Shown here: positions 1 to 64,000 of the stretch, one piece after another
How the letters are laid out: each line of letters opens with the position of its first letter
How positions within the stretch are numbered: the first letter of the stretch is position 1
NCBI GenBank assembly: GCA_016938065.1
Contig: JAFGVI010000139.1
Span: 4,747 to 68,746 of the forward strand
Length of the DNA stretch: 64,000 nt
Direction of reading: 5' to 3'
Source: Deltaproteobacteria bacterium
GTDB lineage: Bacteria; Desulfobacterota; Anaeroferrophillalia; Anaeroferrophillales; Tharpellaceae
The notes under the pieces: generated by a model
The model's database searches: none
Seen by the model: only the letters and a program-made list of their open reading frames with translations
What the model was told of the DNA's origin: nothing
Position numbers and translations under genes: made by a program

Positions 1-86
1 TGACCAGAACCATTTAAGACGGCTAACAACTGATGCAGCTCATCAAACAACCTTAAATGAGACGAAAAGAATAAGGGATCAATACC

Positions 87-740
87 ATGCGCATGATTGC
101 TCCATCAATTTTATCAGCCGATTTCAGCCGTCTCGGAGAAGAGATCAAAGCGCTGGATCGAGCCGGGGCCGACCTCATCCATATTGATGTTATGGATGGT
201 CATTTTGTCCCCAATCTGACGATTGGCCCCGGGGTTGTCAAGGCGTTGCGCCCTCACACCAAGCTACTTTTCGACGTACATCTGATGATCTCGGAACCGG
301 AACGTTACATAGATAACTTTGTCGCAGCCGGGGCCGACATTCTCACCGTCCACCAGGAATCCGGGCCCCACCTGCACCGCTTGCTTCAGATGATTAAAGC
401 CCACGATATCAAAGCCGGCGTCTCCCTCAATCCCGCCACCCCGGCCGTCATGCTTGAAGATATTATCGGCGAGGTTGATCTGGTGCTGGTTATGACGGTA
501 AATCCTGGGTTTGGCGGCCAGCAGATGATTCCGGCCGCTTTAAACAAGATCGCGCGCATAAAAGAGCTTGCCGGAACTCGCGAAAAACCCCTTCTGATTG
601 AGGTGGACGGAGGGATTAAAGTTGAGACTATTGCCTGTGCTGAAGCGGCCGGAGCTGATATTTTTGTTGCCGGTTCTGCCGTTTTCAGCTCTAAAGATTA
701 TGCAGGCAATATTCAGGCATTAAAAAAAGCCGGGGCATAA
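87..740 (+). CDS. rpe: Ribulose-phosphate 3-epimerase
   Basis: 217-aa ORF. IAPSILSADF, HIDVMDGHFVPN and VNPGFGGQ motifs are typical of the Rpe TIM-barrel family. Confidence 0.93.
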   Translation: MRMIAPSILSADFSRLGEEIKALDRAGADLIHIDVMDGHFVPNLTIGPGVVKALRPHTKLLFDVHLMISEPERYIDNFVAAGADILTVHQESGPHLHRLLQMIKAHDIKAGVSLNPATPAVMLEDIIGEVDLVLVMTVNPGFGGQQMIPAALNKIARIKELAGTREKPLLIEVDGGIKVETIACAEAAGADIFVAGSAVFSSKDYAGNIQALKKAGA

Positions 741-755
741 AGCACCTGGCTTTTT
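722..755. terminator. Bidirectional rho-independent terminator between convergent rpe and rpoD
   Basis: A7 run, then stem AGCCGGG/CCTGGCT (7 bp, one G-T) with a 10-nt loop, then T5. It reads as hairpin plus U-run on both strands. Confidence 0.6.
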
Positions 756-806
756 CAATATAGACAGACACCGGAACAAAAAACAGCCCCGTACCCACAA
801 GAATTT

Positions 807-2780
807 TTAATATTCGATAAACCCCCGCAATTTGCGGCTGCGGCTGGGGTGGCGCAACTTACGCAAGGCCTTGGCTTCAATCTGGCGAATCCGTTCGCGG
901 GTAACTTCAAAATCCTGGCCCACCTCCTCCAGGGTATGGTCACAACGTTCGCCGATCCCGAAACGCAGGCGCAGAACCTTCTCTTCACGTTTAGTCAGAC
1001 TGCTCAACACATACTGAGTCTGACTGGCAAGATCACCTTTAACCACCGAGTCAAGAGGATTAACCGCGCGCTTATCCTCAATAAAATCTCCTAAATGGCT
1101 GTCTTCCTCTTCGCCGATCGGCGTTTCCAGGGAGATCGGCTCCTTGGCGATCTTCAAAACTTTTTTAACTTTATCAAGGGCGATATCCATGCGCTCGGCA
1201 ATCTCTTCCGGGGTCGGTTCCCGGCCGAGTTCCTGCAGAAGCACTCGTGATGTCCGAATCAGTTTATTGATGGTCTCAATCATATGGACCGGAATCCGAA
1301 TTGTCCGGGCCTGATCGGCGATAGCCCGGGTTATCGCCTGGCGGATCCACCAGGTCGCGTAAGTGCTGAATTTATAGCCCCGCTGGTACTCAAATTTATC
1401 AACAGCCTTCATCAGGCCGATGTTACCTTCCTGAATCAGATCGAGAAACTGAAGCCCGCGGTTGGTATACTTTTTCGCAATACTGACCACCAGACGCAAA
1501 TTGGCTTTGATCAATTGATTTTTCGCATTTTCAGCCTTACGTTCACCGACCGTAATCTGTTGATCGACCCGCTTGAGATCGGCCAGACTCAAGCCGGTAT
1601 CATCCCCGATGCGCTTCAGTTTGCCACTCAAGTTATCAACCCGGAACCAGAGGTCGTCAAAACCATCCTCATCAAGTCCATACTCCTGTGAAAAAGCCCG
1701 GCGCTTCTCCTCATCTTCGAGGCACTCCTTGCAAAGCAGACGCAAATTCCGTAAACGGGTCTTATAGCGATCTTCGATACGGACAATCATCTTTTCCAGA
1801 TTACGACCCATATCAACATAGCTCTTCAGATTGGCAATTATCTCTTCAATGACTACGGGTCTGAGTTTAACGGCATAAAACTGATTTATAATTTCGCGCT
1901 CATTTTTTTTAATCTGGCCCCTTAAAGCACTTCTCCTGACCGAAGAACGTAACTCGGCATCGGGATGTTTCAATCGATTGCGAAAGGCCCGGTTTTCAGC
2001 GAAAAGTCTGGTAATGGTCTCGATACCGCTGACAATCCTCTGGGCCAGACTCTCATCGTCCTGATCAACATTATTTTCCGAGGCGATCAATTCCGCTACC
2101 TCTTTCTGTCCCTCCAGATCGTCATCGCTCGCGGTAGCAGTCGTATCGTCATCAACCTCGTCCTCATCATCCAGGGAAACCAGCCCGGAATCCATATCCT
2201 CTTCGATCTCTACCTCTTCCTCAATATCGCGACTGATCGATTTGACTGTAATCTCTTCAGTACTTAACAAACTGCCGAGACGACTCAGGGTATTGACGGT
2301 CAAAACCGATTTTAATAAAGCTTTGACTACCTCCCGCTCACCGTCATCTATCTTTTTTGCGATTTCAACCTCACCCTCACGAGTCAGCAGCGGTACCGAC
2401 CCCATCTCCCAGAGATACATCCTGACCGGATCATGGTGCCGTTCCGAAGAGCTTTCCGCAGCCCCGGCAGCATTCGCCTCCAGGCCGTCTTTCTCCTGAC
2501 CGTCTTCCGCTGTCGACATTTTGGACGCCTTATCCCCATCATCAACATCGATCCCCATCTCGGCGAAAAGCATCAGCATTTCGTCGATCTTCTCCGGAGA
2601 TACGGCTTCCGGCGGCAGGACATCATTAATCTGAGCATAAGAAAGAAAACCTTTCTCCTTGCCCTGGAGAATCAATTTTTTAATGTCCTCTGAATTAATT
2701 TCCGAGCTAATTATGGTTTCTGCACCCCTGACCTTCTTAGCCGCTGAGGCACTACCACTGGATGTCGCCGACATTTTCAC
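807..2780 (-). CDS. rpoD: Primary RNA polymerase sigma factor (sigma-70)
   Basis: 657-aa ORF. Region 2 ([32 protein letters not shown]) and region 4 ([30 protein letters not shown]) are present, with a long acidic non-conserved spacer. It sits downstream of dnaG as in the classic operon. Confidence 0.97.
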
Positions 2781-2918
2781 CTCTTAATCAGAATTTTATT
2801 CCACCTGAAACCCCGATCAGTCACGGCGCAGCCGCGGTCGGGGCTCTGTCAACTGATCTCAAAACAGAACAGCAGGGGCCAAGTCAGACATTACAATTTT
2901 CCTTCTGCCCAAGCCTTA

Positions 2919-4733
2919 TTACGATGCCATTAAGCTCTTTTTCAACTCCATCTTCTGCCGCAAAAGGGCAAACATCTGCTCTTCATCGCGGCACTGGGAA
3001 AGCTTGCGATCAAGGTTTCGCGACTGCTCGTGCCCCTGGCGTTTACGCAAACTGACCAGACAATCACAGACAATTTTTCGGGCGACTTCAAGATCCTCAG
3101 CCGGAGCCGGCAGATTTATCAGACGGGCATAGAGAGAGCACAGCGCTTCGCCCGCCCCGCTGCCGTAGAGCTGCTGCAGCAGGGCTCCGCCATCGCTATC
3201 GGCACCACACTGCGCCAGTTCCTGACAGAGACTGCAACAATCCGCATTTTCGACAAGAGCCAGATAATCGCGACCGAACTCGGCCTGCAGTTGAGGATAG
3301 GTCAGAAAAGCTGCCAGAATCATCTCTTCCGGCTGTGCTCCGGTTCGGGCCAGCCCCGATCTGCCAATGCTCGCGACAATCTTATCCGGCTCTCCTTCTC
3401 GACCCGGAAAAGGCTTTGACTGCTGACGGATACGACGATACTCGTCAAGCACAATCTCTTCCGCCAGCCGCAGAGATTCAGCCGTTGCCCGCATGGCCAT
3501 GCCCCTTAACGGGTCATCCGGCAGAAGCATGATCATCGCCAAAACTTCCCGCAAAAACAGCAGACGGTCATTATAACCATCAAGCCCCACCCCTTTTTCT
3601 CTGAGGAAAAAATCAAACAGAGGAGTCTGCCGGGAAAGAGCCTGCTGCAGCGCCGAATCATCAAGCCCGCCGGCGAGCTGATCCGGGTCTTTTACTCCAT
3701 CCGGCAGCATAACCATATCCGGCATAATCCCCACCGCCATGAAAAGCGGCAGGGCACGAAAGGCCGCGGCTTTGCCGGCCCGGTCATTATCGAAAAAAAT
3801 CGCGACCCTGTTACTGTAACGTTTGACCGCCGCCACATTTTCAGCCGAAAGGGCCGTACCTAAAGTCGCCACCACATTATCCACCCCGCGCAAATAGAGG
3901 GACAACGCATCCATGTACCCTTCAACCAGAAAGGTTGAGCCGCTTTTGACAATCGCCGGCCGGGCATGGTGCAGATCATAGAGCAGACGGCGCTTATTAA
4001 AAAGCGGAGATTCCGGACTGTTAAGGTATTTGGGTTCAGCCTCCCCCAGGGAACGGCCCCCGAAACCGACTACAGCCCCGCCGACATCGCGAATCGGAAA
4101 AATCAGCCGATCGCGAAAACGATCATAACGCCGGCTGCTGCCCTCTTTCTGCACCAGCAGCCCGGCAGCAACAGCCACCCTTTCGTCAACCCCCTGACGG
4201 CCCAGTTCATCTTTCAGCGCGGTCCAGGCCTCGGGCGCAAAACCCAGCCCGAAAGTTTGCGCCTGTTGCGGATCAATGCCGCGTTTTCGCAGGTAAAGAC
4301 CAACTTTCCCACGCAAATTGGCCTGCAGCTGCCGAACAAAAAAATTCTGCGCACAGGCCACCGCATTTTCCAGCCGCTCCCGCTCGGAACGGGCTTTCGC
4401 CTGAGCTTCCTGACTGCCGCGCCGCCGCTCATAAGGAGAGATATCAACCCCGGCCCGGTTTGCCAGACGCACCAGGGTTTCCGGATAGGAAAGATTTTCG
4501 ATCCGCTTCAAAAAACCGATGACATCACCCCCTTCACCACAACCGAAACAGTGAAAGATCGCCTTTGCCTGATTCACGGTAAAGGAGGGGGTTTTTTCCC
4601 CATGAAAGGGACACAGCCCTTTATAATTTGCGCCGGCCTTCGTCAAAGCCACATAGTCACCGACAAGCTCGACAATATCAATCCGCGAGCGCAGGTCACT
4701 GACAAACTCCGGCGGAAAAGAATAGGAATTCAT
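2919..4733 (-). CDS. dnaG: DNA primase
   Basis: 604-aa ORF. N-terminal zinc ribbon CPFHGEKTPSF...HCFGCGEGGD and a TOPRIM region (LVEGYMD). The ATG directly abuts the TAG of the upstream gene. Confidence 0.95.
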   Translation of the reverse strand: MNSYSFPPEFVSDLRSRIDIVELVGDYVALTKAGANYKGLCPFHGEKTPSFTVNQAKAIFHCFGCGEGGDVIGFLKRIENLSYPETLVRLANRAGVDISPYERRRGSQEAQAKARSERERLENAVACAQNFFVRQLQANLRGKVGLYLRKRGIDPQQAQTFGLGFAPEAWTALKDELGRQGVDERVAVAAGLLVQKEGSSRRYDRFRDRLIFPIRDVGGAVVGFGGRSLGEAEPKYLNSPESPLFNKRRLLYDLHHARPAIVKSGSTFLVEGYMDALSLYLRGVDNVVATLGTALSAENVAAVKRYSNRVAIFFDNDRAGKAAAFRALPLFMAVGIMPDMVMLPDGVKDPDQLAGGLDDSALQQALSRQTPLFDFFLREKGVGLDGYNDRLLFLREVLAMIMLLPDDPLRGMAMRATAESLRLAEEIVLDEYRRIRQQSKPFPGREGEPDKIVASIGRSGLARTGAQPEEMILAAFLTYPQLQAEFGRDYLALVENADCCSLCQELAQCGADSDGGALLQQLYGSGAGEALCSLYARLINLPAPAEDLEVARKIVCDCLVSLRKRQGHEQSRNLDRKLSQCRDEEQMFALLRQKMELKKSLMAS

Positions 4734-5642
4734 CTAAGGCTTAATCTCTACAATGGGCGATTTTAAAGAAGGAAAATCAGCCGGGGTAACCCCGCCTTTC
4801 TGCATGGCCAGATCGAGATTCAATCCCGCCAGCAGACGATATGAGACTACATATTCTGGAAATTTTTTCTTAATGGCCGCAAGATGAGCGGCCACGGTTT
4901 GATCATCTCCCCTGACAATGGGACCGGTCAGAGCCTCAGCCGGAGAGACTCGTTCAAGATTGTCAAAACTGCCCCGAATCAGCGGCAGCAGCATCTGACG
5001 AGCGGTCTCGGCATCGACCCCGATGCCGGTCATCAGGGTAATTGCCATTTCCTCCAAAGCAATAAAGAAATTGGATGATACGACTGCTGCGGCATGATAA
5101 AGTACCTTATCGGCCGCCGCCAGTCGCACCAGATGACCGCCAAAAACTTTTACCAGGTCTGAAGCCACAACCAGGCCCCGCTCATCGCCTTCAAAAGTAA
5201 AATACGAACCCGCCAGCGCCTCTGCCCCATTGGCCGCCGCAGCCACACTCTGCAGAGGATGCAGAGAGAAAGTTACAGCCGCGCGCGCGGCCAGCGGCCG
5301 CAGAACCTCTGAGGTCAAAGCCCCACTCAAATGAGCAAAAAAACAACCCTTCAGATCAGCGCGACCCGAGCCGGCCAGACTTTCGGCCAGATTTTCCGCC
5401 AGCCCGGCAAGATGTCGATCCTGAACCGCGAGAAAAACCAGCTCGGCCCCGGCAACCGCTTCCGCCGGCGTCGAACAGACCGTCACCGGAGTCGCAAGCA
5501 AAGCTTTTAACGAATCTATCTTATTAAGGTTATGATCGCAGACTCGCAAATTGCCGAGGGCATGGCGACCGACAAGAACCGCTAAAGCCGTGCCCACTCG
5601 ACCCAGACCGATAATGGCGATGGTAGTCAAATTATCAACCAT
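4734..5642 (-). CDS. Rossmann-fold NAD(P)-binding protein (ProC/TyrA-like N-terminus, possibly the DUF2520 family)
   Basis: 302-aa ORF. N-terminal IAIIGLGRVGTALA dinucleotide-binding motif. First gene of the apparent dnaG-rpoD transcription unit. Family assignment is from memory only. Confidence 0.55.
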   Translation of the reverse strand: MVDNLTTIAIIGLGRVGTALAVLVGRHALGNLRVCDHNLNKIDSLKALLATPVTVCSTPAEAVAGAELVFLAVQDRHLAGLAENLAESLAGSGRADLKGCFFAHLSGALTSEVLRPLAARAAVTFSLHPLQSVAAAANGAEALAGSYFTFEGDERGLVVASDLVKVFGGHLVRLAAADKVLYHAAAVVSSNFFIALEEMAITLMTGIGVDAETARQMLLPLIRGSFDNLERVSPAEALTGPIVRGDDQTVAAHLAAIKKKFPEYVVSYRLLAGLNLDLAMQKGGVTPADFPSLKSPIVEIKP

Positions 5643-5866
5643 ATGATTTAAAAATACAATATATTAAAAACAAGAGCCAAAAAACAAGAGCCGCCGGTAA
5701 TAACCGACGGCTTTATGCAGATTAAACGCCTTATCTTCTCAGAAAAAAACTCAGTCAATAGACGCTCCAGAAGTTATGCAGACCGGGCTGGCCGCAAACA
5801 TCCTATAACATAACCAGCGAATTAGCCACTGTCAAGCTGATGGCCACATATTTTATCTGCCTCACC

Positions 5867-5907
5867 AAAAAAAAGAGTACCGACTCTATCGAGTCGGTAC
5901 TCTTTTT
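5867..5907 (-). terminator. Strong rho-independent terminator downstream of the barrel gene
   Basis: Perfect 12-bp stem GAGTACCGACTC/GAGTCGGTACTC with loop TATC. It is flanked by A8 (a U8 tail on the minus strand) and T5 on the plus strand. Confidence 0.8.
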
Positions 5908-5977
5908 CAATCTGCCAGCACCGTAAAAAAAGCTGGTGCTGCCCTTACAGGATCTTGCCTGCAGGCATTACCTGCGT

Positions 5978-6400
5978 CTAGAACCGGAAGGTTAAGCCGG
6001 CATTGACCAGCAGAAGATCGCCGCTGGTATCGTAAAGATAGGGCTCATCATCACTGTAATCAGTGTATGAGGCATTAAGGTTAAGGGTCAAGCGCTCATT
6101 GAAATCGTAGGAGCAGCCCAGATAATATTCGATCTCGTCAATATCAAGATCACTGTTATCTTCCCATACGGCAAAAGCCAAGGCATGATCGTAACCGAAA
6201 GCCGCCGGCGATGTACCTTCGGTGTAGGCGGCGCTGAGATTATCCATCTCGGCTTTGCCCCAGTTGAAAATAACTCCACCATTGAACTTCAGCTTCTCGG
6301 TGGGAGCAAAATCAGCACTGAACAGCAGAGTGTGAACGTCGGTCTTGTATTCCATATCTGACAATGTGTACCCAAAACTTGGGGACAAATAGGTGCCAGC
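5978..6400 (-). CDS. C-terminal 140 codons of the MtrB/PioB-like outer-membrane beta-barrel (in-frame continuation after an internal TGA)
   Basis: Same frame as 6401..8314. No RBS, signal peptide or ATG of its own (the track start is a TTG). Alternating beta-strand-like sequence ends ...NAGLTFRF-TAG, with a C-terminal Phe beta-signal. Confidence 0.55.
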   Translation of the reverse strand, partial: AGTYLSPSFGYTLSDMEYKTDVHTLLFSADFAPTEKLKFNGGVIFNWGKAEMDNLSAAYTEGTSPAAFGYDHALAFAVWEDNSDLDIDEIEYYLGCSYDFNERLTLNLNASYTDYSDDEPYLYDTSGDLLLVNAGLTFRF

Positions 6401-8314
6401 TCAGCCGCCATAGGCAACCGCCGAGAGAAAAGCCTGATCCTCCATGTCCATATAGTTATAGGCCAGGGTAAAAGTCAGATTGTCGACCGGCGCGAAAAAA
6501 AGATCCGCCCCTAAAGCATACATCTCTTTATCAAAGGAGTTGCCATGTCCCGGCACGTCCATTTTGACCTCTTCGAGATTGTAAAGAAAGTGGCCGCTGA
6601 CCGTAATTTTAGGTGAAATATTATAGGTCGCATGCGCTTTGAACTTATGCACACTCTCGGGCTCTGAAGTCAGATCGAGACTGCGGCTGTTATACATGAC
6701 ATAGTACTCGACCGAATCCGGTTTGGACGGCTGGGGGAGATTTTTAACCGAACAATACCCCGGTGTTGCAGCACAACCTACAGGATCAACATTGGCTCTA
6801 AGCCAGAGCAGCATCGCGTCAGGATCGGCATAGGCAGCCCGCTCATGCACGAAAGGATCATCAATGTCTTCATAAGAGTATTCAAACCGCAGACTCAGAT
6901 CTTTGACTGCGCGACTGTTTAAAGCAATTGAATAGGTATCACTGGTGGTTTTCAACTCAGTATCAACATCTTCAACTTCACGCTCCCAGCCGACCAGCAG
7001 ATTGGTCCGTTTAAAAACTTTGAATTTAAACTCAGCTCCATAGGTATCGGTATCGCGCGAAAGACTCGATTCCCGCTCCCAGGGCCAGCCGTCATGCTCC
7101 TGCGAAAAACCATGCAGACCAAAAAGGGTAGGATCGATAGCCGCCGAATTGGCTCCCTGCGGATCATAACTGGTATCATCGTAACTGATAACCACGTCAT
7201 CAGCATCGAGATTCTCATGGCGATATTTGAACGACATGGTCATGAATGAAACCGGAGCAGAGGTCAAACGCAGAGCATAAGCATCATAATCGTAGCTCGG
7301 ATCATCACTGATCGTCACATCGGCGCCGACAAAATTATCAGTTGCCGTATTGTTATCGATCTCGGAATGAACATAACTGCCGAAAACCGTGGTATTCATC
7401 GCCAGAGCCAACTGGGCTTTGACAATATGTGAATCCTTTTCCGAATCCGGGGTTGAGGAATAGACCAAATCACCTTCATTACCAAAATAGGTCAGCTTGG
7501 TATCCATTGCATTAGCTGTCATATACTGGTTGACCGGCGGTTTCGAATTTTCATCAAAGGTGCGTCGCAGAAAAGTGTAGTCGAGGGTTACCAGACCTAA
7601 GTGAGCCGTGGCCCCAATCGAAAAATCCTGGGTCTCCTCATCAATTTTGTGTTTATCGCCAGCCAGATGGCAGCCACCACACTTGCTCATGGTCCGGGTC
7701 TGTTCATACCCGGTGCGCTGCTCCATCCGATATTTGGCATGAAGCTTGATAAACTCGGCCCCGGGAATGATAAACTCATTATCGGAAACCAGCTCTTCAC
7801 GAACGACATACATATCGTCGCCCCACGAAGTGTTACGCACAACAGCAACATTAGGACCTACCAACTCCGGATGACCTAAAACCGCCTTGTCCGCTGCGGC
7901 CGTTGTAAAAGGATGGGTGGCGTCCATACCTGCCGGAAAAGCGAAATCAGGGTTGACATTGTAGTTAACCAAGTCGTCGTTTTCCAGCCAGTGAAGGAAT
8001 TTCTGATAGCTGTTCTTGGTCCGGAAATAGCGCTTTAGATCCAGATCAAGCTGTCCGCCCAGATCATCCTCATGCAGAAAGTTGACCCCGAAATCATATT
8101 TGATTCCGTTGTGATTACCGTTAATATTCATATCGAAGGTGGCATTGCCACCCTGATCCGCCGTCAGGTACTGCGCCGCACCTTCCCGCGAGTCATCAAT
8201 ATTGACCCCCTGTATACCAATCCCGACGCTGCCCGTGGTCTGTCCCGCCCACGAGAGAGCCGGTACCAGTGCCAGGCAGAGGGCCAGAATCATAAATAGT
8301 GCAATACGTTTCAT
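6401..8314 (-). CDS. MtrB/PioB-like decahaem-associated outer-membrane beta-barrel, N-terminal 637 codons, ending at an in-frame TGA
   Basis: GGAAGGAG RBS 5 nt before the ATG at 8314. Signal peptide MKRIALFMILALCLALVPALSWA. Gly/Asp/Asn/Tyr-rich sequence. The gene starts 19 nt after the decahaem cytochrome gene. It ends ...AVAYGG-TGA without a beta-signal. Confidence 0.65.
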   Translation of the reverse strand: MKRIALFMILALCLALVPALSWAGQTTGSVGIGIQGVNIDDSREGAAQYLTADQGGNATFDMNINGNHNGIKYDFGVNFLHEDDLGGQLDLDLKRYFRTKNSYQKFLHWLENDDLVNYNVNPDFAFPAGMDATHPFTTAAADKAVLGHPELVGPNVAVVRNTSWGDDMYVVREELVSDNEFIIPGAEFIKLHAKYRMEQRTGYEQTRTMSKCGGCHLAGDKHKIDEETQDFSIGATAHLGLVTLDYTFLRRTFDENSKPPVNQYMTANAMDTKLTYFGNEGDLVYSSTPDSEKDSHIVKAQLALAMNTTVFGSYVHSEIDNNTATDNFVGADVTISDDPSYDYDAYALRLTSAPVSFMTMSFKYRHENLDADDVVISYDDTSYDPQGANSAAIDPTLFGLHGFSQEHDGWPWERESSLSRDTDTYGAEFKFKVFKRTNLLVGWEREVEDVDTELKTTSDTYSIALNSRAVKDLSLRFEYSYEDIDDPFVHERAAYADPDAMLLWLRANVDPVGCAATPGYCSVKNLPQPSKPDSVEYYVMYNSRSLDLTSEPESVHKFKAHATYNISPKITVSGHFLYNLEEVKMDVPGHGNSFDKEMYALGADLFFAPVDNLTFTLAYNYMDMEDQAFLSAVAYGG

Positions 8315-8333
8315 GATCGCTCCTTCCGTCAAA

Positions 8334-9356
8334 TTATCTGGTTAAAGCCCGACCCTGTCCGGGGACTGTCTGGGATGGCAGATCGCTGCCGTGAACCTGG
8401 GAATGACACTGCGTACATTTGGTTGCATAAGCCTTAGCCCAGAGAGTTTTATCCGAATAATCATACTGGCTTGCTGAAATCGGATTGCCATAATTATCCG
8501 CGATTTCACCATTGGTTGCTACATCACGACTCCACGTCCGTCCGGCATGAAAATGAGGCTCATGACACTGCAGGCAGAGATAAGGCTCATTGGCTTTCTT
8601 CAGATTATTTGAAACCGTGCCATGAGGATCATGACAGATCATACAGTCATCGGAAACCGGAGAGTGTTCGAAAACAAACGGTCCCTGATAACGGGTATGA
8701 CAATTTAAACAGAGATCGTTAAGGCGCTCATCGGTTTTCAGATTTTTGACCATCGAACCGTGATTGGCATGACAGTCACTGCAGACCATCTTCCCTTCTT
8801 TAACCGGATGGTGTGAAGGATAGTACATTTTTGCCCGTTCCAGCGCATGACACTCGTAACAGAGCTCAGGTTCGGCTTTTTCCAGGGAAGCGGCCACCAC
8901 CGGAGGGCTGTGAATTTTATGACAGCTCAGACAACCGACATCATTCATCGGATGCGCCGTACCGGCCCAATCGAAATGCTCGCCGTCACTGTGGCAACGC
9001 AAACAGACTGCCGAAGCCGTCCCCGGGTCAAGTTTTTCAAATGAAATTACCTGACTCGGATCTTCTGATGCCGTATGCAAGCTCGCAGGTCCGTGACAGG
9101 TTTCGCAACCCTTCATTCCAATCGCCGTCTCCTTAGCCAGAATACGGTCATGGATCGAGCCGCTGAAGGCCGCGACCAAAGTATCATGGCAATCGGCGCA
9201 AGACTCGCTACCGGCAAACTGGGCCCCTTTAACGGGCACCGGTAGTTTGAGAACGCAAGCTCTATGACTGCTCAAAGTCGTACAGGCGGCAAGACTCATG
9301 GCTAACGCCATCAGTACCCCTGCTCCGAGCATAAGCCAATGCTTTTTCATGTTCAT
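8334..9356 (-). CDS. Decahaem c-type cytochrome, DmsE/MtrA-like
   Basis: 340 aa from the ATG at 9356 (AAGGAGAAG RBS upstream). Ten CXXCH motifs. Signal peptide with a lipobox-like LAAC. C-terminal CTQCHSQVHGSDLPSQ. The longer 432-aa track ORF has an implausible N-terminus. Confidence 0.85.
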   Translation of the reverse strand: MNMKKHWLMLGAGVLMALAMSLAACTTLSSHRACVLKLPVPVKGAQFAGSESCADCHDTLVAAFSGSIHDRILAKETAIGMKGCETCHGPASLHTASEDPSQVISFEKLDPGTASAVCLRCHSDGEHFDWAGTAHPMNDVGCLSCHKIHSPPVVAASLEKAEPELCYECHALERAKMYYPSHHPVKEGKMVCSDCHANHGSMVKNLKTDERLNDLCLNCHTRYQGPFVFEHSPVSDDCMICHDPHGTVSNNLKKANEPYLCLQCHEPHFHAGRTWSRDVATNGEIADNYGNPISASQYDYSDKTLWAKAYATKCTQCHSQVHGSDLPSQTVPGQGRALTR

Positions 9357-10070
9357 AACCTCTCTCTTCTCCTTGTTAAAAAACTTTCCTGCCCTGCAAT
9401 CCAGACAGGACCGACAAAAAGCAAACTCTATTGCCGCAAACCACCTCCTTTTCAACTGATTCTTTATTGCAGTTAATCCAATGTTAAGCCTAAAACATCC
9501 ACTTACTGAAAAAAATAAGTTGCCAATGAACAACCCTATCCGCTGGCCGCCGCATTGGTTAACAGCGAACGGGGCCGGTTTATACGACAAAACGGAACCG
9601 CATCCATGCCAACTCAGTATAGAAATCACCAATCGTAATAGTTGATTTAAATGGCACTGTCAATAGTTAAAATTAACTTATCACTAATCTGATTGTGAAA
9701 AAAATACTTTTAAATAATCTTTATATTCATATAATTACAAGGCAAATATGCTATCATGAATATTGAATTATTAGTATAAATTATACATTTCATTCAGGAC
9801 CCAGGCCGCCATAAACACCCTTAATATTACCCTTAAAACATCCCCTTCTAGGAAAAATAAGACGAGCGCAAAACGCTCTCTCAATCTTCTGCGCTGACAA
9901 AATAAGTCAACCTTTCGCTTGTCTTTACCGCTTTTTTTTGCTAAGAAGCCGCCTTTACTTATGATCCGCTTAAAGTGAATATATTTTTGCCCACACCGGC
10001 GGAATATTTTTCACCTTGTCACTGTTTTGAATTTTCACACTCAAAGACTTAATAAAATGAGGAATATTTC

Positions 10071-10940
10071 ATGGGTTTACATCTGATTGTAACCGTAAAA
10101 CAGGTACCTGACACGCACAATGTCTCAGGTAATGCCATGAAAGAGGATGGTACCGTAAACCGCGCCGCGCTGCCCACAATTTTCAACCCCGAAGATCTTA
10201 ACGCCCTTGAGGAAGCCCTGAAAATCAAAGAGCTCACCGGCGGTCGGGTAACCTGTATCTCTATGGGGCCGCCGAATGCGGTTGAAGTTTTGAAAGAGTG
10301 TCTTTACCGGGGGGCCGATGATGTTATCCTGATTTCCGACCGGCGCTTTGCCGGAGCTGACACGCTGGCCACATCCTACGTCCTGAAATGCGCCATTGAA
10401 CGGGTTGGCAGCTATGATCTGATTCTCTGCGGTCGCCAGGCAATCGATGGGGATACGGCCCAGGTCGGCCCCCAGATTGCGGAAAAATTAAAGATAAATC
10501 AGCTGACCTGTGTTGCGGCAGTTACGGCGGTTGATGAAAAATCGATAACCGTTAAACGCTCGGTTGAAGATGGCTACGAGATAGTCAAAAGTCGCTTTCC
10601 CGCACTGCTGACCATCACCGCAGCGGCCAACGAACCCCGTTCCGCCAACGCGAAAAAGGTCATGACCTATAAAAATATCGGCAAGGAGATGTGTAGCCTC
10701 TCTTACGACGAAAGCTATCTCGCGGCTGACGCCTGTGCCATTGTCGACCATATCCGGGAATGGAATGTTGAGGCGATCGCCGCCGATCCTGATCAGTGCG
10801 GTCTGTCAGGGTCGCCCACCAAAGTCAAAAAAATTCAGAGTGTGGTGCTCTCCGCCCGCGAAAGCCGGCAGATTGCCAATAACGATGCCGGGATTGGTGA
10901 ATTAATCCATGAATTGATTGAAGAAAATATTATCGGCTGA
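10071..10940 (+). CDS. etfB: Electron transfer flavoprotein, beta subunit (FixA-like)
   Basis: 289-aa ORF. N-terminus LIVTVKQVPDT and CGRQAIDGDTAQVGPQIAEKL. Followed by etfA. Confidence 0.9.
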   Translation: MGLHLIVTVKQVPDTHNVSGNAMKEDGTVNRAALPTIFNPEDLNALEEALKIKELTGGRVTCISMGPPNAVEVLKECLYRGADDVILISDRRFAGADTLATSYVLKCAIERVGSYDLILCGRQAIDGDTAQVGPQIAEKLKINQLTCVAAVTAVDEKSITVKRSVEDGYEIVKSRFPALLTITAAANEPRSANAKKVMTYKNIGKEMCSLSYDESYLAADACAIVDHIREWNVEAIAADPDQCGLSGSPTKVKKIQSVVLSARESRQIANNDAGIGELIHELIEENIIG

Positions 10941-11006
10941 GAAAGACTTTCCGAAAAATAAAGCAGATCAAGCTTTTACGCTGCCATCAGGAGCTCTTAT
11001 AAGGAC

Positions 11007-12020
11007 ATGGATAGTAAAAAAAACATACTGGTTTTCATTGAAGCCCGCAACCGCAAATTTGCCGAAGTCAGCCTCGAACTGCTCTGCGCCGCCGACCGGC
11101 TGGCCCGTGAACTCGGAGGTCGCGTCGAAGCCGTCGCGCTCGGGTACAACCTTGAAGATGAGCTTAAAACCCTCGGCCGCTATGGTTGTGAAAGGGTCTA
11201 TTATACCAGCGATGCGCGTTTGGCCCATTTCACCTCGGTGCCCTACGCCAAAATGGTCGTCCGCATAATCGAAAAATATCAGCCCGGCATCGTCCTGTTC
11301 GGCGCGACCACCATGGGCCGCGACGTTGCCCCCCGGGTTGCCTCGGCCCTCAAATGCGGCCTTACCGCCGACTGCACTGACTTGAAAATCGGCGAACACC
11401 AGATCAAGGATACTCTCTACCAGAACATCCTGATGCAGATTCGTCCGGCCTTTGGCGGCAATATCATCGCCACCATCGTCTCCCCCGAAAGCGTGCCCAG
11501 CATGGCAACAGTGCGCGAAGGGGTCATGAAGTTGAGCCCGGTCGAAACCGAAAAAAACGTTGAAATTCTACCTGAGCCCTGCAGCCTTGACGAACATGAC
11601 TTTCTTTCCGAGGTGCTGGAGGTGATCCGCGAAGAAAAAAAGGTCAACCTGAAAGCCGCACAGATTATTGTCTCCGCCGGAATGGGCGCCAGTGACCCCG
11701 AGAGCCTGGCTCTGACCAAAGAACTGGCCCGGATCCTGGGCGGAGAGCTGGGCTGCTCCCGGCCGGTTGTCGACTCGGGCATTCTCGACAAGGATCATCA
11801 AGTCGGACAGACCGGCATTACCGTACGCCCGAATCTCTATATCGCCTGCGGCATCTCCGGCCAGATTCAGCATCGGGCCGGCATGGCCGAAGCCAAACGG
11901 ATTATCGCGATCAACAAAGATCCTCAGGCACCGATTTTCGCCCTGGCCCACTACGGCATTGTCGGTGAAGTAAAAGATGTTCTGGGCAAGATGATCAAAG
12001 CCTACAAAACCAAAGCTTAG
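11007..12020 (+). CDS. etfA: Electron transfer flavoprotein, alpha subunit (FixB-like)
   Basis: 337-aa ORF. C-terminal FAD-binding region VSAGMGA...SRPVVDSG...QVGQTG..V.P.LYIACGISGQIQH. Confidence 0.9.
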   Translation: MDSKKNILVFIEARNRKFAEVSLELLCAADRLARELGGRVEAVALGYNLEDELKTLGRYGCERVYYTSDARLAHFTSVPYAKMVVRIIEKYQPGIVLFGATTMGRDVAPRVASALKCGLTADCTDLKIGEHQIKDTLYQNILMQIRPAFGGNIIATIVSPESVPSMATVREGVMKLSPVETEKNVEILPEPCSLDEHDFLSEVLEVIREEKKVNLKAAQIIVSAGMGASDPESLALTKELARILGGELGCSRPVVDSGILDKDHQVGQTGITVRPNLYIACGISGQIQHRAGMAEAKRIIAINKDPQAPIFALAHYGIVGEVKDVLGKMIKAYKTKA

Positions 12021-12030
12021 GAGTTCGATA

Positions 12031-13752
12031 ATGGCCAATTTTTATCGGGATAATGCAGATATTCTTTTTCATATGCACAATCTGGATCTGACCCGGGTTG
12101 TTGATCTGAAAGAAGACGGCTTCAGCAACTCGGACAACTCGCCTTACGCCCCGCAGGATGAGGCCGATGCGCGGGATAATTATGATCGCGTCCTGGCTAT
12201 TGTCGGGGAGATTGCCGGGGATTTTGCCGCCCCCAGAGCCCGTGAGGTCGACGCCGAGGGAGCAACCTTTGCCGATGGAGAAGTAACCTATCCCAAAGGT
12301 ATTCAGGAAACTGTTGCCCGTATTAACCAGGCTGACCTGGCCGGCTTCACCATGCCCCGCAAATATGGCGGCATCAATATGCCGATCACGATCTTTTCCG
12401 CCGCAATCGAGATCATTTCCCGGGCTGATGCCTCCCTGATGCTGGTTTTCGGCCTGCAGGGTTTAAGCGATACGATCTGCAAATTCGGCTCCGAGGAACA
12501 GAAACAGCGCCTTCTGCCCCGCTTTGCCAGTGGCGAAGTCATGGGTTCGATGGCCCTGACCGAACCCGATTCCGGCTCCGACCTGCAATCGGTGATGCTC
12601 AAAGCCCATCAGGATGAAGAGGGCATCTGGCGCCTGAACGGGGTGAAACGCTTCATAACCAACGGCTGCAGCGATATCTCTCTGGTAATGGCGCGCTCGG
12701 AAGAGGGCACCAGCAGTGGCCGGGGGCTCTCACTCTTCATCTACGAGCGCGATCAGGACATGAAGGTGCGACGCATTGAACATAAACTGGGCATTACCGG
12801 CTCACCCACCTGTGAAATCCAGTTTAACAATGCCAAAGCCGAGCTTTTAGGCAAACGTAAACTGGGACTGATTAAATATACCATCTACCTGATGAATGGC
12901 GCCCGCCTGGCGGTCGCCGCCCAATCTGTGGGCATCGCTGAGGCCGCCTATCGTAAAGCTTACGCCTACGCCAATGACCGCTCGCAATTCAAACAGCCGA
13001 TCCGTAATTTCGCCGCCATCTACGAGATGCTGACCGACATGAAAACGATGATTGAGGCCTCTCGTACCCTGGTCTATGAAACCTCCAGAATCGTCGACAT
13101 CAAAGAGGGTCTGGAAGAACGCCTGGAAAAATATCCGCAGCGCGCGGCTGATCTCAATGACGAACTTAAACGTTACACCCGGTTTGCGTCGCTGTTTACA
13201 CCGCTGGCGAAAAGTTTTGCCGCGGAGATGGTCAACAAAGTCTGTTACGACGCCATCCAGATTCACGGCGGGGTCGGCTTTACCAAAGAGTTTGATGTGG
13301 AGCGCCACTATCGGGACGCCCGCATCACCAACATCTACGAAGGCACCACCCAGTTGCAGACGGTTGCGGCCCTGGGCGGTGTTATTGCCGGCGTGGTCTC
13401 TGAACGCCTTAACGAATATGAGGAAAACTTCGATTTTACCGCAGTTGCCGACATTTTTCAAACCGCGCAGAAAATGCGCTCACACTTGGAAATGGCCATC
13501 TCCTTCGTCAAAGAGAAAGGCGACAGCGTATTCCAGGAATTTCACGCCGGCAGACTGGTCAACATGACGACCGATGTCATCAATACCTATTTGCTGTGCC
13601 AGAATGCCCTCCGTTCAGAGCGTAAAAAAACGGTGGCCAGAGTCTATCTCAGCAAAGCGTATCTGCGCGTTAAAGCAAACCTTGATTACATCCTTGCCAA
13701 CGACCATGTTTTAATTGACCTGCATGGTGAAGTCATTGACAAAGAAGAATAA
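12031..13752 (+). CDS. Acyl-CoA dehydrogenase, long form with C-terminal extension
   Basis: 573-aa ORF. ACAD middle-domain signature ALTEPDSGSD and C-terminal QIHGGVGF..E..VERHYRDARITNIYEGT. Immediately follows etfBA. Confidence 0.85.
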   Translation: MANFYRDNADILFHMHNLDLTRVVDLKEDGFSNSDNSPYAPQDEADARDNYDRVLAIVGEIAGDFAAPRAREVDAEGATFADGEVTYPKGIQETVARINQADLAGFTMPRKYGGINMPITIFSAAIEIISRADASLMLVFGLQGLSDTICKFGSEEQKQRLLPRFASGEVMGSMALTEPDSGSDLQSVMLKAHQDEEGIWRLNGVKRFITNGCSDISLVMARSEEGTSSGRGLSLFIYERDQDMKVRRIEHKLGITGSPTCEIQFNNAKAELLGKRKLGLIKYTIYLMNGARLAVAAQSVGIAEAAYRKAYAYANDRSQFKQPIRNFAAIYEMLTDMKTMIEASRTLVYETSRIVDIKEGLEERLEKYPQRAADLNDELKRYTRFASLFTPLAKSFAAEMVNKVCYDAIQIHGGVGFTKEFDVERHYRDARITNIYEGTTQLQTVAALGGVIAGVVSERLNEYEENFDFTAVADIFQTAQKMRSHLEMAISFVKEKGDSVFQEFHAGRLVNMTTDVINTYLLCQNALRSERKKTVARVYLSKAYLRVKANLDYILANDHVLIDLHGEVIDKEE

Positions 13753-13820
13753 TTAATGGCGCAACGGGTTAACTGAACGCTGCATTCCGCCGAACGCAGC
13801 CAACGGATCTGTTTTTGAGC

Positions 13821-13849
13821 TTGACAATGCGCCTGCAGCAATATAAAAT
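13821..13849 (+). promoter_or_regulatory. Sigma-70-like promoter upstream of rpmF
   Basis: TTGACA (13821-13826), 17-nt spacer, TAAAAT (13844-13849). It lies about 70 nt upstream of the rpmF ATG. Confidence 0.45.
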
Positions 13850-13920
13850 GCTCAGCCTTTTTATTTTAAGATAGAAAGCGAATTTGATTTTCGCATACCT
13901 AATTTTCATTGGAGATCACC

Positions 13921-14097
13921 ATGGCTGTACCTAAAAGTAGAACATCCAAAGCTAAGAAAAGACAACGCCGCTCCCACCTGGCCCTGACGGCCCCGCAAGC
14001 CGGCATCTGCCCCAACTGCCAGGCCATAACGGTTCCGCACCGGGTCTGTGCCGCCTGCGGGACCTACAAAGGTGAAACCTTTATCAAGGTAGATTAA
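13921..14097 (+). CDS. rpmF: 50S ribosomal protein L32
   Basis: 58 aa from the ATG at 13921 (GGAGA RBS 6 nt upstream). [19 protein letters not shown] and a CPNC...CAAC zinc ribbon. Confidence 0.9.
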
Positions 14098-14255
14098 ACT
14101 GAACCTGCCCGCAAATGCTATTTCCCCCTCAATGGTTTGTTTTTTTCAGAGAAAGCGCTGGCGCAGCTGACCGCTGCCGGCGCTGATCTTGAAAAGTCCC
14201 GTCGATTTGAGAGAAATCGCAAGCCCGGACAACTGCCAAAAGGCCGGCGCCTCTC

Positions 14256-15353
14256 ATGAAAATCGTTGTTGACGCTATGGGTGGAGATCAAGCGCCGCAA
14301 GAAATTGTTGCCGGAGCCGTTGATGCCGCCAGAAGCTTGAACCTGCAGATCATTCTGGTCGGAATTCAAGATCTGATAGAGCGTGAACTGCAAAAACACG
14401 ACATCCGCAATCTGCCGATCTTCATTCAGCCGGCGGCCGAAGTTGTGACGATGCGTGACTCTCCCAGTAAAGCCATGCGCCGCAAACGCGAGTCTTCCAT
14501 CGCCGTCGGTCTCAGACTGGTGCAGGATGGCCGGGCCCAGGGCTTCATTTCAGCCGGCAATTCCGGGGCCGTTATGGCTATTGCCATGGTAACCCTGAAA
14601 AAGCTGAAAGGCATAGACCGGCCCGCCATTGTCACCTGTCTGCCCACTTTGAAAGAACCCGTAACTATTCTTGATGTCGGCGGCAATGTCGACTGCACTC
14701 CGCTGCATCTGGCCCAGTTCGCCATCATGGGGAGCGTCTATGCGCAACGGGTATTGAATCGGCAATACCCAAAAGTCGGCCTTTTAAGCAACGGTGAAGA
14801 AGAAAGCAAGGGCAACGAACTGACACGGGCCACCCACGAGCTTCTCAAAAACAGCCCGTTAAACTATGTCGGCTCGGTTGAAGGACGGGATATTTTCCCG
14901 GGAGAGGTGGACGTTATAGTCTGCGATGGTTTCGTAGGCAATATCGTTCTCAAAACTGCGGAAGGGCTGGCTCTGGCCATGACCGGCATTCTGCGCGAAG
15001 AGCTGAGTGCCAGCCTCGCACGTAAAACCGGTGCCTGGCTCTGCCGCCAGGGTCTGAGAGAGATGAAAAAAAGGGTAGATTACACCGAATACGGCGGCGC
15101 TCCTCTGCTTGGCATCAACGGCAACTGTTTCATCGCCCACGGCTCTTCGTGCCGCAAGGCCATCAGAAACGGAATTCGCCTCTGCGCTGAATTCTCCGAA
15201 CAACGGGTTAATGAACACCTCCTGAACGAACTCGACAAAAATCACGAGATCCAAAAACTTCTTCCCAAAAAGAAGCTCTGGAACCAGATCAAAGAGAAAA
15301 TAATCGCCAAGGATACCAGCGACGAGATCGACCCGGCCCCAGAGGAAGATTAA
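14256..15353 (+). CDS. plsX: Phosphate acyltransferase PlsX
   Basis: 365-aa ORF. MKIVVDAMGGDQAP and GFISAGNSGA motifs. Conserved position after rpmF. Confidence 0.94.
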   Translation: MKIVVDAMGGDQAPQEIVAGAVDAARSLNLQIILVGIQDLIERELQKHDIRNLPIFIQPAAEVVTMRDSPSKAMRRKRESSIAVGLRLVQDGRAQGFISAGNSGAVMAIAMVTLKKLKGIDRPAIVTCLPTLKEPVTILDVGGNVDCTPLHLAQFAIMGSVYAQRVLNRQYPKVGLLSNGEEESKGNELTRATHELLKNSPLNYVGSVEGRDIFPGEVDVIVCDGFVGNIVLKTAEGLALAMTGILREELSASLARKTGAWLCRQGLREMKKRVDYTEYGGAPLLGINGNCFIAHGSSCRKAIRNGIRLCAEFSEQRVNEHLLNELDKNHEIQKLLPKKKLWNQIKEKIIAKDTSDEIDPAPEED

Positions 15354-15453
15354 CCTTTACCCTCCAGCTCTGAACCTGCCGGACGCGCGCTTACCCCTGC
15401 CGGCAGCAGAAGAGATGAACCCCATTAAAAAGTGTTAATTTTTTTGGTTTTTA

Positions 15454-15483
15454 TTGACATACAACCATCAATACCGCTATATT
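15454..15483 (+). promoter_or_regulatory. Sigma-70-like promoter upstream of fabD
   Basis: TTGACA (15454-15459), 18-nt spacer, TATATT (15478-15483). It sits in the 249-bp plsX-fabD spacer. Confidence 0.45.
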
Positions 15484-15602
15484 GCGGCATTTAAGCAGCC
15501 CAGCTTGGAGAAATCGTTTTTTCCGTTAATAAAAGCCGCAGCAGGACAGCTTGTTAACCGGTTGCCGACTCTCGATTTTGTCACAGGATCTTGATTTTAT
15601 CA

Positions 15603-16577
15603 ATGGAGACCATATTGGAAAGTCCCAATCATAATCGCAGCACCGCATTTATCTTTCCGGGACAGGGATCCCAGCATATCGGCATGGGCCGGGAGTTGTA
15701 CGATAATTTTGCGGAAGCGCGGGAAACCTTTGCCGAAGCTGATGATGCTTTAGGTGAAAAACTTTCGGCCATCTGTTTTTCAGGTTCTCCGGAAGAACTC
15801 AACCAGACCGCCAACACGCAGCCGGCCATCCTGACAGTCAGCATAGCCGCCTATCGTGTTCTGAGCCGCAAACTCGATCTCAGGCCGGTCATGGCGGCCG
15901 GCCACAGTCTGGGAGAGTATTCCGCTCTGGTCGCCGCCGGCACCCTCTCCTTTGCCGACGCCATTCGTATCGTCCGCGCCCGCGGCCGCTTCATGCAGAG
16001 TGCAGTGCCTGTCGGACTCGGCACCATGGCTGCCGTGATGGGCATCAAAGCGCAGCAGATCATTGAAATCTGCAATGAATCTTCGAACCCCGCTCAAGAT
16101 AAAATTGTCGAGCCGGCCAACTTCAACTGCCCGGGACAAATCGTCATTTCCGGACATGTTCCGGCGATTATGGAAGCCGGGGAGAAGGCACAGCAGGCGG
16201 GAGCCAGCCGGGTTGTAAAATTACCGGTCAGCGCCCCTTTCCACTGCTCTTTAATGCGTCCGGCTGCAGAAAAATTAGCCGAACGTTTTGCCGATGTTCA
16301 AGTCCGCGAGCCGGCCATACCGATCATCTCCAATGTTGATGCCGAAACCAACTACCATATCGACAGCGTGCGCCACCTTCTTATAAAACAGGTCAGCAGT
16401 GCCGTCCGCTGGGAAGAATCAATGCAGCTGGCAGTCAGTCAGGGAGTCACCCGGGTCATCGAACTGGGTCCGGGACGGGTTCTTTCGGGACTTATGCGGC
16501 GCATCAACCGCCAGATAAAAACCATGAACCTGGCGACCTGCCAGGATCTTGACGACATTATTGAGAATTGCGCATGA
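15603..16577 (+). CDS. fabD: Malonyl CoA-ACP transacylase
   Basis: FIFPGQGSQ and the GHSLGEYSALV nucleophile elbow. Start is uncertain: ATG at 15603 or TTG at 15591. Confidence 0.92.
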   Translation: METILESPNHNRSTAFIFPGQGSQHIGMGRELYDNFAEARETFAEADDALGEKLSAICFSGSPEELNQTANTQPAILTVSIAAYRVLSRKLDLRPVMAAGHSLGEYSALVAAGTLSFADAIRIVRARGRFMQSAVPVGLGTMAAVMGIKAQQIIEICNESSNPAQDKIVEPANFNCPGQIVISGHVPAIMEAGEKAQQAGASRVVKLPVSAPFHCSLMRPAAEKLAERFADVQVREPAIPIISNVDAETNYHIDSVRHLLIKQVSSAVRWEESMQLAVSQGVTRVIELGPGRVLSGLMRRINRQIKTMNLATCQDLDDIIENCA

Positions 16578-17350
16578 TGACTACCGCTGACCCTTTCAAT
16601 TTCACCGGAAAAGTCGCTCTGGTTACCGGCGGCACTCGGGGGATCGGCAAAGAGCTGACGGTTGCCTTGGCTCAGCGCGGCGCCCGAGTCTATTTTTGCG
16701 GCACCAACGAGGCCCTCGGAGCTGACGTTGCCGGCGAGATCAACCGGACTATGGCTGCAGGTCAGGCCGGCGTCTCTTTCCTCAAGGTTGACGTCTCCAG
16801 TTTTACGGCCTGCAACGAGATGGTTGCCGAGATCACAGCCGAAAGCAAACAGATTGATTTTCTCATCAATAATGCCGGCATCACCCGCGACAATCTGCTC
16901 CTGCGGCTTAAAGAGAGTGATTGGGACGAAGTTATGGCGGTTAATCTAAAGGGCAGTTTCAACTGCAGTAAAGCTGTCGTCCGGGGCATGCTCAAAAATC
17001 GCTACGGCCGCATAATCTTTCTCTCCTCGGTCGTCGGCCTGATGGGCAACAGCGGCCAGGTCAACTATGCTGCCGCCAAAGCCGGCATTATCGGCATGGC
17101 CCGGAGCCTGGCCCGCGAACTCGCCTCGAGAAATATCAACAGCAACGTCATCGCCCCAGGCTACATCGAGACCGAAATGACAGAAGCCATGGACCCTAAA
17201 GCCCAGGAAAAAATTCAGGAATCTATCCCCGCCGGCCGTCTGGGCAAGGTGGGCGACATCAGCAATGCAGCCCTTTTTCTGCTCTCCCCTATGGCTGATT
17301 ATATTACCGGCCAGGTAATTCAGGTCGATGGCGGCCTGTTGATGGCTTAA
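16574..17350 (+). CDS. fabG: 3-oxoacyl-ACP reductase
   Basis: SDR motifs TGGTRGIGK, NNAGITRD and YAAAKAG. The ATG overlaps the fabD TGA (ATGA). Confidence 0.93.
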   Translation: MMTTADPFNFTGKVALVTGGTRGIGKELTVALAQRGARVYFCGTNEALGADVAGEINRTMAAGQAGVSFLKVDVSSFTACNEMVAEITAESKQIDFLINNAGITRDNLLLRLKESDWDEVMAVNLKGSFNCSKAVVRGMLKNRYGRIIFLSSVVGLMGNSGQVNYAAAKAGIIGMARSLARELASRNINSNVIAPGYIETEMTEAMDPKAQEKIQESIPAGRLGKVGDISNAALFLLSPMADYITGQVIQVDGGLLMA

Positions 17351-17499
17351 AAGCAGTCCGGCACTTGAACTGAACCGTAAACCTTTAACCTTATTGTTAA
17401 CTTATCAACAAAACCCGTAACCTTAAAAAAAACAACCAACGTGAGGCACAGTTAGTTATCTTAACCCAACTATCGCCGTCATAAAAAGGAGACCGCAAG

Positions 17500-17736
17500 A
17501 TGTCAATAGAAGTAAAAATAAAAGAGATTATCGCTGAAAAACTGGGCATTAAAGACGCAGAAGAGATCAGTAACGATGCCTCCTTCATAGATGACCTGGG
17601 GGCGGACTCGCTTGATACCGTCGAATTGGTCATGGCTTTTGAAGAGGAGTACGGGGTCGAGATTTCCGATGAAGAAGCTGAAAAGATCAGAACCGTTCAG
17701 AACGCCATTGATTATGTGACCCAGCACTCGGCCTAG
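17500..17736 (+). CDS. acpP: Acyl carrier protein
   Basis: 78-aa ORF with the [13 protein letters not shown] phosphopantetheine attachment motif. AAGGAG RBS upstream. Confidence 0.97.
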
Positions 17737-17786
17737 ACGACTGAAGCAGCAGATTTAGCCTTGGCAATGTTAGAGTTTATGATAAA

Positions 17787-17819
17787 CGTCTTTCCGTCTC
17801 CGGGAAGGCGTTTTTTTTT
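17787..17819 (+). terminator. Rho-independent terminator after acpP
   Basis: 10-bp stem CGTCTTTCCG/CGGGAAGGCG (two G-U pairs), loop TCTC, followed by T9. Confidence 0.75.
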
Positions 17820-17862
17820 GCTTTACAATTATCTTCAATGCCGATAAAAAGTAGCGCGCCAG

Positions 17863-17896
17863 GCGATAACCCCATGCGATAACCCTATGCGAAAAC
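17863..17896. repeat. 13-bp-period tandem direct repeat upstream of fabF
   Basis: GCGATAACCC (17863-17872), GCGATAACCC (17876-17885) and a partial GCGAAAAC (17889-17896). It ends about 30 nt before the fabF GTG. Confidence 0.5.
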
Positions 17897-17927
17897 TATA
17901 GACAAGTGAAATTGGAGAGGTACAAAA

Positions 17928-19163
17928 GTGAAACGCAGAGTCGTCGTGACCGGAGTTGGTATGGTTACCCCTCTGGGAACCGGAGTTGAAAAAAATTGGC
18001 AGCGCCTGCTGGCAGGTGAATCCGGCATCAGTCTGATAACTTCCTTCGATACGGAAAAATTTGCCACCAGGATTGCCGGCCAGGTCAAAGATTTTGAAGT
18101 CACCGACTTCATTGAGAGCAAAGAAACCCGCAAAATGGATACCTTCATCCATTTTGCCATGGCTGCAGCCGACATGGCAATGTCGATGGCGAAGCTTGAA
18201 ATAACCCCGGCTTTAAGCCCAAGGGTTGGAGTGTCGGTCGGCGCCGGACTCGGAGGGTTGCCGTGTCTGGAAGAGTACCACAAGATTCTCCTGGAAAAAG
18301 GCCCCCGGCGGGTCTCGCCTTTTTTCATCCCGATGATGATTGCCAATCTGGCACCCGGCAATATAGCTATCCGGCATCAGGCCAAAGGCCCCAACATCTC
18401 GGTGGTTACAGCTTGTGCCACAGGTACGCACTCCATCGGCGAAGGCATGAAAATCATTCAGCGCAATGACAGTGATGTCATGATCTGCGGCGGCACCGAA
18501 GCGGCGGTGACCCCGCTCTGCATCGCCGGCTTTAATGCCATGAAAGCCTTGTCGACCAGAAATGACGAGCCCACAAAAGCCAGCCGTCCTTTCGACAAAG
18601 GGCGCGACGGTTTTGTCCCGGCGGAGGGTGCCGGCATACTGATTCTTGAGGAACTCGAATTTGCCCTGAAACGCGGAGCGCCGATTCTGGCCGAGCTGAC
18701 CGGCTACGGCAGTTCCTGTGATGCCTTCCACATCGCTTCGCCGGCCCCCGAAGGGGTTGGCGCCGCCGCCTGTATGGAGGCGGCTCTGCGCGATGGCGGC
18801 CTGCAGCCTTCAGACATCGACTATATCAATGCCCACGGCACTTCGACCTATTTTAACGACCTTTACGAAACCCAGGCGATCAAGAAAGTTTTTGGAGATC
18901 ATGCCGGAAAACTTCTGATCAGCTCGAGCAAATCGATGACCGGCCACATGCTGGGAGGTACCGGAGCCGTAGAAGCGGCATTCACAATCCTGACGATTCA
19001 GCATGGTAAAGTACCACCCACCATAAACCTGGACAATCCCGATCCGGAATGCGACCTCAACTACGTTCCCAACCAGGCCGTTACGGCCCGGATTAAACAT
19101 GCTATAAGTAACTCATTCGGTTTTGGCGGGACCAACGCAACCCTTGCCTTTTCCGCTTACTGA
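17928..19163 (+). CDS. fabF: 3-oxoacyl-ACP synthase II
   Basis: 411 aa, GTG start behind a GGAGAGG RBS. Active-site VVTACATGTHSIG, HGTST and GHMLGGTG. Confidence 0.95.
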   Translation: MKRRVVVTGVGMVTPLGTGVEKNWQRLLAGESGISLITSFDTEKFATRIAGQVKDFEVTDFIESKETRKMDTFIHFAMAAADMAMSMAKLEITPALSPRVGVSVGAGLGGLPCLEEYHKILLEKGPRRVSPFFIPMMIANLAPGNIAIRHQAKGPNISVVTACATGTHSIGEGMKIIQRNDSDVMICGGTEAAVTPLCIAGFNAMKALSTRNDEPTKASRPFDKGRDGFVPAEGAGILILEELEFALKRGAPILAELTGYGSSCDAFHIASPAPEGVGAAACMEAALRDGGLQPSDIDYINAHGTSTYFNDLYETQAIKKVFGDHAGKLLISSSKSMTGHMLGGTGAVEAAFTILTIQHGKVPPTINLDNPDPECDLNYVPNQAVTARIKHAISNSFGFGGTNATLAFSAY

Positions 19164-19233
19164 GAACTGAAGTACAATTTAAACCGGCGCAAACCTGTGC
19201 GCCATATCACTCACAACGACAAAACTGACTGCC

Positions 19234-19263
19234 CCACTGACAACGGCTTGTCCCTGTCAGTGG
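19234..19263 (+). other. Perfect 9-bp hairpin between fabF and rpiB/glyA
   Basis: CCACTGACA / TGTCAGTGG with a 12-nt loop. No clear U-run follows (CTTTCG). May be a weak terminator or processing site. Confidence 0.3.
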
Positions 19264-19288
19264 CTTTCGCGGTGCAGAAAAGAGAACT

Positions 19289-21004
19289 ATGATGCCGGAA
19301 TCATCCCCGAAAACCCTGTTCATCGCCAGTGACCATGGCGGTTACAGCCTTAAAGAGTTTCTGAAAGAAAATTTAACGGCAGGCTTCGCAACTATTGATT
19401 TAGGCACTGCCTCCGAAGCCTCGGTTGACTATCCACGTTTTGCTCATGCCCTGGCCGATCGCGTAGCCGCCGACCCTGACACTCGGGGTATTCTGATCTG
19501 CGGCACCGGCATCGGCATGTCGATCACCGCCAACCGGCATCGTAATATCCGCGCCGCGCTGGTGCATGACAACTTTACCGCACAGATGGCCAAAGAGCAT
19601 AACAATGCCAACATCCTCGTGCTCGGCGGCCGGGTGCTGGAGCCAAGCGTCGCTCTGGAACTTGTAAAAATCTGGCTGAATGCTCGATTTGAGGGCGGCC
19701 GGCACCAGCAGCGCCTTGATTTAATTGATAAATGCTCCGAGCAGCAAGGCCGCAACGTAGCCGCGCCCTTAAGTCAGGTTGATCCAGAAATCAGTCGCCT
19801 GATCATGCAGGAAACCGAACGTGAAGAGAGCAAGTTGATCATGATTGCCTCGGAGAACTGTGTCAGCCAGGCTGTCCTTGACGCTCAGGGCAGTGTGCTG
19901 ACCAACAAATATGCCGAAGGCTATCCCGGCAAACGCTATTACGGCGGCTGTCAATTTGTCGATCAGGCCGAACAGCTGGCCATTGATCGGGCTCTCGCTC
20001 TTTTTGGAGCCGACCACGCCAACGTTCAGCCCCTGTCTGGCTCCGGAGCCAACATGGCCGTCTATCTGAGTGTGCTGCAGCCGGGTGATAAGATCCTGGG
20101 CATGAATCTCGCCCATGGGGGTCACCTCACCCACGGCGCCACCGTCAGTTTCTCTGGACAGCTCTACCGCTCGACCTTTTACGGCGTCGACCGGAAAACA
20201 GAGCGCCTTGACTATGACGTTATCGAAGATATTGCCCTGCGGGAACGACCGCGCATGATTGTCGCCGGGGCCAGCTCCTACTCCAGAACCCTGGATTTCC
20301 CCCGTTTTCGCGCAATCGCCGATAAAGTCGGCGCCCTGCTCATGGTTGACATCGCCCACATTGCCGGCCTGGTGGTCTCAGAAGCCCATCCTTCTCCCGT
20401 GCCCTATGCCGACTTTGTTACGACAACAACCCATAAAACCCTGCGCGGCCCACGTGGCGGCATGATTCTCTGCCGCCGGGAATTTGCCAAAAAAATCAAC
20501 CAGACGATCTTCCCCGGCATTCAGGGCGGACCTCTGATGCACATCATCGCCGCCAAGGCCGTCGCCTTTAAAGAGGCCATGAGCGAGGAATTTAAAAATG
20601 TTCAGAAACAGACCGTTCTCAATGCCGCCTACCTGGCCGACCGCTTACAGGAAAAGGGCTTGCGCATCGTCTCCGGCGGCACCGACAATCATCTTTTTCT
20701 GATCGACCTGACCAATCTGCCGGTCAACGGCAAAAGGGCGGAAGAAGCTCTTGATAATGCCGGCATTACGGCCAATAAAAACGGCATCCCCTTCGACCCG
20801 CGCAATCCGGCCGACCCCAGCGGCATCCGCATCGGTACCCCGATTGCTTCAACCAGAGGCATGCGGGAGACGGAAATGAAGATCGTTGCCGACTGTATTG
20901 CCGCGGTGCTCCAGAACCCTGAAGATGAAACCGTCAGCAAACAGGTCCGATCAACCATCCGGGAGCTGTGTACGCAATTCCCGGTCTACAGCCACCTGCT
21001 TTGA
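19289..21004 (+). CDS. glyA: Fusion protein: ribose-5-phosphate isomerase B (N-terminal ~150 aa) plus serine hydroxymethyltransferase (C-terminal ~415 aa)
   Basis: Single 571-aa ORF. The RpiB part has LFIASDHGG and [14 protein letters not shown]. The SHMT part has [38 protein letters not shown] and [11 protein letters not shown]. There is no stop or frameshift at the junction. Confidence 0.9.
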
Positions 21005-21021
21005 CAGCAGAGACGGAGATC

Positions 21022-21501
21022 ATGATGCTGAGTCCAATGCCGAAACGGCCTGACTGGCAAACCTATTTCATGGATATCGCCCAGCTGGTTGCCAGTCGCT
21101 CGACCTGCATCAGACGCCATGTCGGTGCTGTCATTGTCAAAGATAACCGCATTCTTTCAACCGGCTACAACGGTACCCCCAGAGGCATTCGTCACTGCCT
21201 GGATCGCGGTTGTCTGCGTGATGAATTCGAGATTCCCTCAGGCCAGCGCCATGAACTCTGCCGCGGCCTGCACGCCGAACAGAACGCCATCATTCAGGCG
21301 GCCTATCACGGCGTCGCTATTGAATCCAGCGAAATCTACTGCACCAACCAGCCATGTATCATCTGTGCCAAAATGATCATCAATGCCGGTCTGAAAAAGA
21401 TTATTGTCGGCAATACCTACCCGGATGAACTGGCGGCGGAAATGCTGAGTGAAGCCGGGCTTAAAGTTGTGCTTATCAAACCGGTTAAAGCAGCCGAATG
21501 A
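21022..21501 (+). CDS. dCMP/cytidine deaminase family protein (ComEB-like)
   Basis: 159 aa from the ATG at 21022 (GGAG RBS). Zinc ligand motifs HAEQNAI and PCIICAKMI. Confidence 0.85.
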
Positions 21502-21520
21502 AGCAGCCGGCCCAGACCTT

Positions 21521-21997
21521 ATGAAATGTCCATTTTGCAGTTTTCCGGAAGATAAGGTTATCGATTCCCGTATCGCCAAGGATCATAGTGCGATCCGCCG
21601 GCGGCGCGAATGTCTCTCCTGCAACCGCCGCTTCACCACCTTTGAACGGATTGAAATCAGCCTGCCGCTGGTAATCAAGCAGGATCAGAGCCGCGAAGCC
21701 TACGACCGCCACAAGGTTGAAAACGGCATTCGCAAAGCCTGCGAAAAAAGGCCGGTCAGCCAGGATCAGATCGAAGGCCTGGTCAACGAACTTGAACAGG
21801 TACTCCGCGAAAACGGAGAAAAAGAGGTTGCCGTCGCCTTTATCGGCGAACATGTCATGGCGGCTTTAAAGGAACTTGACGACGTTGCCTATATTCGTTT
21901 TGCTTCAGTCTACCGTCAGTTTAAAGATATCAATGAATTCATGCAGGAGCTGCAGGGCCTTCTCAAACACAACCCCGGCAGCGAAATTTCCCAATGA
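21521..21997 (+). CDS. nrdR: Transcriptional repressor NrdR
   Basis: 158 aa. MKCPFC...CLSC zinc ribbon followed by an ATP-cone. Confidence 0.93.
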
Positions 21998-23112
21998 AAA
22001 ACTTCAGCAACGCCGATAGCGGCTTCATGCAGGAAGCTCTGGTTCTCGCCCGCAAAGGACGGGGACTGACCTCCCCTAACCCTATGGTCGGCGCCGTAGT
22101 TGTCGCCGAGGGGGAAATTGTCGGACGCGGCTATCATCCCCGGGCCGGAGAGCCGCACGCCGAGATCTTCGCCTTGCGCGAAGCCGGCGATCGCGCCTTA
22201 AATGCCGAACTCTTCGTGACCCTGGAACCATGCAACCATCAGGGCCGCACGCCGCCCTGCACCAGGGCCATCATCAACGCCGGGATCAGCCGCGTGGTTA
22301 TCGGCACCAGCGACCCCAACCCGCAGGTTGCCGGCCGGGGCGCGGCCTGCCTTGAACAGGCCGGCATCAGAGTCGAGAGCGGCCTGCTGGATCAGGAATG
22401 CTGTCAGCTGAATGAATTCTGGAACAAGTATATCACCACCGGCCTGCCCTTTGTCACGCTTAAAAGTGCGGCCAGTCTCGACGGTCGCATCGCCACGCAC
22501 AGCGGCAATTCACAATGGATCAGCAACGAAAAGTCACGTCTTTATGTACATCAGCTGAGAGCCAGCCATGATGCTATTCTGATCGGCATCGGCACCCTTT
22601 TGAAAGACAACCCCCGGCTGACAGCCCGCCGGCCCGGCGAAAACCCGCGCAACCCGTACCGGATTGTGGTCGATTCGCTGCTGCGCACTCCGCTGAATTC
22701 CCAGATCTTCGGCACTGACGGCGCCGAAAAAATGCTGCTCGCCACCCGTCGGCAGAGCGAGGAAAAACTTGCTCCCTACCGCGCACTGGTAAAAGAGATT
22801 CTGATTCTGCCCACTAACCCGCTTGGCCAGATCGACCTGGGCCAGTTAATGCGGGAACTGGGCCAACGGGAGATCACCTCGGTCCTGATTGAAGGAGGCT
22901 CGGAAATCAACGGCTCGGCCCTAGACAGTCAGATTATCGATAAAATCTGCTTTTTCTATGCCCCGATCCTGATCGGCGGCCGCGGCAGCCTCGGCATGAT
23001 CAGTGGCGAGGGCTGCGAAACCGTAGCCCAGGCTCTGCCCGTCAAAGATATTACAATCCGCCATTTTGATAGCGACCTCTGCCTGGAAGGTTACATTGAG
23101 CGCGAAAATTAA
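21994..23112 (+). CDS. ribD: Bifunctional riboflavin biosynthesis protein RibD (deaminase/reductase)
   Basis: 372 aa. HAEIFAL and [11 protein letters not shown] deaminase motifs plus a C-terminal reductase domain. ATGA overlap with nrdR. Confidence 0.93.
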
Positions 23113-23139
23113 TTACGAATTACGAATGATAACCTGCGC

Positions 23140-24276
23140 ATGACAAATTCAACTCGGCATAACGAAAGAGCTCTTTTCCGCAACCCCGAACCTGCCTCTC
23201 AATACCTGCTTACGGCCCCGGCGATACTCTACGGACTCTTTATGGCCGGCCGCAGCACTCTCTATGAACTTATCCCCGGCTTAAGCCGAAAGGTTGAAAT
23301 TCCGGTCATCTGTGTCGGTAATCTGACGACCGGTGGCACCGGCAAAACCCCGATGGTCGCTTATCTGGCTGACTATTTTCGTAAACAGGGGCTTCAGGTT
23401 GCCATCCTCTCCCGCGGTTACGGCCGGCGCCTGAGTAAACAACCACTGATCCTCCCCCCGCATAGCCCGAGCCGCCATTTGAGCACCCGGGAACTCGGGG
23501 ATGAAGCCTTAATGCTGCACCAGCAGAGGCCTGAGGCTGCCCTGGTGCTCGACGGCGACCGGGTTCGCGGCGCTGAAACTGCAATAAAGCAACTGGGCCC
23601 AGACCTTATCCTGATGGATGACGGCTTGCAGCACCGCCGCCTACGCCGCAATTTCAACCTGGTCATGATTGACAGTCAGAAACTTTTCGGCAATCGCCGC
23701 CTGCTGCCGGCCGGCTCTTTACGCGAATCCTTAACAGCTATTCGACGGGCTGATGCCGTCGTGCTCAACAAATTTGACCAGCACCATCCCCAATTTTACC
23801 GGGAAGCCGCTGAAATTTTAAACCATATCTCCCCCGCCAGACTCTTTTGTGCCCGCTACAACTTTCGCCACTTTGCCGCGGCCGCCGGCAATGCCATCCG
23901 CGATTCAGCCGCAATGAAAAAACTGGGTCCGTTCTGCGCCTTTTCGGGATTAGCCAATAATCAATACTTTTTTGCCCAGCTTAGAGCTCTTGGCTTACAT
24001 CCGGAGGAGACCATCTCGTTCAGCGACCATCACCACTATCAGGCAGGCGATCTCAAAGATCTTCTTAAGCGGAGTGCATCTTTAACTCTGGTCACGACAG
24101 CCAAAGACGCGGTAAAACTGAAAGCCCTGACCGGACGTGAGGAAAACCCACTTCGGCAACGGCTCTGGGTCGCTGAAATAGGTTTGAAAATTGACAATGA
24201 GGATCGCTTTTCAGCCCTCTTTAAACCTTTCCTCACGCCATCAGGCCGACAAAACCTCAAAGCGGCCCGCCCATGA
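23140..24276 (+). CDS. lpxK: Tetraacyldisaccharide 4'-kinase
   Basis: 378 aa. P-loop VGNLTTGGTGKTP, then ILSRGYG and MDDGLQH. Confidence 0.9.
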   Translation: MTNSTRHNERALFRNPEPASQYLLTAPAILYGLFMAGRSTLYELIPGLSRKVEIPVICVGNLTTGGTGKTPMVAYLADYFRKQGLQVAILSRGYGRRLSKQPLILPPHSPSRHLSTRELGDEALMLHQQRPEAALVLDGDRVRGAETAIKQLGPDLILMDDGLQHRRLRRNFNLVMIDSQKLFGNRRLLPAGSLRESLTAIRRADAVVLNKFDQHHPQFYREAAEILNHISPARLFCARYNFRHFAAAAGNAIRDSAAMKKLGPFCAFSGLANNQYFFAQLRALGLHPEETISFSDHHHYQAGDLKDLLKRSASLTLVTTAKDAVKLKALTGREENPLRQRLWVAEIGLKIDNEDRFSALFKPFLTPSGRQNLKAARP

Positions 24277-24884
24277 GTAAAACCGACCTTTATCCCCGCA
24301 TAAAATCTCGGGGTGCGGTTTTTCTTGACCGCGACGGCACCATCATCAGGGAGGTCAACTACTTAAGCCGCCTTGCCGATATCGAACTGCTGCCCCGGGC
24401 CGCAGCCGCCATCGCCGAGCTTAACCGACTGCAGGTGCCGGTTATCCTGGTCAGTAATCAATCCGGCATTGCCCGCGGCAAGTTCAACCTCGACTTTGTC
24501 GACGCCGCCCACCGTCTTCTACAGGAGATGCTGACCCGGGACGGGGCCCATCTTGATGATTTTTTCTTTTGTCCCCATCATCCAACTGCGGGTCAGGCCC
24601 CTTTCAAAAAGGTCTGCGACTGCCGTAAACCGGAACCCGGATTGCTCTATGCGGCGGCAGCCCGACATCAGCTTGAACTGACGCAGTCATATGTCGTCGG
24701 TGATAAACTGCTTGATATAGAACTGGCCCGGCGCGTGGGCGGCAAAGGCCTGCTGGTGGAAACCGGACATGGGCTAAGGGAGAAGGAAAAGATCTCTGCA
24801 GGTGAAATTGAACCTGATTTTATCGCCGCCGACCTTTATGACGCCGTAAACTGGATTCTGACGGATCTGGAGAAAGGAAAATAA
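24273..24884 (+). CDS. gmhB: D-glycero-D-manno-heptose 1,7-bisphosphate phosphatase (HAD-IIIA)
   Basis: 203 aa. HAD motif I FLDRDGTI, a CPHHP...CDCRKP zinc site, and GDK..D. ATGA overlap with lpxK. Confidence 0.85.
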   Translation: MSKTDLYPRIKSRGAVFLDRDGTIIREVNYLSRLADIELLPRAAAAIAELNRLQVPVILVSNQSGIARGKFNLDFVDAAHRLLQEMLTRDGAHLDDFFFCPHHPTAGQAPFKKVCDCRKPEPGLLYAAAARHQLELTQSYVVGDKLLDIELARRVGGKGLLVETGHGLREKEKISAGEIEPDFIAADLYDAVNWILTDLEKGK

Positions 24885-24885
24885 T

Positions 24886-25797
24886 TTGCTGAAGATACCT
24901 GCCGACTGGATTGATCGCATGACCCTGGGCTGCTTCAATACCGCAACCACGGTTTTCAACCTGCTGCCGGCCGCCGAGGCCTACAGGCTGGGCCATCACC
25001 TGGTCAGACTATGGCTGACCCTTGATCGCGACCATCGCCGGATTATCGAAAAAAACCTGGAGCTCGCCCTGCACCTTAAAGCCGGCTCGCCGGCATCCCG
25101 GCAGCTGCAGGCCGCCATTATTCAGCATTTAGGTTTCAACTTAAGTGAATTTTTTCTTCTGCAGAATCCGGCCTGGCGCCGGCTCCTGAAAAAAAATCTG
25201 CAGATCACCGGCCTTGAACATCTGCTCAAAGCCCAGCAGGAGGGCTCAGGGGCCATTATTATCTCAGCTCATCTCGGCAACTGGGAGCTGGCCGGTTTTC
25301 TCTCGACCCTGATGCAGAGGCCTATCACCACGGTTGCCAAACCAATCAAAAATAAACCCCGCCTCTATGCGGCGATTGAGAAAAGCCGCATAGATGTGGG
25401 CTTTATCCCGGTAAACAAAAGCGGCAGCGCCGGCACTTTAGTGAGAAACCTGAAAAAAGGCGATATTATCGCCCTGCTCGTCGATCAGCGCGTGCGCCGG
25501 CGTCTGCGCATCTGGGCCCCGTTCTTTTCTTATCAGGTACCCACCATTCCGTCACCGGCAGTCCTCGCCCGGCTCAGCGGCAGTCCGATAATCCCGGCTT
25601 TCACCACCCGCATTCGGCCTCTGCACCACCAGATTGTCATAGAAGAGCCCATCTTCGTGCCGCATAGCGGCAACAGCCGCGAAGTTGTCGCCGACTGCAC
25701 CAAACGCCTGAACCTGCTGATTGAAAAGCATATCCGCAAAACCCCGGAACAGTGGTTCTGGCCGCATAATCGCTGGCGCACCATCAACTCCGATTAA
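24886..25797 (+). CDS. Lipid A biosynthesis (LpxL/HtrB-type) lysophospholipid acyltransferase family protein
   Basis: 303 aa. HX4E-type motif SAHLGNWEL and C-terminal PEQWFWPHNRW, typical of this family. TTG start is uncertain. Confidence 0.7.
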   Translation: MLKIPADWIDRMTLGCFNTATTVFNLLPAAEAYRLGHHLVRLWLTLDRDHRRIIEKNLELALHLKAGSPASRQLQAAIIQHLGFNLSEFFLLQNPAWRRLLKKNLQITGLEHLLKAQQEGSGAIIISAHLGNWELAGFLSTLMQRPITTVAKPIKNKPRLYAAIEKSRIDVGFIPVNKSGSAGTLVRNLKKGDIIALLVDQRVRRRLRIWAPFFSYQVPTIPSPAVLARLSGSPIIPAFTTRIRPLHHQIVIEEPIFVPHSGNSREVVADCTKRLNLLIEKHIRKTPEQWFWPHNRWRTINSD

Positions 25798-26647
25798 GCC
25801 ACCAGCCGAACTGATGAAAGATGCGCCGCCAGAAAAAAGCAACCGTCAGTTCACGCCGCAGTCTGGCATATGCCGCGGCATCCGGTTCATAGGCAAGGAG
25901 AAAGGCGGCGCGCTCAGTGTCGGTAAATTTACCGCCACGGGAGCAGTATTTATCAACGGAACGAAAAAAACGACAGAGATTGGCCCGACAGCGGCGAGCC
26001 GCAAGAGGCGCTCCTGATTGGTCTGCTTTATCAAAATCGAGCAGGAATATCTGACCCTCGGCCCCGACCAGAATATTTTTGACATGCATATCCGTATAAA
26101 AAATTCCGTGTTCGTGGAGCTTGCGCAGATAGCCCCCAAGCTTAAAAGCAACCTGCAGACGAATTGAGGCATTCGCACCCCGCAGAAATTCCGGCAGCTC
26201 AACCACAGCCGACAACCTGCGGGTCACATAGTAGCCATTGACAAAGAGGCTCGCTCTTTTTTTTACGACAATCACCGCCAAAGCCGCCGGGGTAGCGATA
26301 CCCAGAGTACTGACTGCCTGATGCACGGCCAGCTCGTTGAGAAAACGCCTTTTCGAGAAGAAACGCCCGCCAGTCAGAAAACGCCAGAGCCCGCCATGAC
26401 GGTATTGCCGCACAACCAGCGGCAAGGAGAGCGGCTCAGCGTCGAGAAAAAAAATCCGCCCGCGCCCCAAAGCCGCCGCAGCGGCCACCAAACCCTGCCC
26501 GGCCAGCAGATCTTCAACTATTTTCCGCCAGGGGAACTCATTATTTTTGCAAGGCGAAAGCGTTGCGGCATAGACCGCACAGACTTGGTCATTGACAAGA
26601 AAACTAGCGACAGGGCAGAGACCTTCCGGCAAAACTTCACTCATCAC
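25784..26647 (-). CDS. Lipopolysaccharide kinase family protein (Kdo kinase KdkA / InaA-like)
   Basis: 287 aa. Kinase catalytic-loop-like YTDMHVKNILV and FLLDFDKA. LPS-core gene context. Confidence 0.65.
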   Translation of the reverse strand: MMSEVLPEGLCPVASFLVNDQVCAVYAATLSPCKNNEFPWRKIVEDLLAGQGLVAAAAALGRGRIFFLDAEPLSLPLVVRQYRHGGLWRFLTGGRFFSKRRFLNELAVHQAVSTLGIATPAALAVIVVKKRASLFVNGYYVTRRLSAVVELPEFLRGANASIRLQVAFKLGGYLRKLHEHGIFYTDMHVKNILVGAEGQIFLLDFDKADQSGAPLAARRCRANLCRFFRSVDKYCSRGGKFTDTERAAFLLAYEPDAAAYARLRRELTVAFFWRRIFHQFGWWLNRS

Positions 26648-27734
26648 CCTCGGCCCAGAGATCTTTAAGTTCAGAAGAGATAAACGGCTTTATGGTTTTA
26701 ACATTTTCAACGCCGGTAACCTGCTGCAGAAAATCAACAATCAGGCCCCGGTCGATCTCAGCAATCTCCGCCCGGCTCCGGCCCTGACAATCCAGCTGAC
26801 CACCGGCCACCTGGTTATGCCCGCCGGCGGTACCGCCGAGCTTCTCGATCAATTCCCGGACAACTTTACCGGCATGGGCCCGATGACTGCCGGCCCGCAG
26901 TGAGATAATCAACTTGTCCTCGTAGAGAGCCGTCACAATAGACCAGCTCATCCGCTCATGCAGCAGGAGAAAGTCGGCAACCTCGGCCACGACATCGGGA
27001 TTTTCGACGGGGCCTAAACGGGAACCGATCACCTGCCGATAGACAAAAGCATTATCAATGGCTTTGCGAATATAGAGAAAATGTTCCCGCGGCCGCCGGC
27101 TGAACTCAATCTGGGAGAGTCGCCGCATATTGACCAGAGGCACCAGATCATTATAGATACGCCGATCCTGCAGACTCGCCTCCCTGCCTAAATGCTGGGT
27201 TTCAGAACTTATACCGTAAACCAGCGCCGTCGCCAGAGAGGTCGTAATCGGCACTTTCAGGCACTGCAGATATTCGGTAACAATCGTCGTGCAGGAGCCG
27301 TACCCCGTACGGATATCGACAAATGGCGTCTGGTGCAGCGCCTCCCGCGTCGAGGGTTTAGGGGGATGATGATCAATGACAATGGCCGGAATTTTATCGA
27401 GCGGCAAAACATTGTTGCCCGCTCGAGGCTGAGTATCGACCAGAGCATAGGCGATTTTATCACGCCCCCGGATGCGGCTGAAAGGGACTGCCTTAAACGG
27501 AAGATGACGCATCAACGTCCGATTTTCAGAGCGGCCGACAATCCCGCCATAAGCAATCTGCACCCGGCACTCGGGATTGAGAAAGCAGATCACTGTGGCT
27601 AAAGCGCAAGCAGAGGCAAAGGCATCCGGATCGGGATTGTTATGGGTCAGAATTACCAGGCGGGAATTGCCTTCCAGGGCCGTCAGCAGACGCTGCCCAA
27701 GATCTTCAAACCTCTGGCCTTCACAACTCTCCAT
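26637..27734 (-). CDS. DHH/DHHA1 family phosphoesterase (NrnA-like)
   Basis: 365 aa. THNNPDPDAFAS, VIDHHP and C-terminal GGTAGGHNQVAGG (DHHA1 GGGH-type). Confidence 0.75.
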   Translation of the reverse strand: MESCEGQRFEDLGQRLLTALEGNSRLVILTHNNPDPDAFASACALATVICFLNPECRVQIAYGGIVGRSENRTLMRHLPFKAVPFSRIRGRDKIAYALVDTQPRAGNNVLPLDKIPAIVIDHHPPKPSTREALHQTPFVDIRTGYGSCTTIVTEYLQCLKVPITTSLATALVYGISSETQHLGREASLQDRRIYNDLVPLVNMRRLSQIEFSRRPREHFLYIRKAIDNAFVYRQVIGSRLGPVENPDVVAEVADFLLLHERMSWSIVTALYEDKLIISLRAGSHRAHAGKVVRELIEKLGGTAGGHNQVAGGQLDCQGRSRAEIAEIDRGLIVDFLQQVTGVENVKTIKPFISSELKDLWAEGDE

Positions 27735-27774
27735 ACTCTCTCCAGTATCAATAAAATGTTATTTCACAACCAAC

Positions 27775-27917
27775 GCGGGGAAAAGTCCCGCACCCAAACG
27801 GCCTTTGCGGCCCGCGCCCGAGAGCACTCCCAGGATCGCAGGTCAAGTACCCTATAAAAACATTTTCTGTTTTTACTGATGAAAAAAATAAGAAAATAAT
27901 CTGTAAGGCACTAATAG
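27775..27917 (+). repeat. Structured intergenic repeat element, copy A
   Basis: By manual alignment, about 80% identical to 37154..37297 in two blocks. The 45-bp 5' block has two small GC hairpins. The 60-bp 3' block has an A/U hairpin plus CTGTAAGGCACT. It lies 238 nt upstream of the HDOD kinase. Confidence 0.65.
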
Positions 27918-28154
27918 CACATCAGCGGCAACCTTATCAAGGCAAAGCCGCAAAGCGTCGCCTCCAGCCCCAGTCTTGATAAAAAAGCATTTTGATCCGG
28001 CTGCTGCGGGCCAAAATACCGCCAACGCTTCAGCACCTACAATAAACTTGATATTCACTGCTGAAATTGCTATAAGTTATAACTAGTTAACCAGTAACCG
28101 ACACCAAGTCTCGAGATCGGAAACGGCAGCGGCGCCCAAAAGAGAGATAAAACC

Positions 28155-30449
28155 TTGCAAAACGACAGAATATTCGAGCAACTCGGCAACATTGAAGATA
28201 TTCCTCCGCTGCCGGCCCTGGCAAGCCGGATTATCAACAGCTGTTTTGACGAGCAAAGCAACTACAGCGAGCTTGCGGCCCTGATCAAACAGGACCCGGT
28301 ACTTACGGCCCGCATTCTCATTCTCATCAACTCCCCGGCCTTTGCCCTGCCGACCAGAATCGAAAACCTCAGTCACGCAATTGCCCTGCTCGGCAAGAAA
28401 CAGGTTCGCAACCTGGCTTTGAGCATCACCATTTTTGATACATTTACCGCGGCCGGCAAAGGGCGTGAACGGGAACTGGCCGCCTTCTGGCAACACTGCG
28501 TCGCCTGCGCCTACGCCTGCGAAGAGCTGGCTAAAGAGCTTAAATATCCCTATCCGGAAGAGGCCTTTATTGCCGGCCTTCTCCACGACATCGGCAAACT
28601 GATCGCCTACCACCGCCTCGAAAAAAGTTTCCCCAGATTCCTCTCACACCTCAGAACTCCGGCCGCCGAGACCAGCCCGGAATGGCCGCCGCTGGAACTG
28701 GAAAAAGAACTGCTCGGGGCCGGTCATCACCTGATCGGCAAATGGGCGGCTGAAGCCTGGAACTTTCCCACCCCGATTATTGAAGCCGTCTGGCTCCACC
28801 ACCAGCCCCCACCCGGGGGCCGTAACGAACCGCCCTCGCTGGCCCTGATGGTGCGTTTTGCCGATGCCGTCTGCAACCTCTACAATCTCGGTTCCAGCTA
28901 CTTCATCAACCATGAACTCGACTACTCCACCTCGGCACCCTACGCCCGCACGGTCGAAGCTTTAAAGGTCTTCTTCCGCCTGGATCAGGAAACCCTGCTG
29001 AACATCTATCACATCGCCGACAATCGTCTGCATGAATTTGACAGCTGCCTTGAAGTCGTCGACAACGATCTCTATTTTGCCGCCATCCGCAAGGCCAATC
29101 GGGAACTGGGCCGGCTCAATCTTGAGCGGGAAAAAAATCTGGCCGAACTGAGCCTGAAAAACCGTCTGCTGGTCGGCCTCAACAACATTGACCAGAAACT
29201 CGGGCCGCGGCCCAAACGCACGCTGCTGATTGATGAAATCATCACCCAAACCCTGCTCCTCTTTCAGAGTCAGTTCGCCTTCTGCGGCCTCAGCCCCAGT
29301 GACAACACCTCTGCCTGCTGGCTGGGCGTCATCTCCGGCAATAAATTTTCCGACAAGGAGCTGGCCGGCGGCAAAATCCCGGTATATGAAGATAGTGATG
29401 CGCCCAACCTCAACAATCAGAAAAAAATCTTGGCCACCCTGAAACGGCTGGTTCTGAAAAAAGCTGATGCCCTTTTACGCAACAGCCGGATCACGCCGTT
29501 GAAAGAACATCCCTGTATTCTCGTGGTTCCGCTCTGTGAAGCCAGCCAGACTATAGAAACCAAAATCCACGGTCAGCTCATCGTTGACTGCGGTCAGCTG
29601 GCTTACAACGGCATCAACCATGCTATTCTTCTGGAAACCCTCTCCCATTTTGCCGCCGGCATCAGCGACCTTATTGAACGAGGCCAGCTGACCGATCATC
29701 TTGCCGGCCAGACCGAAAGGATAATCGAGCTTAATCGCCAGAGTGAAGAGATTCAGCATGAGCTGCTTCAGGCTCACCGCCTGGCTACGGTTGGCCGCCT
29801 GGCGGCGGGTGCCGCCCACGAGATCAATAATCCCCTAACGGTAATCTCGGGCCAGCTGCAGATTCTCAAAGCAAAAGCCGAAAAAAACAGCGACGGTGAT
29901 GCGAATCTGCAACGTTTCAATACCATGCTGGCTAACGTTGATAAAATCAGCCGCATTGTCAGTGACCTGCTGGCATATGGCCGGCCGCAAAAAGCCCGGA
30001 TTCAACCAACCTCCGTCAAACATGTTATCCGCCAGTCAATTGAAGCCCTCAAGCACCGTCAAGGATTTGCCAATATCCGGTTCTCCATCAATCTGGCCGA
30101 AGATCTGCCGCCCGCCCTGGTCGATGCCCAGCAGCTCGGTCAGATACTGATCAACCTGCTGATCAACGCTCAACTGGCGATGCCAAACAGCGGTTCCATC
30201 GGCATCCGCGCGGCCTGCCATCACAACCAAGTGGAAATCAGTCTCAGTGATACGGGCTGCGGCATCGCTCCAGAAAATCTGCCGGTAATTTTTGATCCTT
30301 TTTTTACAACCCGGGATCCCGACAGCGGCACCGGCCTGGGCCTTTCTATTGTGCACTCCCTGATAGAGGTCAACCATGGCAGCATTGAGGTGCGCAGCGT
30401 GCTCAACAAAGGCACGACCTTCACCATCAGACTGCCGGCAGCACCGTAA
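28155..30449 (+). CDS. HDOD domain-containing sensor histidine kinase
   Basis: 764 aa. N-terminal HDOD (LPPLPALASRIIN...DP.LTARILILINSPAF...HDIGKL). HisKA H-box AAGAAHEINNPL. HATPase DTGCGI and GTGLGLSIV. TTG start is uncertain. Confidence 0.8.
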   Translation: MQNDRIFEQLGNIEDIPPLPALASRIINSCFDEQSNYSELAALIKQDPVLTARILILINSPAFALPTRIENLSHAIALLGKKQVRNLALSITIFDTFTAAGKGRERELAAFWQHCVACAYACEELAKELKYPYPEEAFIAGLLHDIGKLIAYHRLEKSFPRFLSHLRTPAAETSPEWPPLELEKELLGAGHHLIGKWAAEAWNFPTPIIEAVWLHHQPPPGGRNEPPSLALMVRFADAVCNLYNLGSSYFINHELDYSTSAPYARTVEALKVFFRLDQETLLNIYHIADNRLHEFDSCLEVVDNDLYFAAIRKANRELGRLNLEREKNLAELSLKNRLLVGLNNIDQKLGPRPKRTLLIDEIITQTLLLFQSQFAFCGLSPSDNTSACWLGVISGNKFSDKELAGGKIPVYEDSDAPNLNNQKKILATLKRLVLKKADALLRNSRITPLKEHPCILVVPLCEASQTIETKIHGQLIVDCGQLAYNGINHAILLETLSHFAAGISDLIERGQLTDHLAGQTERIIELNRQSEEIQHELLQAHRLATVGRLAAGAAHEINNPLTVISGQLQILKAKAEKNSDGDANLQRFNTMLANVDKISRIVSDLLAYGRPQKARIQPTSVKHVIRQSIEALKHRQGFANIRFSINLAEDLPPALVDAQQLGQILINLLINAQLAMPNSGSIGIRAACHHNQVEISLSDTGCGIAPENLPVIFDPFFTTRDPDSGTGLGLSIVHSLIEVNHGSIEVRSVLNKGTTFTIRLPAAP

Positions 30450-30515
30450 AATCACAGCAGCGGCCGACGTCAGCCACCCGCAGTATCTTACCATTACCAG
30501 ACAAGTACTTTCACA

Positions 30516-32714
30516 ATGACTGAACCGGGGCAAAATCCAGCTGCCATCCTCAAGCAGTACTGGGGCCATGAAAACTTCCTGCCTTTACAGAAAGAGGCGA
30601 TTGCCTGTGTTCTGCAAAAAGAGGACTCTCTGCTGGTGCTGCCCACCGGGGGCGGCAAATCGGCCTGTTATCAGGTTCCGGCCCTAACCCTTGACACTCT
30701 GGCCCTGGTGGTTTCGCCCCTGATCGCTTTAATGAAAGACCAGGTCGACAGCCTGCGTCTGAACGGGGTCGCAGCCGCCTGTATCAACAGCAGCATGAGC
30801 CTTGCGGAAAAGCGCCAGGTTACCGAACAGCTCAAGGCCAAAGAGCTTAATCTGCTCTATATTTCGCCGGAAAAACTGGGCCAGCAGCGCAGTCTCGATT
30901 TTTTAAAGACCCTGAATATCGGTTTTATCGCCGTCGATGAGGCCCACTGCATCAGTCAATGGGGCCACGATTTTCGCCCCGACTACCGCCAGCTGGGAAA
31001 TTTACGAAAACTTTTCCCGCAAACCTCGCTGCACGCCTATACGGCCACGGCCACGGCGGCAGTGCAGCAGGATATCGTTGCCCAACTCAACCTTAACCAG
31101 CCCCGCCTGCTTATCGGCTCTTTTGACCGGCCCAATCTGACCTATCGGGTTTTGCGCAAAAGCGCCCGCCATTTTGCCCAGATCGTTGAGGTTCTTGAAC
31201 GCCACCACGATGCCGCGGGAATCATCTACTGCCAGAGCCGTCGCGAAGTTGAGGAGACCGCCGCCCGCCTGACCGCATTGCACCGCGCCGTCTGGCCTTA
31301 CCATGCCGGCATGGCCGACCACGAACGTAAAGCCAACCAGGAGGCCTTCATCAACCACGATGCCGGCATCATTGTCGCAACCATCGCTTTCGGCATGGGC
31401 ATTGATAAATCCAATATCCGTTTCGTTATTCACAGCGGCCTGCCCAAGGCTCTGGAAAACTACCAGCAGGAGAGCGGCCGGGCCGGACGCGACGGCCTGC
31501 CGGCCGAATGTGTGCTTTTCCATAACAGCAGCGATCTGCAGCGCTGGCAGAGAAACCTCAACGATGCCGACCATGACGGCGGCCACGAAGGGGCTCGGCG
31601 CTCGCTGCAGGCGATGAGCAACTACGCTCAGGGCATCGCCTGCCGCCACCGGACCCTGGTCAACTACTTCGACCAGGAACTGGAAAAGGACTCCTGCGGG
31701 CACTGCGATATCTGCCTCGCGGAACTGCCGAAAAGCGCCGACCCGCTGACCACCGCCCAGAAAATAGTCTCCAGCATTCTGCGTCAGGGGGAAAATTTCG
31801 GCCTTCTCTACAGCGCCCAGGTACTCAAAGGCGCCAGAGACCGCCGCATCATCAGTAACCAGCACGATCAGCTCTCAACCTGGGGCCTGCTTAAAGAAGA
31901 GAGCAATGAACAGATCAAGGCCTGGATCGACCAGCTTGTCAGCCAGGGATTTTTGGAACGCGAGGGCGAATATCAGATCATCCGGGTCACGCCTTCAGGA
32001 CGAGAGCTTTTGCGGGGTGAAAAGAAACCGTGCCTGCTGACCATTAAAACATCCGCCACGGCAGCCGATGCCGTCACCGCCGAAACCATATTGACCCCCC
32101 TCGAAATTAATCTCTTTGACGAACTGCGCGAGCTGCGCCGGGAACTGGCCCGGGACCGTGCGGTTCCGCCCTATGTTATCTTCAGTGACGCCTCACTCTA
32201 CGACATGGCCCAAGTACGGCCCACAAACCTGGAAATGTTCCGACAGGTTAAAGGGGTTGGTGCAATGAAGCTGGTTGATTTCGGAGAAGTTTTCACGGCC
32301 CGGATCAGCTCATTCTGCCGGCAGCATGAGCTTGATGGTAACTGTCGCAATAATTCCGCCAAGATCCGAATCAGCCCCGCCGGTCGCGAGCCGAAAAACG
32401 CCAGCGAATCTGAAATTAAAGCCTTTGCCTGTTTTGCCGAAGGGCTTTCCATCGCGGAAACCGCGCAACAACTGGAACGGGCTCTCTCGACCACCCGGGG
32501 CTATCTGAGCAGCTATATCCGCAGCCATGAGATCTGCGATCCAACACCCTGGGTCAGCCCCGAAAATCAAGAGAAGATCAAAGCCGCCATCGCCGAACTG
32601 GGCCCGGCACCCTTGAAACCGATCTTTATCAGACTTGCGGAAAAAATCGCCTATGATGAGATCAGAATCGTCTGTGAATGCTGGGAAAATGGTAAAAACA
32701 GTCTACCTCAATAA
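30516..32714 (+). CDS. recQ: ATP-dependent DNA helicase RecQ with extra C-terminal HTH-like region
   Basis: 732 aa. Walker A LPTGGGKS, DEAH box AVDEAHCISQWGHDFRP, a Zn cluster CRH...CGHCDIC, and RQC/HRDC regions. Confidence 0.93.
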   Translation: MTEPGQNPAAILKQYWGHENFLPLQKEAIACVLQKEDSLLVLPTGGGKSACYQVPALTLDTLALVVSPLIALMKDQVDSLRLNGVAAACINSSMSLAEKRQVTEQLKAKELNLLYISPEKLGQQRSLDFLKTLNIGFIAVDEAHCISQWGHDFRPDYRQLGNLRKLFPQTSLHAYTATATAAVQQDIVAQLNLNQPRLLIGSFDRPNLTYRVLRKSARHFAQIVEVLERHHDAAGIIYCQSRREVEETAARLTALHRAVWPYHAGMADHERKANQEAFINHDAGIIVATIAFGMGIDKSNIRFVIHSGLPKALENYQQESGRAGRDGLPAECVLFHNSSDLQRWQRNLNDADHDGGHEGARRSLQAMSNYAQGIACRHRTLVNYFDQELEKDSCGHCDICLAELPKSADPLTTAQKIVSSILRQGENFGLLYSAQVLKGARDRRIISNQHDQLSTWGLLKEESNEQIKAWIDQLVSQGFLEREGEYQIIRVTPSGRELLRGEKKPCLLTIKTSATAADAVTAETILTPLEINLFDELRELRRELARDRAVPPYVIFSDASLYDMAQVRPTNLEMFRQVKGVGAMKLVDFGEVFTARISSFCRQHELDGNCRNNSAKIRISPAGREPKNASESEIKAFACFAEGLSIAETAQQLERALSTTRGYLSSYIRSHEICDPTPWVSPENQEKIKAAIAELGPAPLKPIFIRLAEKIAYDEIRIVCECWENGKNSLPQ

Positions 32715-33561
32715 CACGTTCATGCAGGAAGATCAGGCCGCAATCTCGCCTTTGAACAACGGCTATCTTTTCGGCGAAGGTCTTTTTGAAACACTCCGCA
32801 GCGACCGAGGTTATCCCTTTCGACTCGCACAACATCTGGAGCGCCTGCGCTCCGGCCTCAGGAAACTTGCTCTTCCCGAACCCCCGGACCTTAACTGCAG
32901 TGCGGAAATCATCAAGGAGCTGCTGAAACGCAACCATCTCAGCCAAACCCCGGCAAACATCAAGATGGTTGTCAGCCGAGACAGCAGCCCGCCCGCCCGC
33001 ACCGGAGAGACACCGCCTTCCAGCCTGATGATACGGGCAAGCGCACTCGATCTTGCTGAGATCAGCCGCCGCCAGCAGGGGATGCGGGCTCTTATTTTAC
33101 CCTGGCGCCGGGATCAGCATAATCCGCTGCTGAGCTTGAAAAGTTTAAATTATCTGGAAAACCGCTATGCCCTGCGGGAGGCCCGAAGCAGAGGTTTTGA
33201 CGAAGGGATCTTTCTCAATCAGGCGGGTGAACTCTGTGAAGGAACGTTCTCCAATATTTTTCTGATTCAGGATAAAACACTGCTGACCCCACCGCTGAAT
33301 GCCGGCATCCTGCCCGGCATCACCCGGGACTTTATTCTGGAAAGCGCCGGCAGACTCGCCATTGACTGCCGCACAATACCCCTTCACCCTCAAATCATCA
33401 AGACTTGCGACGGGGCCTTTCTCACCAGCTCACTCATGCAGATCGCCCCCCTGCTGGAACTCGACAAGCACGCTTTCGACCTGAAGCAAACCGTGGAATT
33501 ACGCCGGCGCCTACACAGGACCTTCACCGAAAAAGTTCTGCCTTCTCACCCCTGGGGGTAA
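32689..33561 (+). CDS. Class IV aminotransferase-fold protein (aminodeoxychorismate lyase / BCAT-like)
   Basis: About 290 aa. NNGYLFGEGLFET and the catalytic-Lys context LLSLKSLNYLEN. The start (ATG 32689) overlaps the recQ end and is uncertain. Confidence 0.72.
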   Translation: MVKTVYLNNTFMQEDQAAISPLNNGYLFGEGLFETLRSDRGYPFRLAQHLERLRSGLRKLALPEPPDLNCSAEIIKELLKRNHLSQTPANIKMVVSRDSSPPARTGETPPSSLMIRASALDLAEISRRQQGMRALILPWRRDQHNPLLSLKSLNYLENRYALREARSRGFDEGIFLNQAGELCEGTFSNIFLIQDKTLLTPPLNAGILPGITRDFILESAGRLAIDCRTIPLHPQIIKTCDGAFLTSSLMQIAPLLELDKHAFDLKQTVELRRRLHRTFTEKVLPSHPWG

Positions 33562-33588
33562 AATCGAACCCCGTGCCTCCAACATGAA

Positions 33589-33618
33589 GCAGGGCGGGAA
33601 ATATGCTTCCCGCCCTGC
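33589..33618. terminator. Perfect 12-bp GC-rich hairpin between convergent genes
   Basis: GCAGGGCGGGAA / TTCCCGCCCTGC with a 6-nt loop. There is no U-run on either strand, so the terminator function is tentative. Confidence 0.4.
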
Positions 33619-33684
33619 GGTAGAGAGAATCCCCCCCCTACGTTCCTTACCTTTTTTGCCGTCAGATGCCGTTCTAAACTCTCA

Positions 33685-34830
33685 TCAATCCTTGATCCAG
33701 AAAGGTTTGGGCGCCTTTTTAAAGGATGGATCGAGGGCCGGGTTGACGACGGACTCCGATGCAGCCTCGGCCGGGCTCGCTTGCCCGAGGCCCTTGCCAG
33801 CCGGCAATGCCTTTATCACAACCTGTTTGTCAACCTTGCCGACCACCGGTTTGACTCTCGGCTTCCGCCAGAAAGGTATGGGAGCTTTACTGAAAGAATC
33901 AACCTTGACTGCCGGAAGAGCCGAAGCTGCCGGGGCCGGAACCGCCGGCTTCACCTTGCCTGAAGCCTTGTCAATGAGAGAACCCCGAGGTCTCATCTGC
34001 CGCCAGAACGGAATCGGGGCCCGGTCAAAGGAGCTGTCCCGTTTAAGCGCCGGCGCGGCGACCGACTCGGTGACCGCCGCTTCGCTTGCGGTCTTTTTTG
34101 CCGGCAAGAGACCGGCCGAAACCGAGACTGCTACTTTTTTTGCCGCCTTCTGCCATTCAAGGGCGGACTGTTCAAGCTGTTCCAACCGGGTTTGCAGACG
34201 ACTGTTCTCAGCTTCCAGGCCCATGACTTTAGTCGTCAGCAGCGAAATTGCAACTTTACCCTGCTCAACCTTAAGTTCAGCCGCCTTTCTCAAGGGCACA
34301 GAGGAGATCACATAAAACCAGAAAAGGGCCAGCAGCACGAGAACGACAAACATCGAGACAATACCGGAAGAACCGGAAGCGCTATCATCAGCGGGCGCCG
34401 GCGGAGTGTTTTTCATCAAGGATTCACCTTTTTCACTAGGGTTAGGGTCTTCAAGAACATCGTCAGCAAGGACATCGTCAGCAAAACTATTCCCGGCACT
34501 AAGCGCTTCGCCATCCGTCTCAATCAGCCCGGCTGCACCTTCGTCGAACTGGTTTTGTTCTGGAACCTCGGGCACGATGACAACGGCCTCTTCCACACTT
34601 TCCGTCGCCGACCCAGAGCTTATTTCAACCGCTGCCTTACTCTCTTCGCCGGCAGTTTCTTTAACCTGAACCACCTCGACGGCAACCGGGATTTCAATCC
34701 CGGCCCCACTGAAAAAAGCAGCCATCTTCTCCTTGTCAATCGGGGCCGGATCTTTATCTACCAGCTTTTTCCGCCGACTGCGACCGGCCGCGGCTTTGCC
34801 TGATTTAGGATTTTTCTTTGCGGTTGTCAT
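33685..34830 (-). CDS. Hypothetical membrane-anchored coiled-coil protein with three AP-x-PFW repeats (ParA partner candidate)
   Basis: 381 aa. The ATG overlaps the ParA TGA (GTATGACA). It has a Lys/Arg-rich N-terminus, an acidic stretch, one hydrophobic helix (IVSMFVVLVLLALFWFYVISSV), a coiled coil (LEAENSRLQTRLEQLEQSALEWQK), and three SF-x-[KR]-AP-[IK]-PFW motifs, the last at the C-terminus. I recognise no family. Confidence 0.6.
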   Translation of the reverse strand: MTTAKKNPKSGKAAAGRSRRKKLVDKDPAPIDKEKMAAFFSGAGIEIPVAVEVVQVKETAGEESKAAVEISSGSATESVEEAVVIVPEVPEQNQFDEGAAGLIETDGEALSAGNSFADDVLADDVLEDPNPSEKGESLMKNTPPAPADDSASGSSGIVSMFVVLVLLALFWFYVISSVPLRKAAELKVEQGKVAISLLTTKVMGLEAENSRLQTRLEQLEQSALEWQKAAKKVAVSVSAGLLPAKKTASEAAVTESVAAPALKRDSSFDRAPIPFWRQMRPRGSLIDKASGKVKPAVPAPAASALPAVKVDSFSKAPIPFWRKPRVKPVVGKVDKQVVIKALPAGKGLGQASPAEAASESVVNPALDPSFKKAPKPFWIKD

Positions 34831-35573
34831 ACGAACAACTCCTCATAAATCTTCTGATAATCTTCACGAGCCCGGGAACGTCCTCCGAACTCAACAATGG
34901 TCTGCTGCCGGCTGGAAGCCTGCTGCACTTTAGTATCAACCCGCACCGGGGACATAACCAGATCCCCGTAACGCTCCGTCAGTGCCGCCAGCACATCCTT
35001 ACTGACATTGACCCGCTGATCATAAAAGGTCGGCAGAATACCGCAGACCCGAACCTCTTTTTCAAAATACTCCTCAATCATCTTCAGGTTTTCAAAGACC
35101 TGACCGACACCGACCATCGCCAGATAATCCATGCTCACCGGCAAAAGCAGTTCATCGACATAGACCAGAGCATTCTGACCGAGAATCGAGAGCGAAGGGG
35201 AACAGTCGAGCAAGACCACACTGAGGCCCGGCAACACCTCTTCCACCCCGGCCAGGGCCCGCTTTAAAGCCTCTTCCCGCCGCGGTCTAGTCACCAGCAC
35301 CGTTTCACAGGCGGCCAGGGTCTGATCCGAGAGCAGACAGTAGAGATTTTCGCGGGCCTCAACCAGACAGTCCGCCAGCGGCTTACCGTCCACCAGAAGA
35401 TCGTAAAGCGAATTCCCGCACTTAACCCCGAAACTCTCCGCCACATTGCCCTGAGCATCAAGATCAACCACCAGTACCTTATGCCCGGCTGCGGCGAGAC
35501 AGTGAGCCAGACTGATAACCGTCGTCGTTTTGCCGGTGCCCCCTTTGAAATTCTGACAGGCAATCTTGCGCAT
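34827..35573 (-). CDS. ParA/MinD-superfamily ATPase (orphan ParA-like)
   Basis: 248 aa from the ATG at 35573 (GAGG RBS). Deviant Walker A NFKGGTGKTT, VVDLDAQGN, and Walker B-like VLLDCSPS. Confidence 0.85.
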   Translation of the reverse strand: MRKIACQNFKGGTGKTTTVISLAHCLAAAGHKVLVVDLDAQGNVAESFGVKCGNSLYDLLVDGKPLADCLVEARENLYCLLSDQTLAACETVLVTRPRREEALKRALAGVEEVLPGLSVVLLDCSPSLSILGQNALVYVDELLLPVSMDYLAMVGVGQVFENLKMIEEYFEKEVRVCGILPTFYDQRVNVSKDVLAALTERYGDLVMSPVRVDTKVQQASSRQQTIVEFGGRSRAREDYQKIYEELFV

Positions 35574-35709
35574 CAAAAAAACCTCAACCCCTGAGATGGT
35601 TAACCCCTGAAAGCAAGCGGGCCGCAACCCCTTGACCAAGCTTATCTTTCAGCGGCCAAGCCTTAACAAATGCCCTTTCCGCTTGTCAAGTGATTTAATG
35701 CTTTTAACT

Positions 35710-35738
35710 TTGACAACCTTCACCGACCGTGATAATTA
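35710..35738 (+). promoter_or_regulatory. Sigma-70-like promoter placed for a leaderless transcript of the sigma-54 activator gene
   Basis: TTGACA (35710-35715), 17-nt spacer, TAATTA (35733-35738). The ATG at 35746 lies 7 nt after the -10 element, with no Shine-Dalgarno sequence. Confidence 0.4.
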
Positions 35739-35745
35739 CGACAAC

Positions 35746-37137
35746 ATGGCTCAGATTCTGATTATTGACGATGACTCCTTTGTAGCTGAAACTATCTCCG
35801 CCCTGATTCTCCATCTGGGTCATGTTCCGACCACTGCCCTCAGCCTGCAGAACGGTCTGCAGCTGGCTGCCGCCGGAAATTTCGACCTGATTCTCCTGGA
35901 TGTCTCCCTGCCGGATGGCAACGGCCTGAAAATAATCCCCCAGCTGACCATGCTGCCGCACAATCCGGAAGTTATTATCATTACCGGGTTTGGCGATACC
36001 AACGGCGCCTCGCTGGCGATCAGCAATGGCGCCTGGGATTACCTGGTCAAAGGAGACTCATTAAACAATATCCGGCTTTCACTCGAACGGGCTCTGCGTT
36101 ATCGCGAGAGCCGCCGCCGGCAACCCGAACCCGTCAGCCTGCGGCGCCATGGCCTGATCGGCGAAAGCCCGGCCGCCGCCCAGCTCTGCAACTTCATCGC
36201 CCGCGCCGCCGCCGGCCTGGCCGACATTCTCCTCAGCGGAGCCACCGGAACCGGTAAAGAACTTGCGGCCCACACCATCCACCACAACAGTTCGCGCCAG
36301 CATCGGCAATTTGTGGTGGTCGACTGCGCCGCTCTTCCCCTTAACTTAGGCGAAAGCACCCTTTTCGGCAGCCGCCGCGGGGCCTATACCGGGGCGGATC
36401 GCGACCGAACCGGACTGGTCGCCGAGGCGGATGGCGGCACCCTTTTTCTGGACGAAATCGGCGAACTCAGTCTTGAGCAGCAGAAGGTGATGCTCCGCCT
36501 CCTGCAGGAAAAAGCTTACCGCCCCTTAGGCGAAACCCGGGAGATCAAAAGCGATTTCCGCCTGATTGCGGCCACCAACCGCAACCTTGAGAACATGGTT
36601 GAAAACGGCACTTTTCGCCGCGATCTCTACTACCGCCTCAACGCCCTCAACTACACCCTGCCGACCCTGGCTGAACGCCTTGAAGATATTGATCTGCTGG
36701 TTCCCTACTTCATCAACCGCGCCTGCCGAAAAAGCGGCATCGCCAACAAAGGATTCAGCCCGGATCTGATCGAAACCCTGAAATGTCACGACTGGCCCGG
36801 CAATATTCGGGAGCTGGGTCAGGTAATTGAAGCCGCCATCACCTTAGCCGGAACAGAGGGCACTCTCTACAGCCAGCATCTGGCCAACCATCTTCGCATC
36901 AATCTTACCCGACTTAAAATAGCTTCATGCAAACCAAATCCTCAACCAATGCCAACACTGACTTTATCGGAACCGCTGCCAGCCCTCTCTGAGTTTCGCC
37001 AGAGAGCGGAACTTGAATATTTCACCAGACTCCTGCAGCAGACCGGGCACGATTTCAAAGAAGCCCTGAAAATTTCGGGTCTCTCGCGTTCGCGCTTCTA
37101 CGATCTGATAAAACAACACCAGATTTCTCTCAACTGA
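35746..37137 (+). CDS. Sigma-54-dependent response regulator (NtrC family)
   Basis: 463 aa from MAQILIIDDD. REC acceptor LILLDVSLPDGNG. AAA+ Walker A GATGTGKE, GAYTGA loop, Walker B LFLDEIGEL. C-terminal Fis-type HTH. Confidence 0.88.
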   Translation: MAQILIIDDDSFVAETISALILHLGHVPTTALSLQNGLQLAAAGNFDLILLDVSLPDGNGLKIIPQLTMLPHNPEVIIITGFGDTNGASLAISNGAWDYLVKGDSLNNIRLSLERALRYRESRRRQPEPVSLRRHGLIGESPAAAQLCNFIARAAAGLADILLSGATGTGKELAAHTIHHNSSRQHRQFVVVDCAALPLNLGESTLFGSRRGAYTGADRDRTGLVAEADGGTLFLDEIGELSLEQQKVMLRLLQEKAYRPLGETREIKSDFRLIAATNRNLENMVENGTFRRDLYYRLNALNYTLPTLAERLEDIDLLVPYFINRACRKSGIANKGFSPDLIETLKCHDWPGNIRELGQVIEAAITLAGTEGTLYSQHLANHLRINLTRLKIASCKPNPQPMPTLTLSEPLPALSEFRQRAELEYFTRLLQQTGHDFKEALKISGLSRSRFYDLIKQHQISLN

Positions 37138-37153
37138 AGAGAGAGAGTCTAAT

Positions 37154-37297
37154 GCGGGAGCGAGTCCCGCAACCCAAAGGGCCTTTACGGCCCGTACCTG
37201 AAGGTATTTCCGTTGGTCACAGATAAGTGCTCTTATCAGAACATTTTCTTGTTTTTGTGGTTGAAAAAAACGAGAAATAACCTGTAAGGCACTGATG
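37154..37297 (+). repeat. Structured intergenic repeat element, copy B
   Basis: Second copy of the 27775..27917 element in the same orientation. It starts 17 nt after the activator stop codon and ends 46 nt before the kinase ATG. Confidence 0.65.
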
Positions 37298-37342
37298 CGA
37301 ACCAGGCCGAAATCCATGAGCGAACCGTAACAAGGTAGCCTG

Positions 37343-40009
37343 ATGCCCCCGATCCCTCTGCCCAAATTCCTGCGCAACGGCATTGCTCTCGCCCTTATCG
37401 GCTGGACCCTTCTCAACCTCGGTTCAACCTGTTTTTTTCTGCAGCGGGAATGGCGACAAACCCTGGAAAATGGCCGCAATCTGGGACGCGGCGTCATTCA
37501 GAAAGACTTTGCCTATCGACTCTGGAACGCCGCTCACGGCGGCGTCTATGTTCCGGTTGACCCGAACACCCTGCCCAACCCCTATCTCAGCCACGTCAAG
37601 GAACGAGATATTACAACACCATCCGGCACGCTTTTGACCAAAATCAACCCGGCCTACATGACCCGCCAGGTACATAAATTCGGCGAGAAAGAGTACGGCA
37701 TCAAGGGCCACATCACCAGCCTTAAACTGATGCGACCGGAGAACCAAGCCGATCAATGGGAGAGCCGGGTCCTGAAAGATTTCGCACAGCATCCGAACCT
37801 GAAAGAGTTTTCAGAACTTACTGCGATGGATGAGCAGGAACCCTTCATGCGCATCATGGTGCCGCTCAAAATCCGCAAGGAATGTCTTACCTGCCACGCT
37901 TACCAGGCGTACAAGATCGGCGATCTGCGGGGCGGTATCAGTGCCTCCATACCCATGCGCAAGTTAATTGCGCAAACCCGCCAGGCGATGTTCCTGCTTT
38001 GCACCTACCATACCATGATCTTTCTTCTGGGTGTTCTGGCCCTGGCTTTTTTCTATGTTGCCGGACGCCGGCGCATAACGGAATTAGACCAGGCCAACCG
38101 CCTGGTGAGCCAGAATGAAGAAATGCTGCAGGGGATTATCGATAACACGGAAAGCGCGATTGCGATCTATGAGAGCAATCTGGACGGCTCAAAATTTTTC
38201 TGTAAAAGTTTAAACCCCGCCGGCGAAAAGATTACCGGACTCAAAACCTCAGAAATCCGGGGCCGGGAGGTGCGTGAGATCTTCCCCGCGATTGCGGAGA
38301 TGGGACTTTTTGCCGTACTGCAAAGGGTCTGGCGCAGCGGTCAACCGGAGTTTCTTCCGCTCTCCAGATACAACGATGAGCGCCTCTCTCTCTGGGTTGA
38401 AAACAAGGTTTTCAAACTACCAGGGGGTGAAATTGTCGCCGTCGTTGATGACTTGACCTTAAAAAAAGAGGCTGAAACCGAGCTCAACCAAAGTCAGCAG
38501 CGCTGGCAGAAGACCTTCGATGCCATCCCCGACATCATCACCCTGCTTGATCCGGAGCTACGTGTCGTCCAGGCCAACCGCGCTGCCTGCAAGCTCTTCC
38601 GGGATAACGGGGAACTGATCGGCAAACACTGCTACGAACTCTTCAGCGCAACGGCTGAGCCCTGTTCCACCTGCCCGTCGCTGAAAATTTTCACCGACAA
38701 TCACAATCATACTGAAGTGATCGAACATTGCAATCTGGGAAAAACCTTTCTGGTCAGCATCACCCCGATCTTTGATGAAAAAGGTGCGCTCAGCCACCTG
38801 ATCCATTCCGCACGCGACATCAGCGAACGGGTTAAACTCAACGAAGAGCTCTGCCAGACCCGGAAAATGGAGGCGATCGGGACTTTAGCCGGAGGCGTGG
38901 CCCACGACTTCAACAACATTCTCACCGTAATTCGCGGCCATGCTGAACTGGCAATGATGCAGAGCGACGAGAAAAACCAGTTCTGGAATGACTTTGAAGC
39001 GATTGCCGGCGCCGCGGATCGGGCCAGTCTCCTGACCCGTCAGCTCCTCGCCTTCAGCCGCAAAGAGAAGATCAATCCCGAAATCATTCAAGTTGCTCCG
39101 CTGATTACAAACTTAGGGAAAATGCTTAAACGTCTGATCGGTGAAGATGTTGAGCTTGACCTCAAACTCGACAACCATCTTCCTCCCATTCTGGCTGACC
39201 GGGTCCAGATCGAACAGATTATCATCAACCTGATTGTCAACGCCGCCGACGCGACTCGCGACGTCCCCCTTCAGACCGGCCGCAAGATCACCCTCAGCGC
39301 AAGCCCGGGGTCTGTAAACAGCGAAAGTCGGGAGAATGCAGAGGCGGCAGAGGGGGTTGCGGGGCCTCCGGCGCTGTGGCTTGAGATCAGCGATAACGGC
39401 TGCGGCATACCGGAAAATCTTCTGAGCAAAATCTTCGATCCTTTTTTCACCACCAAAGAGCGCGGCAAAGGCACCGGTCTGGGCCTCTCCACCGTCCATG
39501 GCATCGTCAAACAGAATCAGGCTCAGATCAGGGTTACGAGCCAACCCGGCCGGGGCAGCACCTTCACAATTATCTGGCCCGGCAGCGAAAGCTGCGGCCA
39601 CACCCGGAAGGAGCAGAGACCGGAGAACGCAGTGGGCGGCAGTGAAACCATCCTCATCGCTGAAGATGATCAGGCCACACGCGACATGACCGCCAAAGCC
39701 CTGCGCCATGCCGGTTATTACGTTCTGGAGGCGGGCAACGGTGAAGAGGCCGTGGCCCTGGCTCAAAACAGAGACACGATCGATCTTCTCTTCAGTGACC
39801 TGGTCATGCCGCGGATGGGCGGCCTCGAACTCGCAGCCGAACTGCGTCGGTTCTTCCCCGAGATCAGGATCATCCTGACCTCGGGTTATCTTAGCGAGCG
39901 TGCCTCCATCCTTGATGGCGAAACCTTAGAACAAACTACCTTTATCGACAAACCCTACCAGATGGCCGGGCTCTTGCGGACGATCAGAGAGATTCTCGAC
40001 CGGAATTGA
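37343..40009 (+). CDS. Hybrid sensor histidine kinase with periplasmic haem-c (DUF3365/Tll0287-like) domain, PAS domains and C-terminal REC
   Basis: 888 aa. TM, periplasmic region with a single CLTCH, TM, two PAS-like regions, H-box [11 protein letters not shown], HATPase DNGCGI / GTGLGLSTV, and [16 protein letters not shown]. Confidence 0.85.
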
Positions 40010-40010
40010 C

Positions 40011-41633
40011 TTACAGACTGACCACCTTGGCTTCAAGCAGACCGTCGACCTTGAGCAGATCATCCAGCACTTCCCGAGTAATTCTGTTGTCAACCGAGAC
40101 GAACGAGACCGCCTTGCCCCCTTTAATCCGCGAAAGATTAAAACCGGCGATATTGATTTTATGGTTGCCGAGAACGGTACCGACCCCGCCGACGATGCCC
40201 GGTTTATCGACATTTTTAAAATAGAGATAGGTCCCGGAAGAGATCATCTCGAGACGGAACTGGTCGAGCATCAGGATACGGCCCTGATTGTCGGCAAAAA
40301 CGGTACCGGCAACCACCATCTCCTCAAGATCAGTATTGACTTTGACGACAAACAGGTCGTTCATATTGGCAAAGCTGCTGGTTTTCGATTCATAGACTGC
40401 CAGATTACGATCCCGGGCGAGATAGGGAGCATTGATGAAGGAGACCGTCTCCGGCACACTGTGATCCATGAAGCCTTTCAGGGCGGCACTGGTAAAGGGC
40501 TGAAAATTAAAAGGTGAATCAAAGACCCGTTCGCCGAAATCATCAATGAATTTCTGGCCGACCATAATCATCTCAATACGCTCGGGACGGCCGTTGACCA
40601 CCTGTGCGGCCAGACGCCCCATGGCTTCAGCCAGATCAAAATAATAGCGCATCTCCCGCGGCAGCTGAGCCCGCATATAGGGAATATTTACGGCATTTTC
40701 ATAGGATCGATCATTTAAGGCATTAACCACCTGTTCGGCAATAATCACCGCCACCCCTTTCTGACCCTCCGCCGTATTGGCCCCCAGATGAGGGGTGACA
40801 AAAACATTCTCAAGCTCAAGCAGAGGATGAGCGCCGAGGGGCTCGCGGCTGAAAACATCAACCCCGACCGCAAAAATTTTGCCGCTTTTTACCGCTTCAT
40901 AAAGATCCATTTCGTTGACAATGCCGCCCCGGGCGCAGTTGATCAGCACCACCCCGTCCTTCATCCGGGCAATCTCCGCGGCCCGTACCATATTGCCGGT
41001 TTCCTCCGTCAGCGGGGTATGAAAGGTGATGACATCACTCAACGACAGCAGCTCGTCCAGGGTATCACACAGGCGCACCCCCTGCGCTTCAGCCTTGGCT
41101 TTCTTGACATAGGGATCATAGGCAATCACCTTCATGCCGAAACTCTTGGTCCGGGCTGCGACATTGCCGCCGATCCGCCCCAGGCCGACAATCCCCAGGG
41201 TTTTGCCGTAAAGCTGAATGCCCATATACTTTTTGCGATCCCACTCCATTTTTTTCAAGGAGTTATTGGCCGCCGGAATCTTGCGACAGGCCGCCAGCAT
41301 CATGCCGATAGTCAGCTCAGTGGCGGCAATGGTGTTGCCGGTCGGGGCATTCATAACAATAATCCCTTTGATACTGGCGGCTTCGATATCGACATTATCA
41401 AGCCCGACGCCGGCCCGGCCGATAATTTTCAGACGCCCCGGATTTTCAATCAGTTCGGCCGTCACACTGGTGCCGCTGCGCGTAATAATGGCATCATAGT
41501 CAGCAATTATCTTTTTCAACGCATCATTATCTATGCCGACCCTGACATCGACGGCAATCGCACTGTCCGCCTCAAGGATCTCAATCCCTTCGGGATCGAG
41601 ATTATCGGTAACCAAAACCTTAAAACGTGCCAT
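40011..41633 (-). CDS. serA: D-3-phosphoglycerate dehydrogenase (long form with ACT domain)
   Basis: 540 aa. NAD site GIVGLGRIGGNVA, catalytic NCARGG and TPHLGA. C-terminal ASB/ACT regions. Confidence 0.92.
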   Translation of the reverse strand: MARFKVLVTDNLDPEGIEILEADSAIAVDVRVGIDNDALKKIIADYDAIITRSGTSVTAELIENPGRLKIIGRAGVGLDNVDIEAASIKGIIVMNAPTGNTIAATELTIGMMLAACRKIPAANNSLKKMEWDRKKYMGIQLYGKTLGIVGLGRIGGNVAARTKSFGMKVIAYDPYVKKAKAEAQGVRLCDTLDELLSLSDVITFHTPLTEETGNMVRAAEIARMKDGVVLINCARGGIVNEMDLYEAVKSGKIFAVGVDVFSREPLGAHPLLELENVFVTPHLGANTAEGQKGVAVIIAEQVVNALNDRSYENAVNIPYMRAQLPREMRYYFDLAEAMGRLAAQVVNGRPERIEMIMVGQKFIDDFGERVFDSPFNFQPFTSAALKGFMDHSVPETVSFINAPYLARDRNLAVYESKTSSFANMNDLFVVKVNTDLEEMVVAGTVFADNQGRILMLDQFRLEMISSGTYLYFKNVDKPGIVGGVGTVLGNHKINIAGFNLSRIKGGKAVSFVSVDNRITREVLDDLLKVDGLLEAKVVSL

Positions 41634-41849
41634 ATCGAAAACCTCGTAACATTGAATGTTGATCTATCTTGTTGCTCCTGCCTTAAAAGAGAAAAACCTT
41701 ATCAGCCGCCCCCTAGCAGACCGTGAAAAAAAGGGCAAGCCTATACTTGCGGACGGTGCGCTTAAAAACCTTGACGGGGTAAAAACAACCTGCTAAGTCA
41801 GCCTGAATCAGAATCTGTTTTTTTAATTTTGCCTTGAGGAGGCCCTTGT

Positions 41850-43016
41850 ATGAAGAAGCTTTTACCCCTGCTTCTGGCTCTTATCTGCAGCCTGATGATG
41901 ATCGACAGCGGCCTCGCGGCCGATACCATTAAAATCGGATTCAATATCCCTTTAACCGGCGAAATTCCCAAGGTCGGCGAGTCTTCAAAGTATGCCGCCG
42001 AAATGCTCTTGGCCGACATCAACGGCCAGGGCGGTCTTCAGGTTGGCGACAAAAAATATAAACTTGAATTCGTCTATGAAGATAACGAATCCAAAGCCGA
42101 ATCTGCGGTGGCCGTGGCCCAGAAACTGATCGACCGCGATAAAGTCCTGGCGATCATCGGCCCCAACTCCAGCAAACAGGCGGTTCCGGCCGGCGAAATC
42201 TGCGACCTCAACGAGACCGTCATGATTTCCCCCTGGTCGACCAACCCGGACACGACCAGAGATCGCCCTTTTGTCTTTCGCGCCGCCTTCCTTGACCCCT
42301 TTCAGGGCCCGGTTGCCGTTGATTTCGCCATGGCTCAATTTAAGGCTAAAACCGCAGCCGTCCTCTACGCCCTGGCCAACGACTACAGCAAAGGCCTGGC
42401 GGAAATCTTCAAAGCCGACTTTGAGAAGAAAAACGGCAGCGGCTCAGTGGTCGCTTTTGAAAGTTATGGCGACAAAGATCAGGATTTCAGTGCCCAGCTG
42501 ACCCAGATAATTGCCGCCAAGCCGGACTTTATCTTTCTCCCCAACAACTATAACGAGGTCGCCCTGACCGTCAAACAGGCTCATGATCTCGGTTGGAAAG
42601 GCCCGTTCATGGGTTCTGACGCCTGGGGTTCAGCGGAGCTGATGAATCTGTGCGGCGATGACTGTATCGGCAGCTTCTTCTCGACCCATTATGCCGCCGC
42701 CGGGGCCCAAGGCGCAACCAAAGCGTTTATCGACCGCTATCAGGCCAAATACGGCTATGTCCCGGATGATGTTGCGGCCCTGACCTGGGATGCGACCAGG
42801 CTGGTCTTGCAGGCCATTCAGGAAAGCGGCAAATTAAGCGGCAACCTGCGGGCCGACCGCAAAGCCATTCGCGAAGCCCTGGCCAACATCAAAAGTTTTG
42901 CCGGCATCACCGGTGACATGAAACTTGATGCCCAGGGTGACCCGATCAAATGTGCCGTCGTCGTGCGGATCAATGAAAAAGGTGAATTTGTCTTTACCAA
43001 GTCGGTCTGCCCTTAA
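41850..43016 (+). CDS. Branched-chain amino acid ABC transporter substrate-binding protein (LivK/LivJ-like)
   Basis: 388 aa. Signal peptide. IKIGFNIPLTGE and AIIGPNSS, typical of the type I periplasmic binding fold. First gene of the liv-type operon. Confidence 0.85.
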   Translation: MKKLLPLLLALICSLMMIDSGLAADTIKIGFNIPLTGEIPKVGESSKYAAEMLLADINGQGGLQVGDKKYKLEFVYEDNESKAESAVAVAQKLIDRDKVLAIIGPNSSKQAVPAGEICDLNETVMISPWSTNPDTTRDRPFVFRAAFLDPFQGPVAVDFAMAQFKAKTAAVLYALANDYSKGLAEIFKADFEKKNGSGSVVAFESYGDKDQDFSAQLTQIIAAKPDFIFLPNNYNEVALTVKQAHDLGWKGPFMGSDAWGSAELMNLCGDDCIGSFFSTHYAAAGAQGATKAFIDRYQAKYGYVPDDVAALTWDATRLVLQAIQESGKLSGNLRADRKAIREALANIKSFAGITGDMKLDAQGDPIKCAVVVRINEKGEFVFTKSVCP

Positions 43017-43035
43017 TTCTCCAAGTTAACGTAAA

Positions 43036-43094
43036 GCCGCGTAGGCGCAAAGGCCGTAAGATTCGTCAATCCCCACTTTGCGACCTTGCGCGGC
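43036..43094 (+). promoter_or_regulatory. Long imperfect intercistronic stem-loop between binding-protein and permease genes
   Basis: GCCGCG..CGCAAAG (43036-43052) pairs with CTTTGCG..CGCGGC (43076-43094). About 16 bp are paired around a 23-nt loop. Confidence 0.45.
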
Positions 43095-43112
43095 TCTGGG
43101 TCAGGTTTTCCT

Positions 43113-44036
43113 GTGTTTGATTCATTTTTACAGAATATATTGAACGCTCTGCAGTGGGGGAGTTTCTACTCCCTGATTGCTCTGGGCTACACGCTGGTTT
43201 ACGGGGTATTGCGGCTTATCAATTTCGCCCACGGCGATATTGTCATGGTCGGCGCCTATATCGCCTTTTTCATCTCCAGCCTCCTCCTCGGCCAGTACGG
43301 CATGCCGGCTTTCCTGCCCGGCTGGGCGGTTCTGGCCTTAACCATTCCGTTGACTATGTTTTTTACCTCCGTGGTCGGCGTCACCCTGGAACGGGTCGCC
43401 TACCGGCCTTTACGCCGTAAAGGGGCGAACCGGCTCTATGTCGTCATCACCGCCCTGATGGCGGGACTGATCCTTGAAAACGGCAATCTTTTAGTCCTTG
43501 GCGCCAGCCGCAAAAAATTTCCCGAGCTGATTGAGAAGGTCGTCTACAAATTCGGCTCGGTCTATGTCACCAACCTCAAGATCGGGGTTATTCTGACGGC
43601 AATTTTAAGTTTTATCGGACTCCACTTCATTATTACCAGAACCAAAGTCGGCATGGCCATGCGGGCCATCTCCTACGATAAATTCGCCGTCCCCCTGATG
43701 GGAATTCCCATAGATACGGTCATTGTTTTTACGTTTATTCTGGGCTCTTCGATGGCCGGGCTGGCGGGCATCCTTTTTGCCCTCTCCTACCCGATTCTCG
43801 ACCCTTACATGGGCATGTCGATCGGCTGGAAAGCCTTTATCGCCGCCGTCGTCGGCGGCATCGGCGACATCCGCGGCGCCTTTGCCGGGGGGTTTATTCT
43901 CGGCATCATCGAAATCATGGTCGTCGCTTTCTTCCCTTCATCCTACCGGGATCTGATCGCTTTTTCCATTCTTCTGCTGATCCTGACCATCAGGCCAACC
44001 GGACTCTTCGGGGTCGCACAGACAACTAAGATATAA
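43113..44036 (+). CDS. livH: Branched-chain amino acid ABC transporter permease
   Basis: 307 aa from the GTG at 43113. The TTG at 43086 lies inside the hairpin, so I do not favour it. LQWGSFYSLIALGYTLVYGVLRLINFAHGD is typical of LivH. Confidence 0.85.
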   Translation: MFDSFLQNILNALQWGSFYSLIALGYTLVYGVLRLINFAHGDIVMVGAYIAFFISSLLLGQYGMPAFLPGWAVLALTIPLTMFFTSVVGVTLERVAYRPLRRKGANRLYVVITALMAGLILENGNLLVLGASRKKFPELIEKVVYKFGSVYVTNLKIGVILTAILSFIGLHFIITRTKVGMAMRAISYDKFAVPLMGIPIDTVIVFTFILGSSMAGLAGILFALSYPILDPYMGMSIGWKAFIAAVVGGIGDIRGAFAGGFILGIIEIMVVAFFPSSYRDLIAFSILLLILTIRPTGLFGVAQTTKI

Positions 44037-44046
44037 CCCCAATACA

Positions 44047-45060
44047 ATGAAACGTTTCAGCGTCCCGCTTCTGCTTATCATCCTGCTTCTGACCCTGATG
44101 GGACTGGCCTGGTTTGAGATTATCGACATCTACATCCAGACGATTATTCTCTTTATGGGCATCAATATCATTACCTCGACAAGCCTTAATCTGGTCAACG
44201 GCAATATGGGGGAGTTCTCCTGCGGCCATGCCGGTTTTATTGCCGTTGGAGCCTACGTCTCCTCCCTCTTATCGGTGGCTCTCTTCACCAAAAGCAAGAC
44301 CTTCGGCGCCCCGCTGCTGCCTCCAGAGCTGGCGGCTTACGGTTTTCCTCTGGTCCTGATCGCCGGCGGCCTGGCGGCGGCCCTGACCGGCCTGCTCGTG
44401 GCCCTGCCCTCCTTTCGTACCCGCGATGATTATCTGGCCATCATCACCATTGCCGCCAACTATATAATTATTTCGACCATCATCAATATTGACCAGATCG
44501 GCGGAGCCCGCGGCTTTATGGGCATGAAACGAGTTATCTTTGCCATGGAGCAGTGTGCCGAGATTCCCTGGATGATCCTCTGGGTTTTTCTTTTTATGGT
44601 GCTTTCAATTATAATTATCCGGCGCTACATGAGTTCAACCTATGGCAAAGGGGTCGAAGCCATCCGCCAGGATGAGGTCGCGGCCGAGATCATGAGCGTC
44701 AACACCAACCGCATCAAACTTGTCACCTTCATGATCTCCTCCGGCCTGGCCGGGATTGCCGGCGGTCTCTACGCCCATACCGTCGGCTATGTTAACCCGA
44801 AATCTTTCGACCTTTTAAAATCGACCGAGGCCCTGGTCATGGTCTACTTAGGGGGCATGGGCTCGATCTCCGGGTCGATCATTGCGGCGATCGTTTTTAC
44901 CCTGCTGCTCGAACTCTTAAGGCCTTTACAGATCATTAAATGGGTCGCGATCCCCCTGCTCCTGATTATCATCATGCAGTTTCGTCCGGAAGGGATTATG
45001 GGTAATCGTGAGTTGGGCGATATCTTCCCGCGTCTGAAAAAGTTTTACAAATTTAAATAA
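44047..45060 (+). CDS. livM: Branched-chain amino acid ABC transporter permease
   Basis: 337 aa polytopic membrane protein. GEFSCGHAGFIAVGAY is typical of LivM. Confidence 0.87.
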   Translation: MKRFSVPLLLIILLLTLMGLAWFEIIDIYIQTIILFMGINIITSTSLNLVNGNMGEFSCGHAGFIAVGAYVSSLLSVALFTKSKTFGAPLLPPELAAYGFPLVLIAGGLAAALTGLLVALPSFRTRDDYLAIITIAANYIIISTIINIDQIGGARGFMGMKRVIFAMEQCAEIPWMILWVFLFMVLSIIIIRRYMSSTYGKGVEAIRQDEVAAEIMSVNTNRIKLVTFMISSGLAGIAGGLYAHTVGYVNPKSFDLLKSTEALVMVYLGGMGSISGSIIAAIVFTLLLELLRPLQIIKWVAIPLLLIIIMQFRPEGIMGNRELGDIFPRLKKFYKFK

Positions 45061-45074
45061 CCGCTTTTTTGCCC

Positions 45075-45842
45075 ATGACTTTACTTGAAATAAAAGATTT
45101 AACCCAGCTCTTCAGCGGCCTCTGCGCCGTCTCCGAGCTTAATTTAAACATCGAGGAACGCGAACTTGTCGGTCTGATCGGTCCCAACGGCGCCGGCAAA
45201 ACCACGGTCTTCAATCTGGCCTCCGGTTTCTATCAACCAACCTACGGCGCGATTCTTTTTCAGGGTCGTAACCTGGCCGGACTCAAACCGCATCAGGTTT
45301 CAGCTTTAGGAATTGCCCGGACCTTTCAGAACATACGCCTCTGGAAAGAGATGTCGGTACTCGACAATATCCTCGTGGCCCAGCACTTCAACCTCGGCTA
45401 CGGCCTCGGCGGCCTCTTTTTCCGCACCCCACGCTATTTGAAACGGGAAAGCGAAATCCGCCATAAAGCGCACGAATTACTGGAAATTTTCAAGATCGAC
45501 AACGTTGCTGAGGAAAAACCCGGCAACCTGCCCTACGGCATGCAGCGCAAGGTTGAAATTGTCCGGGCCCTCTCCTCCGGCCCCAGGCTCCTGCTTCTGG
45601 ATGAACCGGCGGCCGGCCTGCAATCGGCCGACGTCACTGAACTGATCGCTCTGATTCAATGGGTTTTCGACCAGTTCGATTTAAGTATCTGGATGATCGA
45701 ACATCAGATGAAGGTGGTAATGAGTCTCTGTTCCCGGATTGCCGTAATCGACTTCGGCAAACTCATCGCCAGCGGCACGCCCACCGAGATCCAGCAGAAC
45801 CCGGCGGTGATTAAAGCCTATCTCGGGGATGACCAGCTATGA
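45075..45842 (+). CDS. livG: Branched-chain amino acid ABC transporter ATP-binding protein
   Basis: 255 aa from the ATG at 45075. Walker A GPNGAGKTT, LPYGMQRKVEIVRAL, Walker B LLLDEPAAGL. Confidence 0.9.
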   Translation: MTLLEIKDLTQLFSGLCAVSELNLNIEERELVGLIGPNGAGKTTVFNLASGFYQPTYGAILFQGRNLAGLKPHQVSALGIARTFQNIRLWKEMSVLDNILVAQHFNLGYGLGGLFFRTPRYLKRESEIRHKAHELLEIFKIDNVAEEKPGNLPYGMQRKVEIVRALSSGPRLLLLDEPAAGLQSADVTELIALIQWVFDQFDLSIWMIEHQMKVVMSLCSRIAVIDFGKLIASGTPTEIQQNPAVIKAYLGDDQL

Positions 45843-46594
45843 TAAATTCTGCATCCAAGCCCAAGGTTCCCCTGCTGGAAGTTCGTAATCTTGAAGTCAG
45901 ATATGGCAATATCGCGGCGCTGCACGGCATCAGTTTTCTTGTCGACCAGGGTGAAATCGTCACTCTGATCGGCGCCAACGGCGCCGGTAAAACGACAACC
46001 CTGCATACCATCACGCGACTGCCCCCGCCCGAAGCGCCCAAACTATTTGCCGGTGATATACTGATCAACGGGCAATCAATCATTAAAACCGAGCCCCATG
46101 ATGTTGTGCGCCGGTTCCACTGCGCCTTGGCCCCGGAAGGCCGTCATATTTTCGGCAATCTCACGGTCACGGAAAATCTGACTTTAGCCACCTTCTCACG
46201 CCCCAAAAGTGATAATTTAGCTAAAGACTACGAACACGTTTTCGAACTCTTTCCCCGCCTGGCCGAACGTCGCCATCAACGCAGTGAGTCTTTAAGCGGC
46301 GGCGAGCAGCAGATGCTGGCCGTGGGACGGGCCTTGATGTCGGGCTGTACGTTTCTGATGCTCGATGAACCATCAATGGGGCTGGCCCCGCTCATGATGT
46401 ATGATATGTTTCGGGCCTTGAAAAAACTCAACCAGGAGGGTATGACGATCCTCCTGGTTGAACAGAATGCCAAACTGGCCCTGGACTTTGCCCATCGCGG
46501 CTATCTTCTTGAAACCGGTGAGATCATACTCTCGGGCAACGCCGCCGAACTCCTGAAAAACCCCGACATTCACAAAGCCTATCTCGGCCACTGA
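45839..46594 (+). CDS. livF: Branched-chain amino acid ABC transporter ATP-binding protein
   Basis: 251 aa. Walker A GANGAGKTT, signature LSGGEQQMLAVGRAL, Walker B LMLDEPSMGLAP. ATGA overlap with livG. Confidence 0.9.
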   Translation: MINSASKPKVPLLEVRNLEVRYGNIAALHGISFLVDQGEIVTLIGANGAGKTTTLHTITRLPPPEAPKLFAGDILINGQSIIKTEPHDVVRRFHCALAPEGRHIFGNLTVTENLTLATFSRPKSDNLAKDYEHVFELFPRLAERRHQRSESLSGGEQQMLAVGRALMSGCTFLMLDEPSMGLAPLMMYDMFRALKKLNQEGMTILLVEQNAKLALDFAHRGYLLETGEIILSGNAAELLKNPDIHKAYLGH

Positions 46595-46619
46595 AAATTA
46601 TGAGGAAATAAAGAACGAT

Positions 46620-47492
46620 ATGTCAGAAAACATAAAAATATACGACGCCCATGTCCATTACCTCTGGCGCGACTCAGTCACCGAAAACTGCGCCGCTTTT
46701 GCCGCTTTGCGGGAAAAAGGGCTGCAGGGCATGGGGCTGATTATCATGGGCCATCACCTGCCTGATCCGCAACAATGTTTCGAGTTTATCCCTCACTCCT
46801 ACCATGACCGGATCGGTCAGCAGCTCTTTGCCGGAAGCTCGGGCATGGCGGTGCCTGAACCCGGGCTTTTCGCCGGGATTGAGATGTTTCCCTACCTCGA
46901 CAGCCGCTATATCACGGCCACGGAAGCTGATTTGTCCGGATTTAGAGAGGCGGGTTTTCGCGGCTTGAAACTTCTCTATGTACCCGATGAAGATGAGCTC
47001 TACGGCATGGTGGGCTGGAAGAAACTTTTCGGCAGATCACAAAAAGATTATGAAGCTGTAACCCTGCGGATGATTGAACAGGCGGTAAACTATGGCTGGC
47101 CCGTGATTTTTCATGTCGATTTAAGACTGCATGAAGCGTTTGTTCGGCATATCCTGCAAAATTATCCTGAACATCCCTTCATTTTCCCCCATTTTGGCTT
47201 TTCCCGAAAGATTATGGCCCGGCTGATTGAGCAGTTCGATACCTGCTATACTGATTTTTCCTCACTGCTGCCCTTTATGCAGCAGGCGCCTGAGGCTTAT
47301 AAAAATTTTATAACTGAATACCAGACTCGAGTTCTCTTCGGCTCCGATGCCACGACTGACTGGCCCGAACTCGTCAGTGATTATATTGATACGGTGAAAA
47401 ATCTCTTTGATGATCAGGGGATTTTAGAAAATATTATGCAGCACAACTATCTGGAGATCCACCAGAACAGAGACCTTAAACAGAAAGGATGA
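46620..47492 (+). CDS. Amidohydrolase-family (TIM-barrel metal-dependent hydrolase) protein
   Basis: 290 aa. N-terminal YDAHVHY metal-ligand motif, then an internal VIFHVD and a late FGSDA. Specific function unknown. Confidence 0.55.
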   Translation: MSENIKIYDAHVHYLWRDSVTENCAAFAALREKGLQGMGLIIMGHHLPDPQQCFEFIPHSYHDRIGQQLFAGSSGMAVPEPGLFAGIEMFPYLDSRYITATEADLSGFREAGFRGLKLLYVPDEDELYGMVGWKKLFGRSQKDYEAVTLRMIEQAVNYGWPVIFHVDLRLHEAFVRHILQNYPEHPFIFPHFGFSRKIMARLIEQFDTCYTDFSSLLPFMQQAPEAYKNFITEYQTRVLFGSDATTDWPELVSDYIDTVKNLFDDQGILENIMQHNYLEIHQNRDLKQKG

Positions 47493-47914
47493 CAACCGTG
47501 GGGAAAAAGCAGCGTTTCACCCTCAACCTCAATATCCGCTTCGGGGATCTTGATGCCCTGGGCCATGTCAACAATGCGACCTATTTTGTCTATATGGAAG
47601 AGGCGCGTAAAGAATTTTTCGGCCGGCTATTCAACATATCAACCCCTCAAGACTTCCCCTTTGTTCTCGCCCGTATCTCCTGTGACTTTCGCAAATCGAT
47701 TGAATTTACAACTAAAACCGTGGCTCAGGATATCTGGATTACCCATATCGGCCGCAAAAGTTTCACCTTCCAGTATGAGATCTACCAGGCCGACGATCCC
47801 GCCTGCATCTTTGCCGGCGGTGAATCGGTCCAGGTTTTCTATGACCACAAAAGCGGTCAGACCAAATTGATTCCCGACTCCTTCCGCCAGGCGGTTGAGA
47901 ACTTCACGGTTTGA
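47489..47914 (+). CDS. Acyl-CoA thioesterase, hotdog fold (YbgC/4HBT family)
   Basis: 141 aa. RFGDLDALGHVNNATYFVYMEEAR is typical of the 4HBT class. ATGA overlap with the upstream gene. Confidence 0.8.
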   Translation: MTTVGKKQRFTLNLNIRFGDLDALGHVNNATYFVYMEEARKEFFGRLFNISTPQDFPFVLARISCDFRKSIEFTTKTVAQDIWITHIGRKSFTFQYEIYQADDPACIFAGGESVQVFYDHKSGQTKLIPDSFRQAVENFTV

Positions 47915-47941
47915 AAGCAAATCGGCAAAACGGAGCAAACC

Positions 47942-50176
47942 TCATCCCAAAAGTTTTTCAATCTCCTTTATGGAGGAGAGCCGCAAAAGTTTTTGCGCCA
48001 CCGTTTTTGCCTCCGGTAGATTGATCGCGGCACAGGCCTTCTTGATGCGCGGCAGGAAAACCGGGTCGAGACTGAGGTTGCGCACACCGATCCCGAGCAG
48101 AAAAGGCAGATAGATCTCCCGGGAAGCCATTTCACCGCAGATGGAGACCGGAACGTTGTGCCGGCTTGCGCTCTGCATAATCCGCTTAAGTGTCCGCAGG
48201 ACTGCGGGATGGTGGGGCACATAGAATGAGGCGACTTTTTCATTGGTGCGATCAACCGCAAGCAGGTACTGAATCAGATCATTGGTCCCGATCGAAAAAA
48301 AATCAGCTTCCCCGGCGAGATCGTCAAGGATGTCGACAACGGCGGGAATTTCAACCATAATTCCGATTTTCGGCGCCTGACAGAACTTTTCCCCCTCAGC
48401 TTTCAGCTCCTGCTGACAATCATACAATACCTGTCGGGCCTCAAGGAACTCCTCCAGAGACGACACCATCGGAAACATGATGCGCAAATCACTCTCAGCA
48501 CAAGCCCGCATAACCGCCCGTAATTGACGGGCAAAGATATCCTTATGGCCGAGTGAGAATCTGATTGAGCGCATCCCCATAAAGGGATTCTCCTCTTTTT
48601 CGTGATGGTAGTAGGAGAGTACTTTGTCGCCGCCGATATCAAGCGTCCTGAAAACCAGTGGCTTACCCGGCATTCCGGCGGCAAGGCGCTGGTAGACCAG
48701 AAACTGCTCCGCTTCCGAAGGAAAATCACTGCGCACTAAAAATGGAATCTCACTCCGATAAAGACCGATCCCTTGCGCCCGATAACGATTGGCCATTTTA
48801 AGATCAGAGAGGAGATTAATATTAGAATAGAGGAATACTTTTTCCCCATCACGGGTCATCGTCAGCTCGGCAATTTCGGCCTCATCAATCTCTACCTCCT
48901 GCTGCTTCTTCGTGAAAATCTCAATTACAGAGGGTGCCGGATTGACATAGACATTACCAATCGTCGCATCAAGCAGAACAAAGCTGTTGCGATCCAGAGC
49001 CAGCAGTTGGGGTTCATCGGCTATTACCAGCGGGATGCCCAAAGAACGGGCCAGAAGAGCAACATGCGATGTCACCCCGCCACTAACCAGGACAATCCCT
49101 AAGATTTTCTCATGGCTCAATTTAAGAATATCTGAAGGCAGAAGCTGATCGGCAATCACCACCTTATCACCGAGATCACCAAGGTCATCTTGGGGACCTG
49201 ACAGATTGCGCAGAAGGCGAAGGGCAAGATCTCTGACATCATCGGCTTTTTCCCTGATATAGTGATCTTCGACCCTGGAAAAATGACTTATATAAAAATC
49301 TGCGGTCTCCACAATGGCAGCCCCGGGAGAGCTTCCCTGAGCAATCAGAGTTTCAATTTTCGCAAGCAGGCTACTGTCTTTCAGCATCAGCAGATGGGCG
49401 CTGAAAATCAGTGAGGCGACATCTGAAAGCTGGGCCTCAACCTCGGACTGAATCATTTCAAGCTGAACTTCCGTCTTTTTGACGCATTCATGAAAATCGT
49501 TAAGGGTTAATCCCTTTAACGGCATTTCCGCAAGATATTCGCTTAAATCCTGATAGCGGCGCAGCACCAGGGCCCGACCTTTAACCAGCCCTTGAGAGGC
49601 ACTCTGGCCGTGCACCAATGCCAGCTCAATCTTCGGTTTGCTAATATTGACAGCATCAGACCGTCTCTCGATATGGCCCAGAAGCCTGACATTTTCAATG
49701 ATATTAGCCAACTGTGAGGCAATCGTCTGGGTCACCGTAACTTCCGCTTGAGAAAATGGTTTTTCCTCCTCTCTCTGCAGAACGATTACCCCGATCTTAT
49801 TAATACCCCGTAAAATCGGAACCGCCATGAAGGCTTCGTAGAGCTCTTCATTGAGCCCGCCAAAAAACTTATAGGCCGGATGCAGGCTGGCCTTGGCCGC
49901 GACAATCGTTCTCTTTTCGGCCAGAGCCGTACCCGTCAGTCCCTGGCCCTCCAGCATCCGCACCACTCCCACAGCGCCCGCTTTCAAACCATGAGTTGCC
50001 TTGAGCCTGAGCTCCCGCTGCTCTTCTTCATAGAGATAGAGCGAACAGACCGTGGTCTGCATATGACCCGCCACCATATCGACCAGTTTCGCCAAGAAAA
50101 GATCGATACTTTGACTTTCATTGAAGATCCAGTTCAGTTCTGACAAATCACATAATAACTCTAGATGGTTCTGCAC
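47942..50176 (-). CDS. ptsP: Phosphoenolpyruvate-protein phosphotransferase PtsP (EI-Ntr, GAF-EI)
   Basis: 744 aa. N-terminal GAF. EI phosphohistidine region GGVTSHVALLARSLGIP. PEP-utilising C-terminus IGTNDLIQY. Confidence 0.9.
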   Translation of the reverse strand: MQNHLELLCDLSELNWIFNESQSIDLFLAKLVDMVAGHMQTTVCSLYLYEEEQRELRLKATHGLKAGAVGVVRMLEGQGLTGTALAEKRTIVAAKASLHPAYKFFGGLNEELYEAFMAVPILRGINKIGVIVLQREEEKPFSQAEVTVTQTIASQLANIIENVRLLGHIERRSDAVNISKPKIELALVHGQSASQGLVKGRALVLRRYQDLSEYLAEMPLKGLTLNDFHECVKKTEVQLEMIQSEVEAQLSDVASLIFSAHLLMLKDSSLLAKIETLIAQGSSPGAAIVETADFYISHFSRVEDHYIREKADDVRDLALRLLRNLSGPQDDLGDLGDKVVIADQLLPSDILKLSHEKILGIVLVSGGVTSHVALLARSLGIPLVIADEPQLLALDRNSFVLLDATIGNVYVNPAPSVIEIFTKKQQEVEIDEAEIAELTMTRDGEKVFLYSNINLLSDLKMANRYRAQGIGLYRSEIPFLVRSDFPSEAEQFLVYQRLAAGMPGKPLVFRTLDIGGDKVLSYYHHEKEENPFMGMRSIRFSLGHKDIFARQLRAVMRACAESDLRIMFPMVSSLEEFLEARQVLYDCQQELKAEGEKFCQAPKIGIMVEIPAVVDILDDLAGEADFFSIGTNDLIQYLLAVDRTNEKVASFYVPHHPAVLRTLKRIMQSASRHNVPVSICGEMASREIYLPFLLGIGVRNLSLDPVFLPRIKKACAAINLPEAKTVAQKLLRLSSIKEIEKLLG

Positions 50177-50237
50177 TTTTTTCCTTTTTATCTTGTCTCT
50201 ATTTCAAGCATTCCGAGCAACTAAATTCTCTCAGTTG

Positions 50238-51128
50238 TCAGCGCAGTCTGAAGATCGTCCGGTTGCGCCCGGAGCCTTTGGCTTTGTACAGCATTTCGTC
50301 AGCCCGGTGCAGAAGCTCATCGAGAGTTCGAGTGGAGGCATCGGCGGCGGCGACCCCTTCACTGATGGTACAGCCGACCAGCTCGCCGCCAACCAGCTCG
50401 ATCTTAAGTTCTTCCACCTTTTTTCTGAGCAATTCAAGTTTTTCGACGACACAGACCTCATCGGAATGGCGGCAAATGATGGCGAACTCCTCCCCGCCAA
50501 GGCGGCCGAAGATCGAATCTGGCTCAATATTTTCGGCAATCACCCGGGTTACGGCCTTGATCACCATATCCCCGACGGCGTGGCCGTAACTGTCATTGAT
50601 ATGCTTGAACTTGTCAATATCGAGCATGGCGGCATAGAGGTTATCGGGGTTTTCGGCAAACTTACGTTTGGCCAGCTCGAAAAATTTACGCCGGTTATAG
50701 ATCCCGGTCATTGCGTCATAGGAAGCCAGAAATTCAAGTTTTTCGATCATCTCCTGATGTTCAAGCTGAATTTTCACCCGGGCGAGAAGCTCTTTCGGTT
50801 TAAACGGTTTAGTGACATAATCTACCCCGCCCTCATCGTAGGCTTTTTCGATGGCATCCTCTTCGGTTCTGGCGGTAATAAAAATGATTGGTATATCTTT
50901 AGTTTTTTCATTTTGTTTAAGTTTACGGCAAACCGTATAGCCATCCATTTCCGGCATCATGATATCAAGCAGGATCAGATCGATGGCCTCTTCCGCGACA
51001 ATTTCCAGAGCCTCCGGTCCCCCGGTAGCTTCAATAACATCGAAATCCTTAAGCAGATCAACGATAATGTCGAGATTGGCCACGGTGTCGTCAACCGCCA
51101 GAATCGTTCTTCTTTCAAGCATCATCAC
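50238..51128 (-). CDS. Response regulator-diguanylate cyclase (REC-GGDEF)
   Basis: 296 aa. REC ILLDIMMPEMDG. GGDEF domain with an intact RLGGEEF. No RxxD I-site is visible upstream of the GGEEF. ATGA overlap with the upstream kinase. Confidence 0.88.
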   Translation of the reverse strand: MMMLERRTILAVDDTVANLDIIVDLLKDFDVIEATGGPEALEIVAEEAIDLILLDIMMPEMDGYTVCRKLKQNEKTKDIPIIFITARTEEDAIEKAYDEGGVDYVTKPFKPKELLARVKIQLEHQEMIEKLEFLASYDAMTGIYNRRKFFELAKRKFAENPDNLYAAMLDIDKFKHINDSYGHAVGDMVIKAVTRVIAENIEPDSIFGRLGGEEFAIICRHSDEVCVVEKLELLRKKVEELKIELVGGELVGCTISEGVAAADASTRTLDELLHRADEMLYKAKGSGRNRTIFRLR

Positions 51129-54100
51129 TCACCTGCGAGAAGGCCGGCCGCCGCCTTGAAATCGCGGGCCATAACCATTTTTTCCAGAGCCGTTAAAAGC
51201 TTATCTTGCTCCGGGTCAAGCCGGTACTTTCTAAGCTCCTCAATAATCGGGCTGCACTCTCTTGAGCGACGGCGGGCGAGAGCCGGCTTCAGGGCAGCAA
51301 TTTTTTCGGCAAAGAGCGCGGCACTTATCACCTCCGCGGACGGCTTCACCCCCTCATCCGCAGCCATCAGACTGCGCTCTATATCACTGAAGACCAGCTC
51401 CAGCTGCGCGTACAGATACGGCAAACGAGAGGCTTCCGGGTGCTCTTCCAGCTCGAGGCAGACCCGGTGCAGGGCCAGAGCCCCGATATTGGCACTCAAC
51501 CCTTTCAGCGTATGAATCGTCCGGGCCGCAAGATCATAGTCGGCGAAATCAATTTTCACCCCCTTGAACTCTTCGACAAAACTCCGCAGGATTCTGACAT
51601 AAAGCCCTTCATCGCCGGCAAGATGACTTAAACCCTTCTGCACATCAATAACCTGACATCTTTCTGCGCTGAACCGCCGGCGAGCCGGAGCCGCAAGCTT
51701 GGCCTCGACCTCAACATCGCTCCCGGCCGGCGCGGTTGTGCCGCCCAGATAGCGCAGGAGTACCTCATACAATTTCTCAACTTCAATCGGCTTGTTGAGA
51801 TGCTCATTCATGCCCGCCCGACGGGTATTTTCCACATCTTCAGCCATGGCATTGGCCGTCAGTGCAATAATCGGAATATCCCGGTCGCTTTCCCGAATAA
51901 AGCCGGTCGCTTCATATCCGTCCAGATGCGGCATCTGCAGATCCATCAAAATCAGGTCGTAGTGCTTTTCCCGGCTCAGGGCCACAGCCTGGCGCCCATC
52001 CTCGGCAACATCAATTTTGATGCCGGAGGCCTCAAGCAACCCGAGCACTATCTCCTGGTTGGTAGAATTATCCTCGGCCAGAAGAATTGTTTTCCCCCGT
52101 AAAACTGCAAGCTCATCCTGCAGACTCCGCTGTTTCGTTCCGAGCTTAAGCGGCAGAACTTTACCTCCGCCACTGAAAATTCCGGCCAGAACATCGTGCA
52201 GAACCGAGGGATTGACCGGTTTCTGTAAAAATATTTCGATACCGACCTCTTTTGCTAGATTAACAATACTCTCCTGACGAAAGGCGCTGACCATAATGAC
52301 CGTGGGCGGTACCCGGTCTGATGAACATTGGCGCTTAATCAGACGGGTAGTTTCGATGCCATCAAGACCCGGCATATTCCAATCCATCAGAATCAGATCA
52401 AAGGGCCGGCGACAGCGATCCAGCAGAGCAAGCGCCTCCCGTCCGGAATCAGCAATGACAACTTCGACCCCGAAGGAACGAAGCAGGCTTTCCAGCACCT
52501 CCTGCCAGGTCAAATTATCCTCGACAATGAGCACCCTCTTCCCGCAGAAAGCGGAAATGCTCTTTTCCGCTTTGACCACCGGAATCAGTTCAATCTCAAA
52601 AGTAAAAGTGCTGCCCGCGCCCTCCCTGGAGGCGACCTCAATGGTACCGCCCATCAGTTCGACCAGCTGTTTTGAAATCGCCAGCCCCAAACCGGTGCCG
52701 CCATATTTTCTCGAGGTACTGCCGTCGGCCTGAGAAAACGAGCGGAAAAGCTTCTTCTGCATCAGCTCACTCATCCCGATACCCGTATCCCTCACCGCAA
52801 AATGAACCCGGTTCTCTCCAGCCTGATTGACATAGAGACCTATTTCCCCACGCTCGGTAAATTTTACCGCATTGCCAATCAGATTAGTCAGCACCTGTGA
52901 AATGCGTAAAGGGTCACCGTGAAAGTTGCGCCCGAGTTCAGCACCATAACTGACGATCAGTTCAATATTTTTCTCATGAGTTTTGAATTCTACCAGACCA
53001 ATGACCGTGTCGATAACCTCAAACAGATCAAAATCGATCTTCTCGATCGCCAGCTTGCCTGCCTCGATCTTGGAAAAATCGAGAATATCATTAATAATCG
53101 CAAGAAGAGAATAGGACGAGCTCTCGATTTTCTGCAGAAAATTTCGCTGTCTGCCATCAAGATCAGTCTGCAGAACCAAATGGGTCATACCCAGCACTCC
53201 GTTCATCGGAGTCCTTATTTCATGCGACATATTAGCAAGAAACTCAGATTTTGAGCGTGTTGCCGCCTCGGCCCTATCTTTTGCCTCAAGCAGTTCATCC
53301 TTAATTTTTCTAGCCTCGGAAATATCCCTTAAGACAACATGAATCAGATTTTCTCCCTGCAGGCGTATTCGGGTCAGCGTCACTTCGGCCCAGAAATTGT
53401 TGCCATCAGCTCGAGTATGCAGCCACTCAAACTTGTTGGCCCCATGTTCCAGACAGACAGCCATCAGCTGGTTGGCTTTTGCGTACGATGCCTGACCATC
53501 CGGCTGCACCTGAGGGGAAAAGCGGGCAGGATGGGAATCAAGCAGCTCCTGCCGGTCTTTACATCTAAGCATCTTCACGGCAGATGCATTGCAGTCAACA
53601 ACTCTTCCCTGTTTAATGATTATGACCGCATCAACGGTGTCGTAAAAAAGGGTTTCAAAAACCTCTTTCTGTTCCTCAAGATCACGGGTGCGCTCACTGA
53701 CTTTTTTATCAAGGGTATTGATATTCTCTTCGAGGGTATCAAGCATGCCGTCAAAAGTCAGCGCCAGAGTACCGATTTCATCCGTCGCCCGAATATCACT
53801 TCGCACCCGCAGATTACCCTCTTTCACCTGCAGCGCCTTTCGCGACAGAGTCTCGATGGGACGCAGCAGTTTTTTAAAAAAATAGCCGCTCAACAACAGA
53901 GTCAGCACCAACAGGGCCAAAGAGATAAACCAGATATAATCTCTTATCTGATTTGCGGCCAAATTGATCTCTTCGATATAAGCTGAACTGCAGATATACC
54001 AGTCGAAATCTTTATTATAATCTATCCACGACACCTTCTTATAGATATAGTGACCTTTATCTGCAGGCTTATCCCAGCTGTAGTAAAGGACTTTACTGCC

Positions 54101-55363
54101 GGAACGATAGGCTTCGATCATATCGTTGAGAATAAAACTTTTCTTTCCGGGATTTTCGAGCTGGGCAAAATTCTTCCCCTCAATATTGGAATTGGGATGA
54201 ATTATCATATTCCCTTTTGAGTCAAAAATATAAATATACCCGGTCTCTCCTATCTTGGTACTGCTCAGCAACTTGCGTAAATTTTTAACCAGTTCGATTT
54301 TCTTTCTTTCAACCTCACGTTCGATACGGTCAAGATAAATACCGGTACTGATAACCCAGTGCCAGGGCTCGATATGTTTGGAAAAAGTCAATTTGTCAAA
54401 GAGTTGTTCCTCATCTGTCAGCTTACGCCAGGAGTAGCAATGAAACCCCTCACCCTTCTCCCGGGCAACGCTGACCATGGGCGGCACAATTAAAACCCCA
54501 GCCGGATCTCTGACCTCAGACATATCTTTACCCTCGATAAAAGGGTGGCTGATCAGAACTGAATCATAGTCACTTATAAAAAAATATTCATTATCGCCAT
54601 ACCTGAGCTTGGCAATATACTGCATGGCCTCTTGCTGTTTCTGGCGCTGGACTTCAGGCAGATAAAAACCGGTACCGATAATCCAGTCACACGGCGCAAA
54701 ATAAAAAACAGAGGTTAATTTCTCTTCGACCTTGCCCGACGCCGGATTGGGCCATTTATAACTGGTAAAACCCTCGCCCTTGCCGGCGGCGATCTCAGCA
54801 AACTCGCGGATAAAGTATTTCCCGTCCGCATCCTTAAGATCAATCAGATCGCGCCCCTCAAGCTCTGGTTTTATAGGATGCAGAATGCAGCGGGTCCCGC
54901 GATTAATGAAAAAATACCCGATGCCGCCATCATAGCGATATAACCTGACGAAATCCTTTATAATTTTTTCAATCTCTGGCGGTGAGTCACTCCGCCGCTT
55001 GAGCTCAAAGTAATGCAGCAGCGTTTTTTTAAATGCTTCCGCCTGAATCCGAAGATGTTCCTTGACCGCCTCAGGCTGGGAAGACTGATAGAGCTCTTCA
55101 ATCAGCTTGAAAGCCACCTCCGTTATATTTTTCAGCTCCTCCCGATGCATGGCCAGAGAATTCTGCCGGTAACTTTTCAACTCCCGAGCCGCGGTCTCAA
55201 CCACGGTCGTGACCTCCTGCAAATGAGCCTTGCCGGTTTTCTCTTCAAGATGAATAGTTCTCTCCTCAACTTTCGGCGCGACAAAGAAAACCATCACCCC
55301 GCTGTAAACGGCGATAATCAGAAGGGTTACCGCGAGAACTTTAAAATAAATTTTGGAAAACAT
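51125..55363 (-). CDS. Hybrid sensor histidine kinase: triple Cache-like periplasmic region, HAMP, PAS, HisKA, HATPase, two REC, HPt
   Basis: 1412 aa. TM helices at about residues 8-29 and 477-496. Three Y[FI][FY]I...HP modules. H-box SHEIRTPMNGVLG, GTGLGLAISK, REC LILMDWNMPGLDG and LILMDLQMPHLDG, HPt HTLKGLSANIGA. Confidence 0.88.
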   Translation of the reverse strand: MFSKIYFKVLAVTLLIIAVYSGVMVFFVAPKVEERTIHLEEKTGKAHLQEVTTVVETAARELKSYRQNSLAMHREELKNITEVAFKLIEELYQSSQPEAVKEHLRIQAEAFKKTLLHYFELKRRSDSPPEIEKIIKDFVRLYRYDGGIGYFFINRGTRCILHPIKPELEGRDLIDLKDADGKYFIREFAEIAAGKGEGFTSYKWPNPASGKVEEKLTSVFYFAPCDWIIGTGFYLPEVQRQKQQEAMQYIAKLRYGDNEYFFISDYDSVLISHPFIEGKDMSEVRDPAGVLIVPPMVSVAREKGEGFHCYSWRKLTDEEQLFDKLTFSKHIEPWHWVISTGIYLDRIEREVERKKIELVKNLRKLLSSTKIGETGYIYIFDSKGNMIIHPNSNIEGKNFAQLENPGKKSFILNDMIEAYRSGSKVLYYSWDKPADKGHYIYKKVSWIDYNKDFDWYICSSAYIEEINLAANQIRDYIWFISLALLVLTLLLSGYFFKKLLRPIETLSRKALQVKEGNLRVRSDIRATDEIGTLALTFDGMLDTLEENINTLDKKVSERTRDLEEQKEVFETLFYDTVDAVIIIKQGRVVDCNASAVKMLRCKDRQELLDSHPARFSPQVQPDGQASYAKANQLMAVCLEHGANKFEWLHTRADGNNFWAEVTLTRIRLQGENLIHVVLRDISEARKIKDELLEAKDRAEAATRSKSEFLANMSHEIRTPMNGVLGMTHLVLQTDLDGRQRNFLQKIESSSYSLLAIINDILDFSKIEAGKLAIEKIDFDLFEVIDTVIGLVEFKTHEKNIELIVSYGAELGRNFHGDPLRISQVLTNLIGNAVKFTERGEIGLYVNQAGENRVHFAVRDTGIGMSELMQKKLFRSFSQADGSTSRKYGGTGLGLAISKQLVELMGGTIEVASREGAGSTFTFEIELIPVVKAEKSISAFCGKRVLIVEDNLTWQEVLESLLRSFGVEVVIADSGREALALLDRCRRPFDLILMDWNMPGLDGIETTRLIKRQCSSDRVPPTVIMVSAFRQESIVNLAKEVGIEIFLQKPVNPSVLHDVLAGIFSGGGKVLPLKLGTKQRSLQDELAVLRGKTILLAEDNSTNQEIVLGLLEASGIKIDVAEDGRQAVALSREKHYDLILMDLQMPHLDGYEATGFIRESDRDIPIIALTANAMAEDVENTRRAGMNEHLNKPIEVEKLYEVLLRYLGGTTAPAGSDVEVEAKLAAPARRRFSAERCQVIDVQKGLSHLAGDEGLYVRILRSFVEEFKGVKIDFADYDLAARTIHTLKGLSANIGALALHRVCLELEEHPEASRLPYLYAQLELVFSDIERSLMAADEGVKPSAEVISAALFAEKIAALKPALARRRSRECSPIIEELRKYRLDPEQDKLLTALEKMVMARDFKAAAGLLAGE

Positions 55364-55427
55364 CCGCCTCTCTTCTCTCGAAAAATATCGAAGAGGTTAA
55401 TAAAAAAAACAGTCCACGGAAGAAGAT

Positions 55428-57212
55428 TTACCGGGCCGAGAGCAGTTCCGCTATAACCTGCTGCATCATCTCCAGCTTGCAGGGTTTCGGCAGCACCCCC
55501 TTGAAACCGTAATCAGAATAATTCGCCATGACCGGATTATTACAGTATCCGCTAGTGGCAACTGCTACCACATCAGCATCCAGCTTACGCAGTTCCCGAA
55601 TAGTTTCCTCTCCGCCCATGCCTCCGGGTACGGTTAAATCGAGAATAACGATATCAATCGGCTGGTTGCGATGGCGCGCCTCCTGGTACAATTTAATGGC
55701 TTCACGGCCATCAGCTGCAGTAGTTACGTTGTAACCGACAAAACTTAAAAGTTCAGCAGTAGTCTCGCAAACGATTACATCGTCGTCCATTACCAGGACA
55801 CGGCCACCAGACATAGAGGACTTAAGCTCTTCGTCAACGACCTCAGGCAGAGCGGATTCTAACGCCGGCAGCAGCACTTCGAATGTGGTACCCACCCCCA
55901 GTTGTGAAGCTACGGAAATATGCCCAAGATGCTTGCCGATAATCGCATGAGAAATTGCCAGTCCGAGCCCGTTGCCGGTCTCTTTGGTCGTAAAATACGG
56001 GTCGAAAATTTTATTCAAATTTTCGGGCGCAATACCGACCCCATGATCTCTGATTGCCAGCAAAACATAGTTGCCCGGAGCCAGACCGGAATGCTCATTT
56101 TCCGCAACGTAAAGATTTCTACAGGAAACTTCGATTTTACCGCCGTGCGGCATCGCCTGATCGCAATTAATGATGAGATTCCTGATAACCTGATCAATCT
56201 GTCCGGGATCGGCCCTGACGGTAAAAAGATCTGCAGGAAGGGTAAAATGACACTGAACGTTTGAACCGGACAGGGCGAACAGGACTGAATCCTGCACCAG
56301 TTTGGCAAAGGTTACATCTTGAAGCACCGGCAGCCCGCCCTTGGCAAAGGTCAGAAGCTGCTGGGTCAAATGCTGAGCCCGGGATGCTGCAGTTTCAGTT
56401 TTCTGCAACAGGGCATATATTTTATCTTGCGGTTCACTATGCACTCTCGCCAGAGTAACATTGTTAAGAATGGCGGCCAGAAAATTATTAAAATCGTGGG
56501 CCAGGCCTCCGGCCAGCAGACCTAATGATTCAAGTTTCTGACTGCGGGCCATCTCTTCATCGAGCCGTCTCTGAGCAGTCACATCAACAAAAACCACAAC
56601 TACAGCACTTATCCCGCCATCATCATTGCGTACCGGGGTCGCAATAGCGTCATAGTAGCACCCGCCAATCAGCCATTCCAGCTTACGGCAGGTCACCCCT
56701 TCAGCTACGACCTTCTGCATCAGGCAGAAATCCGCAGGTGCCTCTCGGTCACAGATAGCCTGATAACAGGCACAACCCGAGAGGTCTGATTTGCCTCTGA
56801 GAATATGGATTACCGCATAATTATTACTGTTCAATATGCAGCAATTAACATCCAGCACGACAATGCCGATCGGGGCCGAGTCGAAAACCGCCTGCAACTC
56901 TTCGTGAATGACGCGCAGATCTTCGTTGGTATCCTTTAAATGTTCAATCACCTGGCTGAAAGCTTCGCTGACAATACCGATAGGGTCGAGCTCAATCAGG
57001 GTTTGATCATCAAGTTCCTCCGGCCTTAAAGGCACCGTACCGATAACCTGTAAAAGCTGGTCTACTTTACGGCGAATATAGAGAAAATTCTGCTGCTGCT
57101 GCGTTTTAAGTTCGGCATTTTCCTGCCGTAGCCGGGCAATTTCAGCACGGAGCTCCTGAGCGCAAGCAGTCGTAAGCTCGGGCCCCGGGGAGCACGATTC
57201 AGGGGTTTTCAT
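55428..57212 (-). CDS. Cytoplasmic PAS histidine kinase with C-terminal REC (hybrid), Cys-rich PAS
   Basis: 594 aa, no TM. Coiled coil, then PAS with 8 Cys, H-box GGLAHDFNNFL, HATPase DHGVGI / GNGLGLAISH, REC IVILDLTVPGGMGG. The ATG overlaps the TusA-like TGA. Confidence 0.85.
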   Translation of the reverse strand: MKTPESCSPGPELTTACAQELRAEIARLRQENAELKTQQQQNFLYIRRKVDQLLQVIGTVPLRPEELDDQTLIELDPIGIVSEAFSQVIEHLKDTNEDLRVIHEELQAVFDSAPIGIVVLDVNCCILNSNNYAVIHILRGKSDLSGCACYQAICDREAPADFCLMQKVVAEGVTCRKLEWLIGGCYYDAIATPVRNDDGGISAVVVVFVDVTAQRRLDEEMARSQKLESLGLLAGGLAHDFNNFLAAILNNVTLARVHSEPQDKIYALLQKTETAASRAQHLTQQLLTFAKGGLPVLQDVTFAKLVQDSVLFALSGSNVQCHFTLPADLFTVRADPGQIDQVIRNLIINCDQAMPHGGKIEVSCRNLYVAENEHSGLAPGNYVLLAIRDHGVGIAPENLNKIFDPYFTTKETGNGLGLAISHAIIGKHLGHISVASQLGVGTTFEVLLPALESALPEVVDEELKSSMSGGRVLVMDDDVIVCETTAELLSFVGYNVTTAADGREAIKLYQEARHRNQPIDIVILDLTVPGGMGGEETIRELRKLDADVVAVATSGYCNNPVMANYSDYGFKGVLPKPCKLEMMQQVIAELLSAR

Positions 57213-57457
57213 ACTTTTACCTTAATCGCGTAATAGCCATCTAATTTTTCGACAGTGACCACATAACCCATATTGTGCAGGGCTTCAGGTACGGTCGTAG
57301 TAGCATCACGATTATCGGTCAGGATTAAAATCTCCTGCAGCCTGCTTTTAATCGCCTGGCGCCGGGTATTGATCTCGCGCAGGGTAATGAGCAGTGAAGA
57401 TGGGCATATCTGGCCGCGAATGTCAAATTCGACGACGCTGGGAAGATTGTTTGTCAT
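57209..57457 (-). CDS. TusA/YedF-family sulfur-carrier-like protein
   Basis: 82 aa. FDIRGQICPSSLL matches the TusA-type G-x-x-CP motif. Downstream of the YeeE/YedE gene. Confidence 0.7.
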   Translation of the reverse strand: MTNNLPSVVEFDIRGQICPSSLLITLREINTRRQAIKSRLQEILILTDNRDATTTVPEALHNMGYVVTVEKLDGYYAIKVKV

Positions 57458-57539
57458 GATACACTCTTGAAATTATATCTTTAAACTCAAAAAAAGAGAG
57501 GGTGGATACAACCGGAAGGAGGGTCACAACCATGATAAT

Positions 57540-58676
57540 TCAGGTTCGAAGAATAAAGCCTGCCAAAAGTCGAGCCCCGAACCAGGCCCCGGGCAGCAAA
57601 CCAGCCAAAAAAAAGAAACTCTGCAGAGCCAGAATCGGCAGACCGCCTAGCAGATGCCAAACGTTGCAGCCTGGGGCCATACGCGAAGCCAGCCCCATTA
57701 TAATACCTCCGACCAGAACACTGCCGTATTGACGTAACGGCAGACGCCAGCGCAAGCTAAACTCTCCCAGCCTAATGGCGGAAAAGAGTGAACCAAGAAT
57801 AATGCCGACAATCACTGGTCCCTGAATATAAGCTATCGCATCAAGCCCCGGAGCACCGCCACCCACGAGCTGCAGATCGAAGCGGCTCAGCCTTACATTC
57901 AAAGGCTGACCCTGAAAATAAACCAGAGCGGCAAAATGCTGAGGCCAGAGAAAACGCTCGAAAAAACCTGCAATTTTGGCGTAAGTGGTCGTAATCTCCA
58001 TCGGCATGCCGACAATACAGTAACTGCATAAATTTATCAACGCTAACCCTGTCGCGGCGCGCCATGGTTGCAGATAGCCGTCGGCATAAGCCTGGCGCAG
58101 CCAGAGACCCCGCTGATGCCATTTCCAGAAAAAAAACATACTGACGATTACGGTCGGCAGAACAATAACATACGGATCACACCCGATCAGCTGCGGCAAG
58201 GTAACGATTCCCGGGAAAAGAGCTGTATTTCTGGCAAAAACTGACCATGAGGGATGTATCTCAGCATAAAGTCCACTGCCGATTATAAGTCCGGAAAATG
58301 CGGTTAAACTCAAGAGGCTGCCGGCTCCCATTTTATAAAGGGTGCCGACGACGCAACCGCCAGCCAGAACCATGCCCAGACCGAAAAGAAAACCACCGAT
58401 TATATTAGAAAAAGATAGTGAGCCCAGCAGGGGGAAAGGATAAAAAGGGAGCAGATTCAGGAAACGTGCACCCTCGAACAGAACCATGGCAGAAACAATC
58501 AACAGCATCAGGGTTCTGAGCATAAAGGTTGCGCGAAAAAGAAAAAGATCACGAAACATGCCGGCCATGCAGTAGTCCGATCGGTGCATGATAAAACCAG
58601 CACTGAAACCGATAATCAGGCAAGTTCCAGCTAAAAAAATGACCTCGTAAGGCATAGCATTACCGAATATGATCAT
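57540..58676 (-). CDS. YeeE/YedE family inner-membrane transporter (thiosulfate/sulfur- or selenium-compound uptake)
   Basis: 378 aa polytopic protein. Two repeated halves each contain Cys in a G-x-C motif (SDYCMAGMF, AGGCVVGTLYK, APGCNVWHLLGG), typical of the family. Confidence 0.8.
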   Translation of the reverse strand: MIIFGNAMPYEVIFLAGTCLIIGFSAGFIMHRSDYCMAGMFRDLFLFRATFMLRTLMLLIVSAMVLFEGARFLNLLPFYPFPLLGSLSFSNIIGGFLFGLGMVLAGGCVVGTLYKMGAGSLLSLTAFSGLIIGSGLYAEIHPSWSVFARNTALFPGIVTLPQLIGCDPYVIVLPTVIVSMFFFWKWHQRGLWLRQAYADGYLQPWRAATGLALINLCSYCIVGMPMEITTTYAKIAGFFERFLWPQHFAALVYFQGQPLNVRLSRFDLQLVGGGAPGLDAIAYIQGPVIVGIILGSLFSAIRLGEFSLRWRLPLRQYGSVLVGGIIMGLASRMAPGCNVWHLLGGLPILALQSFFFLAGLLPGAWFGARLLAGFILRT

Positions 58677-58767
58677 CAGAATCTAATTATTTTTTTTTAC
58701 GTAAGTGTACCTACAGGACATAACTTTACGCTGTCAAGAATAATTTATGGGAAAAAGCCGTACAAAC

Positions 58768-58794
58768 AAAAAAAGGCATGGATAAACCATACCT
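58768..58794 (-). terminator. Rho-independent terminator after nuoN
   Basis: On the minus strand, stem AGGTATGG/CCATGCCT (8 bp, one G-U) with loop TTTAT, followed by T7. Confidence 0.6.
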
Positions 58795-58823
58795 TTTTCG
58801 TTGAACAAAGAGTAACTTTTCGT

Positions 58824-60296
58824 CTACATTATCATTTTTACTGACTCTCGTGCCAGATTCCAGATATAGGAAGGGAACATCCCCATCTGCAAAACTCCGA
58901 AAGCAGCGAGCGATAACGCGGCAATCATGGTGCCGGCCGGCGCTATAATCTCGATTTCCCGTTCCGGTTCCCTAAAATACATCCTGACAATAATACCAAG
59001 ATAGTAATAAAGGGAGATTACGCTGTTGATCACACCGAAAATTGCCAGCCAGATATAGCCGGATTTGATCGCCTCGGAAAAAATAAAGAATTTCCCCATG
59101 AATCCGGCGGCCGGGGGAATCCCAGCCATCGAAAAGAGGAAAATTGTCATCATCAGACCAAGAAAGGGGAATTTGAAACCGATGCCGGAAAAATCGACCA
59201 GTTCAGTGTACTCCTGGTCGCGGCTGCCCATGGCCGAGATAACCGCAAAAGCTCCGATATTGGCAAAAGCATAACCAAGCAGGTAAAAAAGTATACCAGA
59301 GCGGGCTAACTCACTACCGACTACAAAGGCCACAAGAATATAACCAGCATGCGCAATACTAGAATAAGCCAGCATCCGCTTGATGTTGGTTTGCGAAATT
59401 GCAACAAGATTACCAATGGACATAGTCAGCAGCGCCCCTACCCACATTATCGTGGTCCAGTCAGCCTGAAGCGGAGCGAAGCCGACAAAGAAAACTCGTA
59501 CCAGCGCAGCAAATGCAGCGGCCTTAACGCCGGTAGCCATAAAACCGGTAACCACGGTCGGTGCCCCTTCATAAACATCAGGGGTCCACATATGAAAAGG
59601 AAACATGGCAACTTTAAATCCGAAACCAACCGTCATCAGGGCTATTCCACCCATAACCATGGGATTATGCAGGGTTTCTGGATGTGTAGTAAAAAATTTG
59701 CCGAGTTTGACCAGATCAAGGGTTCCACTGGCACCGTAAACTAGAGCAAAACCGAAAAGTAAAAAGCCGGAAGCGAAAGCTCCCAGTAGAAAATACTTAA
59801 GAGCGGATTCTATAGATTTAAGATTGTCGCGTTTAAAACCAGCCAGAACATAGATGGAGATCGACATCGTTTCCAAGGCTACAAAAACCATGATCAGATT
59901 TCCGGCATTGCCCATAAAGGACATGCCGAAGGCCGCAAAAAGAAGCAGACAGTAAAACTCGCCTGACTTGATCTCAGGACTGACCCGCTCGTAATTCATC
60001 GCCGCCAGAATGGACAGGAATGCGACACAACAGACAATTAAGGTGATAAAAAAACCAAAGCCATCCGCCATCAACATACCGGCGTAGGCCGATTCAAAAC
60101 TTCCACGAGTCAAAAGGAGAGCGATCAGGGCAGCTGCTACCCCGACCAGAGACAGGGCTCCCAGCGACGTTTTGCCCTCTTTCCCGGCAAAGACATCGAC
60201 TAACAGTACGGTCAACGCCGTTATTGCCAGCAGAACCTGGGGCAGTATCGCCTTAAGATTGAGTGCCGGGACAACAAAATCCAGCATTTCCATCAC
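58824..60296 (-). CDS. nuoN: NADH-quinone oxidoreductase subunit N
   Basis: 490 aa polytopic antiporter-like subunit. Last gene of the nuoL-M-N order. Confidence 0.9.
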   Translation of the reverse strand: MMEMLDFVVPALNLKAILPQVLLAITALTVLLVDVFAGKEGKTSLGALSLVGVAAALIALLLTRGSFESAYAGMLMADGFGFFITLIVCCVAFLSILAAMNYERVSPEIKSGEFYCLLLFAAFGMSFMGNAGNLIMVFVALETMSISIYVLAGFKRDNLKSIESALKYFLLGAFASGFLLFGFALVYGASGTLDLVKLGKFFTTHPETLHNPMVMGGIALMTVGFGFKVAMFPFHMWTPDVYEGAPTVVTGFMATGVKAAAFAALVRVFFVGFAPLQADWTTIMWVGALLTMSIGNLVAISQTNIKRMLAYSSIAHAGYILVAFVVGSELARSGILFYLLGYAFANIGAFAVISAMGSRDQEYTELVDFSGIGFKFPFLGLMMTIFLFSMAGIPPAAGFMGKFFIFSEAIKSGYIWLAIFGVINSVISLYYYLGIIVRMYFREPEREIEIIAPAGTMIAALSLAAFGVLQMGMFPSYIWNLARESVKMIM

Positions 60297-60357
60297 TCTC
60301 CTCCAAAATTATGTATAAAATAAATGATTAATTGGTTTGTGGTAATGCAAGTAAAAC

Positions 60358-61944
60358 TTAGTCAACAAAGGTGCTTTTTAAATTATTTTTCTCCAGCACA
60401 CCCGCCAGTCGGGGGGTGCCGGAATCATACTGTCCATGCTCATACATGGCAACCTGCTGCTGATAGGTTTTCAGAAAATGCTCACAGGACGCATCCATTT
60501 TCCGCAGGAAATAACCAGGAAAAAAGCCCATCACAAAAACCAGAAGCGCCAGCGGTAAAAGAGTCAGTATCTCGCGGGAGTTAAGATCCTTCAAAACCTT
60601 GTTTTCCTCTTTGTCGAGAGGCTGAAACATTACCCGCTGATACATCCACAGCATATAAAGGGCGCCGAGAATTGCCCCTGAAGTTGCGAAAACAGTATGC
60701 ACCGGCAGGGTTCTGAAGGCACCGACCAGAATCATGAATTCGCCGACAAAACCGTTGGTACCAGGCACGGCAATCGAAGACAGGGTCGCAATCATGAAAA
60801 ATGTGGCAAAAACCGGCATGACCTTGGCAATACCGCCAAAATCCTTGATCATGCGAGTATGACGACGCTCGTAAAGCATGCCGACTATAAGGAAGAGCGC
60901 TCCGGTGCTGATGCCGTGATTGAGCATCTGATAGAGACCGCCCTGCACTCCCTGCATGTTGAAAGCAAAGATACCGAGCATCACATAGCCTAAGTGACTG
61001 ACGCTGGAATAGGCGACCAGTTTTTTCATATCTGGCTGAATCAGCGCCACCAGAGCACCATAAATTATACCGATGACTGCGAGGGTCGCGATTACCGGCG
61101 TAAATTTATGACTGGCATAGGGAAACAGCGGAATGGCAAAGCGCATAAAACCATACGTACCCATTTTCAGAAGAACTCCGGCCAGAATTACACTGCCCGC
61201 GGTCGGCGCCTGCACATGGGCATCAGGCAGCCAGGTATGCAGAGGAAACATCGGTACCTTGATCGCAAAGGAGACGAAAAAAGCTAGACAGAGCCAGAAT
61301 TGAGTCGATACCGGAATATTAAGTTTATAAAGTTCAAGCAGGTCGAACGTGAAAATACCAGTCGTTTTATAGTTGAGGTAATAGAGAAAAAAGATTGACA
61401 ACAGCATGAAAACCGAGCCGGCCGCAGTGTAGATGAAAAACTTGACGGCGGCATAGATTTTATTATCACCACCCCAGACACCGATAAGAAAATACATCGG
61501 TATCAGCATCAGCTCCCAAAAAACATAAAAGAGAATAAGATCAAGCGAGACCAGTGCGCCCAGCATTGCGGTTTCAAGCAGCAGCAGGCAGATCATAAAC
61601 TCCTTGACCTTTTTCTGAATATAGGTCCAGGAACAGAGTACGCAGATCGGGGTCAAAAAAGTCGTCAGCATGATGATCCAGAGGCTGATTCCGTCGAGAC
61701 CGACATAATAACTTAAACCGGCACTCTTGACCCAGGCGTGCCGCTCGACAAACTGCATGGCCGCCGTACCGTTCTGAAAACTGAAGAGAAGCGGCAGCGA
61801 AATAAAGAACTCAATCATGGCAAAAACCATGGCCGTGCCTCGAATGGTATCTTTCGCTTCCTTATCGATAAACATCAGGATCAGGACCCCGAAGATCGGA
61901 AAGAAGGTCACAAGGCTGATCATTGGAAAACCGAGCTCATTCAT
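60358..61944 (-). CDS. nuoM: NADH-quinone oxidoreductase subunit M
   Basis: 528 aa antiporter-like subunit. WLPDAHVQAPTAGSVILAG is typical of NuoM/ND4. Confidence 0.93.
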   Translation of the reverse strand: MNELGFPMISLVTFFPIFGVLILMFIDKEAKDTIRGTAMVFAMIEFFISLPLLFSFQNGTAAMQFVERHAWVKSAGLSYYVGLDGISLWIIMLTTFLTPICVLCSWTYIQKKVKEFMICLLLLETAMLGALVSLDLILFYVFWELMLIPMYFLIGVWGGDNKIYAAVKFFIYTAAGSVFMLLSIFFLYYLNYKTTGIFTFDLLELYKLNIPVSTQFWLCLAFFVSFAIKVPMFPLHTWLPDAHVQAPTAGSVILAGVLLKMGTYGFMRFAIPLFPYASHKFTPVIATLAVIGIIYGALVALIQPDMKKLVAYSSVSHLGYVMLGIFAFNMQGVQGGLYQMLNHGISTGALFLIVGMLYERRHTRMIKDFGGIAKVMPVFATFFMIATLSSIAVPGTNGFVGEFMILVGAFRTLPVHTVFATSGAILGALYMLWMYQRVMFQPLDKEENKVLKDLNSREILTLLPLALLVFVMGFFPGYFLRKMDASCEHFLKTYQQQVAMYEHGQYDSGTPRLAGVLEKNNLKSTFVD

Positions 61945-62025
61945 CTATCGTTCTCCCTGCAGTTATTGAAGTCTGGGACTTTTATCTAATAATTTGAGAT
62001 GTTAAATTTGCCAGTCTGCAGTATT

Positions 62026-64000
62026 CTAGAGCGCTTTCAGAAAAAAGTAGCCCAAGAGAATAACTGTACCAAAAACAATCGACACTGCATAGCTCTGCAC
62101 ATAGCCGGACTGCATGTAGCGGATTGCTGAACTTACCCAGCCGACTATCCGGGCCACGCCGTTGACAATGGCATCCACTACTCCGACATCAATTCCTTGC
62201 CAAAGAAAGTAACTGAAACCGCGCAATGGCGAAATAATCACGATGTCATAAAGTTCATCGACATACCATTTATTAAGCAGCAGTCGGTGCATGAAGGGAT
62301 ACTTCTCGGCCAGAGCCACCGGAATCTCGCGCTTTTTAATATAGAGCATGTAGGCAATAAAGATGCCGCAACTGGCAATGGCCACCGAAACCGCCATCAG
62401 CAGATACTCGAGCCACAGGGGCGGATGAGCCGCTCCGTGATGTCCACCTTCGGCCCCATGGGCGGCGGCGGTGTGCATCGCATGCGCAGCATAGTGGGCC
62501 GCCTCGTGCGCCCCTTGCGTCACCAGCGTAGTTGCGTCGTGCAGAAGCTTACCGTCGCCAAGACCGATAACCGGTTCAAGAAAATTATGGAACAGATTGC
62601 TGCCGCCCAAAGCATGGGGTACTCCGAGATAACCCCCGACGGCTGCCAGAAAAGCAAGGATAATCAGAGGAACCGTCATGGTCTTGGGTGATTCGTGAAT
62701 ATGATCAGCGGCATCCCCGGCCCGGCATTCATTGAAGAAGGTCATAAAGAGCAGACGGAACATATAAAAAGCGGTCATACCCGCAGCTATCGCACCAATC
62801 AACCAGAGCAGCCAGTGTCCCTGCGGACTGCTGAAAGCCTGCCAGAGAATTTCATCCTTACTGAAGAAACCAGAGAACCCGGGAATACCGGCAATCGCTA
62901 GACAACCGACTAAAAATGTCCAGAAAGTGATCGGGGTCTTGCTCTTTAAACCACCCATATTGCGCATATCCTGAGCGTCATCATGGGAGTGTACCTTGTG
63001 ATAGGCGTGATGCATCGAGTGAATAACCGCACCCGAGCCCAGAAACATCAGTGCTTTAAAGAAGGCATGGGTTAAAACATGGAACATACCCGCGGTAAAG
63101 GCACCGACTCCCAGCCCTAAGAACATATAGCCGAGCTGGCTGACGGTTGAATAGGCCAGAACTTTCTTGATATCGTTCTGCACCAGGCCGATTGAAGCGG
63201 CAAACAGGGCCGTCAAAGCGCCGACCGTAGCCACCACCCCCATCGCAAACGGGGACATCGAAAAAAGAACATTCGATCGGGAGATCATGTAGACACCAGA
63301 AGTAACCATGGTCGCGGCATGAATCAGGGCACTGACCGGGGTCGGACCGGCCATGGCGTCGGGCAGCCAGACATACAGTGGAATCTGAGCTGATTTAGCG
63401 GTACAGCCGATAAAAAAGAGAAGACAGATGGCTGTCGCCTGGTTGGTTGTGAGGAAATGGACATTACTGAAAACCTGATCAAACTGCAGGCTCCAGACCC
63501 CATGTTCGCCAAGTCCGGTAAAAAGAAGAAACATGCCGATAAGAAAAGCAAAGTCACCCACGCGGTTCGTAATAAAGGCCTTTTTCCCGGCAATCGCATT
63601 AGCTTCTACATCAAACCAGAAGCCGATCAACAGGTATGAACAGAGTCCCACCCCTTCCCAGCCTAAGAACATCAGCAGATAATTGTTGGCCAGGATCAGG
63701 TTGATCATGGAAAACATGAACAGGTTGAGATAGACAAAGAAACGATAGTAACGCCCCGGATCGCCATCCATATATCCGATAGAGTAGACATGAATCAGAA
63801 AACCGATGCCGATAACAAACATGGCCATCATCATGGAGAGAGGATCGATCAGATAAGCAATATTGGTTTTCAGGATACCGCTGTTAATCCAGGGCAGACA
63901 GGTCACCTGATGAATCCTTTCCGTGGCCGGTAGAGCCTGCAGTTGAAAAAAGATAATACAGGTGACAATAAAGGAGAGAGCAATCATCCCGCAGGCAATC
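62026..64000 (-). CDS. nuoL: NADH-quinone oxidoreductase subunit L (5' end probably beyond the window)
   Basis: More than 653 aa. WLPDAMAGPTPVSALIHAATMVTSGVYM is typical of NuoL/ND5. The frame stays open to position 64000, and the N-terminus looks short relative to E. coli NuoL. Confidence 0.92.
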   Translation of the reverse strand, partial: IACGMIALSFIVTCIIFFQLQALPATERIHQVTCLPWINSGILKTNIAYLIDPLSMMMAMFVIGIGFLIHVYSIGYMDGDPGRYYRFFVYLNLFMFSMINLILANNYLLMFLGWEGVGLCSYLLIGFWFDVEANAIAGKKAFITNRVGDFAFLIGMFLLFTGLGEHGVWSLQFDQVFSNVHFLTTNQATAICLLFFIGCTAKSAQIPLYVWLPDAMAGPTPVSALIHAATMVTSGVYMISRSNVLFSMSPFAMGVVATVGALTALFAASIGLVQNDIKKVLAYSTVSQLGYMFLGLGVGAFTAGMFHVLTHAFFKALMFLGSGAVIHSMHHAYHKVHSHDDAQDMRNMGGLKSKTPITFWTFLVGCLAIAGIPGFSGFFSKDEILWQAFSSPQGHWLLWLIGAIAAGMTAFYMFRLLFMTFFNECRAGDAADHIHESPKTMTVPLIILAFLAAVGGYLGVPHALGGSNLFHNFLEPVIGLGDGKLLHDATTLVTQGAHEAAHYAAHAMHTAAAHGAEGGHHGAAHPPLWLEYLLMAVSVAIASCGIFIAYMLYIKKREIPVALAEKYPFMHRLLLNKWYVDELYDIVIISPLRGFSYFLWQGIDVGVVDAIVNGVARIVGWVSSAIRYMQSGYVQSYAVSIVFGTVILLGYFFLKAL

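Follow-up and report, generated by a model that had tools for sequence, protein, structure and literature searches.

Decahaem cytochromes paired with outer-membrane barrels have been described in two literatures that have stayed apart, the selenoprotein catalogues, which list the barrel family without a function, and the work on extracellular electron transfer, which treats the pair as a conduit. In selenoproteome reviews an MtrB/PioB-type barrel family is listed as a selenoprotein (PMC9312934; PMC13188914), and in a 2008 paper cited by the review (PMC2398784) the family is absent from the main text. The electron-transfer literature names the cytochrome and barrel OmcK/OmcL, reports induction of the pair on iron oxides in Geobacter and high expression in methane-oxidising consortia, and makes no mention of selenocysteine; as far as the searched literature shows, incorporation of selenium (75Se labelling or mass spectrometry) has been reported for no member of the family. 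Another catalogued selenoprotein from an extracellular electron-transfer conduit of this bacterial group is ExtKL (NF040886), a multihaem cytochrome of the Geobacter ExtHIJKL porin-cytochrome cluster (PMC5877670); by its description it differs in that its selenocysteine is in the cytochrome, whereas in the locus described here it would be in the barrel. MtrB of the Shewanella MtrCAB system, PioB and MtoB resemble the present protein in being large outer-membrane barrels encoded beside a decahaem MtrA/DmsE-type cytochrome, and the two-gene layout here resembles PioAB and MtoAB. To our knowledge, neither a CXXCH motif nor selenocysteine has been described for MtrB, PioB or MtoB. The barrel reported here differs from MtrB in having a CXXCH motif and, very probably, a selenocysteine, and its partner cytochrome has a lipobox.

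The locus lies in a 64-kb stretch of DNA that was analysed as a whole (the window), and its barrel gene is a further, divergent member of the already catalogued selenoprotein family; the kind is known, and the window contributes no mechanism. The features discussed below are as follows.

8334..9356, minus strand: decahaem c-type cytochrome of the OmcK/GSU2203 family, the partner of the barrel (NF041028, TIGR03508, motif count, ribosome-binding site).
5978..8314, minus strand: barrel gene, an OmcL/GSU2204-family MtrB/PioB-type outer-membrane barrel (translation, Pfam, NCBIfam, structural match).
8246..8314, minus strand: predicted signal peptide MKRIALFMILALCLALVPALSWA, read from the sequence with an inferred cleavage site.
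7667..7681, minus strand: CGGCH, a CXXCH motif, residues 212-216 (family alignments).
6401..6403, minus strand: in-frame UGA, very probably read as selenocysteine, residue 638 (TGA at the homologous position in relatives; Cys alignment).
6358..6399, minus strand: full predicted stem-loop including the lower stem CUGGCA/UGUCAG (MFE -13.4 kcal/mol).
6371..6383, minus strand: conserved SECIS-like hairpin core with upper stem CCCAA/UUGGG and loop GUU at 6378..6376 (folding, covariation, bSECIS rules).
5981..6400, minus strand: C-terminal 140 residues, ending ...NAGLTFRF (in-frame tail in every relative locus).
5689..5712, minus strand: terminator-like hairpin of 10 pairs followed by a T run, 3' of the TAG (terminator scan).

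On translation, the barrel gene runs from the ATG at 8314, with GGAGG 7 nt 5' of it, through 637 codons to the TGA at 6403..6401 and then through 140 sense codons to the TAG at 5980..5978, a total of 778 codons with the TGA counted. The minus strand around the TGA reads ...GCC TAT GGC GGC TGA GCT GGC ACC TAT TTG TCC CCA AGT TTT GGG..., the upstream piece of the gene ending ...AVAYGG. Read with selenocysteine, the peptide spanning the UGA would be ...AVAYGG-U-AGTYLSPSFGYTLSDMEYK. An in-frame TGA followed by 140 codons to NAGLTFRF-TAG is what the preliminary description of this DNA had reported, and the sequence is exactly as it stated; its joining of both open reading frames into one gene of 778 codons is upheld as well, the gene being an MtrB/PioB-type barrel. 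It was right that the tail has neither a ribosome-binding site nor a signal peptide (no Shine-Dalgarno sequence precedes either possible start codon of the tail), but not that it lacks an ATG, since an ATG (6355..6353) occurs in the tail, as does a TTG (6388), and from these codons gene callers predict a 125-aa 'hypothetical protein'. That description had left three explanations of the TGA undecided, and named a nonsense mutation first.

The barrel protein matches NF041027 (GSU2204_Se_pt_1, named "GSU2204 family CXXCH-containing (seleno)protein") with 542.9 bits against a cut-off of 350, over residues 10-637 and the whole model (positions 1-580 of 580); the match ends at residue 637, directly before UGA codon 638. 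Pfam PF11854 is matched with 43.1 bits (cut-off 23). A profile search of solved structures by sequence gave no match for the barrel protein, and the best PDB match of a low-confidence model of its N-terminal 637 residues only (mean pLDDT 59) is MtrB (6R2Q chain B; TM 0.56, E = 2.6e-10, identity 11%). The four traits examined for the GSU2204/OmcL family are all present, namely the HMM score, the CXXCH motif, the UGA that closes part 1 with a conserved C-terminal portion behind it, and the adjacent GSU2203 gene. With that family it shares a Sec/Cys pair at the same position, a GU[UA]-loop hairpin downstream, the invariant CXXCH and a GSU2203-family gene immediately upstream, but it falls in a divergent ...AYGG-U-AG... 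subfamily, whose carriers are uncultured Thermodesulfobacteriota, Candidatus Tharpella and Anaeroferrophillacea-type MAGs. It is approximately 26% identical to the WYHG-U-AN subfamily and lacks the extra Cys residues of the latter at -7 and +12/13; no LysR regulator adjoins the window gene, unlike at four of the related loci (L018, L019, L022 and L023).

The TGA is found at the same position in approximately 70 related loci, that is in all those fetched (approximately 25-83% protein identity), and TAA, TAG or a sense codon occurs there in none of them. It stands at an identical alignment position in 13 of 13 genome loci (51-83% identity), and is kept in about 50 metagenome loci and in four distant loci (L018, L019, L021 and L022; approximately 26% identity). 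Among predicted proteins, all 35 close database proteins terminate at ...YGG, and at least about 70 of the best 150 cluster representatives stop exactly where the profile does. In every locus with sufficient sequence recovered past the TGA, the tail keeps the frame, is conserved and has F as its last residue; database searches retrieve it only as the 125-aa fragment or within fused Cys-type proteins. Retention of a UGA with coding conservation on both flanks, a criterion for bacterial selenoproteins, is seen across these approximately 70 loci.

A single base change, such as TGG to TGA, would suffice for a nonsense mutation that turned the conduit barrel into a pseudogene in this organism, and the upstream piece alone is indeed without a C-terminal assembly signal, but the same TGA is present in every relative down to approximately 25% identity. 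The 140 codons downstream of it are under protein-level constraint, the tail fragments of close relatives being 72-88% identical with many synonymous changes in their codons (two more distant fragments are 51-53% identical), and the related loci differ throughout and are not assemblies of one molecule. The window comes from an assembly of an uncultured organism, which would lend something to the idea that the TGA arose through an error of sequencing or assembly, but the same codon recurs in independent assemblies from many studies (NCBI, JGI, ENA, Logan), and codon-level analysis shows the flanking glycine codons GGC at -2, -1 and +2 to be almost invariant. The presence of the TGA in every relative examined therefore excludes both a private nonsense mutation and an assembly error, two options of the preliminary description to which we give practically no credence.

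Uninterrupted homologues show which residues take the place of the UGA. Four of these (P0118, P0174, P0103 and P0106) have Cys in the Sec alignment column, encoded by TGC or TGT in the two for which DNA was fetched (P0118 and P0103), and the GUU hairpin is absent from the DNA of both. Other full-length homologues have Ser or Gly in this column and Trp was found in no homologue examined, so the proposal that Trp would fit the site, and with it the TGG-to-TGA idea, is wrong. Cys homologues aligned with the selenocysteine position are a further criterion for bacterial selenoproteins and the classic Sec/Cys signature, which argues against a conserved stop that does not encode selenocysteine. Such a stop would either be read through by a standard tRNA (a Trp, Cys or Arg near-cognate) or cause real termination, with a 637-residue product and a separately translated tail of 125-140 residues that completes the barrel in trans. 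Gene callers do use the ATG 16 codons past the TGA; against this, the internal ATG has no Shine-Dalgarno sequence and the tail no signal peptide, and protein-level conservation extends over the 15 residues from the TGA to that ATG in genome and metagenome loci. A split gene would moreover tolerate TAA, TAG, frame shifts and spacers, whereas the approximately 70 loci are all TGA, in frame and with zero spacer.

A hairpin with a GU[UA] loop follows the UGA by 20-23 nt in every related locus, and a GUU or GUA loop is present in 59 of 59 distinct usable sequences. In the window 22 nt separate the UGA from the apical loop, and relatives form differing but complementary stems (CCCCAA/UUGGGG, GACCCA/UGGGUC, GAGCCA/UGGCUC and GUCCCA/UGGGAC). 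In a hairpin-centred alignment of 35 distinct sequences, anchored on the loop in a way that favours pairing, 87% of cells are paired compared with 63.5% in shuffles (none of 500 shuffles as high; 22-57% in slid controls), seven of nine pairs are altered on both sides, and the covariation score is 0.541 compared with 0.164 in shuffles. Taken alone, the window hairpin does not stand out statistically (z = -1.44; an equally good fold is reached by 22 of 200 shuffles), and the case for it rests on comparison with relatives, where the predicted pairing is far above chance. Rules for bacterial SECIS elements (bSECIS) give a loop of 3-9 nt, a stem of 4-16 bp, a G in the first two loop positions, a distance of 16-37 nt from the UGA and an MFE of -7.5 kcal/mol or lower (PMC13188914), and the element here stays within all of these limits, with a GUU loop, a 5-bp stem (up to 9 bp in relatives), a distance of 22 nt and -13.4 kcal/mol. 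A permissive Rfam scan of 5900-6500 returned no SECIS or credible family, only chance matches with E > 1. As in the E. coli fdhF-type SECIS and the bSECIS model, the stem-loop lies within the coding sequence right after the UGA, with a small loop starting with G-U and a spacing of 16-37 nt, but its sequence does not resemble that of the E. coli element, its conservation is limited to a stem of 5-9 bp and a loop of 3 nt (or 5 nt), and a bulged U is not evident.

Not all of the predicted structure is maintained. Compensatory changes preserve the lower stem CUGGCA/UGUCAG in L005 and L008, but its pairing is broken in L007 and L013 and the distant subfamily has no such stem, so comparative support for it is weak. 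Of the stem-loop given in the preliminary description, the apical CCCAA-GUU-UUGGG with its loop 22 nt from the UGA proved conserved and covarying, whereas the outer stem UAUUUG/CAGAUA is not maintained in relatives, where only the upper stem and loop are; its view that the SECIS evidence was 'not compelling' gives way to the finding that the apical hairpin is, in relatives, a conserved and covarying part of a putative bacterial SECIS element. The hairpin overlaps the conserved codons PSFG/TQFG, and part of its conservation could therefore be at the protein level. Synonymous variation is almost nil over codons +6 to +11 after the UGA, and these synonymous-site data, together with compensatory amino-acid changes, argue against a protein-level explanation.

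The conserved TGA, the Cys homologues and the covarying hairpin support the recoding option that had been listed third, and we consider it very probable from these comparisons that the TGA is a selenocysteine codon. Following the established scheme of bacterial selenocysteine decoding, SelB with Sec-tRNA(Sec) would bind the hairpin 22 nt downstream (core CCCAA-GUU-UUGGG, the G-U starting the apical loop) and would then deliver selenocysteine at the UGA in place of termination. No SelA, SelB or SelD domains were found among the 41 window ORFs scanned, no tRNA at all is present in the 64-kb window or in 46 related loci, and no selA, selB, selD or tRNA-Sec was found in the window or the fetched flanks, so that the capacity of the organism for selenocysteine is assumed from its lineage. 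This absence of the machinery from window and flanks speaks for a stop without selenocysteine, as does the fact that a hairpin could in principle stimulate read-through, but the hairpin fits a SelB-type consensus and the family has already been classed as selenoprotein by curators, and we leave that explanation only a slim chance. Of the 46 longest non-overlapping window ORFs, 23 (including fabD, nrdR, lpxK and the ParA-like gene) end normally at TGA, and an alternative genetic code is excluded, as had been stated before.

The partner cytochrome has 10 CXXCH motifs and a lipobox (LAAC), and matches NF041028 with 422.4 bits (cut-off 325) and TIGR03508, the DmsE-family decahaem model, with 243 bits (cut-off 192). 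Its start is likely the ATG at 9356 and not the TTG at 9632 of the ORF list. The same cytochrome-barrel pairing is found at L018-L023, L081 and L082. The two-gene mRNA would carry the cytochrome first and then the barrel, and the terminator-like hairpin at 5689..5712 is likely the end of this operon; the sole terminator-like match between the UGA and the TAG is weak, with three G-C pairs (6152..6130). The neighbours of the operon are a divergent etfB and a DUF2520 Rossmann-like protein. No extracellular MtrC/OmcA-type decahaem cytochrome is adjacent, the operon consisting of cytochrome and barrel only, and as a two-component module it belongs with PioAB, MtoAB and OmcKL and not with three-component conduits of the MtrCAB type. 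The GSU2204/OmcL barrel and the GSU2203/OmcK-type decahaem cytochrome would together form a two-component porin-cytochrome conduit.

The product would be a precursor of 778 residues with a signal peptide, an MtrB-like barrel with an inferred 26 strands, and a C-terminal aromatic signal for BAM assembly. The signal, ...NAGLTFRF, is included only upon read-through of the UGA, and by strand assignment the tail supplies the last five barrel strands; a complete barrel would accordingly be made only through read-through. K211, C212, C215 and H216 are invariant in both family alignments, Cys-, Ser- and Gly-type homologues have the CXXCH motif too, and in the low-confidence model it sits in the stretch that links predicted strands 189-205 and 221-239. 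From this partial model and topology rules, Sec638 likely falls in the segment that links predicted strands 21 and 22 on the long-loop side of the barrel, a side presumed to be extracellular. We infer that Sec638 is most likely a redox-active or metal-/haem-contacting residue near the outer mouth of the conduit. A more specific and rather doubtful idea is that, in a conduit without a separate surface cytochrome, the selenocysteine might be the terminal contact of the electron path, possibly with a haem at the barrel CXXCH, as a redox-active or metal-/haem-ligating selenol that hands electrons to or from minerals or partner cells. If true, a barrel protein would be a site of selenium chemistry at or in the outer membrane of bacteria, and conduit synthesis would depend on selenium supply. 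The retention of a putative selenocysteine across many lineages in an outer-membrane barrel would imply that the residue has a specific chemical function and that the conduit requires selenium.

Public gene calls consistently divide the barrel gene into a 'MtrB/PioB' protein of 637 aa and a 'hypothetical protein' of 125 aa, so electron-transfer surveys of sediment and seep bacteria meet a shortened barrel, which they may count as defective. Elsewhere in the window, the only other long in-frame TGA pair (47944..47942) was rejected as a candidate, since a PtsP-like gene, which overlaps a thioesterase on the opposite strand, ends normally there, and the YeeE/YedE gene of the window is a Cys form.

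The in-frame TGA of the barrel gene is very probably recoded as selenocysteine (Sec), a reading that draws on sequence comparison: a conserved UGA, a covarying SECIS-like hairpin, homologues with Cys at the site and family membership. Among the three explanations put forward in the preliminary description (nonsense mutation, assembly or sequencing error, and recoding by selenocysteine or readthrough), this is the one that the evidence favours. Re-reading of the sequence returned the same TGA coordinates, flanking codons and apical hairpin. The features of the locus are as follows.

9632..8334 (-): mechanical ORF of the partner cytochrome, from TTG 9632, 432 aa
9356 (-): ATG of the partner cytochrome, 340 aa
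8314..5978 (-): barrel gene, with GGAGG 7 nt before the ATG at 8314
7681..7667 (-): CXXCH motif (K-CGGCH), barrel residues 212-216
6403..6401 (-): in-frame TGA, codon 638
6383..6371 (-): hairpin core CCCAA-GUU-UUGGG
5980..5978 (-): TAG stop of the barrel gene
5712..5689: terminator-like hairpin 3' of the TAG

The barrel gene begins with a signal peptide (MKRIALFMILALCLALVPALSWA, from the translation) and runs for 637 codons to ...AFLSAVAYGG, and beyond the TGA the frame stays open for 140 more codons to ...LLLVNAGLTFRF. The part before the TGA matches Pfam MtrB_PioB (43 bits, cut-off 23) and NCBIfam NF041027 (543 bits, cut-off 350), the latter match reaching the final model position at residue 637, precisely at the TGA. 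The predicted structure of this 637-residue part is a large barrel of low confidence (mean pLDDT 59); among PDB entries its fold comes closest to that of MtrB from the Shewanella Mtr complex (6R2Q chain B, TM 0.56). The CXXCH, a haem-attachment-type motif at which haem binding is putative, lies in a low-confidence modelled loop joining two long predicted strands. It is invariant across all relatives and also kept in distant homologues whose residue at the Sec position is Cys, Ser or Gly. Sec is therefore specific to a subfamily, and the CXXCH can occur without it.

A protein search with the joined barrel sequence returned 35 relatives (51-83% identity, 632-656 aa), all 35 ending in ...YGG, and three at 26% identity that stop at ...WYHG; the tail as query matched only fragments of 117-130 aa, called by gene callers from an internal ATG. 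In the corresponding DNA, the TGA directly follows ...YGG in 13/13 genome loci, with about 140 in-frame, protein-conserved codons after it and F as the final residue. Three distant loci (L018, L019 and L021; 26% identity) share the TGA, the conserved in-frame tail and the F end, a fourth (L022) has the TGA with the contig stopping just beyond, and approximately 50 metagenome loci likewise carry the TGA and tail. No TAA, TAG, frame change or spacer occurs at the site in any of these loci. When 1.84 billion cluster representatives were searched with a profile, no fewer than about 70 of the top 150 stopped precisely at the last profile position. Because the TGA is common to all these loci, and is followed by a conserved tail, a private nonsense mutation that would render the gene a pseudogene is refuted, as is an assembly or sequencing error. 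As previously described, TGA is an ordinary stop elsewhere, terminating 23 of the window's 46 longest non-overlapping ORFs (the fabD, nrdR, lpxK and ParA-like genes among them), so the genome uses the standard code.

Uninterrupted homologues (720-810 aa) form a minority of the cluster representatives, and the residue opposite the TGA was read from its alignment column.

Residue in the TGA column of uninterrupted homologous proteins (MAFFT alignment)
Cys: P0118, P0174, P0103, P0106
Ser: P0189, P0195
Gly: P0161, P0117, P0134

The Trp that had been proposed for this position (TGG to TGA) appears in none of the uninterrupted homologues aligned, and the stop-bearing loci have TGA throughout. Cys opposite an in-frame UGA is a standard signature of selenoprotein families. 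Both Cys forms inspected as DNA (codons TGC and TGT) lack the GUU hairpin and have the same decahaem gene 5'. The distant subfamily (...C-x-G-W-Y-[HD]-G-U-A...; L018, L019, L031, L035 and most of the metagenome loci L031-L077) possesses two extra conserved Cys, 7 residues before and 12-13 after Sec, whereas the window's subfamily (...AVAYGG-U-AG...) has neither, suggesting from these sequences that the local chemistry around Sec may differ between the two.

The hairpin is present in 59/59 distinct usable sequences, its loop (GUU, or GUA in some) beginning at position 24-27 from the U of the UGA. Its stems vary by lineage with complementarity kept (CCCCAA/UUGGGG, GACCCA/UGGGUC, GAGCCA/UGGCUC, GGGCCA/UGGCUC, GGACCA/UGGUUC, GUCCCA/UGGGAC), and the encoded amino acids shift together with them (PSFG, TQFG, SQFG). 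When 35 distinct sequences were aligned on the loop, an anchoring that leans towards pairing, 87% of cells were paired vs 63.5% in shuffles (0/500 as high), the covariation score was 0.541 vs 0.164, and in 7/9 stem pairs both partners had changed; with the partner strand slid out of register, pairing fell to 22-57%. Among 18 close relatives, synonymous variation is near nil in codons +6 to +11 (TCC CCA AGT TTT GGG GTC), compared with 1.2-1.9 bits for Ala, Thr, Ser and Leu codons elsewhere. The window hairpin (spacing 22 nt, MFE -13.4 kcal/mol) agrees on all points with the bacterial SECIS consensus, namely a loop of 3-9 nt opened by G then U, a stem of 4-16 bp, a spacing of 16-37 nt and MFE <= -7.5 kcal/mol (PMC13188914). 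Its single-sequence folding is not significant (z = -1.44) and an Rfam scan gave no match; neither its lower stem nor the outer stem UAUUUG/CAGAUA drawn in the preliminary description is conserved in relatives.

By analogy with established bacterial Sec decoding, SelB and Sec-tRNA(Sec) would bind the hairpin and insert Sec at codon 638. The 778-residue read-through precursor would then be exported, BAM would assemble the barrel via its C-terminal ...LTFRF, and the assembled barrel would sheathe its decahaem partner. The 64-kb window and fetched flanks hold no selA, selB, selD or tRNA-Sec. From the partial low-confidence model, the way short turns alternate with long loops, and our own strand assignment of the tail, we infer a barrel of about 26 strands, in which Sec would lie in the connection of strands 21 and 22 and the CXXCH between strands 7 and 8, both on the long-loop, presumably extracellular, side and roughly opposite one another around the barrel. 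Our best guess is that Sec is redox-active, or that it contacts a metal or haem at the outer mouth.

Two selenoproteome reviews list the barrel family as a selenoprotein, the later one as "GSU2204 family CXXCH-containing protein", NF041027 (PMC9312934, PMC13188914); their tables give no Sec-flanking motif for it, and their passages on the family no function. In the electron-transfer literature GSU2203 is OmcK and GSU2204 is OmcL, both up-regulated in Geobacter sulfurreducens on hematite or magnetite (PMC4070692). In sulfate reducers that partner methane-oxidising archaea, homologues of the pair have been proposed to serve interspecies electron transfer as a porin-cytochrome conduit, in a paper that does not mention selenocysteine (PMC10553843), and we found no selenium incorporation experiment in the literature for any family member. 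The family is therefore a known one, to which the window adds a new and divergent member; the nearest relatives of this gene are from uncultured Thermodesulfobacteriota, Candidatus Tharpella and Anaeroferrophillacea-type MAGs. Public databases split the gene in every cluster found, into a protein of ~635 aa (MtrB/PioB, 'opacity protein-like surface antigen' or unnamed) and a 125-aa fragment (labelled 'hypothetical protein' or 'predicted porin'), so that this selenoprotein is systematically misannotated. The analysis is chiefly of value for correcting this annotation and for connecting what is published on the OmcKL conduit with the catalogue of selenoproteins.

Together, the cytochrome and barrel genes make up a two-gene porin-cytochrome module. 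The cytochrome gene adjoins the barrel gene 5' and scores 422 bits (cut-off 325) against NF041028, the model of the GSU2203-family decahaem cytochrome. Its start is probably ATG 9356 and not TTG 9632, judging from the strong ribosome-binding site before the former and a family match that begins only at residue 109 of the longer ORF. The 340-aa product carries a lipobox (LAAC) in addition to its ten CXXCH motifs, and so looks like a lipoprotein. In the distant subfamily (L018, L019-L021, L022, L023) a divergent LysR-type regulator gene stands beside the cytochrome-barrel pair; in the window, the divergent neighbour is instead an operon for electron-transfer flavoprotein (etfB and etfA, followed by an acyl-CoA dehydrogenase; 10071..13752).

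Only one further long in-frame TGA junction occurs in the window (47942..47944, -; 753 + 100 codons). It was rejected as a second selenoprotein: this TGA is the ordinary stop codon of a PtsP-like gene with a GAF domain, and the 'continuation' overlaps an oppositely oriented thioesterase gene. Selenocysteine forms of the YeeE/YedE sulphur-transport family exist elsewhere (GUxSG motif); the window's gene (57540..58676, -) is a Cys form (GGCVVG, PGCNVW) with a normal end. For the 381-aa ORF beside the ParA-like ATPase gene (33685..34830, -), Pfam gave no match (E up to 1e-5). A 571-aa ORF (19289..21004, +) joins a ribose-5-phosphate isomerase B domain (11-146) to a complete serine hydroxymethyltransferase domain (161-537), which could represent a true RpiB-GlyA fusion or else two same-frame genes without an intervening stop.

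Follow-up and report, generated by a model that had tools for sequence, protein, structure and literature searches.

ParA/MinD ATPases place DNA and cytoplasmic bodies within the cell and act indirectly on the siting of polar membrane machines, and the locus described here raises the question of what such an ATPase would position when its gene is coupled to that of a membrane protein. The pair lies in a 64-kb window (the whole stretch of DNA that was analysed), and the coordinates of its features are collected in Table 1.

Table 1. Features of the parA-like gene, of its partner gene and of their surroundings.
Feature	Position	Strand	Description
parA-like gene	34827..35573	(-)	248-aa Soj-type deviant Walker A ATPase; start MRKIACQNFKGGTGKTT
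Deviant Walker A KGGTGKTT	35523..35546	(-)	ParA residues 10-17; signature Lys K10, P-loop Lys K15
YDQR	35013..35024	(-)	ParA residues 184-187; R187 opposite the Arg of Soj 'YDGR' (alignment to 1wcv, 4pfs)
ATGA overlap (GTATGA context)	34827..34830	(-)	parA stop TGA inside partner start ATG
Partner gene	33685..34830	(-)	381-aa bitopic, mostly disordered protein (long form)
Activator-like peptide	34696..34830	(-)	Partner residues 1-45: Lys/Arg-rich tail, then I-D-K-E-K-M-A-A-F-F-S-G-A-G
Acidic disordered linker	34417..34695	(-)	Residues ~45-138; net charge about -21; poorly conserved (predicted disorder)
Candidate internal RBS AGGTGA + ATG	34414..34429	(-)	AGGTGA 34424..34429, 7-nt spacer, Met139 ATG 34414..34416
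Single TM helix	34297..34362	(-)	Residues 157-178, 22 residues, IVSMFVVLVLLALFWFYVISSV; ends in conserved aromatic belt FWFY
Leucine-zipper-like coiled coil	34129..34296	(-)	Residues 179-234, continuous with TM helix (AF2)
PFW motif 1 DSSFDRAPIPFWRQ	33997..34038	(-)	Residues 265-278
PFW motif 2 DSFSKAPIPFWRK	33862..33900	(-)	Residues 311-323
PFW motif 3 DPSFKKAPKPFWIKD	33688..33732	(-)	Residues 367-381, extreme C-terminus
Hairpin, perfect 12-bp stem/6-nt loop	33589..33618	(-)	3' of partner, before convergent pabC-like gene

Judged by its motifs and its Pfam matches (AAA_31, 1.6e-41; CbiA, 3e-21; both above cut-off), the product of the upstream gene is a member of the ParA/MinD (deviant Walker A, SIMIBI) ATPase superfamily. 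The ATG at 35573 is favoured as its start over an upstream TTG at 35639 because homologues are likewise 248 aa long. DLDAQGN occupies residues 37-43, and the segments VVDLDAQGN (35-43) and VVLLDCSP (119-126) align with their equivalents in Soj and in a ParA-like protein of M. smegmatis. The nearest solved structures are Soj-type, the PDB search returning the M. smegmatis protein at 1e-34 and T. thermophilus Soj at 3e-31. R211 and K215 fall inside the segment aligned to 'PRNVR' of Soj, and R187 stands at what we take to be the position of B. subtilis Soj R189, required for non-specific DNA binding in work reportedly due to Hester and Lutkenhaus in 2007. The protein thus appears to keep basic residues equivalent to the Soj DNA-binding set, and one or two aligned residues suggest DNA binding itself. 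The protein has no N-terminal HTH, and its alignment to the Soj structures reveals no C-terminal membrane-targeting or extra amphipathic helix; the C-terminal EELFV aligns with the end of Soj, and the protein stops at the last helix of the core.

Several named systems built on such ATPases were considered for this gene and rejected. For a ParABS-type Soj/ParA, the downstream gene has no ParB domains, no ParB-family match was found among the scanned window ORFs of at least 150 aa, and a TM partner takes the place of parB in all related loci. MinD is excluded by an NCBIfam minD_bact score of 25.7 bits against a cut-off of 212.9, by the missing C-terminal amphipathic helix and by the lack of minC or minE nearby, and BcsQ by a TIGR03371 score of 71.3 bits against 157.85 and by the lack of bcs genes in the scanned window ORFs or related loci. 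The RepA/SopA, VirC1, MipZ and NifH equivalogs all stayed far under their NCBIfam cut-offs. As for an anti-phage defence system, PADLOC gave no match to the partner and matched ParA to PDC-M28B over 37 P-loop residues.

The two genes share an ATGA overlap that, on its sequence, is a case of translational coupling, with a Shine-Dalgarno sequence (GAGGAG) 8 nt upstream of the partner ATG, and the hairpin downstream of the partner is likely to be the end of the operon. The abutting or overlapping geometry is found in long-form and short-form loci as well. Wherever DNA upstream of the partner is available, the gene directly before it is that of ParA: this holds for 14 loci of a tblastn survey and for L020, L024, L032, L033 and L034, and the adjacency extends even to the much more diverged short partner forms. 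Because the pair recurs in every related locus, the association is far above chance. A preliminary description of this DNA had reported the ParA-like ATPase with KGGTGKTT and DLDAQGN and the overlap of its TGA with the partner ATG, both of which are where it had placed them, and it had raised the conservation of the pair as a question, which these loci answer in the affirmative. Its reference to Desulfuromonadales relatives could not be demonstrated, the hosts being 'Ca. Tharpella'/Thermodesulfobacteriota MAGs.

The surroundings offer no hint of a cargo. Transcribed divergently from the pair are genes for a sigma-54 activator and for a hybrid kinase of Tll0287-like/PAS type; this neighbourhood, as first described, is present here, yet it is not conserved in related loci. 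Control of the pair by the divergent activator was also rejected, since there is no sigma-54 promoter match upstream of parA and the activator is not conserved. A scan of window ORFs of at least 150 aa detected no parB, min, flagellar, chemotaxis, cellulose, pilus or microcompartment genes, which matches the earlier account of the context; the scan covered ORFs on either side of 43-47 kb, smaller ORFs being included between 28 and 42 kb. Integrase, Rep and transfer genes were likewise absent from the scanned window ORFs, as were iterons or centromere-like repeats from the region upstream of parA. Synteny with pabC, recQ, an HDOD kinase and lipid-A genes is kept across loci, and no cargo gene is conserved next to the pair in them. 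The core-chromosome flanks, the conserved pabC/recQ synteny and the lack of iterons upstream of parA suggest that the pair serves a host function rather than a mobile island.

The partner is made of a few ordered segments in an otherwise disordered chain. Residues 1-30 carry a net charge of +8, and the N-terminal peptide to which they belong is followed by the acidic linker, whose length varies from 58 to 141 aa across the family, by the TM helix and the coiled coil, and by a basic, Pro/Ala/Lys-rich C-terminal tail bearing three PFW short linear motifs. In the AlphaFold2 model, residues 156-234 form one unbroken helix (block-mean pLDDT 84-96 over 161-230) and a short helix spans residues 33-41; order is limited to this peptide helix, the TM and coiled-coil helix and the PFW motifs, 58 % of the model lies below pLDDT 50, and there is no globular domain. 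The core of all three PFW motifs is invariant across 30 homologues, and at the DNA level these motifs are the sole convincing direct-repeat family in the region. The partner has no signal peptide, and this, together with its 156-aa N-terminal region and the homology of its N-terminal peptide, is the basis of the proposed topology with the N-terminus inside the cell. The positive-inside rule is uninformative or mildly contrary to that orientation, because the C side of the TM helix (2.4 K+R, vs 0.9 on the N side) and the C-terminal region (mean net charge +23) are the more basic.

The N-terminal peptide links this protein to other partners of ParA. MTT, the K/R tail and IDKEKMAAFFSxxG are invariant in 30 partner sequences, the last of these motifs lying at residues 31-44 (34699..34740) of the present protein, and short partner forms retain RKKALAEVP...KKMAALF. 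The soluble partners of the nearest mobile-element ParAs start RKALHDVPKPKEDKLALFY, RKALKNIPKPDEEKLQALY and SKALKNVPAVDKEKLAGLY, and their N-termini align with the partner peptide, K35 being invariant even there; they have the bipartite peptide RKAL..VP...DKEK[ML]xA[FL][FY] in common with it. The partner peptide is thus homologous to the tails of mobile-element partition partners, and it may activate ParA as they would. Unrelated ParA/MinD activators work via short basic N-terminal extensions (PMC7993993; PMC11407121). Mini-form partners (178 aa) have the TM helix and coiled coil and no basic N-peptide, and therefore coupling to ParA may rest on more than that peptide.

The partner family is rare: it counts 32 clusters in a set of 5.8 billion proteins and about 17 members in one of 1.84 billion representatives, and every one stems from uncultured Thermodesulfobacteriota, "Ca. 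Tharpella" among them. Two shorter forms occur in sister ParA clades; the TM and coiled-coil core is common to all three forms and homologous among them (hhalign 95.9 %; BLASTP 4e-10), the PFW motifs are absent from the shorter ones, and mini-form partners have invariant C-terminal helices. A metagenome scan for mini-form loci found none. In a neighbour-joining tree built without support values, in which gene contexts are known for a handful of tips, the ParAs that have TM partners group into a single clade lying among those of mobile-element modules. The closest ParAs outside this clade belong to partition modules of mobile elements with small soluble partners, and outgroup modules carry MerR/excisionase, Rep, TraG, integrase and toxin-antitoxin genes; among sequenced plasmids, nothing is closer than about 35 % identity. 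The C-terminal part of the mobile-element partners is presumably DNA-binding (RHH-like), an impression that goes beyond the profiles, as the RHH assignment found no Pfam, PHROG or PDB support and homology to ParG is unsupported (hhalign 0.2 %). Across related loci, ParA is 84-94 % identical and the partner 30-51 %, whereas RecQ (66-76 %) and the PabC-like protein (54-67 %) serve as comparison genes from the same loci; ParA is conserved at the level of SerA. Such a difference in rate is typical of ATPase/activator pairs, and PomZ and PomX/PomY display the same asymmetry (PMC7993993).

No described family claims the partner. Searches of Pfam, NCBIfam, PHROGs (with any partner form) and PADLOC gave no family match, and the PDB profile search gave generic coiled coils alone (GCN4, Lpp, keratin). 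A TolA, FimV-HubP or SPOR-type protein was rejected, since neither the query nor 30 members matched TolA, FimV, LysM or SPOR at E<=1; TolA_bind_tri was touched by 2 of the 30 members as coiled-coil noise. Membership in FtsB/DivIC/FtsL was also rejected, the likeness being one of architecture: hhalign against approximate reference sequences gave 8 % for FtsB, 3 % for DivIC and 0.2 % for FtsL, and the Pfam families DivIC (12/30 members, best E 0.004) and FtsL_2 (5/30) were touched below the gathering threshold in every case. A type Ib-like plasmid module does not fit either, as the partner has no detectable DNA-binding domain (AF2 finds TM/coiled-coil order) and no iterons lie upstream. The preliminary description had set the partner outside any known family and had laid it out as a basic tail, an acidic stretch, a 22-residue helix, a coiled coil and three PFW motifs, all of which was recovered; its idea that a basic N-terminal peptide acts as ATPase activator is directly supported by the alignment with the soluble mobile-element partners. 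The repeat architecture that it had singled out holds insofar as the PFW motifs are present, yet they are a lineage-specific addition to a core formed by a pre-TM segment, the TM helix and the coiled coil.

The reading that we prefer, and that we would accept about as readily as refuse, is that of a self-contained two-gene ParA/activator module that passed from mobile-element DNA partition to the chromosome and there positions an envelope protein via the nucleoid. ParA, from its likeness to Soj, would form ATP-sandwich dimers and, in that state, cover the nucleoid. The partner would have kept the ancestral ParA-contact peptide, in which DKEKMAAFF, with its invariant Lys, comes after a basic tail, and its C-terminal, presumably DNA-binding, part would have been swapped for an acidic tether of ~100 aa, a TM helix and a coiled coil. 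Anchored in the inner membrane, its N-terminus facing the cytoplasm, and oligomerising via the coiled coil, the partner could extend its tethered N-peptides to ParA-ATP on the nucleoid and, by binding it, set off ATP hydrolysis, such that partner clusters would follow or deplete nucleoid ParA by a diffusion-ratchet and end up positioned, or evenly spread, relative to the chromosome, along with any envelope component bound by the C-terminal tail. ParA DNA binding, peptide-stimulated ATPase activity, N-in/C-out topology and positioning behaviour are all predicted here from sequence.

We found no described case in the literature of an ATPase-activating adaptor that is an integral membrane protein and a dedicated, translationally coupled partner. 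If the preferred reading is true, the nucleoid would serve as a ruler that places an inner-membrane or periplasmic component directly, and the family would exemplify modular re-use, the same activating N-peptide being joined in one case to a small, soluble and presumably DNA-binding protein and in the other to a membrane anchor. The pair would also provide a compact two-gene system that lends itself to reconstruction in E. coli for testing tether length, valency and membrane confinement in diffusion-ratchet positioning, and a candidate cell-organisation system for the uncultured deep-branching lineage 'Ca. Tharpellota'.

The same observations can be arranged in other ways. The partner may be no cargo adaptor and instead a trans-acting membrane anchor for ParA, in the role of the MinD amphipathic helix, either bridging nucleoid and membrane without ParB, and so aiding chromosome organisation or segregation, or sequestering and inactivating ParA, and so regulating some further activity of ParA, for instance an influence on replication like that of Soj. 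A ParA that lacks its own membrane-targeting helix and is strictly coupled to a TM protein would suit this explanation, as would SerA-level conservation, which is expected from several interaction surfaces, the failure to find parB among the scanned ORFs of the window and a long acidic tether fit for spanning membrane and nucleoid. We nevertheless think it unlikely, as the N-peptide is homologous to that of partition partners, for which the literature describes activation and release, not stable tethering (PMC7993993), and the conserved coiled coil, the PFW repeats and the C-terminal helices of the mini-form would be superfluous for a simple anchor.

A link to the divisome seems less probable still. 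On this account, the TM and zipper unit joins or recruits periplasmic divisome or septal-wall proteins while nucleoid ParA sets a mid-nucleoid or inter-nucleoid place, making the pair a functional analogue of PomXYZ or MipZ that acts via a membrane-embedded adaptor. The architecture is indeed FtsB/DivIC-like, DivIC is the Pfam family most often touched by members (sub-threshold), one source names a member 'FtsB', and PomXYZ is a precedent for ParA-guided marking of the division site (PMC7993993); however, the profile homology fails as described above, no dcw, fts or min genes adjoin the pair in any locus, and a TM helix with a coiled coil is a common generic architecture. Least credible to us, and very improbable, is that the locus is a decaying remnant of a partition module that came with an integrated plasmid or ICE and plays no part in positioning within the cell, or that it encodes co-transcribed proteins that do not interact (for example, with the N-terminal region in the periplasm). 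In favour of this stand the mobile-element location of the nearest ParA relatives, the failure of the positive-inside rule to favour N-in, and the mini-form, which lacks the basic peptide. Set against these are strong purifying selection on ParA and specific partner motifs across a deep clade, stable chromosomal synteny, the absence of integrase, Rep and transfer genes from the scanned window ORFs, and the conservation of both the overlap geometry and the cytoplasmic-type N-peptide.

The pair shares with type Ib-like modules of the ParF-ParG (TP228) kind a minimal deviant Walker A ParA of ~250 aa, a partner gene directly downstream of and coupled to parA, a basic N-peptide that aligns with those of the closest mobile-element partners, and a ParA clade nested among theirs. 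It differs from them in the acidic IDR, TM helix, coiled coil and PFW repeats, which come without a detectable DNA-binding domain, and in a stably chromosomal location free of centromere-like repeats, replication or transfer genes. HubP/FimV of Vibrio and TipN of Caulobacter are membrane-anchored, acidic or coiled-coil-rich proteins that contact ParA-family ATPases; they differ by LysM/FimV domains, of which the present partner has no Pfam match, by two TM helices, by the opposite topology of HubP and by the absence of an operon-coupled dedicated ParA, and we know of no N-terminal activating peptide in them. FtsB, DivIC and FtsL have the layout proposed here, a cytoplasmic N-terminus and a single TM helix with a leucine zipper straight after it, but the present partner has a far longer N-terminal region bearing a ParA-type peptide and a different C-terminal region.

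Cytoplasmic positioning systems are similar in logic. PomXYZ of Myxococcus xanthus also combines an orphan ParA-like ATPase with a modular activator made of a short basic N-peptide, disorder and a coiled coil (PMC7993993), but PomX is a cytoplasmic protein that, joined by a second activator, PomY, builds a cluster on the nucleoid, whereas the present partner is anchored in the membrane and the locus has no third gene. In the database searches, no homology of the partner to PomX emerged. McdA-McdB, ParC-ParP and PpfA-TlpT likewise pair a ParA-type ATPase with an adaptor that has a basic N-terminal region and connects a protein cargo with the nucleoid or the pole (PMC11407121). These soluble adaptors bind a recognisable cargo whose genes lie close by, whereas no BMC or che genes are present here, and McdA matches the present ParA weakly (5e-7, PDB search).

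The partner gene may also yield a second product, as a conserved internal Shine-Dalgarno sequence and ATG suggest a 243-aa isoform without the ParA-contact tail. This short isoform could co-assemble with the long one via the coiled coil and tune the number of ParA-contact tails per cluster. An extended version of the preferred reading, which we regard as rather doubtful, would have the ParA ratchet relay the position of the chromosome through the inner membrane to a site in the periplasm or outer envelope via the PFW tail, the two isoforms setting contact-tail number and cluster movement. At the candidate internal start, synonymous positions are kept, with Lys encoded by AAA in 15/15 genes (P=5e-4) and Gly by GGT in 13/14 (P=3e-5).

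The ATPase of the gene pair is a bona fide member of the ParA/MinD family of the Soj-like type, and both open reading frames were recovered at the positions and with the features first ascribed to them when the sequence was re-inspected. The ATPase bears a deviant Walker A motif (KGGTGKTT, residues 10–17), the motif DLDAQGN (residues 37–43) and the Walker B strand VVLLDCSP, and it matches the Pfam families AAA_31 (1.6e-41) and CbiA (3e-21). Its nearest solved structures are the ParA-like protein of M. smegmatis (4pfs/5ihp, 7e-34) and T. thermophilus Soj (3e-31); another ParA (8ray) and H. pylori Soj are also among its closest PDB matches, and MinD, ParF, McdA and NifH reach 1e-7 to 1e-5 at most in the same search. 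None of the NCBIfam equivalogs reaches its cut-off on this protein, the top one being BcsQ (71 bits vs. 158). ParABS, MinD, BcsQ or any other named equivalog were rejected as the identity of the ATPase or of its system. In the alignment with Soj, R187 (YDQR) lies opposite the arginine of the Soj motif YDGR, which we take to be the position of the residue required for non-specific DNA binding (Hester & Lutkenhaus 2007), R211 and K215 fall within the stretch aligned to PRNVR of Soj, and the C-terminus coincides with the end of Soj, a MinD-type amphipathic helix being absent. Nucleoid binding by the ATPase is therefore plausible, given these aligned arginine and basic residues.

The TGA of parA overlaps the ATG of the partner gene (GTATGA, 34827..34830), and the sequence GAGGAG is found 8 nt 5′ of this ATG (see the table for the layout of the locus). 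The preliminary description could place the partner in no recognisable family, which was borne out by searches of Pfam, NCBIfam, PHROGs and PADLOC, all without match, and by the kind of profile search that it had proposed, in which a 30-homologue profile compared with all PDB sequences returned generic coiled coils only (GCN4, Lpp, keratin). The partner thus belongs to no described family. The Pfam family DivIC is weakly touched by 12 of the 30 family members (best E-value of 0.004, sub-threshold). Homology to FtsB, DivIC or FtsL was rejected, with profile comparison giving probabilities of 8, 3 and 0.2 %, respectively, and the likeness to these proteins is one of architecture only. The AlphaFold2 model of the partner, computed with the family alignment, has a mean pLDDT of 53.6, and order is limited to the helix KEKMAAFFS (residues 33–41), the transmembrane (TM)/coiled-coil helix (block-mean pLDDT of 84–96 over residues 161–230) and small blips at the PFW motifs.

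Layout of the ParA-partner locus and of its candidate internal start (window coordinates, or residues of the partner where indicated)
Feature	Position	Strand	Remarks
ParA gene	34827..35573	-	248 aa; N-terminus MRKIACQNFKGGTGKTT
Partner gene	33685..34830	-	381 aa
Partner, basic tail	residues 1-30	-	net charge +8
Partner, acidic disordered stretch	residues 45-138	-	net charge -21
Partner, hydrophobic helix of 22 residues	residues 157-178	-	same helix extended to residue 234 by AlphaFold2
Partner, three PFW motifs		-	DSSFDRAPIPFWRQ, DSFSKAPIPFWRK, DPSFKKAPKPFWIKD
Internal Shine-Dalgarno-like AGGTGA and ATG (Met139)	34414..34431; ATG 34414..34416	-	7-nt gap; ATG invariant
Hairpin, perfect 12-bp stem	33589..33618		3′ of the gene pair

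The adjacency of the two genes, on whose conservation the preliminary description had made the pairing depend, holds throughout the related loci: tblastn places parA directly upstream of the partner gene, abutting or overlapping it, in 14 of the 14 loci that contain both genes, and the two loci that show no ParA (L002 and L017) are on contigs that end before the upstream DNA. Across loci, tblastn with the window proteins gives 84–94 % identity for ParA and 30–51 % for the partner; reference identities are about 86 % for SerA, 66–76 % for RecQ, 65–82 % for the HDOD kinase and 54–67 % for the PabC-like aminotransferase. A similar asymmetry of conservation separates PomZ from PomX/PomY (PMC7993993). 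Synteny also extends to the convergent pabC-like gene, recQ and the gene of the HDOD kinase in all loci. The family is rare, with 32 clusters retrieved by a word-seeded search of 5.8 billion proteins, and 25 matches at E ≤ 1e-3, of which about 17 are real, when 1.84 billion representatives were scanned exhaustively with an HMM. Its sequences are metagenomic in every case, and the loci from genome collections belong to metagenome-assembled genomes (MAGs) that carry the label Thermodesulfobacteriota or Deltaproteobacteria or, in a few cases, Pseudomonadota, Bacteroidota or generic “bacterium.” “Ca. Tharpella aukensis” and “Ca. Tharpella sp.” are among these MAGs. The assignment of the relatives to Desulfuromonadales, as first guessed, is not supported as such, since these labels read Thermodesulfobacteriota or “Ca. 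Tharpella,” the latter being a candidate phylum proposed from hydrothermal sediments (PMC9213671).

The partner family extends beyond the form with PFW motifs. Two more distant ParA homologues (P0043 and P0046, 66–68 % identity) each overlap by 4 bp a downstream ORF, of 312 aa in one case and 255 aa in the other, without match in Pfam, and pabC is still adjacent in one of these two loci. These short forms begin with MTTSTSRGKRKTAAERRKRALAEVP...DRKDKMAAFFAAE and MSAAKRREPSTGAKKKKALAEVPERVPVARKKMAALFAAD and run on through an acidic linker and the motif LVKG(E/G)K.M into a TM helix (...LVWFYAS), after which the C-terminus is helical and PFW motifs are absent; the profile of the long form (the partner with PFW motifs) matches them with 95.9 % probability across the pre-TM, TM and coiled-coil segment. 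In the ParA clade of P0080, the next gene codes for a 178-aa mini-form, in which a Pro-rich N-terminus precedes a TM helix and the helical C-terminus is strongly conserved. The mini-form is a homologue of the short form (BLASTP, 4e-10), the match running from the pre-TM region through the TM helix to the coiled coil. These successive homologies indicate that the TM helix and the coiled coil are the conserved core of the ParA-linked protein, to which one lineage has added the PFW tail. The mini-form does not carry the basic N-terminal peptide, its start having been checked (in-frame stop and good ribosome-binding site), and its linkage to ParA nonetheless makes additional or alternative ParA contacts possible. 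The C-terminal segment of the mini-form is near-invariant (TLDLKKALVSLREVG...VEGALKALINELE; L035 1231-1767, alignment A5) and far better conserved than any part of the long-form C-terminus; one source annotates the mini-form as “HemX.” Another ParA homologue, the metagenomic protein P0112 (387 aa, JGI), covers 58 % of the query ParA with 82 % identity and includes a ROK-family region (PF00480) as well; a chimera produced by assembly or a frameshift is more probable here than a real fusion.

At 51–60 % identity, all ParA homologues with readable context are found in mobile-element modules, where ParA and its partner are accompanied by a MerR/excisionase-type HTH protein and a replication protein, and TraG, an integrase or a toxin-antitoxin system is encoded nearby. 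A TM segment is absent from the partners read in these modules, two of which are small proteins of 120 and 177 aa (N-termini MSQDKRKALHDVPKPKEDKLALFY and MVRKALKNIPKPDEEKLQALY), the third being of 396 aa (L022 6734-7924). Large partners (396–418 aa) occur in some of these relatives (L022 and L030 1192-2448, of which that of L022 alone was translated). A ribbon-helix-helix end of the mobile-element partners was an impression to which checks gave no support, and it is excluded from the evidence. Alignment of membrane and mobile-element partners reveals a bipartite peptide, [RK][RK]K-a-L-x-x-[VI]-P followed by a short spacer and [DE]-K-[ML]-x-[AG]-[FL]-[FY], in which the sole invariant residue is the lysine matching K35 of the window partner. 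In the L022 partner, this activator-type peptide (VSKALKNVPAVDKEKLAGLY) is joined to a region with weak similarity to Phage_rep_O/HTH_36, and the peptide thus appears to be a portable module carried by several different C-terminal bodies. The otherwise unrelated activators ParB, SopB, ParG, MinE and PomX, and probably McdB and TlpT, act via short basic N-terminal extensions (PMC7993993; PMC11407121). In a neighbor-joining tree, computed without support values and with contexts annotated for few tips, one clade unites two sister groups, the ParAs whose TM partners are of the long form and those whose TM partners are of the short form. This clade is nested among others containing mobile-element ParAs, and Soj and the M. 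smegmatis ParA-like protein branch outside. The simplest reading of these sequences is that the membrane partner would have inherited its ParA-activating peptide from the partner of a partition module, whose C-terminal, presumably DNA-binding, part would have been swapped for an acidic tether and a membrane anchor.

In the mechanism that we propose, ParA-ATP dimers would sit on the nucleoid, and the partner would be an inner-membrane protein with a cytoplasmic N-terminus, forming oligomers via its coiled coil. Each oligomer would expose several activating peptides on tethers of about 100 residues, which, being acidic, are expected to be repelled by both DNA and membrane. Contact of a peptide with ParA would elicit ATP hydrolysis and local ParA depletion, and a diffusion-ratchet could position or space partner clusters relative to the nucleoid, along with whatever the C-terminal region binds. 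The N-in topology is the weakest link: it is suggested by a missing signal peptide, by how large and how charged the N-terminal region is, and by the cytoplasmic type of its peptide, but the K+R content of the TM flanks (N side, 0.9; C side, 2.4) leaves it without support from the positive-inside rule. After the coiled coil, the C-terminal region is basic (net +14 in the window protein) and Pro/Ala/Lys-rich, the whole post-TM region having a family mean net charge of +23, and in the long form it contains three invariant aromatic-proline motifs. If periplasmic, this region is compositionally similar to the extended linkers of TonB or TolA, and it could dock on an envelope protein, peptidoglycan or an anionic membrane surface. 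As far as can be inferred, the partner works by the same logic as ParG, PomX and McdB, the modular activators of ParA ATPases; unlike activators of these types, it is membrane-embedded, for which the literature searched provided no precedent among activators of ParA ATPases. The interest of the pair lies in its clear evolutionary story, its compact, testable design and a possible new class of cargo, and is tempered by its restriction to uncultured lineages.

The partner gene may also encode a second product. A near-invariant protein motif, EKGExxMTT, lies 18 residues ahead of the TM helix. In 15 unique genes, the products of which share just 30–50 % identity, this motif corresponds at the DNA level to nearly constant nucleotides (AAAGGTGA). 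The Lys codon is AAA in all 15 genes (gene-wide share of 0.60, P = 5e-4) and the Gly codon is GGT in 13 of 14 (gene-wide share of 0.38, P = 3e-5), in sequences that are phylogenetically non-independent, and the adjacent Glu and Thr codons are variable. The AGGTGA in this stretch is complementary to the 16S 3′ tail over all six bases, and the AGGTGA/ATG site is also present in L001, L003, L004, L007-L010, L012-L015, L020, L024 and L033. Such a constrained site could alternatively be a pausing element and not an internal start. On the side of an internal start, the residues MTT that follow the ATG are the same as those at the annotated N-terminus, and several mini-form clusters are called as starting exactly at the Met aligned with Met139. 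Along with the synonymous constraint and the spacing of AGGTGA, these observations suggest a shorter isoform (243 aa) devoid of the ParA-contact tail; the two isoforms could assemble together.

The surroundings of the pair are chromosomal. All window ORFs of at least 150 aa that were scanned are of the core chromosome, including rpoD, dnaG, fab genes, glyA, nrdR, ribD, lpxK and other lipid-A genes, serA, ptsP and nuoLMN, and synteny with the related locus L001 points to liv genes as well. As initially reported, these ORFs contain no hint of a cargo, and no cargo gene is conserved beside the pair in the related loci. Genes for ParB, Min or divisome proteins are absent from these ORFs, as are those for flagella, pili, cellulose synthesis or microcompartments. 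The divergent sigma-54 activator and haem kinase, seen at the outset as possible companions of the pair, are conserved with it only in the closer relatives L004, L005, L008 and L019, other genes being found elsewhere, and there is no sigma-54 promoter consensus upstream of parA. A Tll0287-like (haem-sensor type) histidine kinase is encoded in the window at 37343..40009 (+ strand), on the upstream side of the parA operon and within a few kb of it, and recurs there in many, not all, loci (L003 2721-5056, L032 1767-4125, L015, L018); the regulators paired with it differ, being of the NtrC type in the window and of the OmpR type elsewhere, and Rieske/cytochrome b genes adjoin it in L003 and L032. 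Farther away (6401..9632, - strand), an MtrB/PioB-like outer-membrane beta-barrel (643 aa) lies beside a multihaem cytochrome (432 aa) with paired CXXCH and NrfB-like domains, together a porin-cytochrome conduit typical of extracellular electron transfer. Finally, a 571-aa ORF (19289..21004, + strand) combines an RpiB/LacAB ribose-5-phosphate isomerase (residues 11–146) with a full serine hydroxymethyltransferase (residues 161–537); either the two genes are fused or the ORF finder has joined separate genes by read-through.

Follow-up and report, generated by a model that had tools for sequence, protein, structure and literature searches.

A recurrent yeeE-tusA-sensor gene module suggests a transporter-fed sulfur-sensing relay in anaerobic bacteria

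We find that the genes for a YeeE-family importer, a TusA-like sulfur carrier and a soluble sensor protein, encoded side by side in the 64,000-nucleotide stretch of DNA analysed here (the window), form an arrangement that repeats in more than 120 independent loci and is therefore not due to chance. What is conserved alongside the carrier is not the kinase core but an uncatalogued domain at the N-terminus of the sensor (N-domain) together with a PAS domain bearing a cysteine triad, and the output attached to this sensor head has been swapped repeatedly. Because the linkage of the three genes is conserved while their flanks differ, the best-fitting reading is a sulfur-sensing relay that is fed by the transporter and in which a signal would pass from the carrier to the sensor. 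We favour this reading by a modest margin; it is inferred, and neither experimental nor expression evidence for it is available. A sensing relay had already been suggested by a first-pass annotation of the window, and as a reading it is supported here, its mechanism remaining an inference. The kinase, which that annotation named as the partner of the carrier, holds only in part, as the outputs vary.

The list of open reading frames and the sequence itself show three minus-strand genes encoding 378, 82 and 594 amino acids, namely yeeE (57540..58676), the tusA-like carrier gene (57209..57457) and the gene for a hybrid sensor kinase composed of the N-domain, PAS, HisKA, HATPase and REC (55428..57212). 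A gap of 82 bp (57458-57539) separates yeeE from tusA, and the stop codon of tusA and the start codon of the kinase gene overlap in an ATGA (57209..57212, minus strand; TCAT on the plus strand). Gene order, coordinates, gap and overlap are thus exactly those claimed in the first-pass annotation. The same 4-nt overlap is present in two genomes of the same genus, and an AAGG lies 9 nt 5' of the kinase start. While the order and the overlapping junction of the genes are shown, the translational coupling of the carrier gene to the sensor gene is read from the sequence alone. The neighbours of the locus are nuo genes and two-component genes. A terminator-like hairpin of 13 pairs followed by a T-run (58769..58799, minus strand) lies 3' of nuoN and sets the module apart from the nuo operon, so that yeeE can be inferred, likewise from sequence alone, to open a new transcription unit.

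The importer matches the Pfam family Sulf_transp (PF04143, 5e-46) with 158 bits against a cut-off of 27, covering positions 1-310 of the 310 profile positions, and was aligned to TsuA of S. thermophila (6LEO) at 6e-25. Its cysteines C36 (58569-58571), C108 (58353-58355) and C337 (57666-57668, all minus strand) align with the RICF, GGCA and GGCN motifs of 6LEO, which contain the channel cysteines C22, C91 and C293 of that protein, and all three show 100% conservation in 65 non-redundant module YeeEs. The NCBIfam equivalog cut-offs for TsuA and YedE-FdhT are not reached by the YeeE of the window, which scores 111 against 400 for NF052577, 60 against 645 for NF041049, 101 against 350 for NF033796 and 49 against 200 for TIGR04112. 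The module YeeEs thus represent a clade separate from these equivalogs, and the transport of thiosulfate, as indeed any assignment of a substrate, would be an inference. A search of the genome for a metabolic YeeE paralogue of the YTD type yielded no more than two YeeE genes of half size, located on a different contig, and dsrA, looked for as a check for a DsrAB-type sulfate reducer, was not detected in the assembly, which is 89% complete.

The carrier belongs to Pfam PF01206 (41.5 bits, cut-off 28.6, E 1.2e-10). Its AF2 model (pLDDT 85.8) has a beta-alpha-beta-alpha-beta-beta fold, as expected for a two-layer protein of the TusA/SirA/YeeD type, and the top Foldseek matches are the SirA-like protein 3HZ7 (TM 0.74/0.81), YeeD in 8K1R and E. 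coli TusA (3LVJ). At the sequence level, a phmmer search against PDB chains gave no match to a solved TusA or YeeD, and a profile of 35 carrier sequences reached 3HZ7 with E = 0.004. Cys18 of the carrier (57404-57406, minus strand, within the motif FDIRGQICPSSLL) aligns with the GQVCP cysteine of 3HZ7 and directly precedes helix 20-31 of the model, which is the reactive-cysteine position at the N-terminus of helix 1. All of the 86 non-redundant sequences compared have this cysteine. Module carriers read CPS[ST] where 3HZ7 has CPIP, the second proline being replaced by S or T. The equivalog cut-off for YedF (NF008242) was missed, with 19.3 bits versus 79.

In the sensor, Pfam identifies PAS_4, HisKA, HATPase_c and Response_reg, each above its cut-off, and no hydrophobic membrane-spanning stretch was seen on inspection of the kinase sequence; the earlier description of a soluble PAS-HisKA-HATPase-REC kinase therefore held. 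The features of a hybrid histidine kinase are complete: the HisKA and HATPase_c core (55863..56522, minus strand) contains the acceptor histidine H239 in LAHDFNN as well as visible N and G boxes (NLIINCDQ, DHGVGI, GNGLGL), and the receiver domain (55452..55799, minus strand) contains the acceptor aspartate among DD 476-477, D525, T553 and K576. An Hpt domain is absent from the 594-aa protein according to Pfam. The N-domain, residues 20-108 (56889..57155, minus strand, with the core YIRxK...TN at 56925-57080), is not covered by any Pfam or NCBIfam model. It comprises about 90 residues and consists of a helix, a conserved loop (GTxPLxPEELDD..LDPIGI) and a second helix. The AF2 monomer shows a helical hairpin with a loop of low confidence (pLDDT 53-56). 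In a Foldseek search with the sensor head only generic PAS and LOV matches were returned, and the N-domain remained without a structural match. It is almost invariant across 97 sensors, contains no cysteine although it is the most conserved element of the sensor, and is rare, with only 139 clusters among 1.84 billion representatives.

The PAS domain, residues 110-216 (56565..56885, minus strand), is modelled with a pLDDT of about 90; a phmmer search with it against PDB chains returned nothing useful. Three of its eight cysteines are conserved, forming a triad C149-x4-C154-x8-C163 (56724-56768, minus strand) in the E-alpha/F-alpha cofactor region, with conservation of 80, 84 and 89%, respectively. 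About 10-20% of the sensors lack at least one triad cysteine, yet retain carrier and channel. Given these incomplete triads and the absence of cysteine from the N-domain, sulfur transfer onto the sensor cannot be a universal step. The hand-over of a persulfide to the kinase, as originally proposed, is only one of several possible mechanisms, since just three of the eight PAS cysteines are conserved and the most conserved element is free of cysteine.

The linkage of the three genes, which would have counted against the idea of a relay had it been unique to this genome, extends over several phyla. The yeeE-tusA-sensor unit occurs with varied flanks in Thermodesulfobacteriota (including Geobacter and Desulfuromonas), in Nitrospirota and in other MAGs. 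When loci were picked by the carrier motif, the sensor head lay directly downstream in 32/32 genome loci and YeeE upstream in 30/32. For the reverse direction, 80 metagenome loci were chosen by the N-domain alone. Among the 76 that could be judged, YeeE followed by the TusA-like gene lay directly upstream in 70, a permuted arrangement downstream was found in 5, and 1 had neither. In further genomes of the phylum, a TusA-like gene, in one case degraded, is immediately upstream of the sensor at all 17 judgeable loci, and YeeE is present at 14 of these. Of 401 species examined in the phylum, 22 have the N-domain, always in a single copy, and the module YeeE clade was found (E<=1e-20) in 20 of these 22 sensor genomes versus 0 of the 379 others (Fisher p = 8e-32, a significance overstated by the relatedness of the genomes). 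It is thus shown directly that carrier, channel and sensor head almost always occur together.

The exceptions identify the carrier as the invariant partner of the sensor head. In one genome (G295) the order is rhodanese-rhodanese-TusA-sensor, two rhodaneses taking the place of YeeE, which is retained unlinked at a distance of about 200 kb; a second genome (G090) has TusA and sensor without a nearby YeeE; and a GAF-[N-domain]-kinase without PAS domain or nearby YeeE is still preceded by a TusA-family gene, at a distance of 175 bp. A conserved downstream partner such as an Hpt protein or a response regulator was sought in 14 loci and not found, the next gene often being on the opposite strand, and a conserved DNA-binding regulator is likewise absent from the vicinity of the module. 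As the flanks differ and no downstream partner is conserved, we regard the three genes as the functional unit.

Among the best 120 clusters the sensor outputs comprise about 47 hybrid kinases, 30 plain kinases, 27 GGDEF(-EAL) proteins and 16 PAS-only proteins, and in a tree of 66 sensors the output changed at least 11 times. Output swapping is thus a plain observation. Downstream of the sensor gene of the window, after 64 bp without a clear terminator, lies the gene for a triple-Cache HAMP-PAS hybrid kinase with two REC domains and an Hpt domain (51125..55363, minus strand), a possible relay partner, followed with a 4-nt overlap by a gene for a REC-GGDEF diguanylate cyclase (50238..51128, minus strand) as a possible final output. 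The Cache kinase gene is conserved at this position only in one genome of the same genus (G003). Both genes were considered as members of the module and dropped, in view of the 14 loci without a common downstream gene.

According to the relay model, the YeeE channel with its three intact cysteines would admit a small sample of external thiosulfate or polysulfide/sulfane sulfur, and the carrier would bind this sulfur through Cys18, its one invariant cysteine, much as its homologue YeeD/TsuB reacts with thiosulfate. Once loaded, the carrier would dock on the N-domain at the acidic PEELDD/LDPIGI loop, the very segment that is poorly defined in the AF2 monomer, and act on C149, C154 and C163 of the neighbouring PAS domain, which occupy the classical PAS cofactor pocket. 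This action may consist in persulfidation, in polysulfide bridging of thiols or in the alteration of a cysteine-ligated Fe-S centre, and the resulting conformational change would run via the helix linking N-domain and PAS domain to the output. In this genome the receiver of the hybrid kinase would have to hand the phosphate to a separate Hpt domain. The Hpt domain of the Cache kinase and the REC-GGDEF gene would be obvious candidates here, leading to c-di-GMP, and the same sensor head is fused straight to GGDEF-EAL in other lineages. However, the adjacent Hpt domain is one of 10 in the genome, and the route via the neighbouring genes is therefore a guess. Sulfur transfer, docking on the N-domain and the chemistry at the triad are likewise inferred only. 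In a bolder version, the N-domain would be a dedicated receptor for a TusA-family carrier loaded as persulfide or thiosulfonate, which would act as a protein messenger coupling the flux through a private YeeE, or in some lineages a rhodanese, to two-component and c-di-GMP signalling. We consider this version slightly more likely to be wrong than right. If true, the N-domain would represent a novel type of input domain in signalling, and the module would contain the first sensor kinase gated by a carrier protein.

Four other explanations were considered. In a transport-flux or co-sensor model the sensor head would dock on the YeeE-carrier complex and, as in trigger-transporter systems, monitor the conformational cycle of that complex without receiving any sulfur atom, the PAS cysteines being structural or metal-binding. 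The lack of cysteine in the most conserved part of the sensor, the 10-20% of sensors with incomplete triads and the physical YeeE-YeeD complex (PMC11073785) speak for it. The persistence of the carrier-sensor pair without a nearby YeeE (G295, G090 and the GAF variant) as well as the invariant Cys18 and the largely conserved triad, which favour thiol chemistry, speak against it, and we regard it as unlikely.

Also improbable in our view is a model in which the triad ligates an NreB-type Fe-S cluster sensing sulfide, O2 or the redox state, YeeE and the TusA-like protein only supplying or repairing cluster sulfur or bringing a labile sulfur ligand. It is supported by the three conserved cysteines in the PAS cofactor region, by Bacillus licheniformis NreB, whose PAS domain binds a [2Fe-2S] cluster through three cysteines and senses sulfide (PMC13478379), and by a ferredoxin-like C-x4-C-x2-C-x3-CP motif in a sister PAS variant (loci L043, L050 and L052). 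However, the triad is spaced C-x4-C-x8-C and not C-x2-C-x11-C, some members lack cysteines, and no similarity to NreB appeared among the best 25 of 107 NCBIfam matches or among the PDB matches. Furthermore, general Fe-S assembly does not require a private importer.

That the sensor detects an unrelated cue and merely controls the expression or activity of the sulfur-uptake pair in its operon is very unlikely. Regulator genes do often adjoin their targets, but no DNA-binding regulator accompanies the module, GGDEF-EAL proteins make up a quarter of the sensors, a further eighth being without any output, the sensor gene lies downstream of the carrier gene and is translationally coupled to it, and the N-domain is found essentially only beside TusA-like genes. 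A selenium signal (selenide or selenite), suggested by analogy with YedE/YedF, rests on weak sub-threshold matches (YedE/FdhT 101 bits vs 350, YedF 19 vs 79) and a Sec-containing SelD in the genome, beyond which nothing points to selenium; it cannot be excluded but is very improbable, as TsuA models are matched at least as well, though also weakly, TsuA and YeeD are the closest proteins in structure, a natural variant has rhodaneses as upstream donor, and the hosts belong to sulfur- and metal-respiring lineages.

As regards the relay, the means by which anaerobes that cycle sulfur, metals and sulfate sense reduced sulfur in their surroundings are, to our knowledge, largely unexplained. The known sensors of sulfane sulfur are the cytoplasmic repressors CstR, SqrR and SoxR, and we are not aware of kinase examples other than NreB, which senses sulfide directly. 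On balance, the module would seem to offer a hitherto undescribed route by which anaerobes couple kinase and c-di-GMP signalling to sulfur outside the cell, linking a sulfur importer to a phosphorelay and thus to decisions on biofilm formation and attachment on sulfur or mineral surfaces. It is a defined and testable three-protein system with C18, C149/C154/C163 and the PEELDD loop as obvious sites for mutation. The uncatalogued N-domain has an unusually clean genomic signature, which could serve for the annotation of several hundred proteins named "PAS domain S-box" and of the adjacent YeeE and TusA paralogues.

A search of the open-access literature combining YeeE/TusA with histidine kinase, PAS, GGDEF, c-di-GMP or persulfide did not reveal a description of the module, although such an absence is no proof. 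The YeeE(TsuA)-YeeD(TsuB) pair (Tanaka 2020; PMC11073785; 6LEO, 8K1R) shares with it the two families, the gene order, the three channel cysteines and the carrier cysteine, and our carrier model superposes on YeeD (TMq 0.77). YeeD binds YeeE, and its cysteine is modified by thiosulfate (Ikei 2024, PMC11073785). However, this pair is assimilatory and lacks a sensor partner, and the window proteins remain far below the TsuA equivalog cut-offs. The yeeE-tusA-dsrEFH type II (YTD) cluster (PMC13293266) likewise occurs in Desulfobacterota and Nitrospirota and starts with a YeeE-like importer followed by TusA, but there sulfur flows to DsrEFH and DsrC for dissimilatory metabolism, whereas in the module sulfur or a signal is proposed to reach a sensor. 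Bacillus licheniformis NreB (PMC9918477, PMC13478379) is also a cytoplasmic PAS kinase with three conserved PAS cysteines that responds to reduced sulfur and is co-transcribed with a TusA homologue, YrkI. In contrast to the module sensor, it has the spacing C-x2-C-x11-C with a [2Fe-2S] cluster, senses sulfide directly, has neither YeeE nor N-domain, and resides in an 11-gene sqr/pdo detoxification operon with its cognate regulator NreC.

The closest precedent is SoxT1B-TusA-SoxR of Hyphomicrobium, and the earlier statement that no described system of this kind was known to the annotator thus held only in part, a related principle having been published. In H. denitrificans, the YeeE-like SoxT1B serves in signal transduction to the repressor SoxR, and TusA has been proposed as the intermediate (Li et al. 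2024, PMC11582611). As in the SoxT1B-TusA-SoxR/sHdrR system, where a three-cysteine YeeE-family importer is dedicated to signalling and not to bulk uptake, the module combines a YeeE-like importer with an adjacent tusA gene, the product of which is the proposed cytoplasmic acceptor in Hyphomicrobium, and the importer clade is co-distributed with the receiver; the signal there is reduced sulfur, too. The receivers differ, SoxR being an ArsR-type DNA-binding repressor with two cysteines, whereas that of the module is a PAS sensor with a new N-domain feeding a phosphorelay or c-di-GMP signalling. The SoxT1B unit is embedded in a sox/shdr cluster, whereas the module has no sox or shdr context, is found in anaerobic Thermodesulfobacteriota and Nitrospirota and, unlike the SoxT1B unit, has its carrier gene translationally coupled to that of the receiver.

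The three genes of the module lie on the minus strand and encode a full-length YeeE/YedE protein of 378 aa (57540-58676; Pfam Sulf_transp, 5e-46), a TusA-like carrier of 82 aa (57209-57457; Pfam TusA, score over the cut-off) and a sensor kinase of 594 aa (55428-57212; Pfam PAS_4, HisKA, HATPase_c and Response_reg). yeeE and tusA are separated by 82 bp, and an ATGA at 57209-57212 contains both the stop of tusA and the start of the kinase gene. Both features, as well as the coordinates of all three ORFs, had been claimed by the first-pass annotation and held exactly when compared with the ORF list and the sequence. A strong terminator-like hairpin (58799-58769) is located just upstream of yeeE, after nuoN; yeeE is therefore the start of a new transcription unit. 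According to sequence and Pfam, the kinase has its full set of catalytic residues and a receiver; an Hpt domain was not found in it with Pfam.

The first-pass annotation had furthermore taken the tight coupling of the sulfur (selenium) carrier to a cytoplasmic kinase as suggesting a sensing relay. The linkage was examined in other genomes. Among 60 relatives, an orthologue of the sensor part of the kinase was present in four genomes (two of the same genus, two of another family), and yeeE-tusA was found directly upstream of the sensor in all of them. Within the genus the ATGA overlap is retained, whereas 43 bp separate the two genes in the other family; the flanks differ in three of the four. 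A carrier-motif scan of 185,579 species genomes returned 32 loci. Their hosts are Thermodesulfobacteriota, among them Geobacter, Desulfuromonas and Desulfurivibrio, as well as Nitrospirota and a small number of MAGs labelled otherwise; cultured hosts of the module include Geobacter argillaceus and a Desulfurivibrio sp. The gene after the carrier starts with a homologue of the first ~215 residues of the kinase at every one of these loci; YeeE is encoded upstream in 30, is present as fragments in one and is missing from one. Thus, the linkage of yeeE and tusA to the sensor head, i.e. the uncatalogued N-terminal domain (N-domain) plus the following PAS domain, recurs and is not unique to this genome. 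The designation of the kinase as partner of the carrier held only in part, as the head is constant and the output is often not a hybrid kinase. Within the genus the module is patchy (3/17 genomes); because of this and of the different flanks in different genomes, we infer that it behaves as a mobile accessory cassette.

The reverse search used the N-domain alone. Of 251 relatives on metagenome contigs the best 80 were retained, 76 of which were judgeable. YeeE and then a TusA-like gene directly precede the sensor in 70 of these 76 loci, with tusA overlapping the sensor start in 4 of the 70; five loci show the permuted order sensor, YeeE, TusA-like, and one contains neither YeeE nor TusA-like. 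In 401 species genomes evenly drawn from the phylum, the N-domain was found in 22 (17/254 genera), each time in single copy. At all 17 further judgeable genome loci a TusA-like gene is immediately upstream, and YeeE is present at 14. In one exception, genome G295 (L161, G295:C1, 3632-7097), genes for a secreted rhodanese and a second rhodanese take the place of yeeE ahead of the TusA-like gene and the sensor (Pfam), and a module-type YeeE stands alone and unlinked about 200 kb off (L172, 4064-5176). The second exception consists of a TusA-like protein and a PAS-only sensor with nothing more, and the third is a degraded locus. When the same 401 genomes were searched with the window YeeE as query (E<=1e-20), its clade was detected in 20 genomes, all among the 22 with a sensor, and in none of the other 379 (Fisher p = 8e-32; the genomes are not independent). 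One kinase, P0107 (L170, 2531-4516), carries the N-domain internally in the order GAF, N-domain, HisKA, HATPase; it contains no PAS, and no YeeE is encoded within 2.5 kb of its gene, with a TusA-family gene 175 bp upstream. The carrier is retained even beside P0107 and in the exceptional loci. The invariant pair is therefore carrier and N-domain, with the YeeE clade as a dedicated, nearly constant third member, as shown by co-occurrence across loci and genomes. As side observations, the P0107 gene adjoins an IS66 transposase, and a stand-alone 152-aa protein (P0004; L171, 323-781) consists of two tandem N-domain copies on a contig too short to show neighbours.

The N-domain comprises residues ~20-108 and is covered by no Pfam or NCBIfam model. 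Its consensus is YIRxKVNQLLxVMGTxPLxPEELDDxTLxxLDPIGI...F.Q.L.HL..TN, with Y45, R47, K49, L54, G58, T59, L62, E65-D69, L72, D76-I80, F85 and N96 near-invariant and no cysteine. When 1.84 billion representatives were searched with a profile of it, no more than 139 clusters matched and the scores showed a sharp edge; the domain almost always occupies the extreme N-terminus. The PAS domain follows directly. Of the eight cysteines of the window sensor, conservation is seen only for C149, C154 and C163, which occur in 80, 84 and 89%, respectively, of 97 sensors; this triad, spaced C-x4-C-x8-C, lies in the PAS. An AlphaFold2 model of the head (35-sequence alignment) shows a long helix, a low-confidence loop with PEELDD, a second long helix and a confident PAS, in which the triad is placed in the E-alpha/F-alpha region that holds the cofactor in other PAS domains. 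Foldseek with this model returned generic PAS and LOV structures only. A sensor sub-clade (L043, L050, L052, L131) retains the N-domain and has a different first PAS with a ferredoxin-like C-x4-C-x2-C-x3-CP motif (residues ~140-165), e.g. CFKFICPACNGTCP; from sequence alone, this hints at a possible metal or Fe-S site.

After the carrier, the shared head precedes plain kinases, PAS-PAS-GGDEF-EAL proteins and PAS-only proteins as well (Pfam). Among the best 120 of 201 clusters matching residues 20-215, hybrid kinases account for about 47, plain kinases for about 30, GGDEF(-EAL) proteins for about 27 and PAS-only proteins for about 16, with generic database names throughout. On a tree of 66 sensor heads, the output class must have changed at least 11 times.

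The window YeeE aligns with S. thermophila TsuA (6LEO, 6e-25), including the three functional cysteine motifs, and its C36, C108 and C337 are present without exception in 65 non-redundant module YeeEs. It scores far under the cut-offs of the NCBIfam TsuA and YedE/FdhT models and is therefore assigned to a clade of its own. The carrier is a divergent TusA-family protein, as shown by its fold model and Pfam match. No solved relative was found by phmmer, and a 35-sequence profile reaches only the SirA-like 3HZ7 (E = 0.004). The AlphaFold2 model (pLDDT 85.8) has the TusA fold, with Cys18, invariant in 86 sequences, at the start of helix 1. In superposition, its best matches are 3HZ7, YeeD from the YeeE-YeeD complex 8K1R (25% identity) and E. 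coli TusA.

3' of the window kinase, a 64-bp gap in which no clear terminator was seen is followed, in order, by the genes for a 1412-aa hybrid kinase (51125-55363, minus; three Cache-type modules, HAMP, PAS, two REC, Hpt), a REC-GGDEF protein (50238-51128, minus; 4-nt overlap with the preceding gene) and PtsP. An Hpt is thus encoded by the gene next to the window kinase, and REC-GGDEF by the one after it. As the head is fused directly to GGDEF-EAL in many lineages, a c-di-GMP output of the window module is plausible. Against this route, the genome contains 10 Hpt domains, and the kinase/REC-GGDEF neighbourhood is shared only with the same-genus genome G003. A 464-aa ORF without Pfam match (50121-51515, plus strand), which runs antisense to the genes for REC-GGDEF and the Cache kinase, is most likely a spurious shadow ORF.

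The window YeeE is the only full-length one in its genome, which encodes two half-size YeeE proteins and one other TusA elsewhere; dsrA was not detected in the assembly (89% complete). The half-size genes are adjacent and PmpA/PmpB-like (contig C26; L002, 1402-2597), are flanked by cytochrome c peroxidase-like and peroxiredoxin-like genes, and had a TGA flagged inside each open frame by the genome search. A SelD homologue (contig C42:4043-4975, 360 bits) contains one in-frame TGA and is probably of the selenocysteine-containing type; on the basis of this probable assignment, the organism uses selenium.

The mechanism proposed here rests on analogy and genomic evidence. Only anatomy, conservation and co-occurrence are shown; which substrate is used, whether sulfur is transferred, how the carrier docks, what happens at the triad and in which direction the signal runs are all inferences. 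YeeD binds YeeE, is needed for YeeE-mediated thiosulfate uptake and has a conserved cysteine that is modified by thiosulfate (PMC11073785). In our proposal, YeeE would admit a sample of external reduced sulfur, which the carrier would take up on Cys18; the N-domain would recognise the loaded carrier, which would act on the PAS triad, and the output domain would be switched in consequence. Flux sensing by pure protein-protein contact, without sulfur transfer to the sensor, stays a serious alternative because the N-domain is cysteine-free and a minority of sensors lack the triad. A NreB-like Fe-S centre in the PAS (PMC13478379) also remains possible in view of the three-cysteine pattern and the C-x4-C-x2-C-x3-CP of the sister PAS variant.

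No description of a YeeE-TusA-PAS sensor unit or of the N-domain was found in the full-text literature searched. Four published systems come closest. The relay proposed here shares its principle with SoxT1B-TusA-SoxR, in which the receiver differs, and its two small-partner families with TsuA-TsuB, which has no sensor. NreB (PMC9918477) is a sulfide-sensing Cys-PAS kinase whose gene is co-transcribed with that of a TusA homologue; it has no YeeE and a different mechanism. The YTD/dsrEFH-II cluster (PMC13293266) occurs in the same phyla and has a metabolic destination. Thus, transporter-fed sulfur sensing is known as a principle, and what is new is the domain that the module carries.
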